NCBI GenBank assembly: GCA_037308085.1
Contig: CP147779.1
Coordinates: forward strand, 2,254,895 to 2,318,894
DNA from: Promethearchaeati archaeon SRVP18_Atabeyarchaeia-1
GTDB lineage: Archaea; Asgardarchaeota; Atabeyarchaeia; Atabeyarchaeales; Atabeyarchaeaceae
Direction of reading: 5' to 3'
Length of the DNA stretch: 64,000 nt
Part shown: in pieces, positions 1 through 64,000 of the stretch
How the letters are laid out: the number at the start of each line of letters is the position of its first letter
Position numbering within the stretch: the first letter of the stretch is position 1
Made by a program: the position numbers and the translations under genes
Notes under the pieces: generated by a model
The model's input: the letters and a program-made list of their open reading frames with translations, nothing else
The model's database searches: none
What the model was told of the DNA's origin: nothing

Positions 1-21
1 CTCTACCCAGTCGCATACCGT

Positions 22-489
22 TTGTACTCATTATCAAGCCAAGTCTTTGTGTTACAGGGCGGGTCAGTTTCCCTCCCCTCGAGCCTTCCGATCGAAGAAG
101 CCCTGACGGTTTTGATGTTCTGCTGGGCACTAAACACCGTGGGGCGCTTGGCCAATAGTGAATACAAGCTATTCAAAGAGGGAAAAGAGAAGCTTGAGAA
201 CAAGCTGACAAGCCCGCTGCGGATACTGAGAAGAGAGAAAGGAAAAGACGAACAGCAGGAGGCTTACGCTGTCGCAGCAACTCTGTTTGAGGAGTTCAAA
301 AAAGAGGAGCTTGCGGTCAATCCAGTATTCGTCTTTGGGCTACTATTCTCCGCACTTGCGTACTTCGTCTTCAAGCATGGATATACAATGGTCAATGTGC
401 CCGGCTATATTGAGCCGGGAGTAGCATTAGTGCTAAGCCTTGCGGCTACCGTTCCCCTACTCTTCTACATGATGATAAAAAAGAGGTGA
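22..489 (+). CDS. hypothetical protein with hydrophobic C-terminal half
   Basis: 155-aa ORF. Predicted TM stretches (VFVFGLLFSALAYFVF, VALVLSLAATVPLLFYMMI). No recognisable family. Confidence 0.3.
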   Translation: MYSLSSQVFVLQGGSVSLPSSLPIEEALTVLMFCWALNTVGRLANSEYKLFKEGKEKLENKLTSPLRILRREKGKDEQQEAYAVAATLFEEFKKEELAVNPVFVFGLLFSALAYFVFKHGYTMVNVPGYIEPGVALVLSLAATVPLLFYMMIKKR

Positions 490-600
490 GCTTCAAACCC
501 TTGATCTTTGGACGGAACTGGTACGAAGGGTCATGAGGCCACAAAGCAGCAATAATCCCCCGCTATTCATGGGTCGGTGTGTCAATCTTCCCTCTTTGGA

Positions 601-1617
601 CTATTTTACTTTCAGCCTGTTGAGCTTGTCAATTGCTTGTTCTGCTTCACTCATAGTTCGTTCTATCAGTTCTTTGACAGTGGGGATGTCTCTCACTCTT
701 CCCGCGCACATTCCGCAAAGCATGATGCCTTTGCTTATGTCACCGTCTTTCTCGGCTAGGGGCCATCTGGGTAGCTCCCACGAGTGTATCCTGTCCTCTG
801 AAGTTCCTTTTGCGACGAGAGCCTTCTGTTCGGTCACGTATTCATTTACGAGGTGTCGAGCAGGTCCAAACATGCCCAGGATTACCTCCGTGTCAGTTTC
901 CCTGGCCTCCATGATTCTCTTCTTGTAGTTCTCGTGGAACTCGCATTCCTTCGTGTTTATGAACCTAGTTCCCATCTGTATCCCTTGTGCGCCCATTGCT
1001 AGGGCTGCTGCCAGCCCTCGCCCATCGGCGAATCCTCCTGCTGCAATCACAGGTATCTTAACCGAGTCGACTACTGCCGGAACTAGCACATTTGTGTGAA
1101 CTGGTGTGGGGGAGACGTGTCCACCTGCCTCGTAGCCCGAGGCGATCACAGCGTCGCATCCAACCGCCTCGGCTTTTTTGGCGTGACGAACGGTTGGGAC
1201 TACGTGTAGGACCTTCAAGCCCGCTTCTTTGAATTTCTTTGTGAAGAGGGTTGGATCACCGGCAGAGGTTATCACTGCCTTGAGTCTTCTTCTGACTTCT
1301 GGGTCGTTTCGAACTTGATCTACGACCATGTCCGCCAGCTTGTATGCGTCGAGCATGAGCTGGAGCTTGGCTACTCTGATGTTGAGGGCAAAGTTGCCTT
1401 TCGTGCCTTTCTTGACAATTTGAATGTCCTGCTTCATCTTGGTGACTGAATCGGTTGCCGTGTCCTTCGGCTCGAGTATTCCAGCGTGGCTGATTGTTCC
1501 CAGTCCTCCAGCCTCTGAAACGGCGATGGCAAGCTTGGTGGTCACGAAGGGACCCATGGGGGCTTGCAGTATAGGATACCTGATTCCAAAAAGGTCGCAG
1601 ATTCCTGTTTTTATCAT
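601..1617 (-). CDS. nitronate monooxygenase / enoyl-ACP reductase II (NMO/FabK family) flavoprotein
   Basis: 338 aa. N-terminal 'GIRYPILQAPMG' and Gly-rich FMN-binding TIM-barrel motifs typical of 2-nitropropane-dioxygenase-like enzymes. Confidence 0.75.
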   Translation of the reverse strand: MIKTGICDLFGIRYPILQAPMGPFVTTKLAIAVSEAGGLGTISHAGILEPKDTATDSVTKMKQDIQIVKKGTKGNFALNIRVAKLQLMLDAYKLADMVVDQVRNDPEVRRRLKAVITSAGDPTLFTKKFKEAGLKVLHVVPTVRHAKKAEAVGCDAVIASGYEAGGHVSPTPVHTNVLVPAVVDSVKIPVIAAGGFADGRGLAAALAMGAQGIQMGTRFINTKECEFHENYKKRIMEARETDTEVILGMFGPARHLVNEYVTEQKALVAKGTSEDRIHSWELPRWPLAEKDGDISKGIMLCGMCAGRVRDIPTVKELIERTMSEAEQAIDKLNRLKVK

Positions 1618-1847
1618 TGTCCATTTGACGCCTCCTTTGACATGTTACTAGAGGTTTACCATGATGGATAATTCTCGCCATTCTTCCCTAAGACCGTTAC
1701 GACTTGAGCAACTTTAGATGTATATAAGGATCCGCAAAAAAGGCACACAGAAAAATGGTAGCCATCCAGATCGTTAGGTTCTGCCCTGCTCGTGGGCATT
1801 AGCAGGAAAAAAAGGAAGAGGGCTGATGGAGGTTCTCTGATAGCCCC

Positions 1848-2297
1848 TCAAATGAAGAGAATTTGGTACCCCGCAGTCTGTTCCATCAAGGTGGCGGCGC
1901 CCACGATGTCGTCTACAATCGGATCGAGGGTCTCCTTCTTCAAACCCAGCATTTCGACGGTTGTCGAGCAACCGTAGACCTTCACGTCGCCGCTCTGCTT
2001 TGCTTTCTTGAGCATGTCATACCACGATGGTGCCTTCATCTTCTGCATTCCGCTGATCATTTTTGGCACCATGTCCTCGAATTCCTTCGTGAACCTTGGT
2101 TTGTCCTTTATGCCACCCTTCATGATGGAAGCGAGTGCAAATCCAGTGAAGAACACTCTTACGGGTACGCCCATGGCTGCCGCAGTCGAACTCAGCACGC
2201 CCACTGGGAGCAGCTTGTCAGCCTGGCCAGAACAAGAGATTATCGCAAGGCCACCTTTATTCTCGCTCATTTTCTTCTGCCTCGATTTCCTATTCAA
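1848..2297 (-). CDS. DsrE/DsrF-like (COG2210 peroxiredoxin-like) sulfur-relay family protein
   Basis: 149 aa. 'GGLAIISCSG', 'VRVFFTGFAL' and a late conserved Cys 'KVYGCSTT' match the DsrE-like fold. Divergent from an ArsR regulator. Confidence 0.5.
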   Translation of the reverse strand: MNRKSRQKKMSENKGGLAIISCSGQADKLLPVGVLSSTAAAMGVPVRVFFTGFALASIMKGGIKDKPRFTKEFEDMVPKMISGMQKMKAPSWYDMLKKAKQSGDVKVYGCSTTVEMLGLKKETLDPIVDDIVGAATLMEQTAGYQILFI

Positions 2298-2333
2298 GTA
2301 TTCGAATATTTGATTATTAGAATACTCGCATGG

Positions 2334-2343
2334 TTATATATAA
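2334..2343. promoter_or_regulatory. archaeal TATA-box candidate (ttatatataa) in divergent DsrE-like/ArsR intergenic region
   Basis: AT-rich palindromic TATA about 37-46 bp upstream of the DsrE-like start codon at 2297, and upstream of arsR. Confidence 0.35.
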
Positions 2344-2489
2344 TGTTTTTGGAATTACCCGTTAGAGTGGCGCGCCAAGCGCTGATCCCTCGAAACGGGG
2401 TGCGCTGGACCCTTAGCCGCCCGAGACCAATAAACATAATAGCAAACAGTTCCGCGGTGTATACAAATAGGTCACGGGGTGCTGCAAGA

Positions 2490-2783
2490 ATGAGTGAGGT
2501 ATGCAACCTACAAGCAGAGCTCTGTAAAGTAATAGCCAACCCCAAGCGGATAAGAATGATCAACCTACTCAAAGATGGAGAAAAATCGGTGCTCGAAATA
2601 GCAAAAGGACTCGGCATAAGCCAATCCAATGCTTCGCAGCACCTTACTATCATGAGGGCAAAAGGAGTCGTACTTACCAGGGCAAGCGGGAGGGAAATCT
2701 ATTACAGACTCGCCATACCAGAGGTCGCCCGTGCCTGCGACCTTGTCGCTACAGCCCTGAGACGTATGAGAGAGACAAAATGA
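2490..2783 (+). CDS. ArsR/SmtB family HTH transcriptional regulator
   Basis: Only the C-terminal 97 aa of track ORF 1863..2783 is plausible coding, with ATG at 2490. 'LEIAKGLGISQSNASQHLTIMRAKGVV' is a classic ArsR recognition helix. The upstream part of the ORF overlaps the minus-strand DsrE-like gene. Confidence 0.75.
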   Translation: MSEVCNLQAELCKVIANPKRIRMINLLKDGEKSVLEIAKGLGISQSNASQHLTIMRAKGVVLTRASGREIYYRLAIPEVARACDLVATALRRMRETK

Positions 2784-3018
2784 AGTTTTGTTGGCCCACG
2801 GCTGAACGGGAAACGCATAATGCGAATGACCATCTCGGCTAGTCTCTTTCAGTTGTTTTGCAAGTTCTTTTCGTTGTTTACGGGACTTTATCGATTCAGA
2901 GGAGAAGGAACACTTAGATAAACTCTTAAATTTCTCGGAACGTAAGGAAAAGATAGGAGAATCCAAGAATAATCAAGAATAAGATCACTGCGCGAAAGAG
3001 GGGTGTGTCGTAAGAATA

Positions 3019-4368
3019 ATGGTAGACGAAGAAGTACCGAAGATCGTTACTCCTATCCCAGGTCCCAACGCCAGGAAAGTAATTGATGCTGACACGAAGT
3101 ACCTCGTAAAGTCCACGAAGACTGGTCCAGTTGTAGCGAAGCGTGCCTACGGAGCTGTGGTTGAGGATGTTGATGGAAACAAGCTGCTCGACTTCACTGT
3201 AGGCATATCAGTCTGCAATATTGGATACTGCCACCCTAAGGTCACTGAGGCGATAAAGGCACAGGCCGAGAAGTTGGTCCACTATGCCGGCCAGGACTAC
3301 TACTACGAAGAGCAGGTCAACTTGGCGAAGAAGCTCACTGAAATAACGCCAGGCAATTTCCAGAAGCAAGTGTTCCTCTCCAACTCCGGAACTGAGAGCA
3401 ATGAGGCTGCTATCAAACTCTGCAAGTTCCACCAGAAGCGCCACCAGTTCATCTCATTCATCGGAGCATTCCACGGCAGATCAATCGGCTCCGTGTCCCT
3501 GACTGCCTCGAAGCCGAACCACAAGGAAGGCTTTTTCCCCATGATGCCCGGAGTTAGCCATGTTCCTTACGCTTACTGTTACAGGTGCGCCTACAAGATG
3601 ACGTACCCGCAGTGTGGACTCTGGTGCGCTAAATACATAGAAGAGGTTCTGTTCAACAGCTACCTACCACCGACAGAAGTTGCTGCAGTCTTCGCCGAAC
3701 CGATTCAGGGCGAAGGAGGCTACGTGGTCCCACCTAGTGACTGGTACAAGGAAATCAAGCGAATATGCGAGAAGAACGGAATACTGTTCGTAGACGACGA
3801 AGTTCAGGCTGGAATGGGGCGAACAGGGAAATGGTTCTGCACTGAGCACTATGGAGTGGTTCCAGACATCTTGACAACGTCCAAAGCGATTGCATCCGGA
3901 ATACCGCTCGGTGCCACGGTGGTCAGAGCTGACATAGCCGACTGGAAAGAGGGATCTCATAGTAACACCTTTGGGGGAAACACGTTGGCATGTGTCGCCG
4001 CCGTGGCGACGATAAAGGTTATTGAGACCGAGAAGCTGCTTGATAACGCCACGAAGATGGGCGAGAAGGCGATGCGAAGACTCAACGAGATGAAAGAGAA
4101 GTACGAGATTATCGGCGACGTGAGAGGAAAAGGACTAATGATTGGCGTGGAGTTCGTTAAGGACAAGAAGACCAAGGAAAGATACTTCGAAGCGCATGAT
4201 GCTATACCGGATATTGCCATGAAGAAGGGGCTCGTCCTCTTGCCATGCGGCAAGAACGGGGTTCGCATAATTCCTCCGCTTAACATTGACGAGAAGCTAC
4301 TCGAGAAGGGACTCATGATCTTCGAGGACACCGTGAAGGAGTTCTCAAAGCAGGCGCCCAAGAAGTAG
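3019..4368 (+). CDS. class-III PLP-dependent aminotransferase (GABA/acetylornithine aminotransferase-like)
   Basis: 449 aa. 'LLDFTVGISVCNIGYCHP', 'FIGAFHGRS', 'DEVQAGMGRTG', and a PLP-lysine region 'TTSKAIASGIPLGA'. Confidence 0.85.
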   Translation: MVDEEVPKIVTPIPGPNARKVIDADTKYLVKSTKTGPVVAKRAYGAVVEDVDGNKLLDFTVGISVCNIGYCHPKVTEAIKAQAEKLVHYAGQDYYYEEQVNLAKKLTEITPGNFQKQVFLSNSGTESNEAAIKLCKFHQKRHQFISFIGAFHGRSIGSVSLTASKPNHKEGFFPMMPGVSHVPYAYCYRCAYKMTYPQCGLWCAKYIEEVLFNSYLPPTEVAAVFAEPIQGEGGYVVPPSDWYKEIKRICEKNGILFVDDEVQAGMGRTGKWFCTEHYGVVPDILTTSKAIASGIPLGATVVRADIADWKEGSHSNTFGGNTLACVAAVATIKVIETEKLLDNATKMGEKAMRRLNEMKEKYEIIGDVRGKGLMIGVEFVKDKKTKERYFEAHDAIPDIAMKKGLVLLPCGKNGVRIIPPLNIDEKLLEKGLMIFEDTVKEFSKQAPKK

Positions 4369-4490
4369 GTCTGGATCTTGTGGGCCCTATCTAGGCTACT
4401 TCTCCCTCTATTTTTCGGAAGCGATAGTTATTTTTCTCCAGATGTCGCTACCGATACACCGTCCGCAAGGAATAGGGGTGCATATACGCC

Positions 4491-5153
4491 GTGCAAGAGG
4501 GCACTAAGAGGTTGTACTGGGAGGATCCTTACAGGAGGAGTTTTGAGGCTCAAATCATCTCGAACGTGGGGAGGGAGGTTGTGCTCAGCCAGACCTGTTT
4601 CTATCCTAGGGGTGGAGGTCAGGTCAGCGACAGTGGCATAATAGAGTCAGCGAGAGTCACTGACGTAGTAGATCGGAAAGATGGAACGATCGCCCACATC
4701 TTGGAGAGCTCTCTGCAAGCCAGGACGGGGGATATAGTTAGGGGGGAAATAGACTGGGAGAAGCGCTATAGCACTATGAAGCTGCATTCAGCCTCGCACC
4801 TTCTCTACTATGTTATGCAGGAAGTCTTCGGAGTTGAAGCCACACCCGCGTCGTCGGGGCTAGTGGACGAGAAGAAGGATAGAACTGACTACCTCTTCAG
4901 CACATCACTCGACCAAGAGAAACTGAAGGAAGCTGAGAGAAGGGTCAACAACATCATTAAGGAAGCGCGCGAGGTTAGAACTTGGAACGATCCGAGCCGA
5001 GATGGAAAAAGAATGTGGGAACTGAAGCCCTACCCAGTCATGATGTGCGGGGGAACACATGTGAGAAATACAATGGAGATAGGCGAGGTATCAGTAACGC
5101 GAGGAAAGAAGCCCGGGCGCGGAAAGGAGAGAATTGAGATAACTCTAATGTAG
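4491..5153 (+). CDS. alaX: AlaX-type alanyl-tRNA editing domain protein
   Basis: 220 aa. Zn-binding HxxxH ('HSASHLL') and 'CGGTHV' motifs of the AlaRS/ThrRS second additional (editing) domain. Confidence 0.7.
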   Translation: MQEGTKRLYWEDPYRRSFEAQIISNVGREVVLSQTCFYPRGGGQVSDSGIIESARVTDVVDRKDGTIAHILESSLQARTGDIVRGEIDWEKRYSTMKLHSASHLLYYVMQEVFGVEATPASSGLVDEKKDRTDYLFSTSLDQEKLKEAERRVNNIIKEAREVRTWNDPSRDGKRMWELKPYPVMMCGGTHVRNTMEIGEVSVTRGKKPGRGKERIEITLM

Positions 5154-5190
5154 TGGCAAAGAAGGTCTACAGGGAGATCTGATACGCGTC

Positions 5191-6057
5191 TCAGAATCGT
5201 TCTATCCAGCTCTGCTTACCGCCGTTGCCAGAGTACCCGAAGAATCGCTCAGCAACTAGGCGTGTAGTCTCGGGTTCAATAATCTTGTCGTTGAGCTTGC
5301 TTGGCGAGAGAGACGACGCGTTGCTAAATATGGTCAGGATCTTGGCCTTTGCGTAGTCGATTTGGCCCTGTTCGATTCTGCGCGCCAGCTCTTTGGAAAA
5401 TTCTGTTGACTCAGTTCCGAGGACACTGGAATTGACCATATCGACAATCGCGCCCAGCTGCCCACCGTCCATTTCGGATTCTACTTCTCCGATCAGGCTC
5501 AAGGGCAGTCCCACTAGGTTTCCTTCTTCGTGAACCGAGTTGCACCACAGAGTCAAACCAAAGCATCCTCGAAAGTCTCGCGGAATGAGGTTAGTCATGA
5601 ATGCGATCATGTTCCTTACTTGCCAGTCTTCGCCTACAACCATGACCTTCTTTCCCCCCACGAGCGATTGTAGGGCTGAATCGAATTTCCCTGGAATCCG
5701 CACGCGGGGAACAGCAAACGGTCCTGGCTCGTCTTCGTATTCGCGCACAAAGTCGCCGTCCAAGCCATCCTTGACAGACTCCCTAAGAAGCCCTTCATAT
5801 TGGAAGAGGTCAACATCTCTCCTATCAGTAAAGATAAAGGCGCAACCGAAGCCTGAGTCGACTGACATCTTGTAGTAGGAGACCGCCGTGCCCGTTTCTC
5901 CAACCGGAAACGACTTCAAGACTTCGTCGGGTGGGAGCCCCAAAGGCAGAGACTTGAGTGAGAGCAGTTTCTTGATATGAGGAGAAAGAACACCATTACT
6001 AGCTATGATTTCTACGCCGCTCTTGCGATTGAATGACAGGAAGGTTCTTATCATCAT
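5191..6057 (-). CDS. hypothetical protein, third gene of the Arf-like GTPase operon
   Basis: 288 aa, 62 bp downstream of the membrane-protein gene on the same strand. No recognisable family. The N-terminal about 80 aa is weakly reminiscent of the paralog pair at 62259..63686. Confidence 0.45.
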   Translation of the reverse strand: MMIRTFLSFNRKSGVEIIASNGVLSPHIKKLLSLKSLPLGLPPDEVLKSFPVGETGTAVSYYKMSVDSGFGCAFIFTDRRDVDLFQYEGLLRESVKDGLDGDFVREYEDEPGPFAVPRVRIPGKFDSALQSLVGGKKVMVVGEDWQVRNMIAFMTNLIPRDFRGCFGLTLWCNSVHEEGNLVGLPLSLIGEVESEMDGGQLGAIVDMVNSSVLGTESTEFSKELARRIEQGQIDYAKAKILTIFSNASSLSPSKLNDKIIEPETTRLVAERFFGYSGNGGKQSWIERF

Positions 6058-6118
6058 AGCCTGCCCACCCCCGAAATGATCGCCCCTGTCTACTGTAGAG
6101 ATCTGGTCCCCTCACGTT

Positions 6119-6874
6119 TCACTTTGCAGTCTTTGGCATTATGCCCAATCTGACTTGAAGCCATACCGGCATGCTGAAACCGACATAGAACACGACCAGC
6201 GATGGGATTGCCACAAATGGCACCTCAAATATGCCGAGGAAAACCCAGAACTCCGGCGACAAGCCAAGGATGTAGAACTGCCCCCCTTGTACAAGAAGTG
6301 TAGACACCGACTCCGCAATGATCCACAGTGACAGCGGAATTCCTATCAGCCTCGCCCTAACCTTATGAAAGAGCTTAGTGCTTTTCCTGCCACTCATCAG
6401 CATGCTTGCTGATATGATGAGGGCTATCAGAGGAGTCAAAGCAGCGGCGAAAAGAGCCTCAGTGTTCCATACCAGTGGCCACCCGGGAATAACCTGGTAC
6501 CCATAGTAGAAGCCAGACACCTCCGCGAGGACCCACCACGCAGCCACGCCAATCTTAGCTGGTATGGCGTACTTGCCTCTAGTCCTGCTGAGGTTCAGCG
6601 CGAAGAGAGTCAACAGAGCAACACATGTAAAAGCTGAAATCAGCCGACCGAACATGTATACTGGCGCTACTGCAAAGAGCAAACCGAACACTTTGCAGGC
6701 GTAGTATGCCGTGCCAATCGCAAAGAATCCCACAAAATAGAACGTCAGTCTCTCATTCATAAGCTTCCTAAGCTTCACAACCGAGTAGACTGTCAGAACT
6801 GACGAAAGTATCAGGACAGGGATACTGACTTCAAATTCAAGGAGATCGAATTCAGTGCCAAAAGGCAATCCCAC
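6119..6874 (-). CDS. polytopic membrane protein (about 7 TM), hypothetical
   Basis: 251 aa and highly hydrophobic. Starts 25 bp downstream of the GTPase gene. Confidence 0.5.
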   Translation of the reverse strand: MGLPFGTEFDLLEFEVSIPVLILSSVLTVYSVVKLRKLMNERLTFYFVGFFAIGTAYYACKVFGLLFAVAPVYMFGRLISAFTCVALLTLFALNLSRTRGKYAIPAKIGVAAWWVLAEVSGFYYGYQVIPGWPLVWNTEALFAAALTPLIALIISASMLMSGRKSTKLFHKVRARLIGIPLSLWIIAESVSTLLVQGGQFYILGLSPEFWVFLGIFEVPFVAIPSLVVFYVGFSMPVWLQVRLGIMPKTAK

Positions 6875-6898
6875 TCCACACCCCCAAGCTAAGGCTTC

Positions 6899-7489
6899 TC
6901 ACTTCTGCTCCCGCACCTTGTCAACGAGGTATTCGAAGGCCTCTTTGAGTCCATCACCGTACATTCCGCTGGTTTTGACCACGTGCACGCTGTGCCCCTT
7001 CAACAGATTGTCGACTCCATAACTCTCAAGAATCTCCTCCTCGGTCATTGGGTTCTTGTCCCGCAAGTCCTGCTTATTCGCCATTACCAGGACTGGAATT
7101 CCGTCATTTAACAGACTTACTGCATATTCGAAGATCTTCCTGTTCTCTGCAATGTTGGCGCGGTCAGTTGCGTCCACCACGAAGATGACTCCTCCAGGGG
7201 ACTGTCTGACCCCAAGTTCCCAGAATACCTGGCGGTATACTTGTTGGCCTCCGACGTCGCATGCTATGAAGTTCCATCCCTCAAACTCAAAGTTCTCGAA
7301 GTCGATCCCGTGTGTTGGTCTGATCTGCATTTGATGCCCGTCTTCCAAGACAACCTTTCCGCTTGCGGGAGGTTGTCCCGTTTTCATGTAATAGAGCATT
7401 GTTGTCTTTCCGGCCCCACCGGGACCCAACAGGCATATTTTGATCCTCTTCTTCGATCGAAACAGGTTCTTGACCCACCCCGGCGGCAT
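6899..7489 (-). CDS. Arf/Arl-family small GTPase
   Basis: 196 aa. G1 'GPGGAGKTT', switch-I 'PTHGIDFE', G3 'DVGGQ', G4 'NKQD', and an Arf-specific 'TSG..G.GL.EA..YL' G5 region. The basic N-terminal 'VKNLFRSKKRIKICLLG' resembles the Arf amphipathic helix. Confidence 0.8.
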   Translation of the reverse strand: MPPGWVKNLFRSKKRIKICLLGPGGAGKTTMLYYMKTGQPPASGKVVLEDGHQMQIRPTHGIDFENFEFEGWNFIACDVGGQQVYRQVFWELGVRQSPGGVIFVVDATDRANIAENRKIFEYAVSLLNDGIPVLVMANKQDLRDKNPMTEEEILESYGVDNLLKGHSVHVVKTSGMYGDGLKEAFEYLVDKVREQK

Positions 7490-7777
7490 CGACTACCACC
7501 TCTTGCTGATTTCACATGACTCTTATCACTGCTTTTATCCTTGTGGAAAACTCGGCACAAAAGTCAGCCGAAGCTACGATATTCGCAAGCAGTCAAGACC
7601 ATGCTGATGAGTTAGAGGACGAAAGTCTTGTAGGGAACAAAATCTGCAATCAGCTTCGCTATCGTCAGGTTTGACTTCTCTCTCGCCCGAGTCGGCTATA
7701 CTGGCAAAGATGTTGCCCATGAAGGTGAGCCAAATACCAATGCCGCTAGCCCCAACCAGAAAAGACACGGATCTCGC

Positions 7778-9193
7778 TCACAGCGGCGGTCTCTTGTTCT
7801 GCCACGGGTGAACTTTTTCGTAAGCTCTCGATGCTTTGAGCACACCCATGTCATCGTAGCGGTTTCCTATGATCTGCAGCCCAACCGGGAGACCCTTTGA
7901 CGTGAAGCCTATTGGTATCGAGGCCGCAGGCTGGCCTGTGAAGTTGAATGGGTAGGTGAAAGGCATCCAAGCTATGGGTCCAACTCCTTTTCCAGCGATC
8001 TTGCTTGGCGTACCTGCTGCGTTTGGCTGGATCTCGAAGGCAGCGACCGCTGTGACCGGCGTTAGAAGGAGGTTGTACTGCTCGAAGATCTTCCTCATTC
8101 TCTTCCAGAGTTCCTCTCTCTTGTACTCTATTCTAATGATGTCCCTTGCCTTCAAGCCCGGCTCGAGAGCTAGAAAGCTGGAGTAGTAGGGGTACAGAAC
8201 CTTTTTCCATTCTTCAAGGCGCTTGTCAATCGTAGCGACTGTTCTAGCAACGGTCAGGTTTATCAGATCGTTCTCCATATTTGGCAGATCCGGCTTTATC
8301 TCAGTCACCTTGCAGTCAAGCATTTCGAAGGAGAAGGCGGCTTTCCTCGTAAGGTTCTCGATATCCACATCGACCGCTGCGTACCCAAGGCTGGGGGTGT
8401 AGGCTATGTTCGCCCGATCTATTCCCTTGTCGATGTTCTCCAGGTAGCGTTCCCCTGTAGCTGGCAAAGAGAATCTGTCCCTCTCATCAGGACCAGCTAT
8501 GATGTCAAGCGTCGCGGCTGCGTCGGACACAGCCCTAGTTATTGGCCCATCACAGCTGAGGGTTTCCCACATGGAGAGGCTTGGATAGTCTGGAACGCGT
8601 CCAAAGGAGGGCTTTATGCCGTAGACGCCGCAGAAATTTGCGGGTATCCTTATTGAGCCTCCTCCGTCACTTCCAGAAGCTATGGGTCCGAAGCCAGAGG
8701 CTACGGCTGCGGCTGCTCCTCCGCTTGAGCCACCTGTCGTTCTGGACTTGTCCCAAGGGTTGCGTGCCGCCCCAAATACTTGGTTATCCGTGTAGGCGAT
8801 GAGACCGAATTCTGGTACGTTCGTTTTTCCTATTATAACCGCGCCAGCTTTTCTTAGCCTCTCAACTATGACTGCATCTTCTTCTGGAACATAATTCTCG
8901 TACAGCTTGGAGCCGAAGGTCGTGCGAATACCCTTGGTATAGACTAGGTCCTTGATCGTGATCGGAACCCCGGTTAATGGACCTACTTTCTTGCCATCCT
9001 TGATATCCTTGGCGGCTTTTCTTGCAGAAGCCATCGCGCCCGCTTCCGTGAGAGTTACGATGGCATTAAGCTCGGGGTTATATCGCTTGACCCTTGAAAG
9101 GATTTCTTCAAGAACATCAACGGGCGACAGCTCACCTTTCGCATAAGCCTGGCTGAGTTCTATCGCGCTCATCCAACAAGTTTCTTTAACCAA
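7778..9193 (-). CDS. amidase-signature family enzyme (GatA/amidase)
   Basis: 471 aa. 'GGSSGGAAAAVASGFGPIASGSDGGGSIRIPA' amidase signature. Confidence 0.85.
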   Translation of the reverse strand: MVKETCWMSAIELSQAYAKGELSPVDVLEEILSRVKRYNPELNAIVTLTEAGAMASARKAAKDIKDGKKVGPLTGVPITIKDLVYTKGIRTTFGSKLYENYVPEEDAVIVERLRKAGAVIIGKTNVPEFGLIAYTDNQVFGAARNPWDKSRTTGGSSGGAAAAVASGFGPIASGSDGGGSIRIPANFCGVYGIKPSFGRVPDYPSLSMWETLSCDGPITRAVSDAAATLDIIAGPDERDRFSLPATGERYLENIDKGIDRANIAYTPSLGYAAVDVDIENLTRKAAFSFEMLDCKVTEIKPDLPNMENDLINLTVARTVATIDKRLEEWKKVLYPYYSSFLALEPGLKARDIIRIEYKREELWKRMRKIFEQYNLLLTPVTAVAAFEIQPNAAGTPSKIAGKGVGPIAWMPFTYPFNFTGQPAASIPIGFTSKGLPVGLQIIGNRYDDMGVLKASRAYEKVHPWQNKRPPL

Positions 9194-9389
9194 TATGAAA
9201 TGTACCCTCCTCCAGGTTTCCTGGATCCTGCATCATTCTCGGGATCTAGACCGCCTAGAGCGCAACATGTGGTCATGCCACCGTTCGGCTACGTCTCTCT
9301 TTCAATCCTATTAACGTTTTCTGTTCTGCTAACATCGAAGGTGACGACTTCGCTTGTCTGCGTTGCCTGCGCGAGGTGTCGGGATGAGC

Positions 9390-10745
9390 TCAGCTTCGCC
9401 CAGTTTTGTCTGCAGCAGCTCTCCTGTACTTGGTTAGCATCTCACCCGTGATTCCGTTTCTCTCAATTATCTCTTTGTACAGGTATGCGCTTGGTCTAGG
9501 CTTCCGCTCTAGTGTCCTGTAGTCAACTTCGACGATGCCGAACCTCTTATCGTATCCCGAGTCCCACTCAAAGTTATCAAGGAGTGACCAATAGAAGTAT
9601 GCTTGCACGTTTGCTCCTTCCCGTATTGCGCGGTGAACTTGTTCAAGGTGTAGGACTATAGACATACTTCTTCTCGCGTCGTCCTTTACGGCAACGCCAT
9701 TTTCGGTAACATAAATCGGCAAGTTATAGCCCGTCAGCCACTTGATGATTTGATAGATTCCTTCCGGGTAGATCTCATAGCCCATGTCTGTTATGCCAAG
9801 TGAGTCCTTGCGCGTGAGCGGCTTGTCCTCTTGGAGCACTTCTCTTGCACCAGCCCTCACCAGCATCCGCGAATAGTAGTTGAATCCAATGAAGTCCAAG
9901 GCGCCCTTCACTGCATCGATCAGTTCTCCGCTGCCAATGGGAGGGTTTATCTTTCCTGTCTTTAGGGCGTCAAGGAAAGACGCGTTGTAGAACTGGTGGA
10001 GGAAACCTGCTTCATCTCGGTCCTTCTGTGATTTCTCATTGTATGGCTGGAAGCATTCTGTGTCTTTTACGGTTCCGACCTTGGGCGCGCCTTCTGCCTT
10101 GTTTCTGCCCAGAGCGTCGTGGATTGTGTGGTAAGCATTTGCGTGTCCCAGCAACATATTGCGGAGCACAGCCTGATACTTGGAGAGGTCGCTCTCGCAG
10201 GGTGGGAACTTCCCGAGCATATATGAGGCTGCCGCGTATGCCGTAGGCTCATTTATCGGGCCCCATAGGTCAACAAGGTCGCCAAGTTCGCGAACCAGGT
10301 ACGCTGTGTAACGCGTGAAGTGGTCTACTGACCTCGCGTTAACCCAAGCGCCCTCTTTCTCCATCCACACAGGGTTTGTGAAGTGATGTAGTGTTACGAA
10401 GGGTTCCATTCCGCGTTTCCTTATCGCCATTATCACCTTGCGGTAGTGTTCCACTTCCTTCTTATTCCAATCGCCTTCCCGAGGCTCTATTCGGCTCCAC
10501 TCGATGGAGAAGCGGAAGACCTTGTGTCCAAGTTTCCTAGCCAGATCGATGTCCTCCTCGTAGAGGTGGTAGAAGTCGTCGGCTTTTCCGCAGACCGATC
10601 CATCCTTAATGTGTCCACCTTCCTGCTCCCATACTGACCACTGATTAGTGTTTCCACCCTCCGCCTGGTAAGCTGAGATTGCAGAGCCCCACAGGAAGCC
10701 CTTTGGGAACTCAAGGAGTGATTTCCCCGCGGACTTGGTAGTCAT
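9390..10745 (-). CDS. glycoside hydrolase family 1 beta-glucosidase/beta-galactosidase
   Basis: 451 aa. Acid/base 'NEP' and nucleophile 'ITENG' motifs. 'FLWGSAISAYQAEG' at the N-terminus. Confidence 0.85.
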   Translation of the reverse strand: MTTKSAGKSLLEFPKGFLWGSAISAYQAEGGNTNQWSVWEQEGGHIKDGSVCGKADDFYHLYEEDIDLARKLGHKVFRFSIEWSRIEPREGDWNKKEVEHYRKVIMAIRKRGMEPFVTLHHFTNPVWMEKEGAWVNARSVDHFTRYTAYLVRELGDLVDLWGPINEPTAYAAASYMLGKFPPCESDLSKYQAVLRNMLLGHANAYHTIHDALGRNKAEGAPKVGTVKDTECFQPYNEKSQKDRDEAGFLHQFYNASFLDALKTGKINPPIGSGELIDAVKGALDFIGFNYYSRMLVRAGAREVLQEDKPLTRKDSLGITDMGYEIYPEGIYQIIKWLTGYNLPIYVTENGVAVKDDARRSMSIVLHLEQVHRAIREGANVQAYFYWSLLDNFEWDSGYDKRFGIVEVDYRTLERKPRPSAYLYKEIIERNGITGEMLTKYRRAAADKTGRS

Positions 10746-10866
10746 ATGCCATTATACACCTCCCATACGCGGAATATTTCTCGACAGAAACCATGAAATG
10801 CATGTACGATCCTCTTTGTGTTTTCCCTCAAACCTTCAAAACTTGAATCCTTGGGGAATATAATCT

Positions 10867-11913
10867 TTGTCATCTGCGAGTCGGTGGCAGGTGCTACGAA
10901 TTATGCGGGACTGGAAGTCTACCCTGAAAGCAGATCCAACTGGCTGGCTGTTGGAGGAGGACAACCCTTCAGTACGCTACTCTGCTTTAACTGATATTCT
11001 GGAGAGGGGTGAGTACGGCGACGAAGTTAGGAAGGCGAGAGCCGCGATAATGGAAATCGGCTTGGTTCCTAAGATACTGGCAAGCCAGAAGAAGGAGGGA
11101 TACTGGGGAAGACCCGAGGACTTCTACATTAGATCAAAATACAAGGGGACAGTCTGGAACCTGATACTCTTGGCGGAACTCGGGGCAGGCGGAGGCGATA
11201 ACCGCATCAAGAATACCTGTGAGTTCATTCTCGAGAACTCTCAGGATCGTGAGAGTGGAGGTTTCTCGTACATCCGTGCCAAAGGAGGAGAAGGAGGAGC
11301 GCACAGTGGAGTGATTCCCTGCTTAACTGCAAACATGGTTTGGAGCCTGATAAGATTCGGCTATCTTGAGGATTCACGGGTTAAGCGTGGGATCGAATGG
11401 ATCGTTAAGTACCAGAGATTTGACGATGGGGTGGAGGAATCCCCTCAGGGTTGGCCCTATGATAATAGGGACAAGTGTTGGGGTACACATACTTGCCACA
11501 TGGGTGTGGTGAAGGCTCTGAAGGCGTTCTCCGAGATCCCCGCAGATGAGAGATCTACTGGAGTGAAGACTACCATTCAAAGGGGATCTGAGTACATGTT
11601 GGGGCATCGCATATACAGGAGAAGCCACGATCCCGCAAAAGTCTCCAAGCCCGAGTGGCTGAAGTTCGGCTTTCCCCTGATGTGGAACACAGACGCGCTG
11701 GAGATCCTAGAAATACTAGGGAGGCTAGGTTACAAGGACAGCCGAATGCAGGACGCAGTCGATTTGGTCATGTCGAAGCAGGATGAGCTAGGCAAATGGA
11801 AGTTGGATGCGACCTTCACAGGTCGCTATCGAGTAAGCATCGAGCAGGTTGGAAAACCCAGCAAGTGGATCACCTTGAACGCTCTCAAAGCACTAAAATT
11901 GTTCTACAGCTAG
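10867..11913 (+). CDS. hypothetical protein, possible alpha/alpha-toroid (prenyltransferase/terpene-cyclase-like repeat) fold
   Basis: 348 aa. Repeated aromatic/Gly-rich segments (YWGRPEDFY, GGFSY, GWPY). Weak resemblance only. Confidence 0.35.
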   Translation: MSSASRWQVLRIMRDWKSTLKADPTGWLLEEDNPSVRYSALTDILERGEYGDEVRKARAAIMEIGLVPKILASQKKEGYWGRPEDFYIRSKYKGTVWNLILLAELGAGGGDNRIKNTCEFILENSQDRESGGFSYIRAKGGEGGAHSGVIPCLTANMVWSLIRFGYLEDSRVKRGIEWIVKYQRFDDGVEESPQGWPYDNRDKCWGTHTCHMGVVKALKAFSEIPADERSTGVKTTIQRGSEYMLGHRIYRRSHDPAKVSKPEWLKFGFPLMWNTDALEILEILGRLGYKDSRMQDAVDLVMSKQDELGKWKLDATFTGRYRVSIEQVGKPSKWITLNALKALKLFYS

Positions 11914-12012
11914 CACTGTTTTTCCGAGAGTCTTTGTTCAATGGATCTCACTAGCGTTAGCACGCGCGCTACAAAAAGGTAAAATCGGCAGAAAGCGAAA
12001 GCGATAGTTACC

Positions 12013-12747
12013 TCAGTCAATGCTCGTGTTTTCGTACCGATTGTGGTAGGTGAATTCTTCCACATCGCGTCGTACTCTCAGGTATTCAGCTGGTGTAGAA
12101 ACAGGGTACCCAAGGCGGACAGTAAAGGCAATATTCATGTATTCAGGAATGCTAAGAATCCGCTTCACTTCTTTCGCTACAGGATGCGCACTGAAGACGC
12201 TCAGTATCTGAAGGCTGATCCCTAGGAGCTGCGCCATGAGCCACATGTTCTCCATAACACAACCAAGGCTAATAAAACCCAGAACATCCCCTTCCGAAGC
12301 AGGCGCTCTTTTCCTCGAATCACAGATCACAACCAGAAGCACCGGACTACCACCAATCGTTTGGACTAGGGGCCGAGGCGTGCTTTCGCGGGCTATCTCC
12401 TCCATCTTGGCAGGGTCTCTCCAGGCTGGCGGAAACATGGTGCCGAGGATTCCGACCTTCTTCTTAAGTAGCTCCTCTTGCGAGAACGAGAGCTGCTCGT
12501 AGTTCTCGCGCAGGAACTCTACAGATATACGAGATTTAATGTTCCCCAACTTCTCCAGAACCTCCTTATCATCAACGACAAGGATCTCGAAGTTTTGCAT
12601 GTTGTGAGCTGTGGGCGCCCACCTACTTGCCTCTAGAATCTGCCTCAGATCCTTTTCGGAGACCGGTCGACGCGGATCAAAGGGAACTCTTGCAGACTGC
12701 CTTTGCTGGATAAGCTTCAGGATTTCACTCTCGCTCATGGCGGCCAT
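12013..12747 (-). CDS. nitroreductase-family flavoprotein
   Basis: 244 aa. 'RQSARVPFDPRRPVS...RWAPTAHNMQ' nitroreductase N-terminal motif. Confidence 0.7.
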   Translation of the reverse strand: MAAMSESEILKLIQQRQSARVPFDPRRPVSEKDLRQILEASRWAPTAHNMQNFEILVVDDKEVLEKLGNIKSRISVEFLRENYEQLSFSQEELLKKKVGILGTMFPPAWRDPAKMEEIARESTPRPLVQTIGGSPVLLVVICDSRKRAPASEGDVLGFISLGCVMENMWLMAQLLGISLQILSVFSAHPVAKEVKRILSIPEYMNIAFTVRLGYPVSTPAEYLRVRRDVEEFTYHNRYENTSID

Positions 12748-13013
12748 CTCCTCACTTTAGCGCGCTCTATGCTACCACGAACTAATGTGGGTTAGTCGGA
12801 TTAAGTCTTTTCCAGGTTCTTTTCACTTGCACGCTGCAGCATCTAGGACGAGCAAGGGGGGAAATATGGGCTGCGGAAGGAGGGGTTTGGAAGGAAACAT
12901 TATTATGGCTCAAATTAGCATTTGACTTTCACTCGGCAAAAACTTGGTCAATGCGGATCACTGCACAATCGTAGAACCAACTTGTTTCCCTAGCTTGTTC
13001 GGGGGCGTGGACG

Positions 13014-14474
13014 TTGGAGAAGATTCCTAGCATCAGCGACGAGAGAAAGAAGAAGTACGATGAGATGATAGGGAAAGGCATGAGAGTACCCTACTCCTTC
13101 GAAGTTTCTAACACGATTGAAAGCATCATCAGCAAGTTCAGCAGTCTTGGCGAAGGAGTTGAGACTAGCCAGCTAGTATCCGTAGCTGGCATGGTCATTG
13201 CGCTCAGAGTTCATGGAAAACTCACTTTCATGGACATACGAGACATCACTGGCAGGATCCAAATCAACTTCAGGGTCAACGAGCTTGGCGAGGATGGGTA
13301 CAGGGAGGCTCAGCTCTTCGACACGGGAGACTTTATCGGGGTCAAAGGGCACGTTATGAAAACTCACAAGGGAGAGCTGTCGGTGCTTGCTCACGAGTAT
13401 GTGCTACTCGCCAAATGCCTGATGCCTCTACCAGGTCCCCGCGACGAACTGACAGTTGAAAAGAAGTACAGGCAGCGCTACTTGGATCTGAAGCTCAACC
13501 CAGATACGAGGCAGAGGCTAATTACGAGGGGCAGAATAGTTGCGGCCATGAGGGGTTTTCTTGACTCCCAGGGATTCATTGAGGTTGAGACGCCCATACT
13601 CCAGCCAGTCTATGGCGGTGCAGCTGCCAAGCCCTTTGTATCTCACTCAAACGCGCTGGATCAGAACTTGTACCTGAGCATTTCGCCGGAGCTCTACTTG
13701 AAGCGCTTCATTGTTGGCGGCATGGAGAAGGTCTACACAATCGCTAGGAACTTTAGAAATGAGGATATTGATGTGACCCATTACCCGGAGTTCACGATGA
13801 TGGAGTGTTACCAAGCATACACGGACTACAATGGAATGATGCGGCTCACGGAGAACATGTTCGCCCATGTCGCCCAGAAGGCGGTCGGAAGAACGAAGGT
13901 CACCTACCAAGGAAATGAGATAGAGCTGTCACCACCGTGGACAAGGATGACGATGGAAGAATCGGTCAAGAAGATAGCTGGAATTGAAGTCCCCGAAGAC
14001 GAGGGCAGCCTGAAGAAACTCGTTGAGAAGCATCAGCTTGAACTTAAGCATAGGCTAATCAGACCCAACGTAGTGAGTGCCATATTCGAGAAACTTGTCC
14101 AGCCCAAACTCATTCAACCAACATTCATAATGGATCACCCCGTGGACATCTCACCTCTCACTAGGAAACACAGGAGTAAGGCTGGATGGGTTGAACGCTT
14201 CGAACCCTTCATTCTTGGCGTGGAGATGGGCAATGCATACTCGGAGCTTAACGACCCGTTTGAGCAGAGAGAAAGATTCCTGCAACAGGTCGAGGAGAGA
14301 AGGAAAGGCGACGAGGAAGCGCACCCAATGGATGAGGACTTCGTGCTGTCTCTCATGTACGGGTTCCCGCCCACGGGTGGACTCGGAGTTGGAATTGACA
14401 GAGTCGTCATGCTGCTAACAGATTCACCGTCGATCCGGGATGTAATAATGTTCCCGCTGATGAAACGAGTATAA
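13014..14474 (+). CDS. lysS: lysyl-tRNA synthetase, class II
   Basis: 486 aa. Class-II motifs 'FRNEDIDVTHYPEFTMMECYQAY' and C-terminal 'GGLGVGIDRVVMLL'. N-terminal OB anticodon-binding domain. Confidence 0.85.
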   Translation: MEKIPSISDERKKKYDEMIGKGMRVPYSFEVSNTIESIISKFSSLGEGVETSQLVSVAGMVIALRVHGKLTFMDIRDITGRIQINFRVNELGEDGYREAQLFDTGDFIGVKGHVMKTHKGELSVLAHEYVLLAKCLMPLPGPRDELTVEKKYRQRYLDLKLNPDTRQRLITRGRIVAAMRGFLDSQGFIEVETPILQPVYGGAAAKPFVSHSNALDQNLYLSISPELYLKRFIVGGMEKVYTIARNFRNEDIDVTHYPEFTMMECYQAYTDYNGMMRLTENMFAHVAQKAVGRTKVTYQGNEIELSPPWTRMTMEESVKKIAGIEVPEDEGSLKKLVEKHQLELKHRLIRPNVVSAIFEKLVQPKLIQPTFIMDHPVDISPLTRKHRSKAGWVERFEPFILGVEMGNAYSELNDPFEQRERFLQQVEERRKGDEEAHPMDEDFVLSLMYGFPPTGGLGVGIDRVVMLLTDSPSIRDVIMFPLMKRV

Positions 14475-14791
14475 AAGGAACCCTGACGGCAAAGAAAACA
14501 TGCTAGAGCCCCTCTTAGTACGCAGAAAGATCAAGCAGAGCGCCTCACCTCAAGCTCGTGCAGGGCCCCATTGATTCTCCCGGCGCATCCGATCGCACGG
14601 AGAGAAAATGATAACTTCTCTTAATAGCTCCGACCACAGAAAAGGGAGATGCCACTTTAGAAAGAGAATACGTGACGGTAACGGGAAACCTGGGCTTCGC
14701 AACTATTCTCTAAGGTGGCTGCCTACAACGCGGCTAAGGCAAAAAAGGGAAAGAAGACCTCAGCCCAGAAGAAAATTCCTCTGAATGCGCC

Positions 14792-15985
14792 CTACTTCTT
14801 CTTCAGGGTTGCCTGGCTGATGCGTGCATTCTTCTTGATGTTAACATATATTCCTATTGGCACTGCGACAATGCCTAAGCATATCACGACGAGACCATAG
14901 AGTATCCCAAGAATATAGATCAGAATCAATGCCATGACGATTGTGGAGAGAATTGAGTAGGTGAGACTCTGATAGATCATCAATACCACAGAGCTGAAGA
15001 GCAGCAATATGAATAGATCGAGATTGGCGACTGCGAATGAGACCATGCTCGTCAGTAGAATTGCAATGCCTATCGTCTTAATTGGATCGCCGGCCCTGAT
15101 TTCCAAGCTCCTCTTTGCGGCGTACCTTGTTACTCCGAGGATCGCGAAAAGCCCTCCAGTAATAATGAACACTAGTCCCACCACAATGTATGGAGCTGTT
15201 ATGTTGACGACAATGAATAATGTGCCGATCACGATGGTGTAGATTGAAATCAAGATTCGCCTGAATGTTGGCGTGCCTTTGACGAGACCTGCAAGATACT
15301 CCTTCTGTTTGACATACACCCCCAGCAGGATAGAGGCTGACCCCACCAGCGCTAAGAGAAGCGTGTAGGCAGGGGCGTATCGGAACTGCGTGTAGAATAT
15401 GAGAACTGCAATTGCAGCCACGACAGTATCGAAGATGTGCGACCGGTATAAGTAGATCATCGCCGAGCATAGTAGCAGCGTTGCAACCAGCAGGGTATCT
15501 CCAAAAACTGCCACAATTACACTTGTCATGAAGACCGACATACCGACCGTGATTACCGGGTCCTGTTTCTTGAAGCCGAGATCCCTTGTTATATAGTACT
15601 TTCGCACAGCGAATGCGGCAAGACCCAACCCGAAGACAACAAGCGGCACAGCTGCTATCAGCGAACTGGGGTCAACCGATACTAGCGTGAGGCTCAGTAT
15701 GATGAGAAAAGCCACGCTCAGCAGTGTCCGCATCGGCGAAGCCCTCACGATCCAGCGAACGAAGAAGCCCCCCGCGCCCAGAAGGGCAACCTCTGCCAGG
15801 ACCGGCGCAAACATCACGGCAACGAACTTGTCAGAGCTGAACTTTCCAGACACAGATGCAAGAACGAGCCAAGCAACAAGCGCCAGAATGAAGAAAATCT
15901 TGACCCACTTGCCAAAGAAGGCCTCAACGGATGCCGCCTTCTCAGTACCGCCCTTCGGAGTTTTTCCCGCTGACCTTGAGAGCAC
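14792..15985 (-). CDS. polytopic membrane protein, hypothetical
   Basis: 397 aa with more than 10 hydrophobic helices. Last of three membrane-protein genes downstream of the SBP gene on the same strand. Confidence 0.5.
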   Translation of the reverse strand: MLSRSAGKTPKGGTEKAASVEAFFGKWVKIFFILALVAWLVLASVSGKFSSDKFVAVMFAPVLAEVALLGAGGFFVRWIVRASPMRTLLSVAFLIILSLTLVSVDPSSLIAAVPLVVFGLGLAAFAVRKYYITRDLGFKKQDPVITVGMSVFMTSVIVAVFGDTLLVATLLLCSAMIYLYRSHIFDTVVAAIAVLIFYTQFRYAPAYTLLLALVGSASILLGVYVKQKEYLAGLVKGTPTFRRILISIYTIVIGTLFIVVNITAPYIVVGLVFIITGGLFAILGVTRYAAKRSLEIRAGDPIKTIGIAILLTSMVSFAVANLDLFILLLFSSVVLMIYQSLTYSILSTIVMALILIYILGILYGLVVICLGIVAVPIGIYVNIKKNARISQATLKKK

Positions 15986-16320
15986 TGCTTCCTCGCTCCT
16001 ATAAAGACAATGCGTGGTTCAGAGAAACCACTCTTCCTAAGCCCTGTATTTGCATGGACCCTGATATCTTGAGATTATTCTCCCCCAGACAACTAATAAA
16101 GATTTCTGTCAAGTGGTTTCCCTTGATCGATTGCCTCGTGCGCTTTTCAGCGAATGAACTGCCCAGACGCAATGCTTGTCGCACAGGAGTCTGTTGCACC
16201 TTTTCTCCACAGGATTGTGGTAGGATAAGGTGGGAGGAGTTGCGCGCAAAGATCGATTCTCGAGATTCCTTTTGATCCTCAAATCTCAAGGCGCCAACAC
16301 CGAGTTGAGGCAGCTTCCTC

Positions 16321-17178
16321 TCAGAGCATTGCCGCCAATGCGATATATATGATTAGGGGTATTAGACCAAGCCCAATAGCTAGCGGAAGACCTGCGATTT
16401 GCCCAGATTCCCCTGCGCGCCACGATCCGACGAAGAATCCGAGCACAACTAGAAACAGGGAAGCAAGAGATGCAACAAGCCCAAAGTTGGCGAAGCAATT
16501 GGCGATTAGCATCGAGTAGCTCAGTAGATCCGCCAGGCCAATCGCCCAGTTCCGTCCCGCGTAAGACAGTTTCATAATCACCAGCTGGTCATAATCTTCA
16601 AGAGTCTTCTTCGTTTTCTCCACCGTATGCCTTCGCATCAACAGAGCGTCAAGCGCAGCCATCAGCAACAGTACAAAGAGCAGTGCAAGAGGAGGTATAA
16701 GTGCGCCCGCGAAGGCACCAAGTACACCGCTGCAGACCGCGAACATTGCATTTCTAACTCTCCTCGAGAGGACATCGAATATCGCCATCACCCCGAGGAA
16801 TGAAGCAACGTAAGCAACAAGGCTTACGATTACGAAGATCGCTGACGACGAAGCACCATACATATTGAGGAAAAACTTCACGTACAGCAGTATCGTCATA
16901 ATTGCAGAGAAGATGAAGATGGACACGGCAACCCTAACGCCCACGGTTATCGAACCTTTCAAAACAACGTAAAAGACCACAACGGCTATCACGAGACCTA
17001 ATCCGACAACCAGGAGATTGGGGATGAACTGCTGACCTGGATTGAAGGGGCCCATCGACACAGTGGAAGCAAGTTGCATCACAGCTGCGAGAAACGCCAT
17101 GACGAGTGTTATCAGCATGACCGTAAGTATCGGGGCAATAGCCCCATAGCGCCTTTCACGTTCAGGCAACAAAACCAC
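16321..17178 (-). CDS. polytopic membrane protein, hypothetical
   Basis: 285 aa, strongly hydrophobic. Confidence 0.5.
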   Translation of the reverse strand: MVLLPERERRYGAIAPILTVMLITLVMAFLAAVMQLASTVSMGPFNPGQQFIPNLLVVGLGLVIAVVVFYVVLKGSITVGVRVAVSIFIFSAIMTILLYVKFFLNMYGASSSAIFVIVSLVAYVASFLGVMAIFDVLSRRVRNAMFAVCSGVLGAFAGALIPPLALLFVLLLMAALDALLMRRHTVEKTKKTLEDYDQLVIMKLSYAGRNWAIGLADLLSYSMLIANCFANFGLVASLASLFLVVLGFFVGSWRAGESGQIAGLPLAIGLGLIPLIIYIALAAML

Positions 17179-17323
17179 ATCCTAGCACATCATGCTCTAT
17201 GAGTTCCAGGTTTTTTTCTCCCCGTACAAGGTCGAGATCCATCCTTGGACAAGCCAGACCGGATCACATAGCCCTATGGAACACGAACCACCGCGATCCG
17301 ATCGCAATGCAACTTCATATACA

Positions 17324-17674
17324 TCACAATGACAACAAGTAACTGAAGAGTATCAGGAACGCCGAATAGAATATCAAGAGTCTAGCTCTTCCCTCAGCCT
17401 CACGCGCCCTCTTCGTTGAATAGGAGGGTCCGTGGAATGCCTTCTCCGAGACCTTGGTGGCCGAAGGACCAGCGCCAAGCACAAAGAGGCCACCCATGGC
17501 TAACCCAACCCCACCTTCAAGTAATGTGATCTCGGATACAAGGGCAAGGACAATCACTGCATCGTTCACAAGGTACGATATGATGAGTATGTTGACCAAG
17601 ATCAGAATATTGCATAAAAGCAGTGCCTCCAGTGTCTTTATCAGCAGCTCCTTCGCAATTCGGCGCCGATCCAT
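17324..17674 (-). CDS. small membrane protein, hypothetical
   Basis: 116 aa, three predicted TM helices. Confidence 0.4.
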   Translation of the reverse strand: MDRRRIAKELLIKTLEALLLCNILILVNILIISYLVNDAVIVLALVSEITLLEGGVGLAMGGLFVLGAGPSATKVSEKAFHGPSYSTKRAREAEGRARLLIFYSAFLILFSYLLSL

Positions 17675-17785
17675 GAAGCCCTCACCTACTCAAGTCGTCC
17701 CTCACGGTGCACGAAACGCAAGTCCTTGCGTTACCACAAAAGCAGCCCTTCGATCATGACAAGAAACTGCAACCGCATTTCACGC

Positions 17786-17794
17786 AAAAAAAAA
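17786..17794 (-). terminator. oligo-T (T9) archaeal intrinsic terminator candidate downstream of the SBP gene
   Basis: A9 followed by G6 on the + strand (17786-17800), which reads C6T9 on the minus strand about 40 bp after the SBP stop codon. Confidence 0.35.
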
Positions 17795-17836
17795 GGGGGG
17801 AGTTGTGTTACGGAGTCTAACCTCACCGTTTCCAGT

Positions 17837-19864
17837 CTACAACTTGCGGGGTCTGAAGACGTAGAACCCAGCAACGACCACGATGACAGCCAACTCAACA
17901 ACAGCGATCAATAGACCATATGAGTCCCAGAATGTCGCAGCAGGTGGTGGTACGAACGAGTATCCGGCCTGCTCAAACTCAGCCTTAGCCAGAAGCAGAG
18001 CTACCGAATACGTGTAGTTGCGCGGTATGATGGTAAAGTCGAAGCCATATGTCACTTTCGTGATAGGTGTCGTGATTCCATAGCCGCCGTAGCCTTGCAG
18101 AATGTTCTTGATTATCTGGTCCTTGGGGATCAAGTACTCGATCGCGTGTCTAACATGGTAGGCTGCTGCCTTTGCTTGGGAGGCATCTGACTGACCCAGA
18201 GGCGTTCCTAGACCTGTGCCCCAGATCGGGTTACGCAGGTTGAATCCCATCTCCTGGACACCATAGGCATCATAGGATACCCAGCTTGCCCAAGAGGGGT
18301 TCAGCGAACCCAAAGAGGTCTCAAGGTGGTATTGACTATCAAGCACCTGAACGTTGCCAGCCTCCAGAGCCGATATCGCAGCGGTAATGCCGTTAATGTA
18401 CACGCAGTAGTAGTCAGTTATCCTGTAGACGCCCGCAGCTTCAAGCTCTGAAAGTCTAAAGTAGTTGTTGAACTTCTCCAGGTGTGATGTGAATGTGCTT
18501 GGGTTGTAGTCGACCCACTGGTATGGGCCATAACCAAAGGGCCCAACGGCTCCAGTGACAAGCGTTCCGTCCTTCTGGTAGTACGCGTATGTGTCTGTCG
18601 TGCCTGTGTTAAAGGATGTTCCCTGCAAAACAGGTGCATTGGATGGGTTCCAAGTGCTGTAGTCTGGGAAGGTGCTAGCGTTCACGAGCACTGACGCTGG
18701 ATAGAACGATCCTCCAAGGTCATTCCTCGTGAATGCCCAAGCGGCTTGCTCGTCGGCATGGACCTCATAGTAGTTCAGTGGCAGAGACGCTCCTGGGGTT
18801 CCCTGCTCGCCAGCCCAGTAGACACTGTGGTTTCCGTATCCAGCAGCAATGGCTGCAGGAATATTAGCACCACAAATGATCGAGCATATGTAGGAGTAAA
18901 CGCCCGAGCCAGCAGATCCAGATGTAGGTGTCATCTGGTATCTCAAGCTGTAGACCCAGTCCCTACCATCGACTTCCTCACCATTTTGGAAGAGGATACC
19001 CGGTTTTATCCAGAAGGTCCAGTTCTTGCCGCCGTTTGTCGACGTGTAGTTTCCGTAAGCCATGTAGGGGTTCAGTGCGAATGACGTGTTGTACATAAAC
19101 AAGCCTGCGCCGCCATTTTCACCCCAGATCGGTCCCATAGCAGTCAGGTCGTAGTATGATGTTGTGAGGTAGGGCACGAGACCCTCGCCCCCGCCAGGAC
19201 CAAAGGCTCCTGTCTGCGCGATGGCGCAAGTCGTTGTGCCTAGAGTATCGTTCCACTGCTCAACGGCTGGCCATAGTGGGTAGTGCAAGTCATGGAATGG
19301 AGCTGATTGGAAGCTTGGCTTGAACGCTACGATCTCCTTGGTGTACAAGAGGCAAACGCTCGGGAGCTGATCATAGCAGTAAGCCTCCCATTGATGGATG
19401 TAGTTTAGCTGCTTTGCTGTGTCGAGTTCATGGGTTATGTTGTAGGCCAAGGCATCGTTGTATGAGTCCTCCCAGAGGTAGTAGTTCTGGCCGGCTGGAG
19501 CCAACTGTGTACCGCTGAACAATCCGAAGCACCCAGTTGGTGTCGGACTCATGGCGTAGCCGATGAAGCCGATGTCGAATCCACCATCAGCCCAGCTATA
19601 GCCGACGACTGATGGGTCAGGAGTCAACATCCTGCTGTAGGCAGTGTCCCATGGGACTATCTGCCTCACGGCAGTAATTCCGAACTGGGCGAAGGCGTTC
19701 GCGATCAGTAAGGCCCAAGCCTGCCTGTTAATGTTCGCGCCTGGAGTCAATAGGTTAACTGTTGGCCAAGCGGGGTATATCTGCCAAGTGGCAGCACCGC
19801 TGACTGGAGTATACAGAACGAATGGGGAAGCAATTCCGGCTATCATGATCGCTGTGAAGAACAA
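17837..19864 (-). CDS. ABC transporter substrate-binding protein, family 5 (oligopeptide/dipeptide/nickel), C-terminally membrane anchored
   Basis: 675 aa. N-terminal signal-like segment, SBP_bac_5-like core, and a C-terminal hydrophobic anchor 'LIAVVELAVIVVVAGFYVF' followed by basic residues (archaeal-type anchoring). Confidence 0.8.
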   Translation of the reverse strand: MFFTAIMIAGIASPFVLYTPVSGAATWQIYPAWPTVNLLTPGANINRQAWALLIANAFAQFGITAVRQIVPWDTAYSRMLTPDPSVVGYSWADGGFDIGFIGYAMSPTPTGCFGLFSGTQLAPAGQNYYLWEDSYNDALAYNITHELDTAKQLNYIHQWEAYCYDQLPSVCLLYTKEIVAFKPSFQSAPFHDLHYPLWPAVEQWNDTLGTTTCAIAQTGAFGPGGGEGLVPYLTTSYYDLTAMGPIWGENGGAGLFMYNTSFALNPYMAYGNYTSTNGGKNWTFWIKPGILFQNGEEVDGRDWVYSLRYQMTPTSGSAGSGVYSYICSIICGANIPAAIAAGYGNHSVYWAGEQGTPGASLPLNYYEVHADEQAAWAFTRNDLGGSFYPASVLVNASTFPDYSTWNPSNAPVLQGTSFNTGTTDTYAYYQKDGTLVTGAVGPFGYGPYQWVDYNPSTFTSHLEKFNNYFRLSELEAAGVYRITDYYCVYINGITAAISALEAGNVQVLDSQYHLETSLGSLNPSWASWVSYDAYGVQEMGFNLRNPIWGTGLGTPLGQSDASQAKAAAYHVRHAIEYLIPKDQIIKNILQGYGGYGITTPITKVTYGFDFTIIPRNYTYSVALLLAKAEFEQAGYSFVPPPAATFWDSYGLLIAVVELAVIVVVAGFYVFRPRKL

Positions 19865-19906
19865 AGCGTAGAACTTCTTTTGCAGTTTTAGTCCACTCCT
19901 CGTCTT

Positions 19907-19924
19907 TTCTCTCTCTCTCTCTCC
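19907..19924. repeat. (CT)n dinucleotide microsatellite
   Basis: tctctctctctctctctc lies directly in the 448-bp divergent intergenic region between the SBP gene and the ABC permease gene. Confidence 0.9.
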
Positions 19925-19963
19925 ATATTCTATTACGGTTGACTGTTAGGTTACCATGTTTGG

Positions 19964-19971
19964 TTATATAA
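19964..19971. promoter_or_regulatory. TATA-box candidate (ttatataa, within palindrome ggttatataacc)
   Basis: AT-rich palindromic element about 100 bp upstream of the SBP start codon in the divergent region. Confidence 0.25.
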
Positions 19972-20312
19972 CCTTTGCGTGAAATCTGTGACCGGATCTT
20001 TGTCGCATATCATCCTACGCTAAGGAGCAAACACTCAGTGAAACAGCTACCGACAGGTCACGCGCTGCGCGAAGTAGTGATGAACACGAAGCGAGAGACG
20101 CCCAGAGGAAACTAAACATTTAAATATGTCTTCCTGAAACTCATCATACCAATCATGCCTCACATGCCGTGAGGTATGTGCGCTCATCGAGTCTCTTCTC
20201 GCGCAAAGTCCGTGCCTCGCGCAGACGGAGTATCTAGCAATGTGATCGAGGAATGTTGCGCGGTAGGGACCGGTTGGGCGTTTAGGGCAAACTGGGTCGT
20301 GGTGAGAACCTC

Positions 20313-21287
20313 GTGAGGCTGTGGCAGTATATTGTCAGGCGGATACTCTACCTAATCCCGCTTTTCATAGGTATATCTATCGTAGTATTCATTCTGACAA
20401 GGCTCGCGGGTGACCCTGTTCAGCTAATGACACTGGGAAATCCCCGCATGACTGAAGAACAGAGGCAAATCATGAGGGCGTACTTCGGGCTTCTCGGCAA
20501 TCCCTTGGACCAGTACATCCATTGGTTCGTCAACTTTGTCCAGCTTAACTTTGGCTATTCCTTCTGGAACCATGTTAGCGTAAACACCATCATAGGTTGG
20601 TATTCTTGGAACACCATTGAATTGCAGCTAATTGCGCTCCTGTTCTCAATGATGATCGCTATACCCATCGGGATTATGTCAGCGAGGAAGCAGTACTCCA
20701 AGACGGACCAGGCTGTAACGACTACGGCGCTGCTGGGCGTCTCGGTTCCCGTGTTTGTTCTTGGCTTAGCAGGCATCATGCTATTCGCATTGACGCTCCG
20801 ATGGCTACCATGGGGCGGCGCCTTCACTGCAGCTCCAAATTCGCCGCTGTTTGGCAATATAGCAATCGACCATCTTATCCACTTAGTCATGCCAGCCTTG
20901 ATCCTAACTATGGCAGATCTCGCTACAATCGTCTTGCTTGTCAGATCATCCATGCTTGAAGTCCTGAGGCAGGACTACATAGTCGCCGCGCAGGCAAGCG
21001 GGCTGAGCGATAGGACTGTGATATACAAGCACGCCTTGCGCAATGTGATGATACCGGTTGTCACATACACCGGTTTGTACCTCGGAGGAATGCTAGCGGG
21101 CGCCCCGGTCACTGAAACCGTCTTCAACTGGCCGGGTCTAGGCAGGCTCTACGTTACGGCCGTCCAGAATCTCGACTTCCCGATAATCCAGGCAGTGACA
21201 ATGATTATTACGCTCATGGTCCTGTTTGCAAACCTTGCAACAGATATTCTTTATGCCTATATCGACCCAAGAATCAGGCTGGATTAG
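20313..21287 (+). CDS. ABC transporter permease (OppB/DppB-like)
   Basis: 324 aa. N-terminal 'YIVRRILYLIPLF' and 6 TM helices typical of OppB. Confidence 0.85.
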   Translation: MRLWQYIVRRILYLIPLFIGISIVVFILTRLAGDPVQLMTLGNPRMTEEQRQIMRAYFGLLGNPLDQYIHWFVNFVQLNFGYSFWNHVSVNTIIGWYSWNTIELQLIALLFSMMIAIPIGIMSARKQYSKTDQAVTTTALLGVSVPVFVLGLAGIMLFALTLRWLPWGGAFTAAPNSPLFGNIAIDHLIHLVMPALILTMADLATIVLLVRSSMLEVLRQDYIVAAQASGLSDRTVIYKHALRNVMIPVVTYTGLYLGGMLAGAPVTETVFNWPGLGRLYVTAVQNLDFPIIQAVTMIITLMVLFANLATDILYAYIDPRIRLD

Positions 21288-21314
21288 TAGTCATGTTTCC
21301 TTGGAATACTTGCA

Positions 21315-22319
21315 GTGAGGTCCCAGCACGGGCTATGGTTCGACCGCGTAACCAACTTAGAGGGAGAGATTGGAGAGTTGAGTGGTAAGAAACAATCGAG
21401 CGCTTCGCCGCAGAGCGCCAAGAAGAAAGCCAAAGCAGTCAGCATGTGGGGGCTTGCCTGGCAGAGGTTCAAGAGGAATAAGGTTGCGCTAGCTGGGCTG
21501 TTCGTAATTGGCTACATATTCTTCATGGCAATCTTTGCAGATTTCATAGCACCCTATAAACCAAACGATGTCATAGACATTCTCATCTCAGGACAGAATG
21601 GAAAAGGTCCGACCTGGGCGCATCCCTTCGGAACGACTCTTGGGGGTCAGGATGTATTCAGCGTGATCGTGTACGGAGCAAGATCGGCCTTACTCATTGG
21701 CTTCGGTGCGGCAGCCATCGCGATAGGTGTTGGAGTGCTTATCGGAATTGTCTCTGCCTACTATGGAGGGTGGGTCGACGAACTCCTGATGCGATTCACT
21801 GAGATCTTCCTAGTCATGCCCTTCCTTCTGATCATAATGGTTCTGATGAACGTCTTCAACAAGCTCTTTCCTTCCGGCGTTCCAGTGATTGGTGGGATTG
21901 GCCTCATCATACTAGTGATCGGCCTCTTCTCGTGGCCAGGAAACGCCAGGCTCATAAGGGGCGAGGTGCTGAGAGTAAGAGAATCAGAGTTCATCGCTGC
22001 CTCGAAGTGTCTGGGGGCCTCCGGCCGCCGCATACTATTTCGGCACATATTGCCCAACGTTCTCTACATAGTCCTCGTTTTGACTACGCTACAGATCGCT
22101 GGCGCCATCCTGACAGAGGCTGCGCTGAGCTTTCTGGGCTTTGGGGATCCCAATTCGACAACTTGGGGACAGTTGCTTACTGGTGCGACCGATGACTTGA
22201 CACGTGGGATATGGTGGACAACCGCCTTTCCAGGCTTGTTCCTTACGTTGCTAGTCTTGGGGTTCAACCTACTCGGAAACGGACTCAGAGATGCACTAGA
22301 TCCCAGACTAAGAGAGTAA
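21315..22319 (+). CDS. ABC transporter permease (OppC/DppC-like)
   Basis: 334 aa from a GTG start. An in-frame ATG at 21444 would give the usual OppC N-terminus 'MWGLAWQRFKRNKVALAG'. Confidence 0.85.
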   Translation: MRSQHGLWFDRVTNLEGEIGELSGKKQSSASPQSAKKKAKAVSMWGLAWQRFKRNKVALAGLFVIGYIFFMAIFADFIAPYKPNDVIDILISGQNGKGPTWAHPFGTTLGGQDVFSVIVYGARSALLIGFGAAAIAIGVGVLIGIVSAYYGGWVDELLMRFTEIFLVMPFLLIIMVLMNVFNKLFPSGVPVIGGIGLIILVIGLFSWPGNARLIRGEVLRVRESEFIAASKCLGASGRRILFRHILPNVLYIVLVLTTLQIAGAILTEAALSFLGFGDPNSTTWGQLLTGATDDLTRGIWWTTAFPGLFLTLLVLGFNLLGNGLRDALDPRLRE

Positions 22320-22371
22320 ACGATACAGTAGTTAGACGAGCGAACCTCAAACGTGGAGTGTAGAGTTAGTC

Positions 22372-23358
22372 ATGCTAATCCAAACCGACAACCTCAAGAC
22401 ATATTTCTACACCTGGGCAGGCGTTGTGAAAGCTGTAGATGGAATCACATTCAACATCGGCGAAAGTGAGACGCTAGGCTTTGTCGGCGAATCAGGCTCT
22501 GGGAAGACAGTGACAGCGCTCTCCATCATGCAATTAGTTCCTAGACCTGGCAAGATTATTGGCGGGAGGATCGACTTCAAAGGAAAAAACCTGCTCGAAT
22601 ACAACGAACGCCAAATGCAGCGCATCCGAGGGAAGGAGATAGGCTACATATTTCAGGATCCATCTACGTCGCTAAACCCAGTTTTCTCCATCGCCAACCA
22701 ATTCGTGGAAGTCATAGTGAAACACCAGCAAGTTAGCAAGAAGGAAGCACTGCATCGGGCAATTGAGCTGCTGAAACTCGTGGAGATACCTGACCCGGAC
22801 AAAAGGATCTGGAACTATCCACACCAGCTGAGCGGCGGTATGAAGCAGAGGGTTGCGGTTGCCAGGGCACTCTCATGCAATCCAAGCCTTCTTCTGGCGG
22901 ACGAGCCCACGACCGCCCTCGACGTTACAATACAGGCACAGATACTGGATCTCATGAAGAGACTTCAGCAGAAGCTGGGAATGTCCATTCTTCTTATTAC
23001 CCACGACATGGGAGTTGTGGCTGAGACAACCAAGCGCATAGTTGTGCTCTACGCTGGGCGAGTCTGTGAGGCATCAGATACCGTATCAATATTCAAGAAG
23101 CCGATGCACCCATACACTGTGGCTTTGCTGACCTCCGTACCACACTTAGGTCTCAAGGTTGAGAAACTCGAAGCTATACCTGGAAACATACCGAATCTCA
23201 TAGACCCACCGTCAGGCTGCAGATTCCACCCCAGATGTAAGTACGCTGTGCGCAAATGTTCTCAGGAGGTTCCTGAAGCGGTGGAGATCGAGAAGGGTCA
23301 TTTCTCCGCGTGCCTGCGCGTCCAAGACAACGAGATTTCCTTGGAGAGCCCATTGTAG
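22372..23358 (+). CDS. ABC transporter ATP-binding protein (OppD/DppD-like)
   Basis: 328 aa. Walker A 'GESGSGKT', signature 'LSGGMKQR', Walker B 'LLADEPTTALD'. C-terminal oligopeptide-type extension with a CxxC pair. Confidence 0.9.
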   Translation: MLIQTDNLKTYFYTWAGVVKAVDGITFNIGESETLGFVGESGSGKTVTALSIMQLVPRPGKIIGGRIDFKGKNLLEYNERQMQRIRGKEIGYIFQDPSTSLNPVFSIANQFVEVIVKHQQVSKKEALHRAIELLKLVEIPDPDKRIWNYPHQLSGGMKQRVAVARALSCNPSLLLADEPTTALDVTIQAQILDLMKRLQQKLGMSILLITHDMGVVAETTKRIVVLYAGRVCEASDTVSIFKKPMHPYTVALLTSVPHLGLKVEKLEAIPGNIPNLIDPPSGCRFHPRCKYAVRKCSQEVPEAVEIEKGHFSACLRVQDNEISLESPL

Positions 23359-23370
23359 GAGGATGGAAAC

Positions 23371-24441
23371 GTGGTCTCACCAGTTGAGTCAACAGAAAAG
23401 TCGTCAGACATGTCCTCAGACAACGTGATACTGAATGTTACCAGTCTACTGAAGTACTATCCAGTCTGGTCGAGAGGCATAATCCTCAAGAGAAGAGTAG
23501 GGAATGTCCACGCTGTCGACAACGTCAGTTTCTCAGTGAAAAAGGGTGAGACATTCGGCCTCGTTGGCGAGAGCGGGTGCGGCAAGACCACGACCGCGAA
23601 ACTTATTCTCCATCTCGAATATCCGGACATGGGTGAGGTCTACTTCGAGGGGAAGAACGTAACCCAGACGATGCTTAAGGGAACTACGGCTGACAGATTA
23701 GCGCTGAGACGAAGAATGCAATACGTGTTCCAGAATCCCTATGCGTCCCTCGATCCTAGGATGACAGTGGCAGACATCATACTTGAACCCATGAGTATTC
23801 ACCACCATCTACCCATGGCAAAGTGGAAGGATAGATTATTCGAGCTAATTCACCTCGTCGGACTGGAAGACTACCACGTTGAGAGGTACCCACACGAGTT
23901 TAGTGGAGGCCAGAGACAGCGAATATGCATCGCTCGTGCACTAGCTGTCGAACCCGATCTCATTGTAACCGATGAACCCGTAGCTTCACTGGATGTCTCT
24001 ATCAGGGCTCAAGTTCTCAATCTACTAGAAGACCTTCAGAACAAGTTTGGTCTCACTTATGTTTACATCTCGCACGACTTGAGCACCGTTCGACACGTCA
24101 GCGACAGAGTCGCGGTAATGTACCTTGGCAAGTTTGTTGAGCTTGCTGACGTCACCGCGCTTTACTCTGAGCCACTTCACCCATACACAGAAGCACTAAT
24201 GTCAGCTATTCCGGTTCCAGATCCAACTGGCAAGAGTAAGGAGAAGCGAATAATCCTGCGTGGCGAGGTTCCAAGCCCGATAAACCCGCCTGTAGGATGC
24301 AGATTCCACCCGAGATGCAACTACGCGATGGACATCTGCAGGAAAGCTGAGCCCGCACTTGAAGAGGTGAAGACGGATCACTTCGTAGCATGCTTCTTGC
24401 ACCACAAGACGAAGGCAAAACCGGTGATCTACGCCAAGTAG
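23371..24441 (+). CDS. ABC transporter ATP-binding protein (OppF/DppF-like)
   Basis: 356 aa. 'GESGCGKTT', 'FSGGQRQR', 'IVTDEPVASLD'. Confidence 0.9.
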   Translation: MVSPVESTEKSSDMSSDNVILNVTSLLKYYPVWSRGIILKRRVGNVHAVDNVSFSVKKGETFGLVGESGCGKTTTAKLILHLEYPDMGEVYFEGKNVTQTMLKGTTADRLALRRRMQYVFQNPYASLDPRMTVADIILEPMSIHHHLPMAKWKDRLFELIHLVGLEDYHVERYPHEFSGGQRQRICIARALAVEPDLIVTDEPVASLDVSIRAQVLNLLEDLQNKFGLTYVYISHDLSTVRHVSDRVAVMYLGKFVELADVTALYSEPLHPYTEALMSAIPVPDPTGKSKEKRIILRGEVPSPINPPVGCRFHPRCNYAMDICRKAEPALEEVKTDHFVACFLHHKTKAKPVIYAK

Positions 24442-24457
24442 CTCTGCATCCCACTCC

Positions 24458-25456
24458 TTGTTTTGTTTCCTGGTTCAAGCCTCAGCAATTGAGGAACTGG
24501 CTGGTACAGAATTCCTTGTACTTGCCCTGATCGGAATACGCACACTTCTTCCGGCTGCACCTGATAGGATTATCTTTATATGCCGTAGACCATCATGTTT
24601 CGTCTACCTGAGTTGTTGCGTCTCTTGCAGCGGAAGATTCCCATTGGGACGGGGGATGGCTCATCGATTGCCGGAGGTCCATGCAAGTCAACTCGCAGTG
24701 AGTTCTTCAGGCTTCTTTCCAACTTTAATCGTCTTTTGTCTGGTAATCATCATCCTAATGGCAATCTTCAGGGCTAGAACGGCGAGCAGAATTCGCCGAT
24801 TGAGGCAAGCACGCTCTCCCAGTCAAAATAGCGCTTCCTCCGGCTTAGAGGCGACCAGAAGAAGCAGCGACGTACGCGCTTTCATCTATGCGCTCAGAAA
24901 CCCAGATTGGGAGGCAAGAAGTGCAGCTGCCTTGGCCTTGGGCATCTACGGCGATCAATCAGTGGTTCACGTCCTTGTCAACACGTTGCTCACAGACAAG
25001 AACGAGGCAGTTAGGGAGAACGCCGCTCAGTCGCTTAATCGCATCGACCCCGTAAATGCAGTTGACCCTCTAATCAAGGTGATCATGGAGTATGTGCGAG
25101 GTGCGGAAGAATGCACAAAGCTTGCTGTAACTTCGGCTCACATTCTTGGTGAGTCAAATAGCCCCAATGCCCTGAATTGCCTCAGAAATCTGCGCGAATT
25201 TCTCGACAAGAAGGGTCTCCAACCAGAATCAGAGGGGGTTGCAGCCGCGGTCAACAAGATCCAATCAAGTACGCAAGTGGCTGGCAAGAAATGCTGTGTA
25301 TGTAATCTTCCCTTCAGGAAGGGTGACCGTGTGGTTCGCTGCCCCGCCTGTGGAAACGTCGCGCATAGGGGTCATATGCTTGAATGGCTACATGTGAGGG
25401 GTTCTTGCCCAGTTTGTCAAGCTAGGGTCCAAGCATCGGCACTCCAAGAATCATAG
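24458..25456 (+). CDS. membrane-anchored HEAT-repeat (PBS-lyase-like) protein with C-terminal RING-like zinc finger
   Basis: Probable real start at ATG 24656 ('MAHRLPEV'), followed by a TM helix 'FFPTLIVFCLVIIILMAIF'. HEAT-like repeats 'ARSAAALALGIYGD...AVRENAAQSLNRID'. C-terminal 'CCVCNLPFRKGDRVVRCPACGNVAHRGHMLEWLHVRGSCPVCQ' (C4H2C2 ligand set, RING-H2-like). Confidence 0.6.
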   Translation: MFCFLVQASAIEELAGTEFLVLALIGIRTLLPAAPDRIIFICRRPSCFVYLSCCVSCSGRFPLGRGMAHRLPEVHASQLAVSSSGFFPTLIVFCLVIIILMAIFRARTASRIRRLRQARSPSQNSASSGLEATRRSSDVRAFIYALRNPDWEARSAAALALGIYGDQSVVHVLVNTLLTDKNEAVRENAAQSLNRIDPVNAVDPLIKVIMEYVRGAEECTKLAVTSAHILGESNSPNALNCLRNLREFLDKKGLQPESEGVAAAVNKIQSSTQVAGKKCCVCNLPFRKGDRVVRCPACGNVAHRGHMLEWLHVRGSCPVCQARVQASALQES

Positions 25457-25584
25457 CAGGAAACGAAGATTGAGCACGAAGGCGCCTATCACACCTACGC
25501 CTATCCTGAACAAGGAGCCGACTTGCGACTGCACTGTGGGCGGTCATGCTTAGCGTATTCTTGATCAAGTGCCGATTAAGCTGC

Positions 25585-25854
25585 TTATTCGACGCGCAAG
25601 TCTTTGAGTACGATGTGTGTGTTCGTCTCTTCTATTCCTTTTATCGGGTCAAGCTTGTCCAGTACTATATCGTGGAGTTCCTCCATTCTGCTGGCTTCAA
25701 CTTCCAGCAGGATGTCGTATTCCCCCGTTATTGTGGCAAACCTATGAACAAGTTTTATCCTCTCAATCTGGGATAGGACCGTCTTTAGCATTCTGGGCGT
25801 AACTTTGATGAGAATCACTGCGCGGATGGCCATCCTGCACGAACCTCCTTTCAT
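25585..25854 (-). CDS. stand-alone Lrp/AsnC C-terminal (RAM) ligand-binding domain protein
   Basis: ORF 89 aa (likely start 25833, 'MAIRAVILIKV'). 'ITGEYDILLEVEASRMEELHDIV...GIEETNTHIVL' matches the AsnC-type RAM domain. No HTH is present. Confidence 0.6.
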   Translation of the reverse strand: MKGGSCRMAIRAVILIKVTPRMLKTVLSQIERIKLVHRFATITGEYDILLEVEASRMEELHDIVLDKLDPIKGIEETNTHIVLKDLRVE

Positions 25855-25955
25855 GGCTGCACATTCTTCTATTTGACCGTAATGGGGCCATGGTCTTTTA
25901 TCCTATTTCCATTAAATGTGGCACTAAGCCAGTCTGGTTAGTCTTTGTTTATCCT

Positions 25956-27281
25956 TCATTTCCTCTTTGGCGTCCTAATCTTCTGCACGAGCTCAACATC
26001 CACGTTTCTGACCCCGTCAATTGCCCTGATCTTCTGTGATACCAAGAGATAGAGGTGGTTCAGGTTGCTCGTTACCGCCTCAGCATAGATGTCACTCTCT
26101 TTTCCAGTTATCGCGTGGATCTCTTGTAGCTCCCGGATTCCCTTCAACTGTGAATACACTTTGCTCTTCTTGGCCAAATCGATCTCCAAGAATATGAATC
26201 CCACAACCTTGTTGGTGACTTCGTGGAAGTACCTCATGGCGATCGAAGTGACCAGGAATACCGTCGCTATCAGGATATAGTCCATGCGGACTAATTCGCC
26301 CAAGATGAGTATGCCGACGTATGCTGCAACCAGTGGCGTTATCAGCCCGAGGATCGATGACCACTGGTCGAAAGTCAGAGCTTCTTTTGGCCAGAAAGCC
26401 TGAGCCGCGTACAAGAGAAAGTAAGGCACGAATGTCAACCCGAAGGAGAGGACTAGAATGTCCATGTTTAGCGATGCGGAGAAGAGATTGCTTGAAAGAT
26501 CATCGAAAAACCTGTTGCACTGGCTTACGAGCTCAGGTTCCTGGCTAAAGAGAGGGAGACCAAGTACCAGCGGAAAGATCATCAAGCCTGAGAACATGAA
26601 GGTTACTCCAAGTTTGAGCGTCGATCTTGCCATCCTGTAGTTCCCAACGGAGAAGCGCACGGCTTCCGTCTCCTTCCTCGAAGGAGTGTCCTTGGCAATC
26701 AACGCGATATAGGCCGTCCAGAAAACGGCGCAGATTGCCACAAACAGAAAGCCGATCGATTTTACCGCGGCGTCGGCCTCCACACGTGCAAGTGAGATGA
26801 CAAGGACCGCGAGAACCAACAATGTCATGTAGATTAGTTTAAGAATGTCTATCTTTTCAGTTCCCTTGGCCCAGTTCCAGAAGGCTAGCAGCACGGGTGT
26901 GATGGACTCGCTGACCATTGTTGCAATTACAACCCCGACAAGGTTGTAGCTGAAGAAGAACAGGGTGAGGCTGACGGAGAGCATGAAGGCCACAATCACT
27001 AGCGAAAGGAGCTGAGGAACATTTCTTCTTCCGTAGGCTCGGTTTGTGGAAGTCAGATATGCCCCTATTCCCTTCACTTCTGGAGAACGTATCCTCAGCA
27101 CACCAACCAGGAGAAAACATGCAAGCGATGTGTAGAAGAACCTGAAGAGCAGCATCGTGAAGAGGCTGTAGCTCTTCATTGCTTCTACGGCTGGAATCGG
27201 GATTAGTCCCCATAACAGGTTCGTGATTACCACGGCGAAAAGCATTCTACCTAGCGGCATTTCTCCGTCCCCTATTGTCAC
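25956..27281 (-). CDS. DMT-superfamily (EamA-like) membrane transporter fused to a C-terminal RAM (AsnC-type) ligand-binding domain
   Basis: 441 aa. About 10 TM helices, then a soluble C-terminus 'IFLEIDLAKKSKVYSQLKGIRELQEIHAITGKESDIYAEAVTSNLNHLYLLVSQKIRAIDGVRNVDVELV' with the RAM-domain pattern. Confidence 0.5.
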   Translation of the reverse strand: MTIGDGEMPLGRMLFAVVITNLLWGLIPIPAVEAMKSYSLFTMLLFRFFYTSLACFLLVGVLRIRSPEVKGIGAYLTSTNRAYGRRNVPQLLSLVIVAFMLSVSLTLFFFSYNLVGVVIATMVSESITPVLLAFWNWAKGTEKIDILKLIYMTLLVLAVLVISLARVEADAAVKSIGFLFVAICAVFWTAYIALIAKDTPSRKETEAVRFSVGNYRMARSTLKLGVTFMFSGLMIFPLVLGLPLFSQEPELVSQCNRFFDDLSSNLFSASLNMDILVLSFGLTFVPYFLLYAAQAFWPKEALTFDQWSSILGLITPLVAAYVGILILGELVRMDYILIATVFLVTSIAMRYFHEVTNKVVGFIFLEIDLAKKSKVYSQLKGIRELQEIHAITGKESDIYAEAVTSNLNHLYLLVSQKIRAIDGVRNVDVELVQKIRTPKRK

Positions 27282-27345
27282 GCACTGGCTGTAAGTCTAC
27301 TCGCAGGCGGTAGACTCTGCTCACCAACATGGACCGGTCGATCCA

Positions 27346-29139
27346 TTACTGCTTCTCTGATCCATATTTCTTCATAAAGTCCGATCTGGTAATAACTCCG
27401 AGAAACCTCTCTTTTCTGTTTTTCTCAACAACGGGCATTATGTCGGAGCCGTACCTGCGCATCTTCTTCAAAACCTGATCCAATGTCTCATCGGGAGTGA
27501 CCGAACCCATAGTTCTCACCAGACCTTTCGCATACGTCCTCTCGGTGGCGTCTGGTGGCACGCGGATAGCCTCCACGTAGTTCACCACGCCAAGGAGCTG
27601 TCCGCTCTCCACGACTGGAAGCGCGCTATGCCCACTTGAATTCAACATATGAATGACTTTGCTGACAGCGGTATCTGGAGATACGCTGACGAAATTCTTG
27701 CTCATTACATCCTTGACCTGGATCTCACCGAGGACTTCCGGTCTCGGCTGCTCAGCCAGTTGGTCTAGTCGTATTCCTCTGCGCTCCAATGCGAGCGTGT
27801 TGATTGTGGAGCCACCAAGAAGTTTCCTAGCAGTGATATGCGCGAGCGAGCAAGATAATGTTAGAGGTAGGAGCAAATAGAATATTGTTGGGCTTGAACT
27901 CATGTACATCTCTGGGATAATGAGAATAGAAGCGATTGGCGTGCCATAGGCACCAGCTAACAACGCCGCAGCACCAACGGAAGCCAAAGCAAAAGGCGCA
28001 GGAACAAGGCTGGGCGCCAACTCGCTGAGGGTAAGACCCACAGCTCCGCCGAACATGCTCCCAACATATAGTGATGGTACCAGTAGACCGCCGCTTGCAC
28101 CTGAGCCGAGCGTAAATGATGTGCACAGCATTTTGACGACGCCCAGCAAAAGAGCAAAGGCAATTGGGATCCCGCCAGCCAGTAGAAGCACTATCCCCTC
28201 GTAGCCAACTCCATAGATTCCGTATCCAGTCTCGTCGCCCGCAGAGATGGATTGCATGAAGAAAGGCATTCCAACTAGACCTGTTAGCAGACCGCCAGCG
28301 GCGATCTTTAAGACTTTGTGAACTGATCTACCCTTCTCAAATAGCCCTTCTACGAGATAGAAGTATCTGACCCATATCGCCGAGAGAACTCCAAAGGTCA
28401 GCCCAAAAGCCGCGTACAGTAGAAGCTCAGCCGGCGCAGGGGAGGCGAAGCTTAGCGCTGGGAATGAGATGAAACTCGAGGGGAGTAATCCAGCAACCGC
28501 GGTTCCCAAGACGCAAGCAAGCAGAACTGGAATCGAGTCGGAGAGCCTGTATCTTCTAAGAAGCACCTCTATCGCGAAGATGGCCCCGCCGAGGGGGGCA
28601 TTAAAAGTCGCCGCAATGCCTGAAGCGAGTCCACAGACAACGAGCAACTCCACATCCCTATCGGAAAGTCTGAGGGCTTGACCCGCTGTGGAGCCCAAGC
28701 TGGCGCCAATCTGAGCGATGGGTCCTTCCCTTCCTGCGCTGCCCCCGGATCCTATGGTGATGGATGAAACTATGCTGGTAACCGGAGCGACGCGGTATCT
28801 CATCCGTCCCCCACTGAATGACATGCTCTCCATGACTTGTGGGATACCATGTCCTTTTGACTCACGTGTGAGTCTCGTTGTGATTAGGGCGGCCACTGAT
28901 GCCCCGAGCGCCGGTAGGATAATTACGGCAAGGTTGTACCCATAGACTTGCAGGGAAATCCTGGGTAGCAACGTGTCAAAGAAGAGGAGGCTGTTTAGGT
29001 TGATCAGTAGTTTGAAGACAACGGCAGCGATGCCGCTAGACAGCCCGACGAGCACAGCTATTAGATTTATCACGAGCCCGTGTGAGCGCATGAATCTCCT
29101 GGGAGCTTGAGGCAATTTACGAGGTGCTGATTTTTCCAT
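27346..29139 (-). CDS. ClC-family chloride channel / H+-Cl- antiporter with C-terminal CBS pair
   Basis: 597 aa. 'GSGGSAGREGP' (GREGP selectivity motif) and 'GASGGLLVPSLYVG'. C-terminal CBS domains ('KDVMSKNFVSVSPDT', 'GVITRSDFMK'). Confidence 0.85.
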   Translation of the reverse strand: MEKSAPRKLPQAPRRFMRSHGLVINLIAVLVGLSSGIAAVVFKLLINLNSLLFFDTLLPRISLQVYGYNLAVIILPALGASVAALITTRLTRESKGHGIPQVMESMSFSGGRMRYRVAPVTSIVSSITIGSGGSAGREGPIAQIGASLGSTAGQALRLSDRDVELLVVCGLASGIAATFNAPLGGAIFAIEVLLRRYRLSDSIPVLLACVLGTAVAGLLPSSFISFPALSFASPAPAELLLYAAFGLTFGVLSAIWVRYFYLVEGLFEKGRSVHKVLKIAAGGLLTGLVGMPFFMQSISAGDETGYGIYGVGYEGIVLLLAGGIPIAFALLLGVVKMLCTSFTLGSGASGGLLVPSLYVGSMFGGAVGLTLSELAPSLVPAPFALASVGAAALLAGAYGTPIASILIIPEMYMSSSPTIFYLLLPLTLSCSLAHITARKLLGGSTINTLALERRGIRLDQLAEQPRPEVLGEIQVKDVMSKNFVSVSPDTAVSKVIHMLNSSGHSALPVVESGQLLGVVNYVEAIRVPPDATERTYAKGLVRTMGSVTPDETLDQVLKKMRRYGSDIMPVVEKNRKERFLGVITRSDFMKKYGSEKQ

Positions 29140-29544
29140 ATCATTTATCGCCTTGCTTGGAGAATAACAAGAGAGGAGACAGGGGCTTCCGCCGCTACCA
29201 TCTGATCATACTCAAAATGTACCTTAGCGGGATCTTGTGCTCACATGCGCAGAGCCCGTGAGACCATTTCAAAACTTTTCATGTCGAGAAATCTCTCCTG
29301 TTTCTCCTCTTATAGAGTTTACGCAAATATGGTAGCAGGAGGTAGGAAGACTATACAGAGAACATGTTTTCCAACTCTATTTCGGAGGTCTCTCGGATTG
29401 AGGTGGGCTAGCTCACCTCTGGCAAGCCCCATAGCTCAGCTGTGCACAGGAAAGCTCAGATGATCCGTTAACCATCTACGATCATGTTTGCCCGGTTGGA
29501 AATGTCGAAAAGCTTATGTAACCCTCTCCTTTACGCACTACACT

Positions 29545-30489
29545 ATGACCTCCGACCGAAAGCAGTCAAAGACGCCGTCCACTCTTATCGACGTTGAGAA
29601 TTTGAGCAAGGCCTATGGTAAGCTCCTCGCCGTGAAGGGCATAAGCTTCAAGGTTTACCGCGGGGAATGCTTCGGTCTTCTTGGCCCGAACGGCGCAGGC
29701 AAGACCACGACGATCAAGATGCTACAGTGTGTTCTTCCAAGAACCTCCGGGAAAATCATAATCGATGGAATGAATGTCGATGAAGATCATCGAGCCATCA
29801 AAGCTGCTATGGGCGTAGCTCCCCAGGAGAATAACTTGGATCCTGATTTTACGACGCTGAAGAACCTAACTGTTTATGCTCGCTACTTCAATATTGCCAA
29901 AGAGGAAGCCGAGAAGAGAGCTAAACGCCTGCTCAGACTGATCGGTCTTGAGAAGAAAAGCAACGTGATCATCGACTCGCTTTCTGGCGGCATGAAAAGA
30001 AGGCTGATACTTGCGAGGGCATTAATGAATGAGCCTGAGATTTTGATCCTCGATGAACCCACTACTGGGCTTGACCCTCAGACTAAGCGCCTCATATGGG
30101 AGCGAGTGGACCTACTCAGAGACAGCGGAGTTACAATAATACTGGCGACGCAGAACATGGAGGAAGCTACCGAACTGTGTGACAGAATCATAATCATGAA
30201 TGAAGGAAGAATCATCGCGGAAGGAAAGCCTCGGAACCTAGTTCATGAGAAGCTGAGCAAATGGGTGTTAAGAGTCGAGCCGGCAGAAGAAGCCGAGAAA
30301 TACATCCGCAGGAATATGAGGAGTACCGAGTATCAGACTGAGGGGGACAGATTATTCATCTTCACCAATAACCCCGAAGCTCTACAGGCTGAACTCATGA
30401 GCAAGCTGAAACTGAAAGAGACTGTCATAAGGGAATCCTCGTTGGAGGATCTATTCTTGAAGCTAACAGGAAGAGGAATACAGGAATAG
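29545..30489 (+). CDS. ABC-2 type transporter ATP-binding protein
   Basis: ATG at 29545 ('MTSDRK'). 'GPNGAGKTT', 'LSGGMKRRLILARAL', 'ILDEPTTGLD'. The track ORF starts earlier at 29488. Confidence 0.85.
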   Translation: MTSDRKQSKTPSTLIDVENLSKAYGKLLAVKGISFKVYRGECFGLLGPNGAGKTTTIKMLQCVLPRTSGKIIIDGMNVDEDHRAIKAAMGVAPQENNLDPDFTTLKNLTVYARYFNIAKEEAEKRAKRLLRLIGLEKKSNVIIDSLSGGMKRRLILARALMNEPEILILDEPTTGLDPQTKRLIWERVDLLRDSGVTIILATQNMEEATELCDRIIIMNEGRIIAEGKPRNLVHEKLSKWVLRVEPAEEAEKYIRRNMRSTEYQTEGDRLFIFTNNPEALQAELMSKLKLKETVIRESSLEDLFLKLTGRGIQE

Positions 30490-30511
30490 TCCTTGCCCCT
30501 AGAGATACTAG

Positions 30512-31381
30512 ATGGAGTGCCATGCTACCTTGAGTGGAAAGATACGAAGCCCTTGGTATACTAACGTAAGCGGCAGATTCTGGAAAGTTTGGAGAAGGGA
30601 CCTCGACGTATACCTGAAGACCTGGAAAGTCAATCTCGTCCCACCACTGATCGAGCCAGTCTTATACCTATTGGCAATGGGCTTTGGGCTTGGTGGTCTA
30701 GTCAGATCAGAGGGGGTAATCGACAGCTACCTACCGGGAGGACCCGTGAGCTACCTGACGTGGGTCGCGCCCGCCATTGTAGCCATCTCAGTCTTGAACT
30801 CTGCTTTCTTCGAGACCACGTATGGTAGCTTCGTGAGGATGACCTATCAGAAGACTTTCGATGCAATAGTCTCCACACCCCTCTCGCTCGAGGAAGTGAT
30901 CATTGGAGAAATGGCTTGGGGAGCGGTCAAAGGGTTGATCTACGGAGGGATCGTCCTAGGGGTCACGGGATTGATCGGACTGGCTGGACTTGGCGTTTTC
31001 ACTCAGAGCACTAACTTCGTTTTGCTTCTGCTTGTGCTGCCTTTTAGCCTGCTCTTTGGTCTCCTTTCATCGGCTCTTGGCATGTGCTGTACGGCGCTTG
31101 CGCCAACTATTGATTCGTTCAATTACGCTACCTTTTTGCTGATAACTCCGATGTTTCTTGTTACTGGAACGTTCTTCCCTATGAACGTCCTGCCGCCAGC
31201 TCTGCAGACCTTTGTTCTCTTGGTTCTTCCGCTGTCCCATGCCACCATAGTGACAAGGCAGCTAATGCTCAACAGTATAGATATCGGTCAGGTGCTTGTA
31301 AGCCTCTCTTGGATAGCTGTTGCCACGGTTGTTCTGGTCCTGCTCGCCATAATCGCGATGAATAGAAAACTCATAAAATAA
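30512..31381 (+). CDS. ABC-2 type transporter permease
   Basis: 289 aa. 'RFWKVWRRDLDVYLKTW' N-terminal motif of the ABC-2/NodJ family and 6 TM helices. Directly downstream of the ATPase gene. Confidence 0.8.
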   Translation: MECHATLSGKIRSPWYTNVSGRFWKVWRRDLDVYLKTWKVNLVPPLIEPVLYLLAMGFGLGGLVRSEGVIDSYLPGGPVSYLTWVAPAIVAISVLNSAFFETTYGSFVRMTYQKTFDAIVSTPLSLEEVIIGEMAWGAVKGLIYGGIVLGVTGLIGLAGLGVFTQSTNFVLLLLVLPFSLLFGLLSSALGMCCTALAPTIDSFNYATFLLITPMFLVTGTFFPMNVLPPALQTFVLLVLPLSHATIVTRQLMLNSIDIGQVLVSLSWIAVATVVLVLLAIIAMNRKLIK

Positions 31382-31522
31382 GAGAACCCGACCAGCTGAA
31401 TAGGAAGCTTGTCTAAACACACACTTCTCGCGCACCCCAGAGGCTGAGAGAGCGTTGACCTACCTTAGAAAACTTGATATACTGATTCTCCGATATCGAT
31501 GAGTGTGGGGGGTTGGGGATAG

Positions 31523-31534
31523 TTTTATATATAG
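31523..31534 (+). promoter_or_regulatory. archaeal TATA-box candidate upstream of stomatin gene
   Basis: 'ttttatatatag' sits 52-63 bp upstream of the start at 31586. A second 'tttataat' lies at 31552-31559. Confidence 0.4.
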
Positions 31535-31585
31535 TGAAAACGTTTCTACTGTTTATAATTAGGTGTGTTTGGAGAGGAGTAGGCG

Positions 31586-32416
31586 ATGGCTGACTTTCTA
31601 TTCGGCTTAGACATCACGTTCTGGCTACTGATTTTCTTCATCACGGTAATACTTGTGGGATTTCTGGCGGCTTCCATAAGGCTCGTAAAAGAATACGAGA
31701 GAGCGGTAATCTTCCGCCTGGGTAGGCTTGTTGGGGCTAAAGGGCCTGGTCTCTTCTTCAGGCTACCTTGGTTGGACAAGTTCATCGTAGTTGATCTTAG
31801 AGTCATAACTTCCAATGTGCCGAAGCAGAGAGTAATCACCCGGGACAACGTGACCGTAGATGTTGACGCAGTAGTCTACTATCGCGTCCTAGATCCCAGT
31901 AAGGCCATTGTTAGAGTGATGGACTACGCCGATGCAACTAATCTCCTTGCCCAAACTACGCTCCGAGACACGCTCGGCCAAGTTGAGCTTGACGAGTTGC
32001 TTGCAAAGCGTGATGAGCTGAACAAGAAGATACAAGGCATAATAGATCAAGCTACTGAGACTTGGGGGATCAAAGTGACTGCTGTCTTGATAAGAGATGT
32101 TACAATACCACCTGAAATGCAGCGCGCCATAGCTAAGCAGGCAGAAGCGGAACGAGAAAAAAGAGCAAGAATCATAGTCGCTGAGGGAGAACTCCAGGCC
32201 TCGAAGACGCTCTATGAGGCCGCAAAGAAGTTCCAGGATAACCCGATTGCCATGAGAATACGGGAACTTCAGACTTTGACGGACATCGCAAGGGAGAAAA
32301 ACATGGTGATAGTGACGCCAGCCCAAATAGGCACAAACCTCGGAGAGGTAATTGGAGCAGCTACAGCAGTCAGCAGAAAGAGCAAGAGAACCGAAGAGGA
32401 AGAGCCGAAGCAGTAG
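31586..32416 (+). CDS. SPFH/band-7 (stomatin/prohibitin-like) membrane protein
   Basis: 276 aa. N-terminal TM followed by an SPFH domain ('RAVIFRLGRLVGAKGPGLFFRLPWLDK...', coiled-coil 'AKQAEAEREKRARIIVAEGE'). Confidence 0.85.
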   Translation: MADFLFGLDITFWLLIFFITVILVGFLAASIRLVKEYERAVIFRLGRLVGAKGPGLFFRLPWLDKFIVVDLRVITSNVPKQRVITRDNVTVDVDAVVYYRVLDPSKAIVRVMDYADATNLLAQTTLRDTLGQVELDELLAKRDELNKKIQGIIDQATETWGIKVTAVLIRDVTIPPEMQRAIAKQAEAEREKRARIIVAEGELQASKTLYEAAKKFQDNPIAMRIRELQTLTDIAREKNMVIVTPAQIGTNLGEVIGAATAVSRKSKRTEEEEPKQ

Positions 32417-32430
32417 TAGGCTCGCTTGTC

Positions 32431-32449
32431 CCTTTTTTCCTTTCTTCCT
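32431..32449 (+). terminator. pyrimidine/T-rich tract (ccttttttcctttcttcc) terminator candidate after stomatin gene
   Basis: T6-containing run 15 bp after the stop codon at 32416. Confidence 0.3.
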
Positions 32450-32573
32450 GATAATGAAAGCGCCCAGCACTGACTTGTTTTCCGCGTCACCGTCTTCCGG
32501 CTTTGGTCGCCACGCTGCATGACCAGACTGTGGGCAAAAAGATATTGTAGGAGATGCTGGATATAGGGGCCAC

Positions 32574-33044
32574 GTGATAAGACGGCAGGAAGCGACCTTG
32601 GTGGTGAATCTCAGAACCAAGACAGCTAAGGATCTGGGACTTGAAAGCTTCAAGCAGATTGGCATGGTAAGGAATACGGGCAAGGTTCCAGGCTACTTTG
32701 AGAAGACCCTGGGTCTTGGGCACTTTGGCTCGGCAGCTGTGACTGCGGAAACCGACGTGGGCAAGATAAGATTGAAGGTATCGCTCGCGCAACTTGGCGA
32801 AACCCAGTTCGAGCTGATTGAACCCCCAGAAGGAGAGACCGTGCACTCTGATTATCCCAAGCAAGGTCGAGAGGGACTGCACCACTTGGGTTTCCATGTT
32901 AGTGATATTAAAAAGAAGCTTTGAGAGTTGTAGGCAAAAGGATTAAGGGTTCCGGAAATAGGGACAAGCTTAGGAGTAAAATACGCCAACCTCGACACCA
33001 CAAGCATGTCTGGAGTAGTCTTTGAGTTGCTCAAGTCTGGCTAA
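32574..33044 (+). pseudogene. methylmalonyl-CoA epimerase / VOC-family paralog interrupted by in-frame TGA (32922) and TAG (32931)
   Basis: Translation through the stops reads '...GLHHLGFHVSDIKKKL*EL*AKGLRVPEIGTSLGVKYANLDTTSMSGVVFELLKSG*'. This aligns colinearly with the intact epimerase at 48388..48792 ('GIHHISLEVDDIDKML-AKLSKSGVELIDKKPRIGADGNKIAFVHPKSMHGVLLEL'). The first metal-ligand His is replaced ('QIGMV' vs 'HIGVAV'). Confidence 0.6.
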
Positions 33045-33089
33045 AACCGATCTTGGTACAGAATAGAGTATAAGAAGAGGTCTCCAGGA

Positions 33090-35774
33090 ATGGAAGATGG
33101 CGGTAATTTCGGGCATTGGTTCGAAGATGAGTTCGGTTTGCCCGCATACGAGTACACCTGCAATCATGAGGTGGATCCCAGGGCCACCTATTTCACAACT
33201 CGCGGGATGTCGAAAGATCACTGGCACCAACTTGGAAACGATCGCCTCAACCTCCTTGCGCACAACGACGGATCCGTGGAGGTTCTCGATAGCTCTCGAG
33301 GTCTTCAATGGTTGTGTCGCCGAGACCCTAGGCGCCACGTGCCCGGCGGGGGAATAGTAATAGTCCAAGAGGAGGGGGGAGGCGCCCCTGCGTGGTGCGA
33401 TCTCTTCTCCCAAAAGAATTTTGCTAATCAGTATCGGCGCGTCTTTGGCGCTGGGTACTATCGTAAGACGACCAAGAGGAATGGGTTGACGCTCGATCAT
33501 GCGGTGTTTCCACCATTCTCGGACGACCCTGTCGTCGTATCTGAACTGAGCATCACGAATGATTCCGATTCGACAAAGAACGTGATGTTGTATGACTATT
33601 GGGGCGCCAACGTCCGGAGTATCAGTTCTGCGCTCATCTACTTTGACGAGAAACGAAGGTACTTCAGCAAGAGCCCCTTCCTCAACGTGTTGGGAAAGTC
33701 GCTGAAGCTTGCCAGCTATGCGTTCCATATGGCGCCAGAACAGGCGAGAGATTCATTCTCCCTTAAGTTCAGGTATGAGGCAAAGTACTCTTCGCATCTT
33801 ATGGCGGGCATTCTGAAACCAGTATTCAGGGGGAGGGGGAAACCCTCAAGGAACCAGCCATCTTCCCGTGACTATTACCCGAAAACGATCTTCCTAGCAG
33901 CTTTGGACAACACGCCGACGAGAATTATCGTGTCTACTAGGGAACTTATCAACCGTACAGGGCAACTCGATCCGCACGAGGAGCCCTTCCTAAGCAAGCT
34001 CACGCTCAGGGATTCTCCATGCATATGTTTAGGGGTCAGCGTAAGACTGAACCCCAAGGAGCAGAAAAGAATGACCTTTGTATTCGGTTACAGCGACGAG
34101 CAGGGGATCCAAGATCTCTTAGACAAGTATAGATCAAAGCATTCGTCAACTAATGAAACATTACCCCTACTGAAGGAGAGTAGCCAAAAATGGGCGTGCA
34201 GTCTCCTCGAATTCGACTGCAAAGATAATCCGTACAGCTGGGTCGGCAGGGAAGCTAAGTGGCACTCCTACTACCTGAGAAGCGCAACTCTCTTCGATGA
34301 GTACTTCGAGAACCATCTACTTCCACAAGGGGGAGCCTACAACTATCTTCAGGGCCTACAGGGAGTCTCCCGAGACTTCATGCTCTTCACGATCCCAACG
34401 ACGTATATTGAACCAGCGCTTGCCCGAGAGATGCTGGAATACACAATGCGGCTGATGACCCCAGACGGCAGGCTGCCTTACTGCACATACGGCTTTGGGA
34501 TGCAGGGAGGAGCGCTCGTTCACAAGAATCCCTCAGACTTGTCGCTCGCTCTCCTATGGGGTCTCTCCGAGTACCTATTTGCGACGAGGGACTTCGAGTT
34601 TCTGAAGAAGATCATCCCCTTCTATCCCAAACACAAAGGAGCTTCTTCCACCGTGTACGAGCGTATCAAGCTGGCAGTAGACTATCTACTGGACAAGGTT
34701 AGACTTGGCGAGCATGGCCTAGTAAAGGTAGGAGACGGGGACTGGAATGATGGGATCTCAACCATGGTCAAGAGCAGGGGAAGATTCATCAAGAATGGGG
34801 AATCAATGTACAATACGGCGCTAGCTTTGTATGTCTTGCCTAGAATCTCCCTGCTCCTAGAGAGACAGGGGGACGTGGACTATGCCAACAAGATCGAGAC
34901 CACCTGCAGGAGCCTGCTTGAGTCTTGCCTGGCATCTTGGAACAAGAAATGGTTCTATAGAGGCTGGGATGGGTCAGGTAACCCTATTGGAGAAAGGAAC
35001 TTATACCTCGAACCTTTGACGTGGCTCCTCATTTCCGGGACACTACCTAGAAGCTACGCTGATCAGCTTGTGAAGAGCATACACAGCATTCTTGACCTGC
35101 CATCCCCTTTCGGCCAATACCTGGTTTATCCGCCGGTTCCTACGTTGATGAATTACCTGGAGAGAGGTTGGGATGTCAATGGTGGCACATGGTTCGCGAT
35201 GAACTTCCTGCTAGCGTGGGGCTACAGCAAGAGCGATCCTGAAAAAGCTTGGAACGCCTTCACGAAGAATTCGATGAAACATCACGCAGAACTTTACCCC
35301 GACGTGTGGTACGGAATCTGGAGCGGGCCAGATGCGTTCAACGCTTCGTACTCTTCTAGACCAGGGGAGACGTATTTCCACCTCGCGACGCCGACAACCG
35401 ACTTTCCCGTAATGAACCTCAATCTGCACGCAAACTTTCTTGGAGCATTGATAAAGATGATCGGAATAGAACCCACTATCGACGGACTCACGCTGGCGCC
35501 CTCGGTTCCCTTGAAGGATTTCGAGTTACGGACACCGGTCCTAGAAATAAAGGTGAACGACTATGCAATTGAGGGGTCCTATCAAAGGCACACGGCTGGA
35601 GACTTTGCGTTGCGATTGAAGCTGCCGAGAAGCTGGAAGAAGAGAGAAGTAGAGTGCGAAATAGATGGCGAAAGAACTGCTTTCAATCTCCTTGAGGAAC
35701 TTGGCATTGCCGAAGTTAGCGTCAACTCACTGGCGGAGCGTTTCAAGTTCAAGTTCACATGTCGACCCAGATAA
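33090..35774 (+). CDS. GH94-like (cellobiose/chitobiose-phosphorylase-like, glycosyltransferase family 36 superfamily) glycoside phosphorylase/hydrolase
   Basis: 894 aa. N-terminal 'GNFGHWFEDEFGLPAYEYTC' resembles the GH94 N-terminus. A central (alpha/alpha)6-type region carries 'GDGDWNDG', the catalytic-Asp motif of GH94/GH65-like enzymes. Confidence 0.6.
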   Translation: MEDGGNFGHWFEDEFGLPAYEYTCNHEVDPRATYFTTRGMSKDHWHQLGNDRLNLLAHNDGSVEVLDSSRGLQWLCRRDPRRHVPGGGIVIVQEEGGGAPAWCDLFSQKNFANQYRRVFGAGYYRKTTKRNGLTLDHAVFPPFSDDPVVVSELSITNDSDSTKNVMLYDYWGANVRSISSALIYFDEKRRYFSKSPFLNVLGKSLKLASYAFHMAPEQARDSFSLKFRYEAKYSSHLMAGILKPVFRGRGKPSRNQPSSRDYYPKTIFLAALDNTPTRIIVSTRELINRTGQLDPHEEPFLSKLTLRDSPCICLGVSVRLNPKEQKRMTFVFGYSDEQGIQDLLDKYRSKHSSTNETLPLLKESSQKWACSLLEFDCKDNPYSWVGREAKWHSYYLRSATLFDEYFENHLLPQGGAYNYLQGLQGVSRDFMLFTIPTTYIEPALAREMLEYTMRLMTPDGRLPYCTYGFGMQGGALVHKNPSDLSLALLWGLSEYLFATRDFEFLKKIIPFYPKHKGASSTVYERIKLAVDYLLDKVRLGEHGLVKVGDGDWNDGISTMVKSRGRFIKNGESMYNTALALYVLPRISLLLERQGDVDYANKIETTCRSLLESCLASWNKKWFYRGWDGSGNPIGERNLYLEPLTWLLISGTLPRSYADQLVKSIHSILDLPSPFGQYLVYPPVPTLMNYLERGWDVNGGTWFAMNFLLAWGYSKSDPEKAWNAFTKNSMKHHAELYPDVWYGIWSGPDAFNASYSSRPGETYFHLATPTTDFPVMNLNLHANFLGALIKMIGIEPTIDGLTLAPSVPLKDFELRTPVLEIKVNDYAIEGSYQRHTAGDFALRLKLPRSWKKREVECEIDGERTAFNLLEELGIAEVSVNSLAERFKFKFTCRPR

Positions 35775-35807
35775 GCTGAAAAAGAGGTAGACGTGACGAC
35801 AAGTGGT

Positions 35808-36302
35808 TCAGGATTGTATCCCAAGCTTCTTTGCCAAATCCTCAGGATCCAGCTTCCAGATTTCGATGATCTTGTCGTTCGTAAGTATCTTCTGAAGCAA
35901 TTGTCCAATGTTGCCAAACTTGATGGCATCCGAAAGTTGACCGTCAATCCTCAGCTTGCCGGACATGAACATTGTTGTTCCGTCTATTGCGCCCGTTAGC
36001 ATAGCCATCATGCCTTCAGGGCTGCTTGTCTCCAAAGTCACATCAGGATTCTGGGCATCTCCAAGGCAAGCACTCATCCTTCCGCCAGATATCTTCAAGT
36101 AGCAGTTCTTTGCACCGTGTGCCTTGAACTGAAAAACGCGATCCCAGCCGGACAGTTCGTTCTTGACTTCATCGGATCCGTTCGCTGCGACGGACACTAG
36201 TCCGAGAAGATCATACTCGTTCTTGCCTATCTTCTTCATGAAATCGACTGGTCCAATCTCCTCGGCTTTCTCACTTATTCTTTCAATGACAGACTCGGAC
36301 AA
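35808..36302 (-). CDS. SCP2 sterol-carrier-protein-like domain protein
   Basis: 164 aa. 'AIDGTTMFMSGKLRIDGQLSDAIKF' is typical of the SCP-2 fold. Confidence 0.6.
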   Translation of the reverse strand: MSESVIERISEKAEEIGPVDFMKKIGKNEYDLLGLVSVAANGSDEVKNELSGWDRVFQFKAHGAKNCYLKISGGRMSACLGDAQNPDVTLETSSPEGMMAMLTGAIDGTTMFMSGKLRIDGQLSDAIKFGNIGQLLQKILTNDKIIEIWKLDPEDLAKKLGIQS

Positions 36303-36650
36303 ATCGATGCAACTCCCGGTCTGCGTCGCTCCCGGCTTTTTCTTGGATCTATATTCCTTATTCCTTCACTACGTCTGCGAGCTACTTCCCTGACGACTCC
36401 GAATGACTCTGAAAAGCCCTCACTTATATAGGTAGTTGCGGACCGCCGTTTTAAGCTGTTCTTGTATTCGTAGGCATACATGGGCACGGGCATATGGTTA
36501 GCTAATATGACTGTCTATTCGAGGGTAATCGTGTAATACTGTTGGGACGTTTGGGCCATGATGCGGTGAAGACCAAAATCTACTATGCGTATAGCAGGCA
36601 CGCTGACGCACCCCTGCCTACATACTCCTACGCAGATTGAAACCCACGCC

Positions 36651-37439
36651 TCAAATACTATGTTTTTGAGGCACAATCTGCAGGCCCTGTTCACTGGTTA
36701 TCACGTACTCAAGCTCCCTTTCCGGCGTTCGAGTGAATGCCATCTTCTCAATTCGCATCAACCTTTTGAGCACCCCTCTCGCCAAGTTGGTTTCAAGCTT
36801 GATTATGCCGTCCGCTGCAGCGTTGCACGCGCATAGGACGTTCGCTTCGATAGAACCTGTGTGGGCTACTGCAAGCATCAGATTTCCGTGTCTTCTGGCA
36901 GAGTTTGCAATCATTTGAGCGAGAACGTAGATTGACTTCAGCTCAATGTACGGCGCCATGGAGGAAAATGAGTCGACTACTGAAACTGCTGGAAGTTTGG
37001 TAGAGGCATTCTGCCTGTATGCTTCGATTGTCTTCCTGTTATACTCCTCAAGGAACTTCTTGAGTAGAGCCCTTCTTTCCATGACTCCAGTCTGACCTGG
37101 ACCCGCGGAAGCCAAAGAATTGAGGAACGGATGTCCCTCCTGAATGATGAAGTGTTTCGTTTCCATGTAGGGCTTCGCATCGTATCCAAAGCCCTTGAAG
37201 TGTTCAATTATCCTCTCGGCAGTCTCGTCAAAGCACACGTAGGTTGCAAGGCCGCCTGATACAAGTCTGGACCACACGAATTGAGTGCAGAATGTCGTAG
37301 TGCCTGTTCCTATATCCCCTTGGACGCAGCAGAAAGTTCCTCTGGGGAGTCCTCCACCCAGAATCCTGTCCAATTCGACGATGCCAGAGCGAATCCTCTC
37401 GCCTTCGTCTCCAATTTTGCTCAAGGTTGACACCTTCAT
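36651..37439 (-). CDS. KaiC-like RecA-superfamily ATPase paralog with degenerate Walker A
   Basis: 262 aa. 'GIVELDRILGGGLPRGT' KaiC/RadA N-terminal motif. The P-loop 'GDIGTGTTTF' has Thr where the Lys should be. Confidence 0.7.
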   Translation of the reverse strand: MKVSTLSKIGDEGERIRSGIVELDRILGGGLPRGTFCCVQGDIGTGTTTFCTQFVWSRLVSGGLATYVCFDETAERIIEHFKGFGYDAKPYMETKHFIIQEGHPFLNSLASAGPGQTGVMERRALLKKFLEEYNRKTIEAYRQNASTKLPAVSVVDSFSSMAPYIELKSIYVLAQMIANSARRHGNLMLAVAHTGSIEANVLCACNAAADGIIKLETNLARGVLKRLMRIEKMAFTRTPERELEYVITSEQGLQIVPQKHSI

Positions 37440-37574
37440 TTAGTTGCTCCATAAGTGAATGCTACGTCACTTCCAATTAAGAACCGTGACATTTCATTGG
37501 TGATGGGTAGCGCCTGTTGCTCATCCTTTTTGATGAATGCAAGTATTTCTATCAATTAGTGAGAAGGCCGTCCT

Positions 37575-38321
37575 CTATAGGATTTCGATGCCTTCGTCAG
37601 TGATTTCATATTGAAGGATGGGTTCCCTGATCTCTGTGAAACGCATCTTCTCGATTATCATCTCTCTTTGCAGACTGCCTCTAACCCAGTGCATTCTCAT
37701 TCTGATTATTCCGTCAACGTATTGCCTCAAGACCTGTACAAGGTTTCCTTCCAAAGCGCCCTCATGAGCGGTGAAGATCAGGACAAGATTGTTTTCCCTA
37801 GCGGAGTTCTGCGCCGCAAGAATCATTCTGTGGACATCACGAATTCCAATGAAAGGCGAGAGGGATGTTATCGAATCAAGCACAAGGTTGATACCTCTCA
37901 CATCATGCGCCACTTGATCTGAAATACTGAATCTTGTCTCATCGAATATCTTGTCCAGAGGCGGTGCGTCAAATGTTCCTACATCGCTGAAGTCCCGTAT
38001 CCCCAAGGCCTCGACCATATAGGCGTAAACATCAAGGAAAAGCAGCTTCTTCTCATCAATCAGGGACCTAATGTCCAGATACTTGAGCGGTTCAAAATGC
38101 CTCATGAAGTGGTCCGGAGGTACGTCTCCCAGGGCAACTACAGTCCTCTTTCCTCGTTGAAGAGACGACACTATAAACTTCTTGCAGAAACTTGTGGTTC
38201 CGACGCCTGGAGGTCCGATGACGGCCGTGATTGATGGTCTAGGCAATCCGCCACCTATCACTTCATCTAGTTTCGGTATTCCTGTGCTCTCCCTCTGCAA
38301 CATGAGATCATACTCCCCCAT
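37575..38321 (-). CDS. KaiC-like RecA-superfamily ATPase paralog with degenerate Walker A
   Basis: 248 aa. 'GIPKLDEVIGGGLPRPS'. The P-loop 'GPPGVGTTSF' lacks the Lys. Confidence 0.7.
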   Translation of the reverse strand: MGEYDLMLQRESTGIPKLDEVIGGGLPRPSITAVIGPPGVGTTSFCKKFIVSSLQRGKRTVVALGDVPPDHFMRHFEPLKYLDIRSLIDEKKLLFLDVYAYMVEALGIRDFSDVGTFDAPPLDKIFDETRFSISDQVAHDVRGINLVLDSITSLSPFIGIRDVHRMILAAQNSARENNLVLIFTAHEGALEGNLVQVLRQYVDGIIRMRMHWVRGSLQREMIIEKMRFTEIREPILQYEITDEGIEIL

Positions 38322-38481
38322 CGGACTTATCAGAATGGCAAGGCAACACTCTTAGCCGAAGAAAGTAGCGTGCCCTACCCGCCACCTACTCGAGTCTAAA
38401 GGGCAACATCAAGTTGTGAATGGAAAGCAATAGGTGCACGACATTAAATACTTTTGTTCAATATCGGGCGAGTTTCGATAA

Positions 38482-39090
38482 TTGGTGGCCGCTGCCGTAT
38501 TGTGCGCCCCCCGCCATCAACTTGGTGGCGTCGGACTTCCATGTCTTCATACCCGAATTGTGGAAGTGGAGTGCAACAACGAAAGGTTATATTTCGGGTT
38601 AACGCCATATATCGATCAAGAGACTCGAATATCGAAGGCAGGGATCTTGATTTTGACAAGCGAGGTTATCGCAACGACGGATTTCCTGAAAGAATTCGAA
38701 GCGCGTTATCCTGATTTACGATTTGACGCAAGCTCCTTGAAGCCGTGGTTCGCGAAAGACAAGAAGCTCTTCCTCGACTGTGGAAAGTCGGAGAGCAAGA
38801 ATGCATGCCTGAAAAAAGTGCTCGCGAGACAGGACCTGGAAGAGTTCTCTGTGCTTTTCATCGTCAAGCAAGAGGATGAGAAGACTGGGAAACCCTTCTA
38901 CAGCATAAATGAATCGAGATTCGTTCGACTTGGCCATGAGAAGCCAGAGGACTTTATCAATAGGTACAACAAGAACCTGAGGGAACCCATGACGCTGAGC
39001 ATGCAACTATTCAACCTCAAGCCAGTGGAACTAGTTGGGTTTAGTTATGTATCTCCGGAGCAAAGAGCCGAGCTACTCAGGAGTATCTGA
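38482..39090 (+). CDS. hypothetical protein (start uncertain)
   Basis: 202-aa ORF divergent from the KaiC-like genes. Its N-terminal region overlaps two other small ORFs, and no internal ATG occurs until near the C-terminus. No recognisable family. Confidence 0.3.
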   Translation: MVAAAVLCAPRHQLGGVGLPCLHTRIVEVECNNERLYFGLTPYIDQETRISKAGILILTSEVIATTDFLKEFEARYPDLRFDASSLKPWFAKDKKLFLDCGKSESKNACLKKVLARQDLEEFSVLFIVKQEDEKTGKPFYSINESRFVRLGHEKPEDFINRYNKNLREPMTLSMQLFNLKPVELVGFSYVSPEQRAELLRSI

Positions 39091-39118
39091 ATAATAGAGC
39101 CTCATTAATTCCGCACAT

Positions 39119-40516
39119 CTAGGGTTTCTGTTGAGGCGTTCTGGTGAGGTCGAAGTAGCCTCTGCCGAACTCCCAGTACTGCTTGTCTTTGTTCCAGTAC
39201 TTGTACAAGCTTTCAGGGATCGCTGCTCCGATGTTTTCAAGGCGATTTGTGACAATTAGGCGATCAGCTCTGTCCCGCAAGCTGCTTTGGATCAGGTAGG
39301 ATATAGCTGGAGCAGATTCGGATGGCGCCCTGATCATGAAGATGGCGCCTCTGTCGGTTCTGCTAGCCATGCAGTGCGGGAACTGAGGAAAAACATGGTA
39401 GAGGGTTTCCACGACACGATCATCGCATTCAACGGCAAAGGTAAGAGAGGCCGTTAATCCTAATCCGGCAAACCCGAATGACGGTATGAAGACCCCTGCC
39501 CTATTCAACGAGGTCAACCTCTTTGATATGGTTACTGATGAAAGATTGTAGCCATGCTGTTTCAGAATACTCCTGATCCCAGAGTTCCTCTCTCGTGCAT
39601 TTCCGTACCTGAGGCATGATATTATGAAATCGATCGCGTCGAACTTGATTGGCTTGTCTCCGTACATTGTCTCATTTAGGCGCGGGACGATTCCTTCCTC
39701 GCGTTCTGCGAATCTGAATGAGCCCACCCCGAGGGCATCTTCACTTGGCATCCATCTCTCTCCGTCGAACATCGAAAGATTGCAGGATATCCCGATAGAT
39801 CTAATCTCATAAAGTCTGTGATCATCGAAGACCTGATAACTCAGGCTTTTCAGGCCGTCTCTAAACTCTCTTAATGTCCTAGTCTGGCTGGGAACCACAA
39901 ACGAGGCCCACATCCACTCTCCTAGCGTGTCTTTGTTGATGGTCAAAGTAAACTCCCTTGAGAGGATAGACCCCTCGAAATCCTCGTTCGGTTTGAAAAA
40001 GACTATGAAATGCTTCAACTTAAACAAGGGATAGTTCAGGATATTGCCAAAACGAAATTGGATCCTGTCCCTGAGCCGGTAGTAGGCCTCAAAGACACTA
40101 CTTGTAGACACAGCGAGCCTACTGGCGAACCAAGTGAAAGTCCTGCTTGGGTTCTCTATGAACTCAACCAAATACCTCCGGTCAGATAGGTTGAGCCTCT
40201 TCGTGGTGAAGAAGCCCCAAGTAAGCACTCTAATGATCTCATGCGGATTTTCGATATGGTACTTCTTCAAGAATTTCATCCTCAGAAGTATCATATCTCT
40301 CCTGACTGCAGGCGTTTGGAAAGGATCGAAAAGAATCGCCCCCAAGTCTCCCTTCAGCCTTTCCACTTCAGAACTTGAGATTAAGCCATCGCATTTAGCG
40401 AAGAATAAGGATAACAGGTAGTAGAGCTGCTGCACTTCCTTGTCGCTACACTCAACAAAGAGGTCAGAGTACCGGTGGACTAGTTCTTCTCTACGTCTCT
40501 CCAAGGCTTGAATCAC
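39119..40516 (-). CDS. large protein with repeated Lrp/AsnC-like (HTH + RAM-like) modules
   Basis: 465 aa. At least two segments resemble the Lrp HTH-linker-RAM start: 'SVTISKRLTSLNRAGVFIPSFGFAGLGLTASLTFAVE' and 'SRTFTWFASRLAVSTSSVFEAYYRLRDRIQFRFGNIL'. Confidence 0.4.
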   Translation of the reverse strand: MIQALERRREELVHRYSDLFVECSDKEVQQLYYLLSLFFAKCDGLISSSEVERLKGDLGAILFDPFQTPAVRRDMILLRMKFLKKYHIENPHEIIRVLTWGFFTTKRLNLSDRRYLVEFIENPSRTFTWFASRLAVSTSSVFEAYYRLRDRIQFRFGNILNYPLFKLKHFIVFFKPNEDFEGSILSREFTLTINKDTLGEWMWASFVVPSQTRTLREFRDGLKSLSYQVFDDHRLYEIRSIGISCNLSMFDGERWMPSEDALGVGSFRFAEREEGIVPRLNETMYGDKPIKFDAIDFIISCLRYGNARERNSGIRSILKQHGYNLSSVTISKRLTSLNRAGVFIPSFGFAGLGLTASLTFAVECDDRVVETLYHVFPQFPHCMASRTDRGAIFMIRAPSESAPAISYLIQSSLRDRADRLIVTNRLENIGAAIPESLYKYWNKDKQYWEFGRGYFDLTRTPQQKP

Positions 40517-40844
40517 CTTCTTCGAGGAGGACCTACCGACTAGAAGTGTTTTCTTATGGATATAAAACTAGGTATATCGGCTCAATAGGCGACAACCGCT
40601 TCTCAACCGTCCGCCAAACAAAGCTCATATCGTCTAATACAGCCTATTTTCACCCAAAATAGCTTCTATACTTGCCATCTTAGGATCCATTGTTCCCTAA
40701 ATCTCCTTAGCAGCTTCCAATGCCTTCATTCCAGTGCATTTTTGCCGGCTTAAGAATGGGGTCACACATAAACAGATCTCAATAGGAAAAAAAACCTTAG
40801 CGGAGGCATGAGAAGATGGACGGACCAAATGGTGGAATTGTCCC

Positions 40845-41183
40845 ATGGTAGAGAATGCTATGAAGTCTTTTGCATTGGCAGGAACACATGAATTGGATGA
40901 TAACGGCGACGTGGTCACTCTCGAAAATGGGCAGATAAAGGACTTCCATCTAATCTCTCCAGAAGCTGATCCTGAGAGAATGCGAGTTGTGGGGGCCCTT
41001 GCCGAGATGCTCTGTGAACAGATCAAGAAAACCTTCGGCGTAGACAGATTACTGGTGGCTGCTCAGAATCGGGATTTCAAATTGATCATGTTTCCAAGCA
41101 AGGATGGTTTCCTAGTCTGGAAGACGAATCTTGACCTGCAGAGAGTAATGGCGGCCATTGATTCGAACAGAAAGAGTCTGTGA
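40845..41183 (+). CDS. possible Roadblock/LC7 (MglB-like) domain protein
   Basis: 112 aa. Size and pattern ('VVGALAEMLCEQIKKTFG...LLVAAQNRDFKLIMFPSKDGFLVW') are consistent with the Roadblock/LC7 fold. Tentative. Confidence 0.35.
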   Translation: MVENAMKSFALAGTHELDDNGDVVTLENGQIKDFHLISPEADPERMRVVGALAEMLCEQIKKTFGVDRLLVAAQNRDFKLIMFPSKDGFLVWKTNLDLQRVMAAIDSNRKSL

Positions 41184-41480
41184 AATCCGAATGGGGAAGC
41201 AATACTGGTAAGGTGATGAGACAGCGCGAAGGGGCGAAGGTAGATTTCAGAAACTGGGGGGTTGCCTCACTTGTTGAGGCTAGCTAATTTTGGGGTTAGC
41301 TGAGAAAGAATCGGGTGGCTCCGAAACTCCGCTAAACCTTCCCGCTGTCTCGGAACCTCTTGCTGGCTCTACTTTTTCTTAGCCACCTAGCTCCTCCTGC
41401 GTCATGATTCTGAAAGGAGCATCAGATTACAGAAGATCAAACATGACATTTATGAAGGTACAAGATTCTCTACAGCTCTT

Positions 41481-41804
41481 GTGGAAAGAAAGGTGGCGAT
41501 CAGAATGACATCTATAACCGAGTTTCAGAGGCTTATGAGGACCCTATACGGGGAGAGAGATTCGGCGCGTGGTCCTCAAGGGACGATGCTTTGGCTCGTC
41601 TCAGAAGTCGGAGAATTCGCTGATGCAATGGTGAAACACAAAACACTTGAATCTCTGAAGGATGAGGCCGCTGACGTGTTAGCCTGGCTCTGCAGCGTAT
41701 GCAATGTTCTAGGAATCGACCTTCAGGAATCCGCCACATCAAAGTATGCCAATAAGTCGTGTCCCAAGTGCAGAAGCTCACCGTGCCAGTGCTCATCTGC
41801 CTAG
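41481..41804 (+). CDS. MazG-like nucleotide pyrophosphohydrolase domain protein with C-terminal Cys cluster
   Basis: 107 aa. 'LVSEVGEFADAM...DEAADVLAWLCSVCNVLGIDL' matches the MazG/HisE all-alpha NTP-PPase. C-terminal 'CPKCRSSPCQC'. Confidence 0.55.
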   Translation: MERKVAIRMTSITEFQRLMRTLYGERDSARGPQGTMLWLVSEVGEFADAMVKHKTLESLKDEAADVLAWLCSVCNVLGIDLQESATSKYANKSCPKCRSSPCQCSSA

Positions 41805-41991
41805 CCAAATGCTGCGTCGTCACAGCATTTGCCTGGTCCCCTCATGATTTCGGAATAAGAGAGTTCCATTGTCGCGAGCAAGGAACTCTGCTCTGCAACA
41901 TGAAATCTGCTCTCTTTTCTTATGATGTGGCAAAAAGCTTGGTGTGTAAAGAGGAAGAGTATCTTCTTGTTAACGATGCCCCATGGCACTT

Positions 41992-42576
41992 CTACTTCTC
42001 TTCCTCTGGCGAGTTATTCATCTCTGCTCTTACGAGCAAAGTGAATTTCTCTATGAGATCCGTCGATGTCTGGAGGTTCTTGAGGAGTAGATTCTCTCGC
42101 TCCACATTCTTGGTTTCTAGTGCGCGCATTAACATATTCATGAGCGCCGTGTTTGACTTGACGTCCTCACTGAGTTCCTTCGTGTTCCTAACAACGGAGC
42201 TGAGAAGATCGGTTGCGCCCTTGACTCGCACATCCAATCCGCTCACCGCGAAGGTCATGTCCTTAATGGACTTGCCGAGAGAGTCGACGGAGTTCTTGAT
42301 CTCCTTGAAAGTCAGATTACTAAGGTTCAGTGAGATGTAATCTCCCGATTCCTTCAGGGACTTCACTGCTTGTTGAACTGAGTCCACCATCTCATTGACT
42401 CTGATCGCGGGCGACTCCATTTGCTTCGGGACGCGTTCCTTGAAGAGACTGCTGAGGCTTTCCACCTTCTCCTTCAAGTCCTTTATCGCAAGCGCCAGCA
42501 CCTCTGCGGCACTTGGTTTCTCCTTGGATTCATCTTTTCCCATGGATGCGGGCTCAGGCAATGGCATTACACACAC
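41992..42576 (-). CDS. coiled-coil protein, hypothetical
   Basis: 194 aa, heptad-rich with a K/E/L bias and no TM. Confidence 0.35.
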   Translation of the reverse strand: MCVMPLPEPASMGKDESKEKPSAAEVLALAIKDLKEKVESLSSLFKERVPKQMESPAIRVNEMVDSVQQAVKSLKESGDYISLNLSNLTFKEIKNSVDSLGKSIKDMTFAVSGLDVRVKGATDLLSSVVRNTKELSEDVKSNTALMNMLMRALETKNVERENLLLKNLQTSTDLIEKFTLLVRAEMNNSPEEEK

Positions 42577-42756
42577 CTAGCGCAAGGTACCAAAATCGTA
42601 GAACTGAACCGTACTCAGCGCTATTGCTGTTCTCCGGTAGATGCTTCTAAATACTATCTTGATAGCCACACTTATTTATAGGTTTATCAGATACTCTATC
42701 AGCGATACCGACGGATCAGCAGAATCGCAGGTGGGTTAGGCTGGAGGGGGAATACC

Positions 42757-42990
42757 GTGGTAATAGCCTACATCATGGGGAAAGTTGAACCTGGAAGCGA
42801 GTCTGCGGTAAGGCATAGGATCTTGAAGCTTGAACATGTAGGGAAAGTCTCCGTTGTCTACGGGGATCTGGATTTTATAGTAGAGGTTGAAGCCAAGGAT
42901 CTCATAGATCTGCGAGAGTTAACCGAGTACATTCGGCGAGTGGAGGGCGTTACTAAGACAATAACCTACCTTGTCAGAAAAGAAAGCTAA
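42757..42990 (+). CDS. stand-alone Lrp/AsnC C-terminal (RAM) ligand-binding domain protein
   Basis: 77 aa. 'VVYGDLDFIVEVEAKDLIDLRELTEYIRRVEGVTKTITYLV' RAM pattern. A TATA-like 'ttatttatagg' lies at 42672-42682. Confidence 0.6.
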   Translation: MVIAYIMGKVEPGSESAVRHRILKLEHVGKVSVVYGDLDFIVEVEAKDLIDLRELTEYIRRVEGVTKTITYLVRKES

Positions 42991-42997
42991 GCCCATC

Positions 42998-43639
42998 CTA
43001 CTCTATTGAGATCACCACGTCCTCAGGCGCGACCGACTGACCAGCCGACACTTTGACCTCCTTGACTTTGCCGGTATAGGGCGACGTTATTTCGTTGGCC
43101 ATCTTCATGGCTTCGAGGATCAGGACTACTTCTCCTGCCTTTACCGCGTCGCCTTCTTTGACTCTAACGGAGATTATCTTTCCAGGCATAGGGGGTCTTA
43201 TGATCTTGCCACCCGTACTTGCCACTCTTGCAGACGGTTTGGGCGCTTGCCCTTCTGCCCCCGCGCCAGCGCCTGCAGTGGTCGCTCTCGCCTCTGAAGC
43301 AGATGTCTGAGTCCCTGCCATGGTGTCAACTCTGATCCGAAAAGGGGCCTCGTTGATTCTCACGTTCAGTGTTTTCCCGTTCTGGACGTTTCTGTCCCCC
43401 AGTAAGACCTTATACTCTTTCTCATTGACTTTCAGCTTCATTGCTCCGCTGTTCTCGTCCCTTTCAGTGATAGCTACCGAGAACACTTTGCCATCAATGT
43501 CCACTGTCACCGTCGAAGCGTTTGGCTGTAAATTCGGTTGCTTGACATTCACATCGTGCGTCCTGTCGTCGACCGTCATTTTGAATCTCAATGCTTTTTC
43601 AGCCTCCGAAAGTTGACTTGTCCTCTCCACTTCTCTCAT
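42998..43639 (-). CDS. biotin carboxyl carrier (biotinyl/lipoyl-attachment) subunit
   Basis: 213 aa. C-terminal biotinyl domain with 'LILEAMKMANEI' preceded by an Ala/Gly/Pro-rich linker. The start overlaps the upstream 5S gene stop (ATGA), implying translational coupling. Confidence 0.8.
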   Translation of the reverse strand: MREVERTSQLSEAEKALRFKMTVDDRTHDVNVKQPNLQPNASTVTVDIDGKVFSVAITERDENSGAMKLKVNEKEYKVLLGDRNVQNGKTLNVRINEAPFRIRVDTMAGTQTSASEARATTAGAGAGAEGQAPKPSARVASTGGKIIRPPMPGKIISVRVKEGDAVKAGEVVLILEAMKMANEITSPYTGKVKEVKVSAGQSVAPEDVVISIE

Positions 43640-45165
43640 AATGTGGTTCTTGATCTTATGAGGTCCTGACGTCCAGCTAGAGCCCAGGGGCTTATGCCAG
43701 TTGAAGACTTTCTCGCAAGTTTCGGTTCCAGCCCTGAAACTGGGTTCCTATTATTCGTTAGCCGGTCTGCAATTGTCGCCGCGACGGCTGCCAAAGCGTT
43801 ATCGCTACTATTCAGTCCGTTATCTTTCAACTCTCTCATTTCGAAAAACCCTAACGCCACTTGGGGAAACAGTACGAAGGACAGGATGTCTTCCTCGCTC
43901 CTAGCCTTTGCTCCCAGCTCCTTCCGCGCCTTCTCGAATTCCGGCTTGAGCAAGTCAGCGGGTCTACAAGTTATCGGGTCCTCGTTACCGATAACCTTCT
44001 TCTTCACCTCTTCATCAATTGGTGATGGAGGAGCGCCATAGTACCCCTTGACATACTGCTTCACCTCATTGGGGATAACCTTGTAACGTTCTCCGACGAC
44101 TACGTTTAGCACTGCTTGGGTTCCGACTATCTGCGACGTTGGGGTTACAAGAGGAGGATAGCCAAGCTCTCTTCTCACTATAGGAACCTCCTTGAGGACC
44201 TCGCCGAGCTTGCCAAGCGCATTTTGCTCCCTTAGCTGATTGACAAGATTTGTGGTCATGCCGCCAGGTATCTGGTATACGAGCACGTTTGTATCCACGC
44301 CAGGTAGAGTGCTTTCGAACTTCGAGTACTTCTTTCTGATCTCAGCAAAGTAGTCAGCTATCTCATTGAGGAGCGCGAGATCCAAACCGGTGTCTCTGGG
44401 AGTGCCCTTAGCCATGTACACGATTGTCTCAGTTGGGGGTTGAGAAGTGGCCAGCGACATTGAGGATATCGCTGTGTCAATAATGTCGACACCCGCGCCT
44501 ATTGCCTCCCAGCATGTTCCGACCGCCATTCCACTTGTGCAGTGAGTGTGCAAGTGGATGGGAAGGTCGATCTCCCTCTTGAGACCCTCGATTAGCGCTC
44601 TGGCTTCTCCAGGAGAGAGAAGACCAGCCATGTCTTTGATGCATATAGTGTCCGCGTCTAGTTCCATGAGCTTCTTCGCGAAGTTGACAAAAAGGTTCAC
44701 GTCGTGAACAGGGCTAATAGTATAGGATAGCGCGCCTTCAACCTTTGCTCCAGCCTTCTTAGCCGCCTTCATTGCCTTCTCAAGGTTACGAATGTCGTTG
44801 ACCGCATCGAAAACCCTGAAGACATCTATTCCGTTCTGGGCCGCCTTTGAGACGAATTTCTCCACCACGTCATCTGGATAGTGTCGGTATCCAACTATGT
44901 TCTGCCCACGCAGCAGCATCTGCATCTGAGTGTTCGGCATCGCCTTCCGTAGGCGCCGCAAGCGTTCCCATGGATCTTCATTTAGGAATCTTAGACATGT
45001 GTCGAAGGTTGCTCCGCCCCACATCTCGAGTGACCAGTAGCCTACTTGGTCAAGCTTCTCCGCTACGGGCAACATGTCTTCAGTCCTCATGCGGGTCGCC
45101 AGCAGGGACTGGTGGGCGTCTCTCAGAACAGTGTCAGTTATTCTCAGGGGTGAGCCTGTAGCCAA
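43636..45165 (-). CDS. 5S-type carboxyltransferase (pyruvate carboxylase subunit B / oxaloacetate decarboxylase alpha-like) lacking a biotinyl domain
   Basis: 509 aa. 'RITDTVLRDAHQSLLATRM' TIM-barrel carboxyltransferase N-terminus and 'HLHTHCTSGMA'. No AMKM motif at the C-terminus. Confidence 0.8.
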   Translation of the reverse strand: MATGSPLRITDTVLRDAHQSLLATRMRTEDMLPVAEKLDQVGYWSLEMWGGATFDTCLRFLNEDPWERLRRLRKAMPNTQMQMLLRGQNIVGYRHYPDDVVEKFVSKAAQNGIDVFRVFDAVNDIRNLEKAMKAAKKAGAKVEGALSYTISPVHDVNLFVNFAKKLMELDADTICIKDMAGLLSPGEARALIEGLKREIDLPIHLHTHCTSGMAVGTCWEAIGAGVDIIDTAISSMSLATSQPPTETIVYMAKGTPRDTGLDLALLNEIADYFAEIRKKYSKFESTLPGVDTNVLVYQIPGGMTTNLVNQLREQNALGKLGEVLKEVPIVRRELGYPPLVTPTSQIVGTQAVLNVVVGERYKVIPNEVKQYVKGYYGAPPSPIDEEVKKKVIGNEDPITCRPADLLKPEFEKARKELGAKARSEEDILSFVLFPQVALGFFEMRELKDNGLNSSDNALAAVAATIADRLTNNRNPVSGLEPKLARKSSTGISPWALAGRQDLIRSRTTL

Positions 45166-45354
45166 GATGATCCACCTCTAGTAAACAGAAAGACGTTGCG
45201 ATCCAAGTCAAACTCATCGGAAGTTCAAGAGAAAGTAGGAGATTACTTGTGTTATTTATATCTTTAGCAGCAGATCAAGTCACATTGATGACGCAGACTT
45301 CGTCAATTCTCATGCTCTAGCTTAATAAGACAGCTCCAGGAATCACAAATACCT

Positions 45355-45642
45355 ATGAAAGCATACAAATGCTCCCAATGCGGAGGCGAGATGTGTGCCT
45401 CGACGGGGCCGCTTCACCCAATGGAGGCCATTGCCGAAGATATGCTGGAGCAGGGAGTAATCTTCCGGTGTTCTGGCTGCTCTTTGTATTTGACAAGCGC
45501 ATCTGGCATCGAATGCCCGACGTGTGGGAGGAAGACGCTGACTGCATCACTCGATGAGAGTCCTAAACGCGGCTCGCCAAATGCGAGGAAAGCAACTGGA
45601 GCGGTTACATGCCAGTCTTGCGGTTGGCGGCAGAAACTATGA
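45355..45642 (+). CDS. small zinc-ribbon protein (four CxxC pairs), hypothetical
   Basis: 95 aa: 'CSQCGG', 'CSGCS', 'CPTCGR', 'CQSCG'. Lies between the two carboxyltransferase genes on the opposite strand. Confidence 0.3.
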   Translation: MKAYKCSQCGGEMCASTGPLHPMEAIAEDMLEQGVIFRCSGCSLYLTSASGIECPTCGRKTLTASLDESPKRGSPNARKATGAVTCQSCGWRQKL

Positions 45643-45703
45643 TTATTGCGGATGTGAAGCTTCCGGCGTTCCTCGTCCATATTCTGGAGGCAGTGGGGGA
45701 GTG

Positions 45704-47257
45704 TCAAAGAGGTATGTTGCCGTGTTTTCTTGCAGGTCGGCTCGTCCTCTTGTTTACGAGCGTCTCCAGTGCATTGATCAACCTCGGCCTAGTTTCCTTT
45801 GGCTCTATGACGTCGTCTATGTAACCCCTTTCCGCGGTTATGTAGGGGTTTGCAAATTTCTCGCGGTACTCTTTCACAAGTCGCTCTCTTTCTTTCGCGG
45901 GATCTCCGGCCTTTTCGATTTCCTTTCTGAATATGATGTTGACAGCACCGTCAGGACCCATGACAGCGAGTTCTGCTCCTGGCCAAGCAACATTGTAGTC
46001 GGCCCCCACGTTTTTTGAATTTAGTACGTCAAAGGCTCCACCGTAGGCCTTGCGGGTTATCACTGTAAGTCTTGGCACCGTGGCTTCACAAAACGCGTAA
46101 AGCAACTTTGATCCGTGCCTGATTATGCCACCGTGTTCTTGAATAGTTCCTGGCAGGAATCCTGGGACATCGACGAAAGTGAGAATGGGTATGTTGAAGC
46201 AGTCACAGAACCTGACGAATCTTGCACCTTTCGTAGAGGAATCAATGTCCAGCGTTCCAGCGAGGAACTTCGGGTTGTTTCCAACTATTCCGATAGGTCT
46301 CCCGCCGAGCCTGCCAAAACCGATTATAATGTTCTGCGCCCACAATGGTTGAACCTCTAGGAACTCTCCATTATCAACGATATGTCTGACAACATCTCGC
46401 ATATCGTACGGCTTGTTGGGGTCAACGGGCACTATGTGATTCAGCTCTTCGTCCACCCTGTTCGGGTCATCACCAGTCTCGACAATTGGTGGATCCTCCA
46501 TGTTGTTGGAAGGTATGTAGCTGAGTAGCTTCCTGACTATGTCGAAGCACTCTTCCTCCGAGTTCGCGGAGAAGTGGGCGACTCCACTCTTCTGCATATG
46601 CACGGGAGCTCCCCCCAGCTGCTCCGATGTGACCTCCTCCTTTGTAACCGATTTCACGACATCGGGCCCTGTTATGTGCATGTATGATATCTTGTCCACC
46701 ATGACTATGAAGTCAGTCATCGCCGGTGAATAGACTGCACCACCAGCGCATGGTCCCATAATAGCTGAGATCTGTGGAATCACGCCAGAACTCAGCACAT
46801 TCCTATAGAAGATGTCAGCATAGCCTACTAGACTTGAGACACCCTCCTGTATCCTCGCACCTGCGCCATCATTCAAGCCTATGAGGGGAGCGCCGTTTCT
46901 GGCCGCCAAGTCCATTATTTTGCAGACCTTCTGGGCGAAAGCCTCCCCAAGAGAACCGCCAAAAACGGTGAAATCCTGTGAGAAGATATACACCAGTCTG
47001 CCGCTTATTCTCCCCCATCCAGTGATGACGGCGTCGCCGAGAGGCCTGTTCTTTTCGGCTCCAAACATCATTGACTGATGTCTGACGAAGGGATCTACTT
47101 CTACGAAGCTTCCCTCGTCCAGTAGCTTCTCGACCCTCTCTCGGGCAGTAAGTTTCCCCGATTCGTGCTGCTTATCGAAGCGCCCTTTTCCCCCGCCAAG
47201 TTTACTTTGTTCCCTCATTTCCTTGAGCTTCTTTATCTTATCCTCCATGGTAGACAT
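45704..47257 (-). CDS. 12S-type carboxyltransferase (propionyl-CoA carboxylase beta / methylmalonyl-CoA decarboxylase alpha family)
   Basis: 517 aa, two crotonase-like CT domains ('[20 protein letters not shown]', '[35 protein letters not shown]'). Confidence 0.85.
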
Positions 47258-47339
47258 CCTGCAACGTCACACCCCAATATGCGAATCTCGACGATCAGAA
47301 TGAATGGCAGTCGTACAAACGTGGATATTCAACACCGAC

Positions 47340-48314
47340 CTAGTGAGGTAATTTCTTCACTTTGCCCTTTATATTCTTTCTCGTTTTCGTCGCCAAGTGA
47401 ATGCAGTCCCCCGACAGAATGGTGATCTCCTTCGCATTCCTTGTTCTCAGGATCAGGCCACCCCCAGGTGATATTCCTCTTCCAGTTCCCTCGTAAGTTG
47501 CCCCTTCACATTCTAATCTCACATCTGAACCAATGGTTGTGCACAGTCCCTCGTATTCTGACCAAAGCTCTTTGTCTTCTCCCCTTAAGAACAGGTCGTA
47601 ATGGGTGTCCATCGTTTTCAGAATGCCGGCTATCAAGTCGTCTATTGATACGTTCTGTCTGACAAGTTTCCTTACTGATGTGGCTTCTGTCTTTAATCCT
47701 CGCGGCAGAGAGTCAGGATCAGTATTGGCGTTTATTCCTATACCAACGACCACGAACAGAGGCGTTTCACCTTGAAAGGTGCCTTCAGCTAGTATGCCGC
47801 AGATCTTCCTCTCCCCGACAAGAACGTCATTAGGCCACTTTAGCACGGCATCAATGGCGTAGAGCGTCCTCAGGGACTTGGCTACGGACAAGCCAGCAAG
47901 CAGAGTTAGCTTCTGAAGGGGGCGAATAGATGGGGGTCTCAATATGACAGACATCCAGACTCCGCCACGAGGAGAAAACCATTCCCTACCAAGTCGCCCT
48001 CTCCCAGCGCTCTGTGAGCCAGCAATTATGACGGTTCCTTCGGCTGCGCCCTCATCTGCCATCTTCTTGGCTTCATCGTTGGTTGATGAGGTCTCATCCA
48101 GATAGACCATTTCTCCTCCAATGATGCGCGTATGAAGGATTCGCCTTATGTTCTCGACCGATACGTTATCCTTAGCGGAGTTGCGCGCAAGGTTCTTGTC
48201 AATTCGCCTCAACGTGGAATCACACGCCCATCTCAAGACGATTGGTGTTAGGATACATAGATATGACATTGGTTTCTCTGGACCATCGAGAGATGTGGCA
48301 ATCGCCTCCTTCAC
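47340..48314 (-). CDS. birA: bifunctional biotin-[acetyl-CoA-carboxylase] ligase / HTH regulator
   Basis: 324 aa. N-terminal HTH, catalytic 'GRGRLGREW' (GRGRxGRxW) motif, C-terminal SH3-like domain. Confidence 0.8.
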   Translation of the reverse strand: MKEAIATSLDGPEKPMSYLCILTPIVLRWACDSTLRRIDKNLARNSAKDNVSVENIRRILHTRIIGGEMVYLDETSSTNDEAKKMADEGAAEGTVIIAGSQSAGRGRLGREWFSPRGGVWMSVILRPPSIRPLQKLTLLAGLSVAKSLRTLYAIDAVLKWPNDVLVGERKICGILAEGTFQGETPLFVVVGIGINANTDPDSLPRGLKTEATSVRKLVRQNVSIDDLIAGILKTMDTHYDLFLRGEDKELWSEYEGLCTTIGSDVRLECEGATYEGTGRGISPGGGLILRTRNAKEITILSGDCIHLATKTRKNIKGKVKKLPH

Positions 48315-48387
48315 AGACAGCCAAACTGCATGAGTGGATCCATTACGGTTCTTATGAAGAACCTGGGAAATTTGCTCTAGATTTTGA

Positions 48388-48792
48388 TTACTTCTTCGGT
48401 GTGCTTAGTTCGAGTAGGACACCATGCATGCTCTTTGGGTGAACGAAGGCTATCTTGTTTCCATCTGCTCCGATCCTTGGCTTCTTATCTATCAGTTCGA
48501 CTCCTGACTTGCTTAGCTTTGCCAACATCTTGTCTATATCATCGACTTCCAGGGATATGTGGTGGATCCCTTCACCCCGCTTGGCAATGAACCGACCTAT
48601 GGGACCTTCCGGGTCTGTCGACTCCATGAGCTCTATTCTTGATTCGCCGATCGGGATCATTGCAGATTTCACTTTCTGCTCATCAACTGTCTCAATGCCA
48701 GATACTCTTAGACCAAGAACATCTGAATACAACTTTATTGCCTCATTCATGTTGTTAACGGCGACGCCAATATGACTGATCTTCTTGAACAT
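48388..48792 (-). CDS. methylmalonyl-CoA epimerase (VOC family)
   Basis: 134 aa. 'HIGVAVNNMNEAIKLY' and 'GIHHISLEVDDID' metal-binding modules of the glyoxalase-fold MCE. Confidence 0.75.
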   Translation of the reverse strand: MFKKISHIGVAVNNMNEAIKLYSDVLGLRVSGIETVDEQKVKSAMIPIGESRIELMESTDPEGPIGRFIAKRGEGIHHISLEVDDIDKMLAKLSKSGVELIDKKPRIGADGNKIAFVHPKSMHGVLLELSTPKK

Positions 48793-48947
48793 ACACTTCT
48801 CGACCTCCTAGTAGCTTGACGGGGTAAGCACCTTCGGGGTTGAGAGTCCAATAGAAGAGATTTGATATAAGAATCTATTTAGAGTGGAATCATCGGCTTC
48901 CAGTTCGGGAGAATTCCCTATGTGACTGCGCCTTTGGAAGTGCCCAC

Positions 48948-49484
48948 TTAACCTGGGTTGAAGTCAGCACGGGAGTCGAGTTCCGTTCTTCTCAGCATTA
49001 ATGCAGATGTAACCGGGCAAAGCTCTTTGAATTCGGTGGTGTCCCGTATCGGCGCCGGCGCTCTGTTTCGTTTGACTTTATGGAAGCCCAATTGAGCGAA
49101 GAACCGCTCCGCTGAGGTCGTTAGTAGATAGAGTTCTTTTACTCCAACCAGTTCAGCGTTCTCTGTGAGCTCATGAACAAGCGCTTTACCGTAGCCTTTT
49201 CCACGAATCGACTCCTCGACTACCACCGAGCGAAGGAGACCCACGTTCCCGTATACCTCCAATCCACCTATTCCTATAACCTTGGAATGAGCGTATGCAA
49301 CAAACATTGAACCAGCTTTCTGGGAGATATCTTCGAACGGCAGATTGCTGGATTTGAGTAGCTCCTTAATCATAGGAAGATCCAGCCCAGTCGCCTGCCT
49401 TAGCCTTATTTCAACGCTCATACCTTGCACGCTCCTTCCGCCAAGATGCCTACGGTGAGAACTTGGACGCAATAGTGTGATCAT
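48948..49484 (-). CDS. GNAT-family N-acetyltransferase
   Basis: ORF 178 aa (probable start at internal 'MSVEIRLRQ'). 'VVVEESIRGKGYGKALVHEL' acetyl-CoA binding motif. Confidence 0.65.
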   Translation of the reverse strand: MITLLRPSSHRRHLGGRSVQGMSVEIRLRQATGLDLPMIKELLKSSNLPFEDISQKAGSMFVAYAHSKVIGIGGLEVYGNVGLLRSVVVEESIRGKGYGKALVHELTENAELVGVKELYLLTTSAERFFAQLGFHKVKRNRAPAPIRDTTEFKELCPVTSALMLRRTELDSRADFNPG

Positions 49485-49618
49485 GGTAGATAAGGGATTT
49501 GCTCAACAAAGTGAGTGCGGGTCACTTGGGAACAACAATATCCAACGGTAAGCATGTACTGGGAGACAGAACCCTAAAATACACCTTCTCTAGTGCCTAT
49601 AATGCTAGAGGAGATCCC

Positions 49619-50056
49619 ATGAAAGCAGAAAAGATGACGGAAACAGAGCTACTCAAGAAATACTTCATGCACGGAATATTCTTCTCGGTTCTAATGGACG
49701 TCATAGCAATCGGATGGGTTGTCCTCCTGGTCTTTCTAGTAGGCTTTGGCTTCTATATCGGTTTGACAATAGGGTTAGCCTTGCTCTTCATCTTCATGGG
49801 TGCAGTAAACGCCTTCGTAACAAGCAACGTCTGGAATGTCCGTATGCACGCAAACTGGGGATCAGACCTTGTGCATGGCTTCTTTCTTTTCCTCGTATTG
49901 TTCGTCATATCTCTGCCAGCTACAGCCATAGGCAATTTCCTCTTGCCATCCACCAACCCCGCTTCAGTGTTTGTCAAATTCGCTGTTCAGACGATAATTC
50001 TGGCATTTGTCTACGGCTTTGCGGCCAAGGCAGTGGCCGGCACTTGGATCGAATAA
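49619..50056 (+). CDS. small polytopic membrane protein, hypothetical
   Basis: ATG 49619 is preceded by 'gaggag' and a TATA-like 'tataatgc'. About 4 TM helices. The track ORF starts at 49499. Confidence 0.4.
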   Translation: MKAEKMTETELLKKYFMHGIFFSVLMDVIAIGWVVLLVFLVGFGFYIGLTIGLALLFIFMGAVNAFVTSNVWNVRMHANWGSDLVHGFFLFLVLFVISLPATAIGNFLLPSTNPASVFVKFAVQTIILAFVYGFAAKAVAGTWIE

Positions 50057-50304
50057 GGCAATGCCCCGTTCTCGTACCAGGGGCGTAAGCTGCAGACTAG
50101 ACCCCTTAGAGCGACAGATCCCCCCAGACAGGAAGGTTGAGTAAGAAAGAAGACAGTTAATCTTAGTCCCAGCATGTAATTGTGCCAGTTTATTGTCTCT
50201 ATTGAGGCACTCGGTTTAGGCAATCCGATGAGCCAGCATGGCAACAGGGCCATGGAGAAACTCCCAGCGCTGGGCATGGCGCGTCTATTCGGAGACCCCA
50301 CTTT

Positions 50305-52002
50305 TCAGATTATCTCCGGTGCCCTGTACTCTCCATAGACCTCCCTGAGGGCGTCGCATATTTCTCCATTTGTTGCGCACTTTCTTACCGCTTCAATGAT
50401 TGCAGGCATTAGATTTTCGTTGCCCTGCGCCAGTTCCCGTATCTTCTCGAGGGCCTTTTTAGCCTCTTCGTTGTGTCGTTTGGCTTTGAAAGCTTTTAGT
50501 CTCTTCTTCTGTCGTTCCTCCACTTCAGGCTTGACGCGGAGCACCTCCCACGAGAGTTCTTCCTCGATTGCATACTCATTCACGCCGACAATAATGCGGC
50601 CCTTGCTCTCAACTTCCTTCTGGAACCTGTATGCGCTGCTGAGGATCTCCTTCTGCGGATATCCCCTCTCGATGGCCGGAATCATTCCACCCATGTCGTC
50701 GATCTTCTTCATGTAGTCCATTGCCTGACTCTCAATTTCGTTTGTCAAGCTTTCGATGTAGAATGATCCTGCCAGTGGATCAATGGTATTTGTGACTCCG
50801 CCTTCGCTAGCAATTATCTGCTGTGTTCTCAGAGCTATTCTGACTGCTTTTTCAGATGGCAATGCGAGGGCTTCGTCCATAGAGTTGGTATGCAGCGATT
50901 GTGTCCCTCCGAGAACGGATGCCAGCGCTTGAAGTGTTACGCGAACTATGTTGTTCTCCGGTTGCTGCGCCGTGAGGGTCACACCACCCGTCTGTGTGTG
51001 GAATCGGAGCATCATTGACTCGGGGTTCTGTGCCTTAAACCTCTCTTTCATGATCTTAGCCCAAAGCCTTCTCGCGGCTCGGAACTTCGCGACCTCCTCA
51101 AGGAGGTCCATGTGTGATGCGAAGAAGAATGATAATCTCGGCGCGAAAGTGTCAACTTTCAGACCTCGTGATGTGGCGGCATCGACGTAGGCTATTCCAT
51201 CCGCCAAGGTGAATGCAACTTCCTGAACCGCTGTCGCGCCAGCTTCGCGAATATGGTAGCCGCTGATGCTTATGGTATTCCATTTTGGCACGTGCTTGAA
51301 GCAGTAATCAACTATGTCTATTGCGAGTCTCATGGAAGGCTTAGGCGGGAAAATATACGTTCCCCTTGCGATATATTCCTTGAGGACATCGTTCTGAACT
51401 GTTCCTTGAAGAACAGATTCGTCTGCGCCCTGTTTCTCAGCCGTAACTATGTAGAGGGCAAGGATCACGGGAGCCGAGGAATTGATGGTCATGGATGTGC
51501 TGACTTTGCTCAGAGGAATTCCATTGAAAAGGGTCTCCATATCCTCGATGCTGTTTATGGATACGCCTACCTTGCCTACCTCACCGTACGAGAGTTCGTG
51601 ATCCGAGTCGTAACCTATCTGGGTTGGAAGGTCAAAAGCCACGCTAAGCCCTGTCTGCCCTTCCTTCAGCAGGTATTTGAATCGCTGGTTTGTCTCCTCA
51701 GCCGACCCGAAGCCGGCGTATTGCCGCATAGTCCAAAAGCGGCCCCTATACATTGTTGGGTAAACACCTCGGGTTGCCGGGAATTCTCCGGGAAACCCAA
51801 GTTCATGTATGTAATCGGTGCTCCCGACATCCGAGAGAGTATACAGCCTCTTGACGGGTATGTTCGAGGATGATAGGAACTCTTTCTTGCGCTCAGGCGC
51901 TTTCTTCGTGTACTTTGAGAGGGTTGTCTGCTCCCACTTCTTCCGAGCCGCTTCAGTCTCATCGACTTTCTTCTCGTCGTACAAGTGCATTGTTCCCTCC
52001 AA
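50305..52002 (-). CDS. methylmalonyl-CoA mutase, large (catalytic, substrate-binding) subunit
   Basis: 565 aa. '[65 protein letters not shown]' is highly characteristic of the MCM N-terminal barrel. Confidence 0.9.
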
Positions 52003-52009
52003 GAGACTG

Positions 52010-52447
52010 CTATTCTCCTTTCCTGATCCTTTTCCTTAGGTACTCAACGAGGGTGCTCGTTGGTGTCCCTGGCCCAAACACCTCGTCGACGCCCATCTTC
52101 TTCAGCTCTGGGATGTCACTCTTGGGTATGATCCCTCCTCCCCATACCAGCATGTCTCCAGCGCCCTCCTTTCTCAGGAGCTCTATGACCTTCTTGAAGT
52201 AGTGTTTGTGGGTGCCGGAGAGTATGCTTAACCCTATAGCGTCAACGTCTTCTTGAACCGCGGATTTGACGATCTTCTCTGGTGTCTGCCTTATTCCAGT
52301 GTAGATGACCTCCATTCCCGCGTCTCTGAGAGCGAGGGACACAACCTTGGCTCCCCGATCGTGACCATCCAAACCGGGTTTTGCTATCAGGACTCTAATC
52401 TTTGCCTTATTTGCGCTTTCGGCCATGCTGATCAGCCTCAACGACAA
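52010..52447 (-). CDS. methylmalonyl-CoA mutase, small B12-binding subunit
   Basis: 145 aa. '[10 protein letters not shown]' cobalamin-binding DxHxxG motif. 8 bp from the large-subunit gene. Confidence 0.9.
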
Positions 52448-52575
52448 TCATGATCCTATCTTCGCTTCAACTTGCATATCTGAATTTTGGTGGACCAAAG
52501 ATTTTCTGGGGAGATGCCGTTGATTTGCCCAGACTCATAAGAGGCAGGCGCTTTGTTTGCAGGGCTAGACTCCCT

Positions 52576-53874
52576 TCAATGACCCAAGTCACCCAATGAG
52601 AGTAGCGGTTCTCCTATTCCCTCTTGATTCTGCCTCTCTTTCTCTATTGCCTTGCGCAGGTTTGTATTCCCGCCATAGTTGAAGATGCCGAGTAATTTGA
52701 TTGCGTTCCGATACTCTTCCTCGGCCTGTTTATCATTTCCCGAGAGTCTCATTAGTCGGGCAATGTTTATGTAGCTCATTATATTGTCCCTGAACAGGAG
52801 TATTGAATTCCTGAACCTCTCAAGCGCGTTCTCTTTGTTTCCCAGATTGAACTCCTTTCCCCCCTGGCAGAAAAGGCGATCTGACAGTCTCTTTAGAACT
52901 TCCTCCGAAAATGATCCTGCCTCTTCTTCTCCAGCAGCTTCTCTGCTCTGCGTAGATTCTCCGGAAAGAGTATCGAGGATAGATTTTCCTTTTGATGAAA
53001 TGGCTTTGTATAGTGCCTGTTTCCCCATATCGCGGACGAGTCTGAATGTCTCTTTCTGTTTTCCTGGCATCACTGGCATTGTTTTGAATACTCTGACCAT
53101 TTTCCCTGTGAAGCCGGCCTTTTCGATTTCAGTGAAGACTTCGTGCAAGTTGGGGAACCTTTGCAATAGTCCGATGAGACAGAGCGCAACTCGGGGGCTG
53201 TAAACTCCGAGTTCGACTGCAACTTCTGCTGCCTCTATTTCTGTAATATCCCCAAGACTATTGTGTTCGACCATCTTGGAGGTCAAGAAGTCGATCGAAT
53301 TCTCTAAATCGAGTGTCTCATTCTCGTTTGAGACGTCGATGGCGCACTCCCTATTAAGATTCTTTCTGAAAGATGCCATAAACTGAAGTGGCCAATATCG
53401 CTCTGGTTTAATAGAAGTGACTCTAAGAGTGGGTCGGTTCTTTTCCACCGTGAATGATTCTTGTCTGATGTTTTCAAAGCCGGTTTTTCTCAAGAGGTCT
53501 ACAATCAGGTTTCTCGGAAAGCAAAAAATGTGCCTCATGCCAATAGAGCCCAGTCCGTATATCCACACTAGGAGATCGCTCTTGTCTTTCTCGCCGGCTT
53601 TGGTGAAAAGCCTAAAGGCGGCTTCAATGTCAGGAGTTTCTACTAGGAGGCAGCCGCTTGGCTTCAGAACTCTGAACCATTCGCTTAGCGCGTAAATCGA
53701 CTTGGCGAATCCCAGATGCTCGATTACTTGGCATGCATCAATTCTTTCGACACTATTGTCCTGGTACCTGAGGTCTGCTGCGTCCTGTATCTCGTCAGCA
53801 ACGATGTCGTCGTATGCATCCACATTGACGTAGCCCTTCTTGTATACCCTGCCACAGCCCAAGTTGATTCTCAT
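52576..53874 (-). CDS. class-I SAM-dependent methyltransferase fused to C-terminal TPR repeats
   Basis: 432 aa. 'LGCGRV...VDAYDD...LKPSGCLLVETPD' (Methyltransf_11-like). C-terminal TPR-like helices. 15 bp downstream of the small paralog gene. Confidence 0.65.
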   Translation of the reverse strand: MRINLGCGRVYKKGYVNVDAYDDIVADEIQDAADLRYQDNSVERIDACQVIEHLGFAKSIYALSEWFRVLKPSGCLLVETPDIEAAFRLFTKAGEKDKSDLLVWIYGLGSIGMRHIFCFPRNLIVDLLRKTGFENIRQESFTVEKNRPTLRVTSIKPERYWPLQFMASFRKNLNRECAIDVSNENETLDLENSIDFLTSKMVEHNSLGDITEIEAAEVAVELGVYSPRVALCLIGLLQRFPNLHEVFTEIEKAGFTGKMVRVFKTMPVMPGKQKETFRLVRDMGKQALYKAISSKGKSILDTLSGESTQSREAAGEEEAGSFSEEVLKRLSDRLFCQGGKEFNLGNKENALERFRNSILLFRDNIMSYINIARLMRLSGNDKQAEEEYRNAIKLLGIFNYGGNTNLRKAIEKERQNQEGIGEPLLSLGDLGH

Positions 53875-53889
53875 GGATCAAGCTATGTC

Positions 53890-54246
53890 TCAGGAACGAA
53901 ATATCCTTTTCTTCAAGTCTCTCTTGGTCGTAACACTGTACATCGGCTGTACTCCTCCAGGGGGAATGGGGTGACCGTAAAGGCCAGATGGTTGTGTAGG
54001 GGGATTGCCAGTCAGAAGGAAGAGAAATAGCGCCGCGATGAAGATCTCGACGGGGAAGAAGATGTACCAGTACTTCGTGACCAGAAGCTTCACGCCTGAA
54101 GAAGTTCCTCTCCTGTAAAGCCTTTCAACGTCATTCTTGTCAAGTCCTATAAGGCTGCCCGCAGCATAGATATCAGAAAGATCCGGTTTCTCGGGAGCCG
54201 CGTTTTCCTTCAGCAACTCCTTCATAACTCGCGCATATACACCCAT
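53890..54246 (-). CDS. single-pass membrane protein, paralog 1 of a tandem pair in the rSAM operon
   Basis: 118 aa. Conserved N-terminal module 'EKPDLSDIYAAGSLIGLDKNDVERLYRRG', one TM, a Pro/Ser/Tyr-rich tail, and conserved 'RDLKKR' near the C-terminus. Confidence 0.55.
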   Translation of the reverse strand: MGVYARVMKELLKENAAPEKPDLSDIYAAGSLIGLDKNDVERLYRRGTSSGVKLLVTKYWYIFFPVEIFIAALFLFLLTGNPPTQPSGLYGHPIPPGGVQPMYSVTTKRDLKKRIFRS

Positions 54247-54303
54247 TTAGTACCCTCACCTGCTGATTGTTCATACGGATTCGCTTCGCCCTCTTAGCAA
54301 CTA

Positions 54304-54654
54304 TCAAGTTAAGAGAGATTTCTTCTTGAGGTCTGCTCTGCTAATAACATTGTACCTTGCGCCAGAGGGGTATACCTGAGACGGATTAGATGGAGGGCTT
54401 CCAGATAACGCGTACGCAAGCAAAATAGCGAGGGCGGCTACGACGATTATGATCGGCAGGAAAATCCACGGTCGCTTGGCAAGAACGGTTCTCACCCTCG
54501 AAGAAGCAGGTCCCCGGTGGATTCTGGCTATGTCTTCCTTGTCTAGACCTAGTAGGCTCCCAGCGGCACTGATTTCTGCAATGTCGGGTTTTTCAATTGG
54601 CTTGGAACCCGAAAGGATTTCCCCTAAAATGTGCTTGCTGCTGTTCAAACTCAA
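54304..54654 (-). CDS. single-pass membrane protein, paralog 2 of the tandem pair in the rSAM operon
   Basis: 116 aa. 'EKPDIAEISAAGSLLGLDKEDIARIHRG', one TM, tail 'SGSPPSNPSQVYPSGARYNV', and 'ADLKKK'. Clear paralogy to 53890..54246. Confidence 0.55.
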   Translation of the reverse strand: MSLNSSKHILGEILSGSKPIEKPDIAEISAAGSLLGLDKEDIARIHRGPASSRVRTVLAKRPWIFLPIIIVVAALAILLAYALSGSPPSNPSQVYPSGARYNVISRADLKKKSLLT

Positions 54655-54687
54655 CCCTCCTCAAACCTAATTGCGGTCAGACCGTAT

Positions 54688-55731
54688 TTAGCCCTTTCTC
54701 ATGTCCGACTCTATCCTATAGTAACAGTAGGCATTCTCCCTTCTCTTTGCAGTATTGTACGCCACTGAGAGGCAGCCTCCCCTGCAGATCGCTGCATGGG
54801 GACATGTGCGACAGAAACCAGACAGGGAGGATTCTTTGAACCGCCGGTTGTAGGCGAAGGAATCTGCGTCATTCCAGAGGTTGACAAGTCCCCGCTCCCT
54901 GACATTCCCCTCGATGAAGTCGTCAGGCAATGCGAGGCAGCCCTTTACATTTCCGTTGCTTTGAATGCCTAAGTTTGTGATTCCTGCCTGGCAGCCATTC
55001 CAGTCGCCGACTCCTCGGAATGGTATCACGCTCGAGTAGTAGCCAGAGTCGTGAGCGCCTGCCACTGGCATATCTTTTAAGCTATGCTTCTTTCTCAGCG
55101 ATGCCATGAACAAGCCGACAGAGTAGAATTCCAGTGGGGACAACATGTACTCCTCGCTGAATCTGCCAAAAGGTGATGCCATTTGAATCTGCCAGACAAT
55201 ATCCTTTTTCAGTATCATGTGCCCGATCTCGGGAAGTTCCCTGAAGTTGAGTTTGTGTACTGCCGTGATAATACTCACTGGTAGCTTCTTGTCCTTTAGT
55301 AAGCTAAGGGCTTTGACAGATTTTGTGAATGATCCCTTCGCACTCCGTATGTGGTCGTGTGTGCCCGGGTTTGAGCCATCAATGCTTATTCCTACTGCGT
55401 CCGGTTCGAGCTTTGATATTTGAGTCGCCATTCTCTCATCGATCATAAGTCCATTCGAGACGATTGAGAGGCTCATCCGCAGCCGCTTAACCTCTTCAGC
55501 AATTTCAAACCAGTCGTCTCGAAGGAAAACCTCTCCGCCAATTAACGCGACTCCTCCACAACCGATCTTCTTAAGGTCGCTACACAGCCTTATCGATTCC
55601 TCCGTCGTCAGTTCATCTGGTCTCGCTTTTCCAGCGGAGGAACCGCAGTGGAGGCATCTCATGTTACACTTCAGGGTTACCTCCCAGACTGCACAAGCAG
55701 GAGCGTACACGTTCCCTCTCTCCATCTTCAT
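54688..55731 (-). CDS. radical SAM enzyme with C-terminal SPASM domain (peptide/protein-modifying maturase type)
   Basis: CxxxCxxC 'CNMRCLHC', 'GGEVFL', and C-terminal 'GFCRTCPHAAICRGGCLSVAY' SPASM cysteines. Start chosen at 'MKMERG' (55731). The track ORF extends to 55848 through an AT-rich promoter-like stretch. Confidence 0.8.
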   Translation of the reverse strand: MKMERGNVYAPACAVWEVTLKCNMRCLHCGSSAGKARPDELTTEESIRLCSDLKKIGCGGVALIGGEVFLRDDWFEIAEEVKRLRMSLSIVSNGLMIDERMATQISKLEPDAVGISIDGSNPGTHDHIRSAKGSFTKSVKALSLLKDKKLPVSIITAVHKLNFRELPEIGHMILKKDIVWQIQMASPFGRFSEEYMLSPLEFYSVGLFMASLRKKHSLKDMPVAGAHDSGYYSSVIPFRGVGDWNGCQAGITNLGIQSNGNVKGCLALPDDFIEGNVRERGLVNLWNDADSFAYNRRFKESSLSGFCRTCPHAAICRGGCLSVAYNTAKRRENAYCYYRIESDMRKG

Positions 55732-55895
55732 GAATCTGAAACAAGCAGACGGTACCTTATCTCCTTTTTGGGGAACAGAGATCTGAGCGACTCTGTCTCT
55801 TACTTGGAGAAAGAGATATAGATAGATATTTGTCGTGTACGTGAGCATATCTATACTGGCGTTCCGGATTGTGGGATCTCGAGGTGACGGGTTGA

Positions 55896-56339
55896 ATGTT
55901 GTGGGTCACTAGGAAGCAGCCTCATGTCGATCGGTGCGCCTCAGCATGGCTCATCAGAAGGTGGATCGATAAGGAGGCGGAGTTCGAGTTCATCTCAAGG
56001 GATGAGCCAATACCGAAGGGCTCGATCGCTTTTACGCTGCCGAAGGCCGAGATTAAGCCAGTCGAGGGCAAGACGACGACGTTCGACGCTCTGGCGAAGA
56101 GATACGGCGTTCAGGATGCGGTTGCCCTGAAGGTGGGCACCTTCATACACGATTTCGAAGTAGACGCCGAGGAGAACCCGAGTAGAGTCAGGTTTAAGGA
56201 GACCCTCGGGCTATGCTACGTACTTAAAGGTCTAGAGAAGGTATCCAGAACCGATCATGAAACGATCGAGAAAGCAATGGCCGTTGTAGATGCTTTCTTC
56301 GCTTCATTGAAAGAGGCACTGTCATCTGAATCCCCGTGA
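55896..56339 (+). CDS. ChrB C-terminal-domain-like (chromate-resistance-associated) protein
   Basis: 147 aa. 'VDRCASAWLIRRWIDKEAEFEFI' resembles the conserved ChrB C-terminal domain motif. Tentative. Confidence 0.4.
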   Translation: MLWVTRKQPHVDRCASAWLIRRWIDKEAEFEFISRDEPIPKGSIAFTLPKAEIKPVEGKTTTFDALAKRYGVQDAVALKVGTFIHDFEVDAEENPSRVRFKETLGLCYVLKGLEKVSRTDHETIEKAMAVVDAFFASLKEALSSESP

Positions 56340-56348
56340 ACTTGGTGA

Positions 56349-56975
56349 GTGGATTTGATACTTGGCATATGTGGAAGCCCCAGGAAAAAGGCAACGGACT
56401 ATGTCCTCAGGGAAACTCTCAAGATGGTTGAAGCGGCGGGTCACGAAACGGAGTTCTTTGGAGTTCTGGGCAGGAATATGTCGCCTTGCCTGCACTGCGA
56501 CTACTGCCTTAAGAATAAGAAATGCAAAGTCGAGGACGACATGCAACATCTCTATCCTCTCCTGAGAACCGCCCAGGGAATTATCATCGCAACTCCAGTC
56601 TACATGGGAGGAGTCAGCGCGCAGACGAAGATTGCTATGGACAGATGCAGAGCGCTATTTGCCGCGGACAGAGACGTTCTCAGAGGGAAGGTTGGCATGG
56701 CGATTGCTGTGGGTGGTGATCGTGTGGGAGGACAAGAGTTGGCAATACAGCAGATAATGACATTCTACATTATCAATGGGGTGACTCCTATAAGCGGAGG
56801 CTCTTTTGGAGCCAACCTCGGTGCGACATTTTGGTCGAAAGACACGCTCGACGGAGTCAAGGAAGATGAGGAGGGTTTTAGAACTCTGAAGAAGACAGTT
56901 AAGAAATTCACAAGTGCACTGAGCGAACCAAGCGCAAGGAAGGATGCCGCAGTTCGGACAATCCCTTCAACTTGA
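56349..56975 (+). CDS. iron-sulfur flavoprotein (Isf) / NADPH-dependent FMN reductase family
   Basis: 208 aa. Flavodoxin-like 'ILGICGSPRK' start and a compact Cys cluster 'CLHCDYCLKNKKC' typical of archaeal Isf. Confidence 0.7.
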   Translation: MDLILGICGSPRKKATDYVLRETLKMVEAAGHETEFFGVLGRNMSPCLHCDYCLKNKKCKVEDDMQHLYPLLRTAQGIIIATPVYMGGVSAQTKIAMDRCRALFAADRDVLRGKVGMAIAVGGDRVGGQELAIQQIMTFYIINGVTPISGGSFGANLGATFWSKDTLDGVKEDEEGFRTLKKTVKKFTSALSEPSARKDAAVRTIPST

Positions 56976-57009
56976 GGTGAGATTAGGAGTGAATGAGGGG
57001 AAGAAACGC

Positions 57010-57567
57010 ATGGATAGGAGAAAGGTGGCTTGGGGCATCACGGGGAGCGGGGAGAAACTACCTGAGACCGTGAATGTCATGAAGGTGGTCAAGCAGGAGT
57101 TCGAGGACAGAGTTGATCTGCGAGTCTACGCGTCAAAAGCTGGTGATCAGGTTCTTAAGTACTATAAGTTGACTCAATACGTGGAGGGCAACTTCGGGAG
57201 AGTCTGGGTCGAGATCAACTCTAACTCGCCTTTTCTCGCCGGGCAGCTGCAGTCGGGCAAGTTCGAGTTTCTGGTGATCGCTCCCACGACCTCTAACACC
57301 GTGGCGAAGATTGCAGTGGGATTGGGGGACAGCATGCTCTCCAACTCAGCCATCATGAGCCTCAAAGCCTCGGTTCCTGTCTACTTGATGCCTTCGGATC
57401 AGTTAGAAGGGACTTTGAGTACTATACTCCCCAGCGGAAAAAGCCTACTACTGAAGATAAGAAAGGAAGATGCGGATAACGTTAGAAAACTGGCGGCAAT
57501 GGAAAGCATGCACATACTTGAGAAGCCCGAAGACATTCTGCATGTCTTTAGAAGACACTTTGGCTGA
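57010..57567 (+). CDS. archaeal flavoprotein (AfpA / CoaC-like Flavoprotein family)
   Basis: ATG 57010 ('MDRRKVAWGITGSG'). 'IAPTTSNTVAKIAVGLGDSML' matches the PPC-decarboxylase-like flavoprotein fold. The track ORF begins at 56944 overlapping the Isf gene. Confidence 0.65.
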   Translation: MDRRKVAWGITGSGEKLPETVNVMKVVKQEFEDRVDLRVYASKAGDQVLKYYKLTQYVEGNFGRVWVEINSNSPFLAGQLQSGKFEFLVIAPTTSNTVAKIAVGLGDSMLSNSAIMSLKASVPVYLMPSDQLEGTLSTILPSGKSLLLKIRKEDADNVRKLAAMESMHILEKPEDILHVFRRHFG

Positions 57568-57585
57568 TGGGTGAACCGTTGGACG

Positions 57586-58497
57586 CTAATTGGTTTTCCG
57601 CTTCAGCTTCTCTTTGGTCAGTCTTCTATTGTCCTCAGCCAGTTTGAATGCGGGATCCATCTTCAGCGCGTTGTCATAGCACCGTATTGCCTCACTGAGA
57701 TCACCGAGTTCGTCAAAGGCAACACCCATATTGTACCAAGCGTTGCTGTCTTGAGGCTCTATTTTGAGGGATTCATAGAGACTACTCGTTGCCTCTTTGA
57801 ACCTGCCTAGCTTGTTGAGGAGCAGACCCCTGTCACGCCAGGCGTCGGCATTCTTTGGCTGCATTCTAGTCGCTTGGTCTAAACTTTCCATCGCTTGATC
57901 ATACCAGCCAAGGCTAAACAGGGCACTGCCTTTGCCGTACAATGCTTTATCGTCTTTCGGGTTTGCTTTGAGCATGTGGTCGTAACACTCTAGTGCTTCG
58001 TTGAAGGAGCCACGCATAGCAAAGGCGACACCTTTGTTGTACCATGCGTCCTTGTTTTCCGGTTCTATTCTCAGCACTTGGTTGAAGCTGGCTATGGCTT
58101 CTTTCGTCATGCCAAGCTTCATGAGAGCAAGGCCTCTATGGTGCCAAGTGGTCGCGTCCACCGCCCTCAATTTGAGAGATCTGTCGAAGCATTCCAAGGC
58201 TTCTTTGAACCTGCCGAGTTTGCTGAACTCTATGCCATTCTTAAGCCACTCGGTAGCCTCTTTCTCCTGTCTGGACGATTCTGGCAAGAATGCGCCTCCT
58301 GTAATTCGAGATCTTGTTGGGGTTCGCACTATCTCTGTATTGATGCCGTCGGCGAAGAGAATATTAATTAGTAGAGAATCAGTCCTTAGTCTTGCGGGCT
58401 TTCTTAATGCCTTCCCCCTGGTACCTTCCATTGTAGGCTGAACTCGCTTCCATCGCGTCTGTGACGACAAATTGGAACCAGCGCTCATTTTCCGCAA
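57586..58497 (-). CDS. TPR-repeat protein (true start probably downstream of 58497)
   Basis: At least 6 TPR units ('AWYNKGVAFAMRGSFNEALECYDHMLKANP'). The N-terminal about 40 codons overlap the upstream dCD-like gene and are probably not translated. Confidence 0.6.
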   Translation of the reverse strand: MRKMSAGSNLSSQTRWKRVQPTMEGTRGKALRKPARLRTDSLLINILFADGINTEIVRTPTRSRITGGAFLPESSRQEKEATEWLKNGIEFSKLGRFKEALECFDRSLKLRAVDATTWHHRGLALMKLGMTKEAIASFNQVLRIEPENKDAWYNKGVAFAMRGSFNEALECYDHMLKANPKDDKALYGKGSALFSLGWYDQAMESLDQATRMQPKNADAWRDRGLLLNKLGRFKEATSSLYESLKIEPQDSNAWYNMGVAFDELGDLSEAIRCYDNALKMDPAFKLAEDNRRLTKEKLKRKTN

Positions 58498-58906
58498 TTC
58501 TCAGTTCCTTTATCGGTATGTAGACCGTCTGCACTCCGATGCCTTCGTAGCCGGGGTCGAAGACCGCCGTCTCAGACTTTATGACTCCAAGCCGGTTCAA
58601 TGTGCTTCTCGGAAAGGAGAGCCCTATTGCATTGATCGGTATCCTGACGGCAACGTTGAGGCGAGCCTCATATACGCCTCGTTTGAGTGAGTACAACCCG
58701 TTCTGCGGCTTGCATGAGATTTTCGGCATATCCAGTTCTCTGCGCTCACCATCAAGTGTGGCGGTAGCATTGTCTTCTATTCGATCAACATTTGAGACCC
58801 CAATGTCGACTCCACAAGGGTTTATCTTTATTCCTTGCAGGCGATCCCTGTTCGCCTCTACCACCTTCAGAACCTCTTTGTAGATCCTTTGACCTGACCA
58901 GAACAT
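58379..58906 (-). CDS. dUTPase/dCTP-deaminase-superfamily protein
   Basis: 175 aa. 'AVFDPGYEGIGVQTVYIPIKELRIAENERWFQFVV' resembles the 'IDxGYxG...RIAQLV' beta-barrel motif of Dcd/Dut. Tentative. Confidence 0.45.
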   Translation of the reverse strand: MFWSGQRIYKEVLKVVEANRDRLQGIKINPCGVDIGVSNVDRIEDNATATLDGERRELDMPKISCKPQNGLYSLKRGVYEARLNVAVRIPINAIGLSFPRSTLNRLGVIKSETAVFDPGYEGIGVQTVYIPIKELRIAENERWFQFVVTDAMEASSAYNGRYQGEGIKKARKTKD

Positions 58907-59060
58907 TTGTAAGCATCTCCGTAGTATTCGCGGAAACTTTTCTGGGATATGTATTAACTTGATTACAGATAAATCCTTAGAAGGTATACTTTAATATGCC
59001 AAATATAATCTATGGAGCGTAGATAAGACTCAGCATCATGAAGCTGGGGGTGCGGACTAA

Positions 59061-60002
59061 TTGGGTTTTACTGCCAGTTTGACGATCAAGGACTTAGATG
59101 TTCATGTGACATTTCCATGGGGAATCAGTATTGTAAGCAATATGGCTTTCCCTGACATGGTGCAAGGGGACGACAAATACCTCAACGCCATGAAGATAAT
59201 CGGAGAGGATCCGTTCTTTGACGGAATCGAAATCCCGAAGCCTTCCGACCATCTATGGGATAAGATTGAGGACATGCTTGAAGAACAAGACAAGGTTGCG
59301 ATTCTGGGTGCTCAGACCGAGGTCATCACCCACGGGCTGAATATCAGCGCGCTGGGAGAAGAGGAACGCAAGAAGGCGGTTGAAGGACTAGGCAAGATAA
59401 TCGAGGATGCCGGGGGTCATGGCATCTGGATAGTCGCTCTGTGCTCTGGTCCTGACCCTGGACCAAGCAATAGAAAAGAGTCGACAGGCAAGCTTGTCGA
59501 ATCTCTCAACGAGCTTTGCCAAAAAGCGGAGGACTGCGGAGTCAACCTTCTTCTGGAAACCTTCGACAGAACCATGGATAAGAAGCTGTTGATAGGACCG
59601 ATGGACGAAGCCATCAAGGTAGTATCGGAAGTCAGGGAGAACCACGATGATCTTGGCTTAATGTGGGATCTCAGCCACGGCCCACTCCTAAATGAGAAAC
59701 CGGAAGTCCTAAGGAAAACCGGTGAACTACTCGAACACGTACACATAGGCTGCTCTAAGAAGGTGGATAATGGGGGGCTACTCGACCATCACCCCGGCTT
59801 CTACAGCAAGAACTCCATCAACAATGAAGATGACGTTGCGGACCTGCTTGAAGAACTCCAAGCCATAGACTACTTTGGGTTCGTGGGTTTTGAAGTCAAG
59901 CCTCAGGAGTTTCAATCAAGCAGAGAAGTAATAAGCACCGCCAAGAGTGTTTTGGTCGAAGCTTTTGAGAAAACAGTCCCAAGAATATTCGCAAAAAGAT
60001 GA
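59061..60002 (+). CDS. xylose-isomerase-like TIM-barrel sugar-phosphate isomerase/epimerase
   Basis: 313 aa (alternative start 59142). 'VNLLLETF', 'MWDLSHG', 'HVHIG' metal/catalytic motifs of the AP-endonuclease-2/XI-like fold. Confidence 0.65.
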   Translation: MGFTASLTIKDLDVHVTFPWGISIVSNMAFPDMVQGDDKYLNAMKIIGEDPFFDGIEIPKPSDHLWDKIEDMLEEQDKVAILGAQTEVITHGLNISALGEEERKKAVEGLGKIIEDAGGHGIWIVALCSGPDPGPSNRKESTGKLVESLNELCQKAEDCGVNLLLETFDRTMDKKLLIGPMDEAIKVVSEVRENHDDLGLMWDLSHGPLLNEKPEVLRKTGELLEHVHIGCSKKVDNGGLLDHHPGFYSKNSINNEDDVADLLEELQAIDYFGFVGFEVKPQEFQSSREVISTAKSVLVEAFEKTVPRIFAKR

Positions 60003-60077
60003 ACTTACCGGTGACTGATCAGGCAACTTGTGGCGCCTTTTTCGACCTTAAGAGATGACTGGAGAAGTGAGGTCTAA

Positions 60078-60962
60078 ATGAAAGTTGAAGGATGTGTTAC
60101 CCCGGTGGTCACCCCGTTTGACTCTGAGGAGGAAGTAGATGAAGAGTCCCTCAAGGAGATAGTTGACTATTTGGTGGATGGAGGAGCCAGCGGCCTATTC
60201 GCTGCTGGAACCGCGGGAGCATTCTATTTGATGACCCCTGAAGAACGGAAACGGGTAACGAGCATCGTGGTAGAGAAGTCGAACGGAAGAGTCCCAGTCT
60301 ACGCCGGAACAGGTGGGATAACCGTCAGAGAAAACTTGGACATCGCAAAGCATGCTAAGGACGTTGGCGCTGATGCTGCAGTAATACTTACACCTTACTA
60401 CGTTAAGGTCGAAGATGAGGAGCTCTTTCAATACTTTACGACCTTCGCCAATGCCGTTGACATGGAAGTCATACTCTACAATAATCCATCAAGAGCGGGG
60501 AACAACATATCACCAGCGCTGCTTGAGCGAATTGTCAACGAGAACAGCAATGTAATTGCCCTCAAAGACAGTAGCGGAGACCTTGCTCAGTACGGCGAGT
60601 ACGTGATGAGGATGAAGGATAAGATCTCCTTGGTGAGTGGCAAGGACGAGCTAATGCTGGCATCCTTAGCTATGGGCGGGAACGGAGTTGTAAGCGCTGT
60701 AAGCAACATCGTTCCTGAACTCGTATCACAGATCTTTGCTTCGTTCGAGAGGGGTGACATAAGGAAAGCTCAGGAAATACAGAGCAAGTGCTCCACACTG
60801 AAGAAGTCCTTCGGTGGAGCAGCTTACCCAGCACCAATCCTTGCGGCTCTAGATCTCCTAGGAATGAGGGCTGGCAGACCAAGATCGCCAGTGCTGCCCT
60901 TGAAAAATGAACAAAAAGAAAATATCAGGCAGGCGCTGAAGAGCATCGGAAAGCTACATTGA
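60078..60962 (+). CDS. DapA-family class-I aldolase (dihydrodipicolinate synthase / KDG-aldolase-like lyase)
   Basis: 294 aa. 'GTAGAF', 'YAGTGG', and the Schiff-base Lys in 'IALKDSSGD'. Confidence 0.8.
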   Translation: MKVEGCVTPVVTPFDSEEEVDEESLKEIVDYLVDGGASGLFAAGTAGAFYLMTPEERKRVTSIVVEKSNGRVPVYAGTGGITVRENLDIAKHAKDVGADAAVILTPYYVKVEDEELFQYFTTFANAVDMEVILYNNPSRAGNNISPALLERIVNENSNVIALKDSSGDLAQYGEYVMRMKDKISLVSGKDELMLASLAMGGNGVVSAVSNIVPELVSQIFASFERGDIRKAQEIQSKCSTLKKSFGGAAYPAPILAALDLLGMRAGRPRSPVLPLKNEQKENIRQALKSIGKLH

Positions 60963-61143
60963 GAGCCCACAATGCGATCGGGTTAAGAGAGCTTCTTCAG
61001 GAAGCTAAGCAACGACCTGCGAAACTGATCCGTTGCGTCAAACCGGATGCCGTGCTCATTATCTGGCGAGAGCATCAAGAATTCAGAGTTCTGCGCATCA
61101 ATTGCGTTCTTGGTGGTGTGCGCCATCCCTAGTCACGCGCGCG

Positions 61144-61929
61144 TCAGGATTCCAGCGATGAAGGCAAGGACGCTCCTCTTGCTGGTATCACATTTATTCC
61201 TTTTTCAGTGATTACCATGGGACTTGTCTTGGACTCATGAAGAGTTCCTCTCATCTTGACCACTGTAAGTCCTCGTTCAAACTTTCCACCGTGCCTTATC
61301 TGTTCCAGAAAGATCACGCCATCAGATATGAACTCCTCCACGTCATAGCGGCTTATCTGCCCCTTCCCGCGCCCCTCCGATATCAGGAGGGTTGTGCAAC
61401 CGAGTTCTTTCAACGTGGCGATCAGCCGGTGGATGGCGTGCCGTATCGCGCCAGGTTCTTCGATGACGAGTTCAAGCCCAGGTATTGAGTCGAGTACTGC
61501 CCTCTTAGCATTCGTCGTTTTCTGGAGTTGGCTTATAGCCAACAGTAGAGTGTTCATGTTCAGGAGGCGGGTGACTTCGTCTCTGCCAGCATATGGAACC
61601 CTCGACTTGGGCGAAGCAATATCTATTATCCCCAGTTTGCCATCTTTCTCCAGCTTCTCCAGATCCCACCCAAAACCTTTCATATCAGCTCTGACTGCTG
61701 AAGGTGACTCTTCAGTTGTAATAAGAATACCATTCTCTCCGAACTTAGTGACACCTTCGACCAAGAATTGGATGCCCAAAATACTCTTTCCCGTGCCACA
61801 TCCTCCAGTGACCAGAATGCACCTTCCTCTTGGAAACCCCCCGTGCAGGAGTTCATCGAGTTGCCCGATTCCAGAAGAAACCAAATTGCCTACCGGTTCA
61901 CTCATTGCTCGCACCTTCTGCCATAACAC
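61144..61929 (-). CDS. KaiC-like RecA-superfamily ATPase with intact Walker A
   Basis: 261 aa. 'GIGQLDELLHGGFPRGRCILVTGGCGTGKS'. Walker B 'GILITTEES'. Confidence 0.75.
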   Translation of the reverse strand: MLWQKVRAMSEPVGNLVSSGIGQLDELLHGGFPRGRCILVTGGCGTGKSILGIQFLVEGVTKFGENGILITTEESPSAVRADMKGFGWDLEKLEKDGKLGIIDIASPKSRVPYAGRDEVTRLLNMNTLLLAISQLQKTTNAKRAVLDSIPGLELVIEEPGAIRHAIHRLIATLKELGCTTLLISEGRGKGQISRYDVEEFISDGVIFLEQIRHGGKFERGLTVVKMRGTLHESKTSPMVITEKGINVIPARGASLPSSLES

Positions 61930-62258
61930 CTAATACTCGAAGCCCAGCGCCAAGGGAATACTCTCCTGACGCAGGCGAGTCCAGAATCTGTCAAAGAGCT
62001 CCTTTTTTCTGATTCTCCGCTGAAAGACATAATGGGGCAATCCCATATTTAAGCTGTGAATCGTTTTCAACGCCTCTCCTCCTAGCAACGAGGAGCCGGC
62101 GCGAATATTATTCGAAACCAGCCAGTTGCTGTTCCACACCTCGATTCCCATCATCTGGCGTATCCCACATATTTTGGCTTTCTTTCCTCATTTCATGTCA
62201 AGTTGCGCCATCGTTATTCTACTCGGTCGCCCTGTACTCGTCTCAGACTTATCGTGTT

Positions 62259-62975
62259 TCACTCCGTAGCCGGTTGTGAGAGCCCCTCTGTTCGCTGGAT
62301 CTCGAACAACAGATCACGCAAACTTGTAGAAGAGTAAGGTAGATTCAGACTGGTAGCGACAAGATTCAGACGGTCTAACAATACTTTCAGATTATGGGCT
62401 AGCGGGATATCCAGCGCTTCGATAGTTTTCAGATCCATTTCGACAACCGGTTTCATCGCACCAACTATTTTCATGATCAAGTTATCTTGCTCTGATATAA
62501 GTGTACCTTCCTGGGCGCTTTGCCCGCTATCTAGGTCCAGCAGCCTGCATGTCTCCGCAAAGATCTCCTTCGCGAAAGAATCATCAGGATTACAGCTATC
62601 TGCAAGTTTCGCGTTGAAGCCTGCTAAGAAATCTACTATCTCGTCGATCTTGTCAGACACTAGTTTTGGCGCTCTTATACTAAAGAAGACAATGAATGAA
62701 TAGTACCCGAGAGCCGGTAGGCTCCCAAGGGTTCCGAAGCCTATGGCCTCTATTTCGTCCATTGTTATCACTATGCCGGCTGTCTTTCCCTTCGTTGTGT
62801 TGAGTTGTATCATGGACTGCATTGCCAGCTGATTGGCTTGCGCCTCAGCGAGGAAACCTGCAGGGTACCTTGTTATAGGCGTCGGCCCAGATGAGAGGTC
62901 GAACCTGGAAATGAATACCCCTTTGACATATCTTGATGGGATCATGTTGGACGAGCTTGCTGCCAATTCCCTCAT
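62259..62975 (-). CDS. hypothetical protein, paralog B of a tandem pair next to KaiC-like gene
   Basis: 238 aa. N-terminal 'VKGVFISRFDLSSGPTPITRYPAGFLAEAQ' is shared with the neighbour gene. Helical C-terminus. Confidence 0.5.
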   Translation of the reverse strand: MRELAASSSNMIPSRYVKGVFISRFDLSSGPTPITRYPAGFLAEAQANQLAMQSMIQLNTTKGKTAGIVITMDEIEAIGFGTLGSLPALGYYSFIVFFSIRAPKLVSDKIDEIVDFLAGFNAKLADSCNPDDSFAKEIFAETCRLLDLDSGQSAQEGTLISEQDNLIMKIVGAMKPVVEMDLKTIEALDIPLAHNLKVLLDRLNLVATSLNLPYSSTSLRDLLFEIQRTEGLSQPATE

Positions 62976-63074
62976 AACCTCTCATTTTTCATTGTGCATA
63001 ATTCATAACTGCCGTGAGCTTCTCTATCTTCCGAACGCGGGATTCTGCGTGGATCACTTTTCCCCTCGGCATTG

Positions 63075-63686
63075 TCAGTACTTTAGTTGAGCCTTTGACT
63101 CCTGAAGCACGGTTAGGAGCTGGGCGATTCGAGCCTTAGTCCCAGGCGCCACAAGTTCCAGTCTATTAAGATGTCCAGACTCAATGAAGGAGCTGATTGC
63201 AAGTATCGTTTTGTCAGCAACCGCTTCTAACTTGTCACCGGGTTCGTTAAGAGCTTCCTCTTCATGAGACTTCTCGCAAACCCTTCGCACTCCTTCGAAT
63301 AGCCTAAGTGCGGCATCTCCAGGGTGTCGCCTCACATTCTGCAACTCGCTTATTATGAGGCTTCTAATAAGGGGATACGTCTCCCAGATCATCGATTTAG
63401 CTTCTTCCCCAAACATCACTATTATCCCGGTAGCACCTTCAACGCTACTCCCCTCGGTCCCAACCACACCAACTTTGCCTATTTGGGAAAAAGACATAAT
63501 TGAGCAGAGAGCCTCTTTCTTCCCTGTTGAGAGTAGCAACATGGCGTCCTCGGCGACATCCTTTAGCCCTTCGCCCGCGATGAATCCCTGTGGGTAGATA
63601 AAAGCCGGAGCTGGGCCCAGGAGCATGTCAAATCTGGTCACAATCACTCCCTCGAAAAGTAATCGCTCTGGTGACCTGCGCGACAA
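63075..63686 (-). CDS. hypothetical protein, paralog A of the tandem pair next to KaiC-like gene
   Basis: 203 aa. N-terminal 'FEGVIVTRFDMLLGPAPAFIYPQGFIAGEG' is paralogous to 62259..62975. Confidence 0.5.
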   Translation of the reverse strand: MSRRSPERLLFEGVIVTRFDMLLGPAPAFIYPQGFIAGEGLKDVAEDAMLLLSTGKKEALCSIMSFSQIGKVGVVGTEGSSVEGATGIIVMFGEEAKSMIWETYPLIRSLIISELQNVRRHPGDAALRLFEGVRRVCEKSHEEEALNEPGDKLEAVADKTILAISSFIESGHLNRLELVAPGTKARIAQLLTVLQESKAQLKY

Positions 63687-64000
63687 TCTGGTTAACCCCC
63701 ATTACCCCATCGTGCGTGCACTGCTCGAACACCGTGTTCAGCTAGTAGAGTAGTTGAAGTTCCTTTTATTTTCTTCTTACTTATCTTCTACACAGAATTG
63801 TCTCTCCGGGCTCCCTCGATGGTTAAGCGCTGACACCGAGACTCAACCATAGAACACCACATCCGCGATAGCCCTTTTCTCGCCTCGACTAGAGAAATTG
63901 GAGTCTGGCAAACAAGCTCTGGCCTGACTTGGGTCGGGAAAGGCACATCAAGCGCTAGGATGACTATGCGCATTATTAAGTTCATTTGCCTATGAACATT

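Follow-up and report, generated by a model that had tools for sequence, protein, structure and literature searches.

A conserved Asgard gene set combining an Arf-family GTPase with a predicted longin–DENN protein, a candidate native Arf regulator, and a seven-helix membrane protein

Which proteins regulate the Arf-family GTPases of Asgard archaea? Two experimental papers have shown that these GTPases behave like eukaryotic Arfs, using yeast or human regulators (Vargova et al. 10.1101/2024.02.28.582541; Zhu et al. PMC11914678). Structure-based searches failed to turn up a convincing Asgard regulator of the Sec7, ArfGAP or C9orf72 type, and native Asgard Arf regulators "remain to be established" (Zhu et al. 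PMC11914678). Asgard GTPases generally lie outside operons with candidate regulators, and are hence hard to match to them (Tran et al., PMC10933270). The locus described here, part of a 64,000-nucleotide stretch of an Asgard genome (the window), is an exception to this pattern and makes the question testable: it combines a defined Arf, a 288-aa protein with a predicted DENN module (X) and a membrane partner (7TM protein, or TM), and orthologous sets come from several lineages including Hodarchaeota. Our preferred reading, to which we give a probability of about 70%, is a membrane-tethered DENN regulator acting with an Arf switch, i.e., a small-GTPase switch encoded with its own regulator and membrane partner in one transcription unit.

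The locus and its Arf-family GTPase

All three open reading frames that the initial annotation had placed at 5191-7489 are present on the minus strand at those coordinates, preceded by a putative control region and the remnant of an older neighbour:

7618..7665, minus strand: relic (C-terminus) of a geranylgeranyl-reductase-family (GGR) gene, found by tblastn
7490..7588, minus strand: putative operon promoter and 5' leader, with SD-like motif, TATA-like box and TTGCGAA element
6899..7489, minus strand: Arf-family small GTPase, 196 aa, ATG start
6119..6874, minus strand: polytopic membrane protein with seven predicted helices (7TM), 251 aa, GTG start
5191..6057, minus strand: X, predicted longin + DENN module protein, 288 aa, ATG start

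The spacers within the trio measure 24 nt and then 61 nt; the close spacing had been noted earlier, with values of 25 and 62 bp that reflect a different counting convention. SD-like purine-rich motifs lie 5' of each gene: GAGGTGG (7496-7502) for Arf, and GGGGGTG for both the 7TM protein (6879-6885) and X (6066-6072). The three products are 100% identical to annotated proteins of Promethearchaeati archaeon SRVP18_Atabeyarchaeia-1 (2.8-Mb genome) and have homologues elsewhere, and are therefore encoded by real genes. The suggestion that they are co-transcribed is supported, and Arf, 7TM and X most probably form a single transcription unit. The NCBI annotation gives the 7TM protein as 249 aa, two residues less than the open reading frame. 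No Rfam RNA family matches within the window.

The region 7490..7588 is a putative promoter of this unit. It contains a TATA-like GGATAAAAG at 7532-7540 (~43-51 nt 5' of the Arf ATG), and an upstream alignment of the window with L004, L005 and L003 (three of the related loci, labelled L001 to L017) retains an A-rich box and an invariant TTGCGAA element at 7582-7588. Further upstream, proteins preceding the L004 and L005 loci match 7618-7665 (81% over 16 aa, E 6e-4, tblastn), and L017 carries an intact GGR gene (PF22578) immediately 5' of Arf; the relic is thus best read as a former upstream neighbour and as the breakpoint of a rearrangement. An amidase gene (7778-9193) was considered as a fourth member of the operon and rejected, given the 288-nt gap and the conserved promoter-like region in between, as well as the different upstream gene of the relatives, whose relic survives in the window. 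Since this relic marks the old neighbour and the breakpoint, the amidase lies outside the unit.

By its sequence, the product of 196 aa genuinely belongs to the Arf family of GTPases, as the initial annotation had concluded from its motifs: the Pfam Arf model (PF00025, cut-off 22.3 bits) matches over profile positions 5-173 of 174 with 97.1 bits (E 1e-27), far ahead of Ras (33.7 bits), Roc (23.5) and Gtr1_RagA (19.2). Its best solved-structure match is human ARF1 (1hur, E 1.5e-19, 73.5 bits), on par with GerdArfR1 (8oun, 69.2 bits), while the Asgard ArfR structures 8oun/8oul match at E 3e-18 to 2e-15; outside its own clade, the best matches are eukaryotic Arf/Arl proteins (31-38% identity). 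All Arf motifs quoted earlier are present, namely RPTHG in switch I (residues 57-61), DVGGQ with the catalytic Gln (78-82), NKQD (138-141), TSGMYGDGL (173-181) and the basic N-terminus, together with the P-loop GPGGAGKT. The interswitch (G61-G81) has 21 residues, equal to G50-G70 in human Arf1; an interswitch of this length, with the DVGGQ hinge and the catalytic Gln, is the basis of the interswitch toggle. The N-terminus reads MPPGWVKNLFRSKKRIK, and the 17-residue extension that precedes the G domain (WVKNLFRSKKRIK, residues 1-17) is a basic segment predicted to be amphipathic. Hydrophobic moments computed from the sequence are 0.55-0.76 for its 11-mers and 0.55 for the Arf1 helix, than which the extension is more basic and less hydrophobic; a W/F-x-x-x-L-F pattern in it is conserved across the linked GTPase subfamily. 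Gly2 for N-myristoylation is absent (the sequence begins MPPGW), which does not exclude Arf membership, as crystallised ArfRs and Arl8 likewise lack this signal.

Asgard genomes are already known to encode Arfs (Vargova et al. 10.1101/2024.02.28.582541; Zhu et al. PMC11914678), and one is expected here because the host, Atabeyarchaeia-1, is an Asgard archaeon, as the presence of an Arf-like GTPase had led the initial annotation to anticipate. The ArfR/AArf proteins of those two studies, which contain no gene-neighbourhood analysis, have an amphipathic helix at the N-terminus, like the one predicted for the window protein, and share with it the lack of a myristoylation signal. In contrast, the GTPases linked to X and 7TM genes form their own subfamily with a common switch II signature (Y[RQ]..FW.LGV.Q, seen when relatives and human Arf1 are aligned), and an insertion of 11-13 aa (about residues 43-56) ahead of switch I is specific to the window clade. 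The NCBI name of the window protein is already "ADP-ribosylation factor-like protein".

Conserved linkage and the membrane partner

Beyond the window, Arf, X and 7TM genes are neighbours in 13 loci that represent ~9-11 independent lineages and show at least five different orders, with a fourth gene, Y, present in AT-rich lineages:

Arf-TM-X: window and L017
Arf-TM: L005, L006
Arf-X: L001, L003
X-TM-Arf-Y: L007
Arf-X-TM-Y: L011
TM-X-Arf-Y: L014/L015
TM-X-Arf: L010 (L009: TM-X)
Y-Arf-Arf-X: L002
Y-Arf-X: L016, a Hodarchaeota MAG

Across these loci, identity to the window proteins is 37-82% for Arf and only 18-47% for X. Several gene pairs overlap or lie no more than 15 nt apart: X/TM are separated by 2 nt in L007 and overlap in L011 (where Arf/X are 6 nt apart), X/Arf overlap in L014, and TM/X overlap in L010. 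X is the gene that adjoins both other partners across loci, as expected for a bridging subunit, whereas the 7TM gene is not obligatory, since the close relatives L001 and L003 show Arf-X with no TM in between. The proposed module of a GTPase, a membrane partner and an unknown partner is therefore syntenic in many relatives, the order Arf-TM-X itself occurring in the window and L017. The ingredients shown are a GTPase, a protein of regulator fold and a 7TM partner; a role of the module in membrane remodelling or trafficking, as first suggested, is conjectural.

One could still suppose that the adjacency is fortuitous and that the three functions are unrelated, in line with the general scarcity of Asgard GTPases in operons with regulators (Tran et al., PMC10933270) and with a divergent X-like gene standing on its own at L012/13. 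However, the recurrence of the linkage in so many lineages and orders, at such low identity of X and with overlapping frames, effectively refutes this by synteny; even a decaying copy, L008, retains the order TM-X-Y.

For the 7TM protein, hydropathy and the positive-inside rule (K/R distribution) predict seven helices with an N-out/C-in orientation in all five homologues, supporting the earlier description of it as a 7-TM protein. Two conserved stretches are predicted to be cytosolic, the loop that follows TM5 (RKSTKLFHKVR) and a motif at the C-terminus (MPVWLQVRLGIMP). The protein appears to belong to no described family: Pfam and NCBIfam give no match at E<=10, including PQ-loop (no detectable similarity in Pfam), rhodopsin-like and other 7-TM models, and a 5-sequence profile finds nothing significant among PDB sequences. 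Its homologues adjoin Arf and/or X in L005, L006, L017, L007, L009/L010, L011 and L014/15, and the window and AT-rich types are linked by hhalign (probability 89.5%, E 2e-6) and by tblastn (TM_L007 versus L017, E 7e-7). A word-index homologue search returned no relative. Y has no match in Pfam or NCBIfam, including at E<=10, and nothing significant among PDB sequences (4-sequence profile; the best hit, a G-alpha core segment at E 0.14, was disregarded). A paralogous relationship between Y and X was considered and, at the level of sequence, rejected (hhalign probability 0.1%).

Fold and invariant residues of X

The structure of X was predicted with AF2 from a 21-sequence alignment, after an exhaustive HMMER search had given 19 further relatives. 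The model comprises a longin domain (residues 1-99, beta-beta-alpha-beta-beta-beta-alpha) and a DENN alpha/beta core with a helical tail (residues ~125-275), and X is on this basis a compact, two-lobed longin + DENN module. The structure prediction and Foldseek comparison that the initial annotation had proposed for the 288-aa protein, with longin among the folds to look for, thus gave a positive answer. The best full-length Foldseek matches are the monomeric Rab35 GEFs DENND1B (E 2.8e-8, TMq 0.48) and DENND1A (E 7.2e-8, TMq 0.46), and DENND10, of the Commander complex, is also among the best. Because detection is by fold only and the module as a whole reaches modest Foldseek TM-scores (0.30-0.48), the arrangement of the lobes may differ from that of known DENN proteins. 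With a two-sequence alignment, AF2 reached a pLDDT of 33; the word-index search had found one relative of X, and a first profile search of genome contigs with a close X alignment gave no match.

The Pfam DENN, uDENN, dDENN and folliculin models do not match X even at E<=10, nor do Pfam and NCBIfam as a whole, and Pfam likewise gives no match at E<=10 for P0051 and related proteins; 2- and 21-sequence profiles of X find nothing significant among PDB sequences. The earlier verdict that X is "of no recognisable family" thus holds for sequence models and fails at the level of the fold. A full longin + DENN module can measure just 288 aa and evade all sequence-based family models, and archaeal DENN surveys are therefore probably incomplete.

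The longin + DENN fold is that of DENND1, a GEF for Rab35, and of the GAP complexes C9orf72-SMCR8 (for ARF1) and FLCN-FNIP2 (for RagC), and, to our knowledge, every known DENN-type GEF uses it. As this is a fold of GTPase GEFs and GAPs, X is more probably a regulator than the "unknown effector" first suggested. Given that other archaea, Hodarchaeota among them, carry the gene set as well, X is the first concrete candidate native regulator for an archaeal Arf.

The closest precedent of the locus was described by Liu et al. (bioRxiv 10.1101/2020.10.19.343400; Nature 2021): a Roadblock/Rab-like/DENN operon, which likewise joins an Asgard small GTPase to a DENN protein, proposed there as its regulator. 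It is quite improbable that our locus is simply this operon and holds nothing new. The published operon consists of a LAMTOR1-like Roadblock, a Rab-like GTPase and a DENN protein, and its conservation across the majority of Asgard archaea is reported (bioRxiv 10.1101/2020.10.19.343400), which would favour such an identity, but by description the two are set apart: the window GTPase is Arf-type rather than Rab-type; a small Roadblock gene is absent from the window and all related loci, where the 7TM protein and Y take the partner positions; the 7TM protein, the constant third partner here, is unmentioned by Liu et al.; and X is a rare family, for which 1.84 billion proteins contain 20 cluster representatives.

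The family-invariant residues of X are R11 in the beta1-beta2 loop (22/22 sequences), L37-P38-x-G40-x-P42 (P38 and G40 in 23/23), G71, G142, P159 and G214, and are concentrated in the longin rather than the DENN lobe. Judging from longin topology, those of the longin lobe (R11, LPxGxP and G71) would occupy loops at the sheet end that builds the catalytic pocket in FLCN, SMCR8 and NPRL2. In GAP longins, a GP/WD motif in the beta1-beta2 loop stands beside the arginine finger (PMC12290439, section 2.4), and the GP motif is reported to be confined to GAP longins and not to occur in the DENND family (PMC12290439). It is missing at the end of the beta1-beta2 loop of the window X, which has R11-K-S-G14-V15; Gly at this position is common in the family, followed by Pro in one member only (P0055). 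The beta4-beta5 loop of the window X (SGFGC) lacks a basic residue, while some family members have G-[RKH]-G. The invariant R11 sits instead in the neighbouring beta1-beta2 loop, and a catalytic role for it is putative.

Possible modes of action

For the preferred reading, a membrane-tethered regulator with its Arf, the analysis shows the gene structure, the assignment to the Arf family, the fold of the DENN module, the estimated 7TM topology and the conserved linkage; physical contacts among the three proteins, the direction of regulation and the downstream output are what we infer. The Arf would cycle between a GDP form with its N-terminal amphipathic segment tucked in and a membrane-bound GTP form; X would most likely bind the switch regions of the co-encoded Arf, setting its nucleotide state; and the 7TM protein would most likely use its conserved cytosolic loop and C-terminal tail to keep X, and with it the reaction, at the membrane, and may couple something sensed or transported to the Arf switch.

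As for the direction of regulation, we lean slightly towards X as a GAP rather than a GEF, each falling short of even odds, because the sole DENN-module complex known to us to act on an Arf is a GAP, because the longin invariants are placed at the catalytic-pocket end of the sheet, and because of a prokaryotic precedent. In the bacterial mglBA pair, the Roadblock-fold GAP MglB is co-encoded with the Ras-like MglA; MglB differs from X in consisting of one Roadblock domain with no DENN lobe, MglA is unlike Arf, and the pair lacks a membrane partner. Against the GAP assignment, the window X lacks both marks of GAP longins (G14-V15 instead of GP, and no basic residue in SGFGC). The DENN GAP complexes known so far pair two DENN proteins in a heterodimer; only one such protein is encoded in the window.

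A GEF of the DENND1 type, positioned on the membrane by the 7TM protein and activating Arf there, much as membrane-anchored Sec12 activates Sar1, can be put forward only tentatively. The lack of the GP motif and of a second DENN subunit both fit it, as do the best full-length structural matches: DENND1A/B (with Rab35, PDB 3tw8 and 6ekk) is, like X, a single complete module with longin (uDENN), DENN and helical tail in one chain. Yet its substrate is a Rab, it has no membrane partner, identity to X is 8-9%, X is missed by Pfam DENN models, and we know of no DENN-type GEF for any Arf-family GTPase. Moreover, the DENN lobe makes most of the Rab35 contacts in the DENND1B complex, whereas the invariants of X fall mostly in the longin lobe, and the conserved Y beside X in AT-rich lineages is compatible with a heteromeric, GAP-like assembly.

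The eukaryotic parallel to the preferred reading is C9orf72-SMCR8-WDR41 with ARF1 (PDB 7mge), a heterodimer of two much larger DENN proteins with a WD40 subunit; X is a single protein of 288 aa without sequence-level homology to it, and the window X has neither the arginine finger in the beta4-beta5 loop nor the GP motif of C9orf72-SMCR8. X, with Y in Heimdall/Hod-type lineages, could conceivably be recruited by a solute-sensing or solute-transporting 7TM protein and act on a dedicated Arf as its cognate GAP or GEF, in an archaeal prototype of the axis from a polytopic membrane protein via a longin/DENN complex to an Arf or Rag; we regard this extension as speculative, though not far-fetched. 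The eukaryotic axes it resembles are PQLC2-C9orf72/SMCR8-ARF and SLC38A9-FLCN/FNIP-Rag. PQLC2, a 7-TM transporter, recruits the Arf-directed DENN complex C9orf72-SMCR8-WDR41 to lysosomes (PMC7039192), but the window 7TM protein shows no detectable PQ-loop similarity in Pfam. If the prototype reading were true, regulator-coupled Arf switching at a membrane would have existed already in Asgard archaea, including Hodarchaeales, and X would be the first native Asgard Arf regulator identified.

Rather unlikely, finally, is that X serves as an effector or adaptor and that the Arf switch has as its output the activity or localisation of the 7TM protein, which would be a transporter or receptor. Scaffolding is a further role of longin and DENN-type domains, DENND10 of Commander being a case in point, and catalysis by X is putative. 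But most characterised DENN modules act directly on the nucleotide state of a GTPase, and an invariant Arg in a loop predicted to face the GTPase is more easily explained by catalysis or by nucleotide-state-specific binding.

Gene unit and its boundaries

The three open reading frames that the initial annotation had proposed for 5191-7489 are correct, and all are read from the minus strand:

6899..7489 (-), Arf GTPase, 196 aa
6119..6874 (-), hydrophobic membrane protein (7TM or TM), 251 aa
5191..6057 (-), protein X, 288 aa

The genes are separated by 24 nt (Arf/TM) and 61 nt (TM/X), and a Shine-Dalgarno-like purine-rich motif lies a few bases 5' of all three starts (GAGGTGG for Arf, GGGGGTG for TM and X). 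Each corresponds, at 100 % identity, to an annotated NCBI protein of Promethearchaeati archaeon SRVP18_Atabeyarchaeia-1, a wetland-soil Asgard archaeon with a complete 2.8-Mb genome (PMC11291895), under the product names 'ADP-ribosylation factor-like protein' (Arf) and 'hypothetical protein' (TM and X). Ordinary metabolic genes flank the unit: upstream lie those for an amidase and a GH1 glycosidase, downstream those for an aminotransferase and, in convergent orientation, an AlaX-like editing protein.

The amidase was considered as a member of the unit and rejected. An intact geranylgeranyl-reductase-family gene (GGR) lies directly upstream of Arf in three related loci (L004, L005 and L017; PF22578 in the latter), while in the window the amidase has taken its place and only a 16-codon relic of the GGR C-terminus persists (7618-7665 (-), IAKLIADFVPYKTFVL*); the replacement marks the breakpoint of a rearrangement, near 7670. 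It follows that the amidase arrived recently and that Arf is the first gene of the unit. Four related Arf genes all have a TATA-like A-rich box ~45 nt before the start codon; ~40 nt further upstream, a TTGCGAA heptamer (window 7582-7588 (-)), invariant in all four, could be a transcription-factor site.

The encoded proteins

Membership of the GTPase in the Arf family is established at the level of sequence, as initially annotated: the Pfam Arf model scores 97 bits over essentially its whole length, compared with 34 (Ras), 24 (Roc) and 19 (Gtr1/RagA), and every Arf feature previously listed is present in the 196-aa protein. Among solved structures human ARF1 matches best (E 1.5e-19); 8oun and 8oul, crystal structures of Asgard ArfRs, also match (E 3e-18 to 2e-15). 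The interswitch (G61-G81) has 21 residues, the same length as in Arf1, with the catalytic Gln directly after DVGG, and the first 17 residues show an amphipathic periodicity similar to that of the Arf1 helix, with a more basic composition. Gly2 is missing, as it is from characterised ArfRs. Placement of the protein in the ArfR clade is likely. An insertion of 11-13 residues between helix alpha1 and switch I (residues ~43-56, window 7322-7363 (-), ASGKVVLEDGHQMQ) is confined to the Atabeyarchaeia-type clade within the linked Arf subfamily, which includes the window protein, whereas L007-type orthologues, more distant relatives and eukaryotic Arfs including Arf1 do not have it. Arfs have already been described in Asgard genomes (10.1101/2024.02.28.582541; PMC11914678), and by itself the gene would be ordinary for Atabeyarchaeia-1.

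Hydropathy and the positive-inside rule give seven helices in the TM protein and agree across all five homologues. Since K/R-rich segments follow TM1, TM3 and TM5 and occupy the C-terminal tail, an outside N-terminus and a cytosolic C-terminus are predicted. Even very distant members keep two predicted cytosolic elements: the loop that follows TM5 (R.S.K...KVR) and a C-terminal motif (P..LQ...GI[LM]P). No described family matched in Pfam, NCBIfam or PDB sequences. Profile comparison of window-type proteins with those of AT-rich lineages (hhalign 89.5 %, E 2e-6) and a direct tblastn match (E 7e-7) support their homology.

X matched nothing in Pfam or NCBIfam, even at E<=10, nor any sequence of a solved structure. 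A word-indexed homologue search returned a single relative, and an exhaustive HMMER search 20 members among 1.84 billion cluster representatives, nearly all of 285-312 aa. The AlphaFold2 model built on the HMMER-derived alignment is confident (pLDDT 89.9, pTM 0.89): residues 1-99 follow the longin order, beta-beta-alpha-beta-beta-beta-alpha, and after a linker comes an alpha/beta domain with a helical tail. In a Foldseek search of the PDB, all ten matches at E<=1e-3 are DENN-module chains (DENND1B and DENND1A from Rab35 complexes, DENND10, C9orf72, SMCR8, FLCN and FNIP2), including a C9orf72 chain from the ARF1 complex 7mge; the matches next in rank are unrelated and of low probability.

Fold-comparison values for the X model
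Folliculin DENN domain, isolated (3v42): 11.8
DENND10: 11.6
DENND1A: 11.3
SMCR8: 11.2
Lokiarchaeal longin domain (8yqg): 9.7
Classical longins (Ykt6, Sec22b, NPRL2, Lst4): 8-9

From the fold order, the Foldseek matches and these values, X is, as modelled, a complete and very compact longin+DENN module, invisible to sequence models. Invariant longin residues of the family are R11 (beta1-beta2 loop), LPxGxP after alpha1, and G71 (beta4-beta5 loop).

Linkage across related loci

Gene contexts were gathered from metagenomes and MAGs for relatives of Arf, X and the TM protein. Synteny in relatives was found as a conserved gene set of varying order.

Gene order in the window and related loci (L numbers), with coordinates of Y, a fourth protein
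Window: Arf-TM-X
L017: GGR / Arf-TM-X; identity to the window counterparts 40 % for X and 61 % for Arf
L005, L006: Arf-TM, where the contig ends
L003, L001: Arf-X, no intervening TM gene
L007: X-TM-Arf-Y; Y 2628-3680
L011: Arf-X-TM-Y, on an 88-kb contig; Y 7872-8984
L014/L015: TM-X-Arf-Y; Y 7506-8549 (L014)
L010: TM-X-Arf
L009: TM-X
L002: Y-Arf-Arf-X; Y 4006-5040
L016: Y-Arf-X, in a MAG named Candidatus Hodarchaeota archaeon; Y 3-737
L008: 415-2560, decaying copy in the order TM (frameshifted), X, Y fragments
L012/L013: X-like gene alone, most divergent member

This linkage is the strongest evidence in the analysis. The loci range from 31 to 50 % G+C, identity to the window X falls to 18 %, gene boundaries often overlap or sit a few bases apart, and X is the gene most consistently adjoining both others. 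In the alignment the linked GTPases have a common switch II signature (Y[RQ]..FW.LGV.Q), unlike eukaryotic Arfs; X is thus accompanied by an Arf subfamily dedicated to it.

Y (~350 aa, conserved, with an invariant GPLP[VL]AYH motif) is the fourth module member in AT-rich (Heimdall/Hod-type) loci and has no homologue within the 64-kb window. It has no family match, PDB sequence match or detectable relative of known function, and hhalign detected no similarity to X, so that a paralogue relation between the two was rejected at sequence level.

In the decaying copy, the TM gene is split over three frames, yet retains the family C-terminal motif at its end; X is intact and followed by frameshifted Y fragments; Arf is absent. 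P0066, the X-like protein that diverges most (L012 6001-6888 / L013 1267-2154), adjoins no Arf or TM gene and may be a paralogue with another partner. Convergent to the Hodarchaeota unit, L016 2384-3307 (-) encodes a protein of 307 aa whose Arf domain is more canonical in sequence (WDLGGQ) and which extends ~120 aa further at the C-terminus.

Possible regulation of the Arf GTPase

Published lists of Asgard eukaryotic signature proteins already include DENN domains and longins; the analysis adds a DENN module hidden from sequence models, a conserved gene set of Arf, DENN and 7TM (plus Y), and the occurrence of this set in Hodarchaeota. The initial view of the unit as a GTPase/membrane-partner module is supported and sharpened. 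Liu et al. (bioRxiv 10.1101/2020.10.19.343400) predicted a candidate GEF module in which one operon encodes a DENN protein, a Rab-like GTPase and a LAMTOR1-like Roadblock protein; the present unit differs from it, as described, in GTPase family, in its 7TM rather than Roadblock partner, and in rarity. A Foldseek screen of 52 Asgard proteomes by Zhu et al. gave no convincing Arf GEF or GAP (PMC11914678), gene-neighbourhood analysis is absent from the texts of both Asgard Arf papers (10.1101/2024.02.28.582541; PMC11914678), and no paper in the searched literature joins Asgard, DENN, Arf and operon. What regulates Asgard Arfs is now a question for a bench experiment.

The analysis shows a DENN-module protein, an Arf-family GTPase and a 7TM protein whose cytosolic motifs are conserved, together with evolutionary linkage of the three genes. 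X would bind Arf and set its nucleotide state, and the 7TM protein would anchor or recruit X. Our tentatively preferred reading, with a probability of about 0.4, is that X is a GAP for Arf. The bacterial mglBA operon, which co-encodes the GAP MglB with its GTPase MglA, is a precedent; by longin topology, the loops with R11, LPxGxP and G71 share one end of the sheet, and the corresponding loops in FLCN, SMCR8 and NPRL2 bear a GP motif and an arginine finger. Among DENN complexes C9orf72-SMCR8 alone is known to act on Arf, and it is a GAP (PMC12290439). A GEF activity, the second choice, is nearly as probable: DENND1 GEFs are the best whole-module matches, the window X has neither the GP motif nor the canonical finger position, and a single DENN protein is found in the window. 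That X is a non-catalytic adaptor or effector appears improbable. The most similar-looking eukaryotic arrangement is that of PQLC2, a lysosomal transporter of seven helices, which recruits the C9orf72 complex (PMC7039192), the likeness being one of architecture only, by analogy.

Follow-up and report, generated by a model that had tools for sequence, protein, structure and literature searches.

A probable RiPP-type radical SAM/SPASM maturation cassette with a conserved tyrosine motif in its precursors from an Atabeyarchaeia genome

Introduction

To our knowledge, very few modified ribosomal peptides have been described from archaea, and none has been characterised from Asgard archaea. The question raised by the locus considered here is what a radical SAM/SPASM enzyme acts upon when its immediate neighbours are two small, membrane-spanning paralogs and a methyltransferase. 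The preliminary description had proposed an undescribed maturation system with the tails of the small proteins as its targets. The results below suggest that the locus is probably a RiPP-type precursor maturation cassette, one of many in a large system found mostly in archaea. On the evidence of sequence conservation, the radical SAM enzyme and the methyltransferase most likely modify a Tyr-containing motif in the tail of small, usually membrane-inserted precursors. No Pfam model, NCBIfam model or paper describing the cassette was found in the databases and literature searched.

Results

Gene layout

The window, a 64,000-nucleotide stretch of contig CP147779.1, carries four genes on the minus strand between 52576 and 55848. 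They encode a radical SAM/SPASM enzyme, two bitopic paralogs of 116 and 118 aa (precursors A and B) and a 432-aa methyltransferase-helical/TPR protein. Rechecking of the ORF coordinates gave the same intergenic gaps of 33, 57 and 15 bp as had been noted before, and the spacing and shared strand of the four genes are operon-like. A methylmalonyl-CoA mutase is also among the neighbours of the radical SAM gene. The features are as follows.

54688..55848, minus strand: full radical SAM ORF, 386 aa
54688..55731, minus strand: putative radical SAM/SPASM maturase, 347 aa from the most likely start, M40; PF04055 and PF13186
55645..55668, minus strand: CxxxCxxC motif CNMRCLHC (C22/C26/C29), [4Fe-4S] ligands; invariant in alignments A3 and A5
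54724..54993, minus strand: SPASM region with seven Cys, invariant in the 47-sequence alignment A5
54304..54654, minus strand: precursor A, 116 aa, TTG start; leader, TM, core and basic tail
54520..54594, minus strand: precursor A leader motif EKPDIAEISAAGSLLGLDKEDIARI, aligning to the family leader ykiGkeLGLskkEI
54409..54465, minus strand: precursor A hydrophobic segment IFLPIIIVVAALAILLAYA, predicted TM or signal-anchor
54319..54372, minus strand: precursor A core YPSGARYNVISRADLKKK, fitting the family logo of 141 cores
53890..54246, minus strand: precursor B, paralog of A, 118 aa; family HMM E 5e-7; homolog P0122
54118..54192, minus strand: precursor B leader motif EKPDLSDIYAAGSLIGLDKNDVERL, in the shared N-terminal module
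54007..54063, minus strand: precursor B hydrophobic segment IFFPVEIFIAALFLFLLTG, Kyte-Doolittle mean 2.33
53905..53979, minus strand: precursor B core YGHPIPPGGVQPMYSVTTKRDLKKR, with an insertion within the upstream YxxG element; same variant in P0122
52576..53874, minus strand: SAM-dependent methyltransferase with helical/TPR-like domain, 432 aa

The radical SAM/SPASM enzyme

An NCBI protein of 347 aa (P0002) matches the enzyme at 100%, and translation is therefore most likely to begin at M40 (55731); the in-frame extension up to 55848 is probably not coding. The CxxxCxxC motif and SPASM Cys cluster that had been read from the letters were confirmed by Pfam matches to Radical_SAM (4e-25) and SPASM (5e-7, residues 286-350 of the 386-aa ORF) and by alignment. 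The N-terminal motif C22-x3-C26-x2-C29 is invariant in 47 homologs, as are C247, C265, C307, C310, C316, C320 and C336 (alignment A5). The seven SPASM-region cysteines are enough for two auxiliary clusters. No Pfam domain other than Radical_SAM, SPASM and Fer4_12 was found in the enzyme. Neither a recognisable RRE nor an extra N-terminal domain of that size is seen in the sequence or the AF2 model (pLDDT 91.7); only about 12 residues precede the first core strand.

The top fold matches of the model were PqqE, SkfB, SuiB, anSME, CteB and ChlB, at TM-scores near 0.7, and the closest solved relatives by sequence were SkfB, PqqE and SuiB. The nearest relatives by both sequence and fold are mostly peptide maturases. 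The enzyme fell below every NCBIfam cutoff. Its scores against AhbD (141 vs. 500 bits), NirJ (138 vs. 515), PqqE (84 vs. 381) and MftC (145 vs. 265) place it outside the cofactor-biosynthesis subfamilies.

The small proteins of the window

Alignment and hydropathy analysis bore out the tandem paralogs as they had been described. Precursors A and B are 41% identical (E 8e-28), are alike in their N-terminal module and in a tail that ends with DLKK[KR], and contain one hydrophobic segment each. No Pfam or NCBIfam family and no NCBIfam peptide model matched the small proteins, in keeping with the earlier impression that the N-terminal module belongs to no recognised family. When an HMM made solely from precursor ORFs of unrelated genomes was run against the 656 ORFs of the window, it found exactly A (4e-13) and B (5e-7), the next-best ORF having an E-value of 4.9; the two are therefore not chance ORFs.

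Precursor A is annotated by NCBI as a 114-aa protein from the second TTG, P0001 matches it at 99%, and GGAGG lies upstream of its start. Its hydrophobic segment has a Kyte-Doolittle 19-residue mean of 2.89, with basic residues clustered at the N-terminal flank. In the leader, G32, G36, L37 and D41 are nearly invariant (alignment A2). In the core, Y101, also nearly invariant in A2, corresponds to the near-invariant Tyr of the family (position 0) and D108 to position +7. Both window precursors have the leader pattern G.LLGLD..D[IV] and a core followed by Lys/Arg. Their cores depart from the consensus: Leu replaces Phe at +8, and Lys is missing at +6. Precursor B departs further through the insertion in its YxxG element.

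Leader, hydrophobic segment and core in the wider family

Across the family, the leader reads G.ELGL..EI and the core YPxGxxY[SG]T[VI]xIKDF. As a family-wide motif, the core is a sharply conserved stretch of 15 residues, Y-P-x-G-x-x-Y-[SGN]-[TV]-[IVT]-x-x-x-D-[FL], whose near-invariant Tyr and Asp are candidate modification sites, as judged from conservation. Leader and core are conserved, whereas the intervening segment is variable or missing. A TM is absent from 44 of 160 unique precursors, and 17 cores terminate exactly at ...DF. The Thermoplasmatota precursors are without TM, often end at ...DF and in some cases repeat the core. One leader is followed by two or three repeated cores at L034, L043 and L054, and leader plus core are repeated as a unit at L020 and L067. 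The earlier prediction that the tails are the modification targets is thus supported, since the tail bears a family-wide core that is kept in the TM-less and multi-core variants.

In the 89 single-TM members, K/R residues within 15 residues of the TM are biased to the N-terminal flank in 78, and the distance from the end of the TM to the Tyr has a median of 14.5 residues. The N-terminal region of Loki-type members is only about 32-40 residues long. In Geobacter, a Kunitz/BPTI domain (Pfam 5e-14) separates the hydrophobic segment from the core, and an Elusimicrobiaceae precursor has a lipobox-like LLAC. Because of the TM-less versions and the position of the Kunitz domain, the hydrophobic segment resembles a signal for export or an anchor. 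The preliminary description had contrasted membrane-anchored substrates with leader-core peptides. This view must be corrected: the precursors have a leader-core layout into which a hydrophobic segment is optionally inserted.

Distribution and gene neighbourhood

A protein search placed more than 1,500 protein clusters in the radical SAM clade. The system occurs in Asgard archaea, Thermoplasmatota, DPANN and some bacteria, and clade members include Loki, Thermoplasmatales, Geobacter and Elusimicrobia sequences. Neighbourhoods were sampled at the best 79 species-genome loci from these clusters (40 Asgard, 26 Thermoplasmatota). Family precursors, one to five small ORFs, are adjacent to the radical SAM gene in 70 of these 79 loci, and the same methyltransferase is next to it in 56-57. 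No other strongly conserved neighbour was found among the best 79 loci.

The order radical SAM gene, one to three precursors, methyltransferase gene is the dominant one in Asgard archaea (24 of 40 loci). The Atabeyarchaeia-like contigs L001-L010 have the radical SAM gene with one to three small family members, L001-L014 likewise carry relatives of the small proteins beside this clade, and L007 and L008 repeat the order radical SAM, small, small, MT-TPR with 4-bp overlaps. Whether the gene order is kept elsewhere had been set beforehand as a test, and it is kept, both in L007/L008 and in the 24 Asgard loci. The 70 loci and L001-L014 also tie the small proteins to radical SAM neighbourhoods rather than to an unrelated known family. 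The proposal of an undescribed maturation system is therefore supported and widened, the system being widespread rather than local.

The neighbourhoods of the best 79 loci contain no conserved protease or transporter near the radical SAM gene, so the release of a free peptide is unsupported. Nor did heme genes, lipid genes, a prepilin peptidase or a pilus assembly ATPase recur in these loci.

The methyltransferase-helical/TPR protein

In the 432-aa protein, a class I methyltransferase domain occupies the N-terminus (Methyltransf_11, 7e-5; motif I INLGCG), and Pfam gives a weak TPR_2 match at the C-terminus. Its AF2 model, a confident one (pLDDT 91.6), shows a Rossmann domain with an all-helical region behind it. 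Homologs of full length, about 430-450 aa, form 57 clusters. The SAM-binding residues are invariant, and the invariant positions comprise motif I G6-C7-G8, N17, D19, D27, E52 and H53. A fold search returned generic class I enzymes only, and hence no inference can be made on the substrate atom. The upstream YxxG element is present in 36 of 48 loci with the methyltransferase and in 2 of 9 loci without it (Fisher p = 0.004, uncorrected for phylogeny). Since 22 of the best 79 loci have no methyltransferase, it is dispensable to the system.

Discussion

Proposed maturation route

In the proposed route, the leader, facing the cytoplasm, would dock the unfolded precursor onto the radical SAM enzyme and possibly also onto the helical/TPR domain of the methyltransferase. 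The radical SAM enzyme would then abstract a hydrogen atom in the core, and the modification would be centred on the near-invariant Tyr, most plausibly as a cross-link with a nearby residue through a carbon-carbon or carbon-oxygen bond. A PqqE-like link between the Tyr and an acidic residue is one candidate, because the Asp at +7 is near-invariant as well; a second candidate is a three-residue cyclophane. The methyltransferase would contribute a methyl group, which may sit at or close to the upstream YPxG element. Afterwards, the hydrophobic segment would insert N-in/C-out. The tail, by then modified, would thereby come to lie on the membrane's outer face, where it may stay anchored or may be freed by signal-peptidase-type cleavage. 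With the tail outside the cell, cytoplasmic enzymes would have to act before insertion, a timing that is assumed here.

A leader-TM-core layout would unusually couple cytoplasmic modification to display at, or export across, the membrane. The conservation of the core across phyla favours a shared cellular function over an arms-race toxin. Tentatively, the system may be a new maturation class, largely of Asgard archaea and Thermoplasmatota, in which an RRE-less radical SAM/SPASM enzyme and a dedicated methyltransferase process precursors whose leader lies on the cytoplasmic side of a transmembrane segment and whose conserved Tyr/Asp core lies beyond it. The product would then be a cross-linked Tyr motif, displayed at the membrane or exported, whose physiological role is conserved. 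If so, the motif could for example act as a signal, form a metal or redox centre or build a surface structure, and would not be a strain-specific toxin. The recurrent cassette, with its conserved core and dedicated partner enzyme, is a well-defined target for new radical SAM chemistry, and many small ORFs of Asgard genomes listed as hypothetical now have names and boundaries.

Alternative explanations

The possibility was considered that the small proteins are mature and permanently anchored, the radical SAM enzyme and the methyltransferase installing a functional group, such as a Tyr-derived redox or metal-binding centre, on a juxtamembrane tail from which no peptide is released. The short median distance between TM and Tyr, the lack of a conserved protease or exporter nearby, the folded Kunitz domain that bears the motif in Geobacter and the conservation of a core across phyla, unlike the hypervariable cores of antimicrobials, all fit such proteins. 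However, the TM-less and multi-core variants resemble classical precursors of released peptides, and the small genes occur in tandem arrays of two to five paralogs, as is usual for RiPP precursors. Permanent anchoring is possible, if rather unlikely; it differs from the maturation-cassette explanation in the fate of the product and does not contradict it.

It is improbable that the small proteins are accessory membrane proteins (anchors, HTH-like regulators or immunity factors) and that the radical SAM substrate lies elsewhere, for example in a cofactor or lipid. The leader 'IGKELGLSKKEI', read by eye, does resemble a helix-turn-helix hairpin, the enzyme is without an RRE, and it has a weak NCBIfam similarity to the heme enzymes AhbD and NirJ. 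Nevertheless, the cofactor-family scores are all far under cutoff, heme and lipid genes are not recurrent nearby, and the Loki-type N-terminal region is too short for a DNA-binding domain. Moreover, the members without TM, the repeated C-terminal cores of some and the C-terminal peptide motif as the most conserved part of the family all argue against an accessory role.

A reading of the small proteins as subunits like type IV pilins or archaellins, which carry a class III signal peptide and are modified by the neighbouring enzymes, is very improbable: the succession of basic residues, hydrophobic helix and short Tyr tail gives a superficial likeness to a minimal pilin, but the N-terminal part is 32-60 residues long with its own conserved motif, no [KR]-[GAS] cleavage site directly precedes the hydrophobic stretch, a conserved Glu at +5 is absent, TM-less variants occur, and neither prepilin peptidase nor pilus assembly ATPase is recurrent nearby.

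Comparison with known systems

The general features of radical SAM/SPASM RiPP systems are present in the putative maturation cassette, namely CxxxCxxC, SPASM Cys, co-conserved adjacent precursors, and leader plus core; the RRE, which is common but not universal in such systems, is absent from the window enzyme. PqqE, which with PqqA serves PQQ through a Glu-Tyr C-C cross-link, likewise has a radical SAM core and a seven-Cys SPASM domain and came first in the Foldseek search (6c8v, E 1.5e-18). Like PqqA, the precursors are small, with a conserved Tyr and an acidic core residue, and the core is conserved taxon-wide as in cofactor-type RiPPs. However, the enzyme scores far below the PqqE cutoff (84 vs. 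381 bits), there is no PqqD/RRE partner, and pqqBCDF genes are missing. The acidic residue lies 7 after the Tyr rather than 4 before it. Furthermore, the precursors, unlike PqqA, are 60-130 aa long and mostly have a TM, and the partner is a methyltransferase-TPR protein.

The streptide-type enzymes SuiB and WgkB and the sactisynthases SkfB and CteB modify, in a leader-dependent manner, a short core encoded beside the enzyme gene, as is proposed for the cassette. The window enzyme matches SkfB by sequence (2e-19), SuiB by fold (TMq 0.76) and the WgkB model at 151 bits, but is far below the curated cutoffs of the streptide and sactisynthase models and has no N-terminal RRE domain. The cores have no conserved Trp or Lys pair, and the host range is archaeal. 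A sactipeptide or ranthipeptide thioether is excluded here, as neither A nor B contains any Cys, and the StsB, AlbA and SkfB models were far below cutoff. The triceptide maturase ChlB (9gmc/9gm3, TMq about 0.7, E about 1e-11) is a radical SAM/SPASM enzyme that acts on aromatic residues in short motifs, and the core of the window family has two Tyr-x-x units. The residue at Tyr+2 does not always have a C-beta suited to cyclophane chemistry; further differences lie in the architecture of the precursors and in the methyltransferase partner, and no triceptide family model (XyeB, GrrM, FxsB class) passed.

Of the NCBIfam models, TIGR04103 (nif11-class peptide radical SAM maturase 3) and TIGR03913 (GDL-motif) scored best, both with the window enzyme and with clade members from Loki, Thermoplasmatales, Geobacter and Elusimicrobia. 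Each stands for peptide-associated SPASM maturases and is a longer model (412 and 477 positions). Membership was rejected for TIGR04103 (230 vs. 725 bits; precursors without a Nif11 leader) and for TIGR03913 (213 vs. 592 bits, the cutoff being 591.75; other clade members 176-200 bits). Mycofactocin was rejected on the score against the MftC cutoff (145 vs. 265 bits) and on the tails, which end in ...DLKKKSLLT and ...DLKKRIFRS, not ...GVY. The heme and heme d1 enzymes AhbC/AhbD and NirJ (113-141 bits against cutoffs of 500-650) were rejected likewise, with no heme-pathway context. In the case of anSME, the (C/S)-x-(P/A)-x-R motif is missing from both tails, and anSMEcpe is a fold-level match only, at 18% identity.

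Bufferin precursors carry N-terminal Sec signal peptides. These MNIO-modified RiPPs, a family described in PMC12452194, share with the proposed cassette the logic of cytoplasmic modification combined with a precursor-borne export signal. They differ from it in that the enzyme here is a radical SAM protein and not an MNIO, and in that a conserved leader motif here precedes the hydrophobic segment, which in archaea is of TM length and may stay uncleaved.

The four genes and their surroundings

Four minus-strand genes make up the locus.

Genes of the locus (52576-55848)
54688-55848, minus strand: radical SAM/SPASM (rSAM) enzyme, 386 aa as an ORF; Pfam Radical_SAM (PF04055) 4e-25, SPASM (PF13186) 5e-7
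54304-54654, minus strand: precursor A, 116 aa, TTG start; no Pfam match
53890-54246, minus strand: precursor B, 118 aa; no Pfam match
52576-53874, minus strand: methyltransferase fused to a TPR-like domain (MT-TPR), 432 aa; Pfam Methyltransf_11 7e-5, TPR_2 weak

The operon spacing claimed in the preliminary description was borne out, the intergenic gaps being 33, 57 and 15 bp on one strand. The two small proteins are paralogs, as proposed there (41% identity, E 8e-28), sharing an N-terminal module, a single hydrophobic segment and a tail ending in DLKK[KR]. The module had been said to belong to no recognised family, and it indeed had no Pfam or NCBIfam match; neither collection has a model for the precursors or for MT-TPR.

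M40 (55731) is almost certainly the start of the rSAM gene, whose product would then have 347 aa, since from K41 onward the translation matched an NCBI protein of that length at 100%. The ORF runs 39 codons upstream of the annotated Met (55732-55848), and this extension, which has no counterpart in any homolog, is probably non-coding. An AT-rich stretch within it, 'ATATCTATCTATATC', could be a candidate archaeal promoter element.

The genes on both flanks are functionally unrelated to the cassette. Those upstream, which are divergent, encode ChrB_C, an FMN reductase and the archaeoflavoprotein AfpA. Two methylmalonyl-CoA mutase subunits follow 128 bp downstream on the same strand. No further copy of any cassette component was found in the rest of the window, and no tRNA genes were found in the window. 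A 303-aa protein consisting nearly throughout of TPR repeats is encoded within 57586-58906, overlapping the 3' end of a 175-aa ORF. It scored 137 bits with a MamA-like model, below the cutoff of 200, and the syntenic gene in the related locus L002 is labelled DCD (dCTP deaminase-like); no link between this protein and the cassette was found.

Distribution and gene order of the cassette

A word-indexed protein search with precursor A retrieved only itself. A two-sequence HMMER profile, run against 1.84 billion representatives, retrieved about 17 true relatives. In these, G32, G36, L37 and D41 of the N-terminal module are near-invariant, as is a single Tyr of the tail (Y101). The reading of the precursors as a rare, lineage-restricted family proved to be a sensitivity artefact, overturned by the ORFs beside rSAM homologs and by an iterated profile. 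More than 1,500 relatives of the rSAM enzyme were found at E < 1e-20; a few are 63-83% identical, and a large cloud of proteins of about 345 aa shares about 50% identity. The rSAM gene adjoined relatives of the small proteins wherever the contig was long enough. The first two of the relatives at about 50% identity to be inspected had a related small ORF immediately upstream, too diverged for the first profile. The small ORF of L011 has the leader 'GHVLGLEETDV', a transmembrane (TM) segment and the tail '...LYYTAISAKDF...', while L013 encodes a 67-aa peptide with no TM segment, ending '...YYGSTSIRDF'; next to it come two rSAM paralogs and then an MT-TPR ortholog of 432 aa.

The best 79 loci of the rSAM clade (L015-L093) were then taken from one-genome-per-species contigs; none of their enzymes was more than 53% identical to that of the window, whose own genome appears to be missing from this collection or masked in it. 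By record title, 40 were Asgard, 26 Thermoplasmatota, 2 DPANN, 6 bacterial and 5 other archaeal. An HMM was run over all ORFs of 30-200 aa in these loci for three iterations, and family precursors were found in 70 of the 79 (160 unique sequences), so that the expected co-occurrence of the small proteins with SPASM enzymes held. A homolog of MT-TPR was adjacent in 56-57 of the 79 and was the sole strongly recurrent neighbour besides extra rSAM paralogs; the next commonest, a CapK/PaaK-like enzyme, occurred in 12. No recurrent protease or transporter was found near the cassette across these loci. An HMM built from the L015-L093 precursors only, a non-circular check of the membership of the window's precursors, retrieved exactly the two window ORFs out of 656 (E 4e-13 and 5e-7; next best 4.9).

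Gene order was also kept, 24 of the 40 Asgard loci having the window's order of rSAM, one to three precursors and then the methyltransferase. Among relatives inspected singly, L007 and L008 match the window: rSAM, two small genes, an MT-TPR of 431 aa and the mutase B12 subunit come in this order, with overlaps of 4 bp. L005 and L006 have rSAM, small, small, methyltransferase, and L010 has rSAM, small and a 447-aa methyltransferase homolog. The same cassette without the methyltransferase occupies the syntenic position in L001.

A second cassette (small, small, rSAM, small) lies a few genes away in L001 (7084-9417), flanked by genes for a GNAT acetyltransferase and a NUDIX protein, and encodes different cores (...Y[AG]V..K[DE]S[IV]R...FLFRG). 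Only this second type was present in L002-L004. The counterpart stretch of the window (48800-49500) contains the GNAT gene (48948-49484) without the second cassette, and none of the ORFs listed for it (90 aa or longer) is a NUDIX gene.

Anatomy of the precursors

The leader has the family consensus '[IF]Y+[IL]G+ELGL.K+EI', represented in the window by 'I.AAGSL[LI]GLDK.D[IV]'. The core consensus, numbered from its Tyr (Y101 in precursor A), was derived from 141 cores, which come from 134 of the 160 unique precursors.

Consensus of the C-terminal core
-6: Y (96/141)
-5: P (62/141)
-3: G (112/141)
0: Y (required by the search pattern)
+1: S or G
+2: T or S
+3: V or I
+5: I
+6: K or N
+7: D (129/141)
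+8: F (124/141)

Beyond +8 the protein either ends, as it does exactly at F in 17 cores, or continues into a Lys-rich stretch. Precursor A (QVYPSGARYNVISRADLKKK) matches this consensus directly, and precursor B (…YGHPIPPGGVQPMYSVTTKRDLKKR) matches it once an insertion in its upstream element is allowed for. In 44 of the 160 precursors (mostly Thermoplasmatota) no hydrophobic segment separates leader and core; 89 have one and 27, by score, have two. Some Thermoplasmatota peptides carry a single leader with two or three repeated cores and others repeat the whole leader-core unit. The conserved leader and C-terminal core, the tandem paralogs and the multi-core variants together form the signature of RiPP precursors.

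Six loci from DPANN, Hodarchaeota and Hermodarchaeota (L028, L031, L040, L045, L070, L072) encode a two-TM version of the precursor, consisting of leader, TM1, 'GYPF/GYPY', TM2 and a C-terminal '[IKL]Y[GND]V[YF]'. Two or three rSAM paralogs are present in Thermoplasmatota-type loci (L015, L017-L019, L022, L024-L026, L034, L035, L043, L054, L067), and several of the cores there have a Cys upstream of the Tyr (e.g. ...MYCSSYYGTISIKDF). The multiple paralogs, the Cys-bearing cores and the CapK/PaaK-like adenylating enzyme (about 461 aa) suggest additional modification steps, which the window lacks.

Topology

Lys and Arg were more numerous in the 15 residues before the hydrophobic segment than in the 15 after it in 78 of the 89 single-TM members (mean 3.0 vs 1.0); the leader is therefore predicted to be inside and the tail outside. 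Two bacterial variants independently support this orientation. In Geobacter precursors the leader is followed by a signal-like segment ('ALALSVFAGSAHA|GG'), a protease-inhibitor domain of the Kunitz/BPTI type (Pfam 5e-14) and, at the C-terminus, the core. In a precursor from Elusimicrobiaceae, a lipobox-like 'LLAC' follows the leader. Kunitz domains are disulfide-rich and are expected outside the cytoplasm. The Geobacter-type precursors (L085:3448-3981 and L093:3505-3978) end in the same core as the rest of the family (YPCGTRYFTVSIRDF), and the fusion indicates that the core motif can be appended to a folded exported protein. Given the charge bias and the bacterial variants, the hydrophobic segment appears to behave as an export signal or anchor with the core outside, the core Tyr lying a median of 14.5 residues past the TM end. 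By inference, the archaeal precursors may be cleaved beyond this segment, precursor A for instance after AYA.

The two enzymes

The rSAM enzyme has the CxxxCxxC motif and seven C-terminal Cys, all invariant, and both domains assigned to it in the preliminary description were matched. It does not have an N-terminal domain of the size of a RiPP recognition element (RRE). Its confident model (pLDDT 91.7) was closest in fold to PqqE, SkfB, SuiB, anSME, BlsE, CteB and ChlB. For the window enzyme and four clade members of different phyla, every NCBIfam score was far below its cutoff; TIGR04103 and TIGR03913, both uncharacterised peptide-maturase families, scored best.

The full-length homologs of MT-TPR form a specific family (57 clusters, about 430-450 aa) in which motif I and acidic and His residues are invariant. 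The confident model has a Rossmann domain from residue 1 to about 160, then an all-helical region ending in TPR-like repeats. In a fold search, all matches were generic class I methyltransferases (TMq about 0.25), and PDB sequences gave only weak TPR and methyltransferase matches. The upstream YxxG element of the core occurred in 36 of 48 loci with the methyltransferase and 2 of 9 without it (p = 0.004, not corrected for phylogeny), a suggestive link.

Classification and proposed mechanism

The preliminary reading of the locus as a maturation system was supported, and extended to a whole clade, by the co-conservation of its genes and the leader/core architecture. From these features, the catalytic motifs and the predicted orientation, we infer a scheme in which the precursor would dock in the cytoplasm via its leader, the rSAM enzyme would modify the core around the near-invariant Tyr, the methyltransferase would add a methyl group, and the hydrophobic segment would then carry the tail across the membrane. 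A thioether is ruled out for the window because precursors A and B have no Cys. A Tyr-centred cross-link, like the Glu-Tyr bond of PqqE or a short cyclophane, is the most plausible guess, since Tyr0 and Asp+7 are the two near-invariant residues, and is itself rather doubtful.

A sactipeptide system was rejected on the same lack of Cys and on family models below cutoff. A mycofactocin system was rejected as well, since the MftC model scored below cutoff and the tails do not have the ...GVY end. The substrate motif of anSME is absent from both tails, and models for heme or cofactor rSAM enzymes scored below curated cutoffs. Pilin-like subunits would be expected to show a conserved cleavage motif; the small proteins have none, and their leader has a motif of its own. 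Anti-sigma factors or HTH regulators were considered as the identity of the small proteins and rejected.

The putative maturation system shares the general sequence features of rSAM/SPASM RiPP systems except the RRE, and it passed the model of no named rSAM/SPASM subfamily checked. No description of it was found in the open-access literature searched, so that one may exist elsewhere; neither radical SAM nor RiPPs are mentioned in the Atabeyarchaeia genome paper. Its unusual features are the membrane segment between leader and core, a core conserved across phyla, the dedicated MT-TPR partner and a mostly archaeal, Asgard-rich distribution.

Methylmalonyl-CoA genes beside the cassette

The minus-strand genes at 42998-52447 look like a complete methylmalonyl-CoA pathway cluster. 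The mutase genes were scanned directly (Pfam/NCBIfam); the others were assigned from Pfam labels on the syntenic L001/L002 genes and from reading of the translations.

Genes of the apparent methylmalonyl-CoA cluster
42998-43639, minus strand: biotin carrier
43636-45165, minus strand: OadA/PycB-like carboxylase subunit
45704-47257, minus strand: carboxyltransferase
47340-48314, minus strand: biotin ligase
48388-48792, minus strand: epimerase candidate, glyoxalase-fold
50305-52447, minus strand: mutase large and B12 subunits

Between the GNAT and mutase genes, on the opposite strand, lies a 185-aa ORF with several hydrophobic segments (49499-50056, plus strand). The mutase genes are also directly downstream of the maturation cassette in several relatives (L001, L007).
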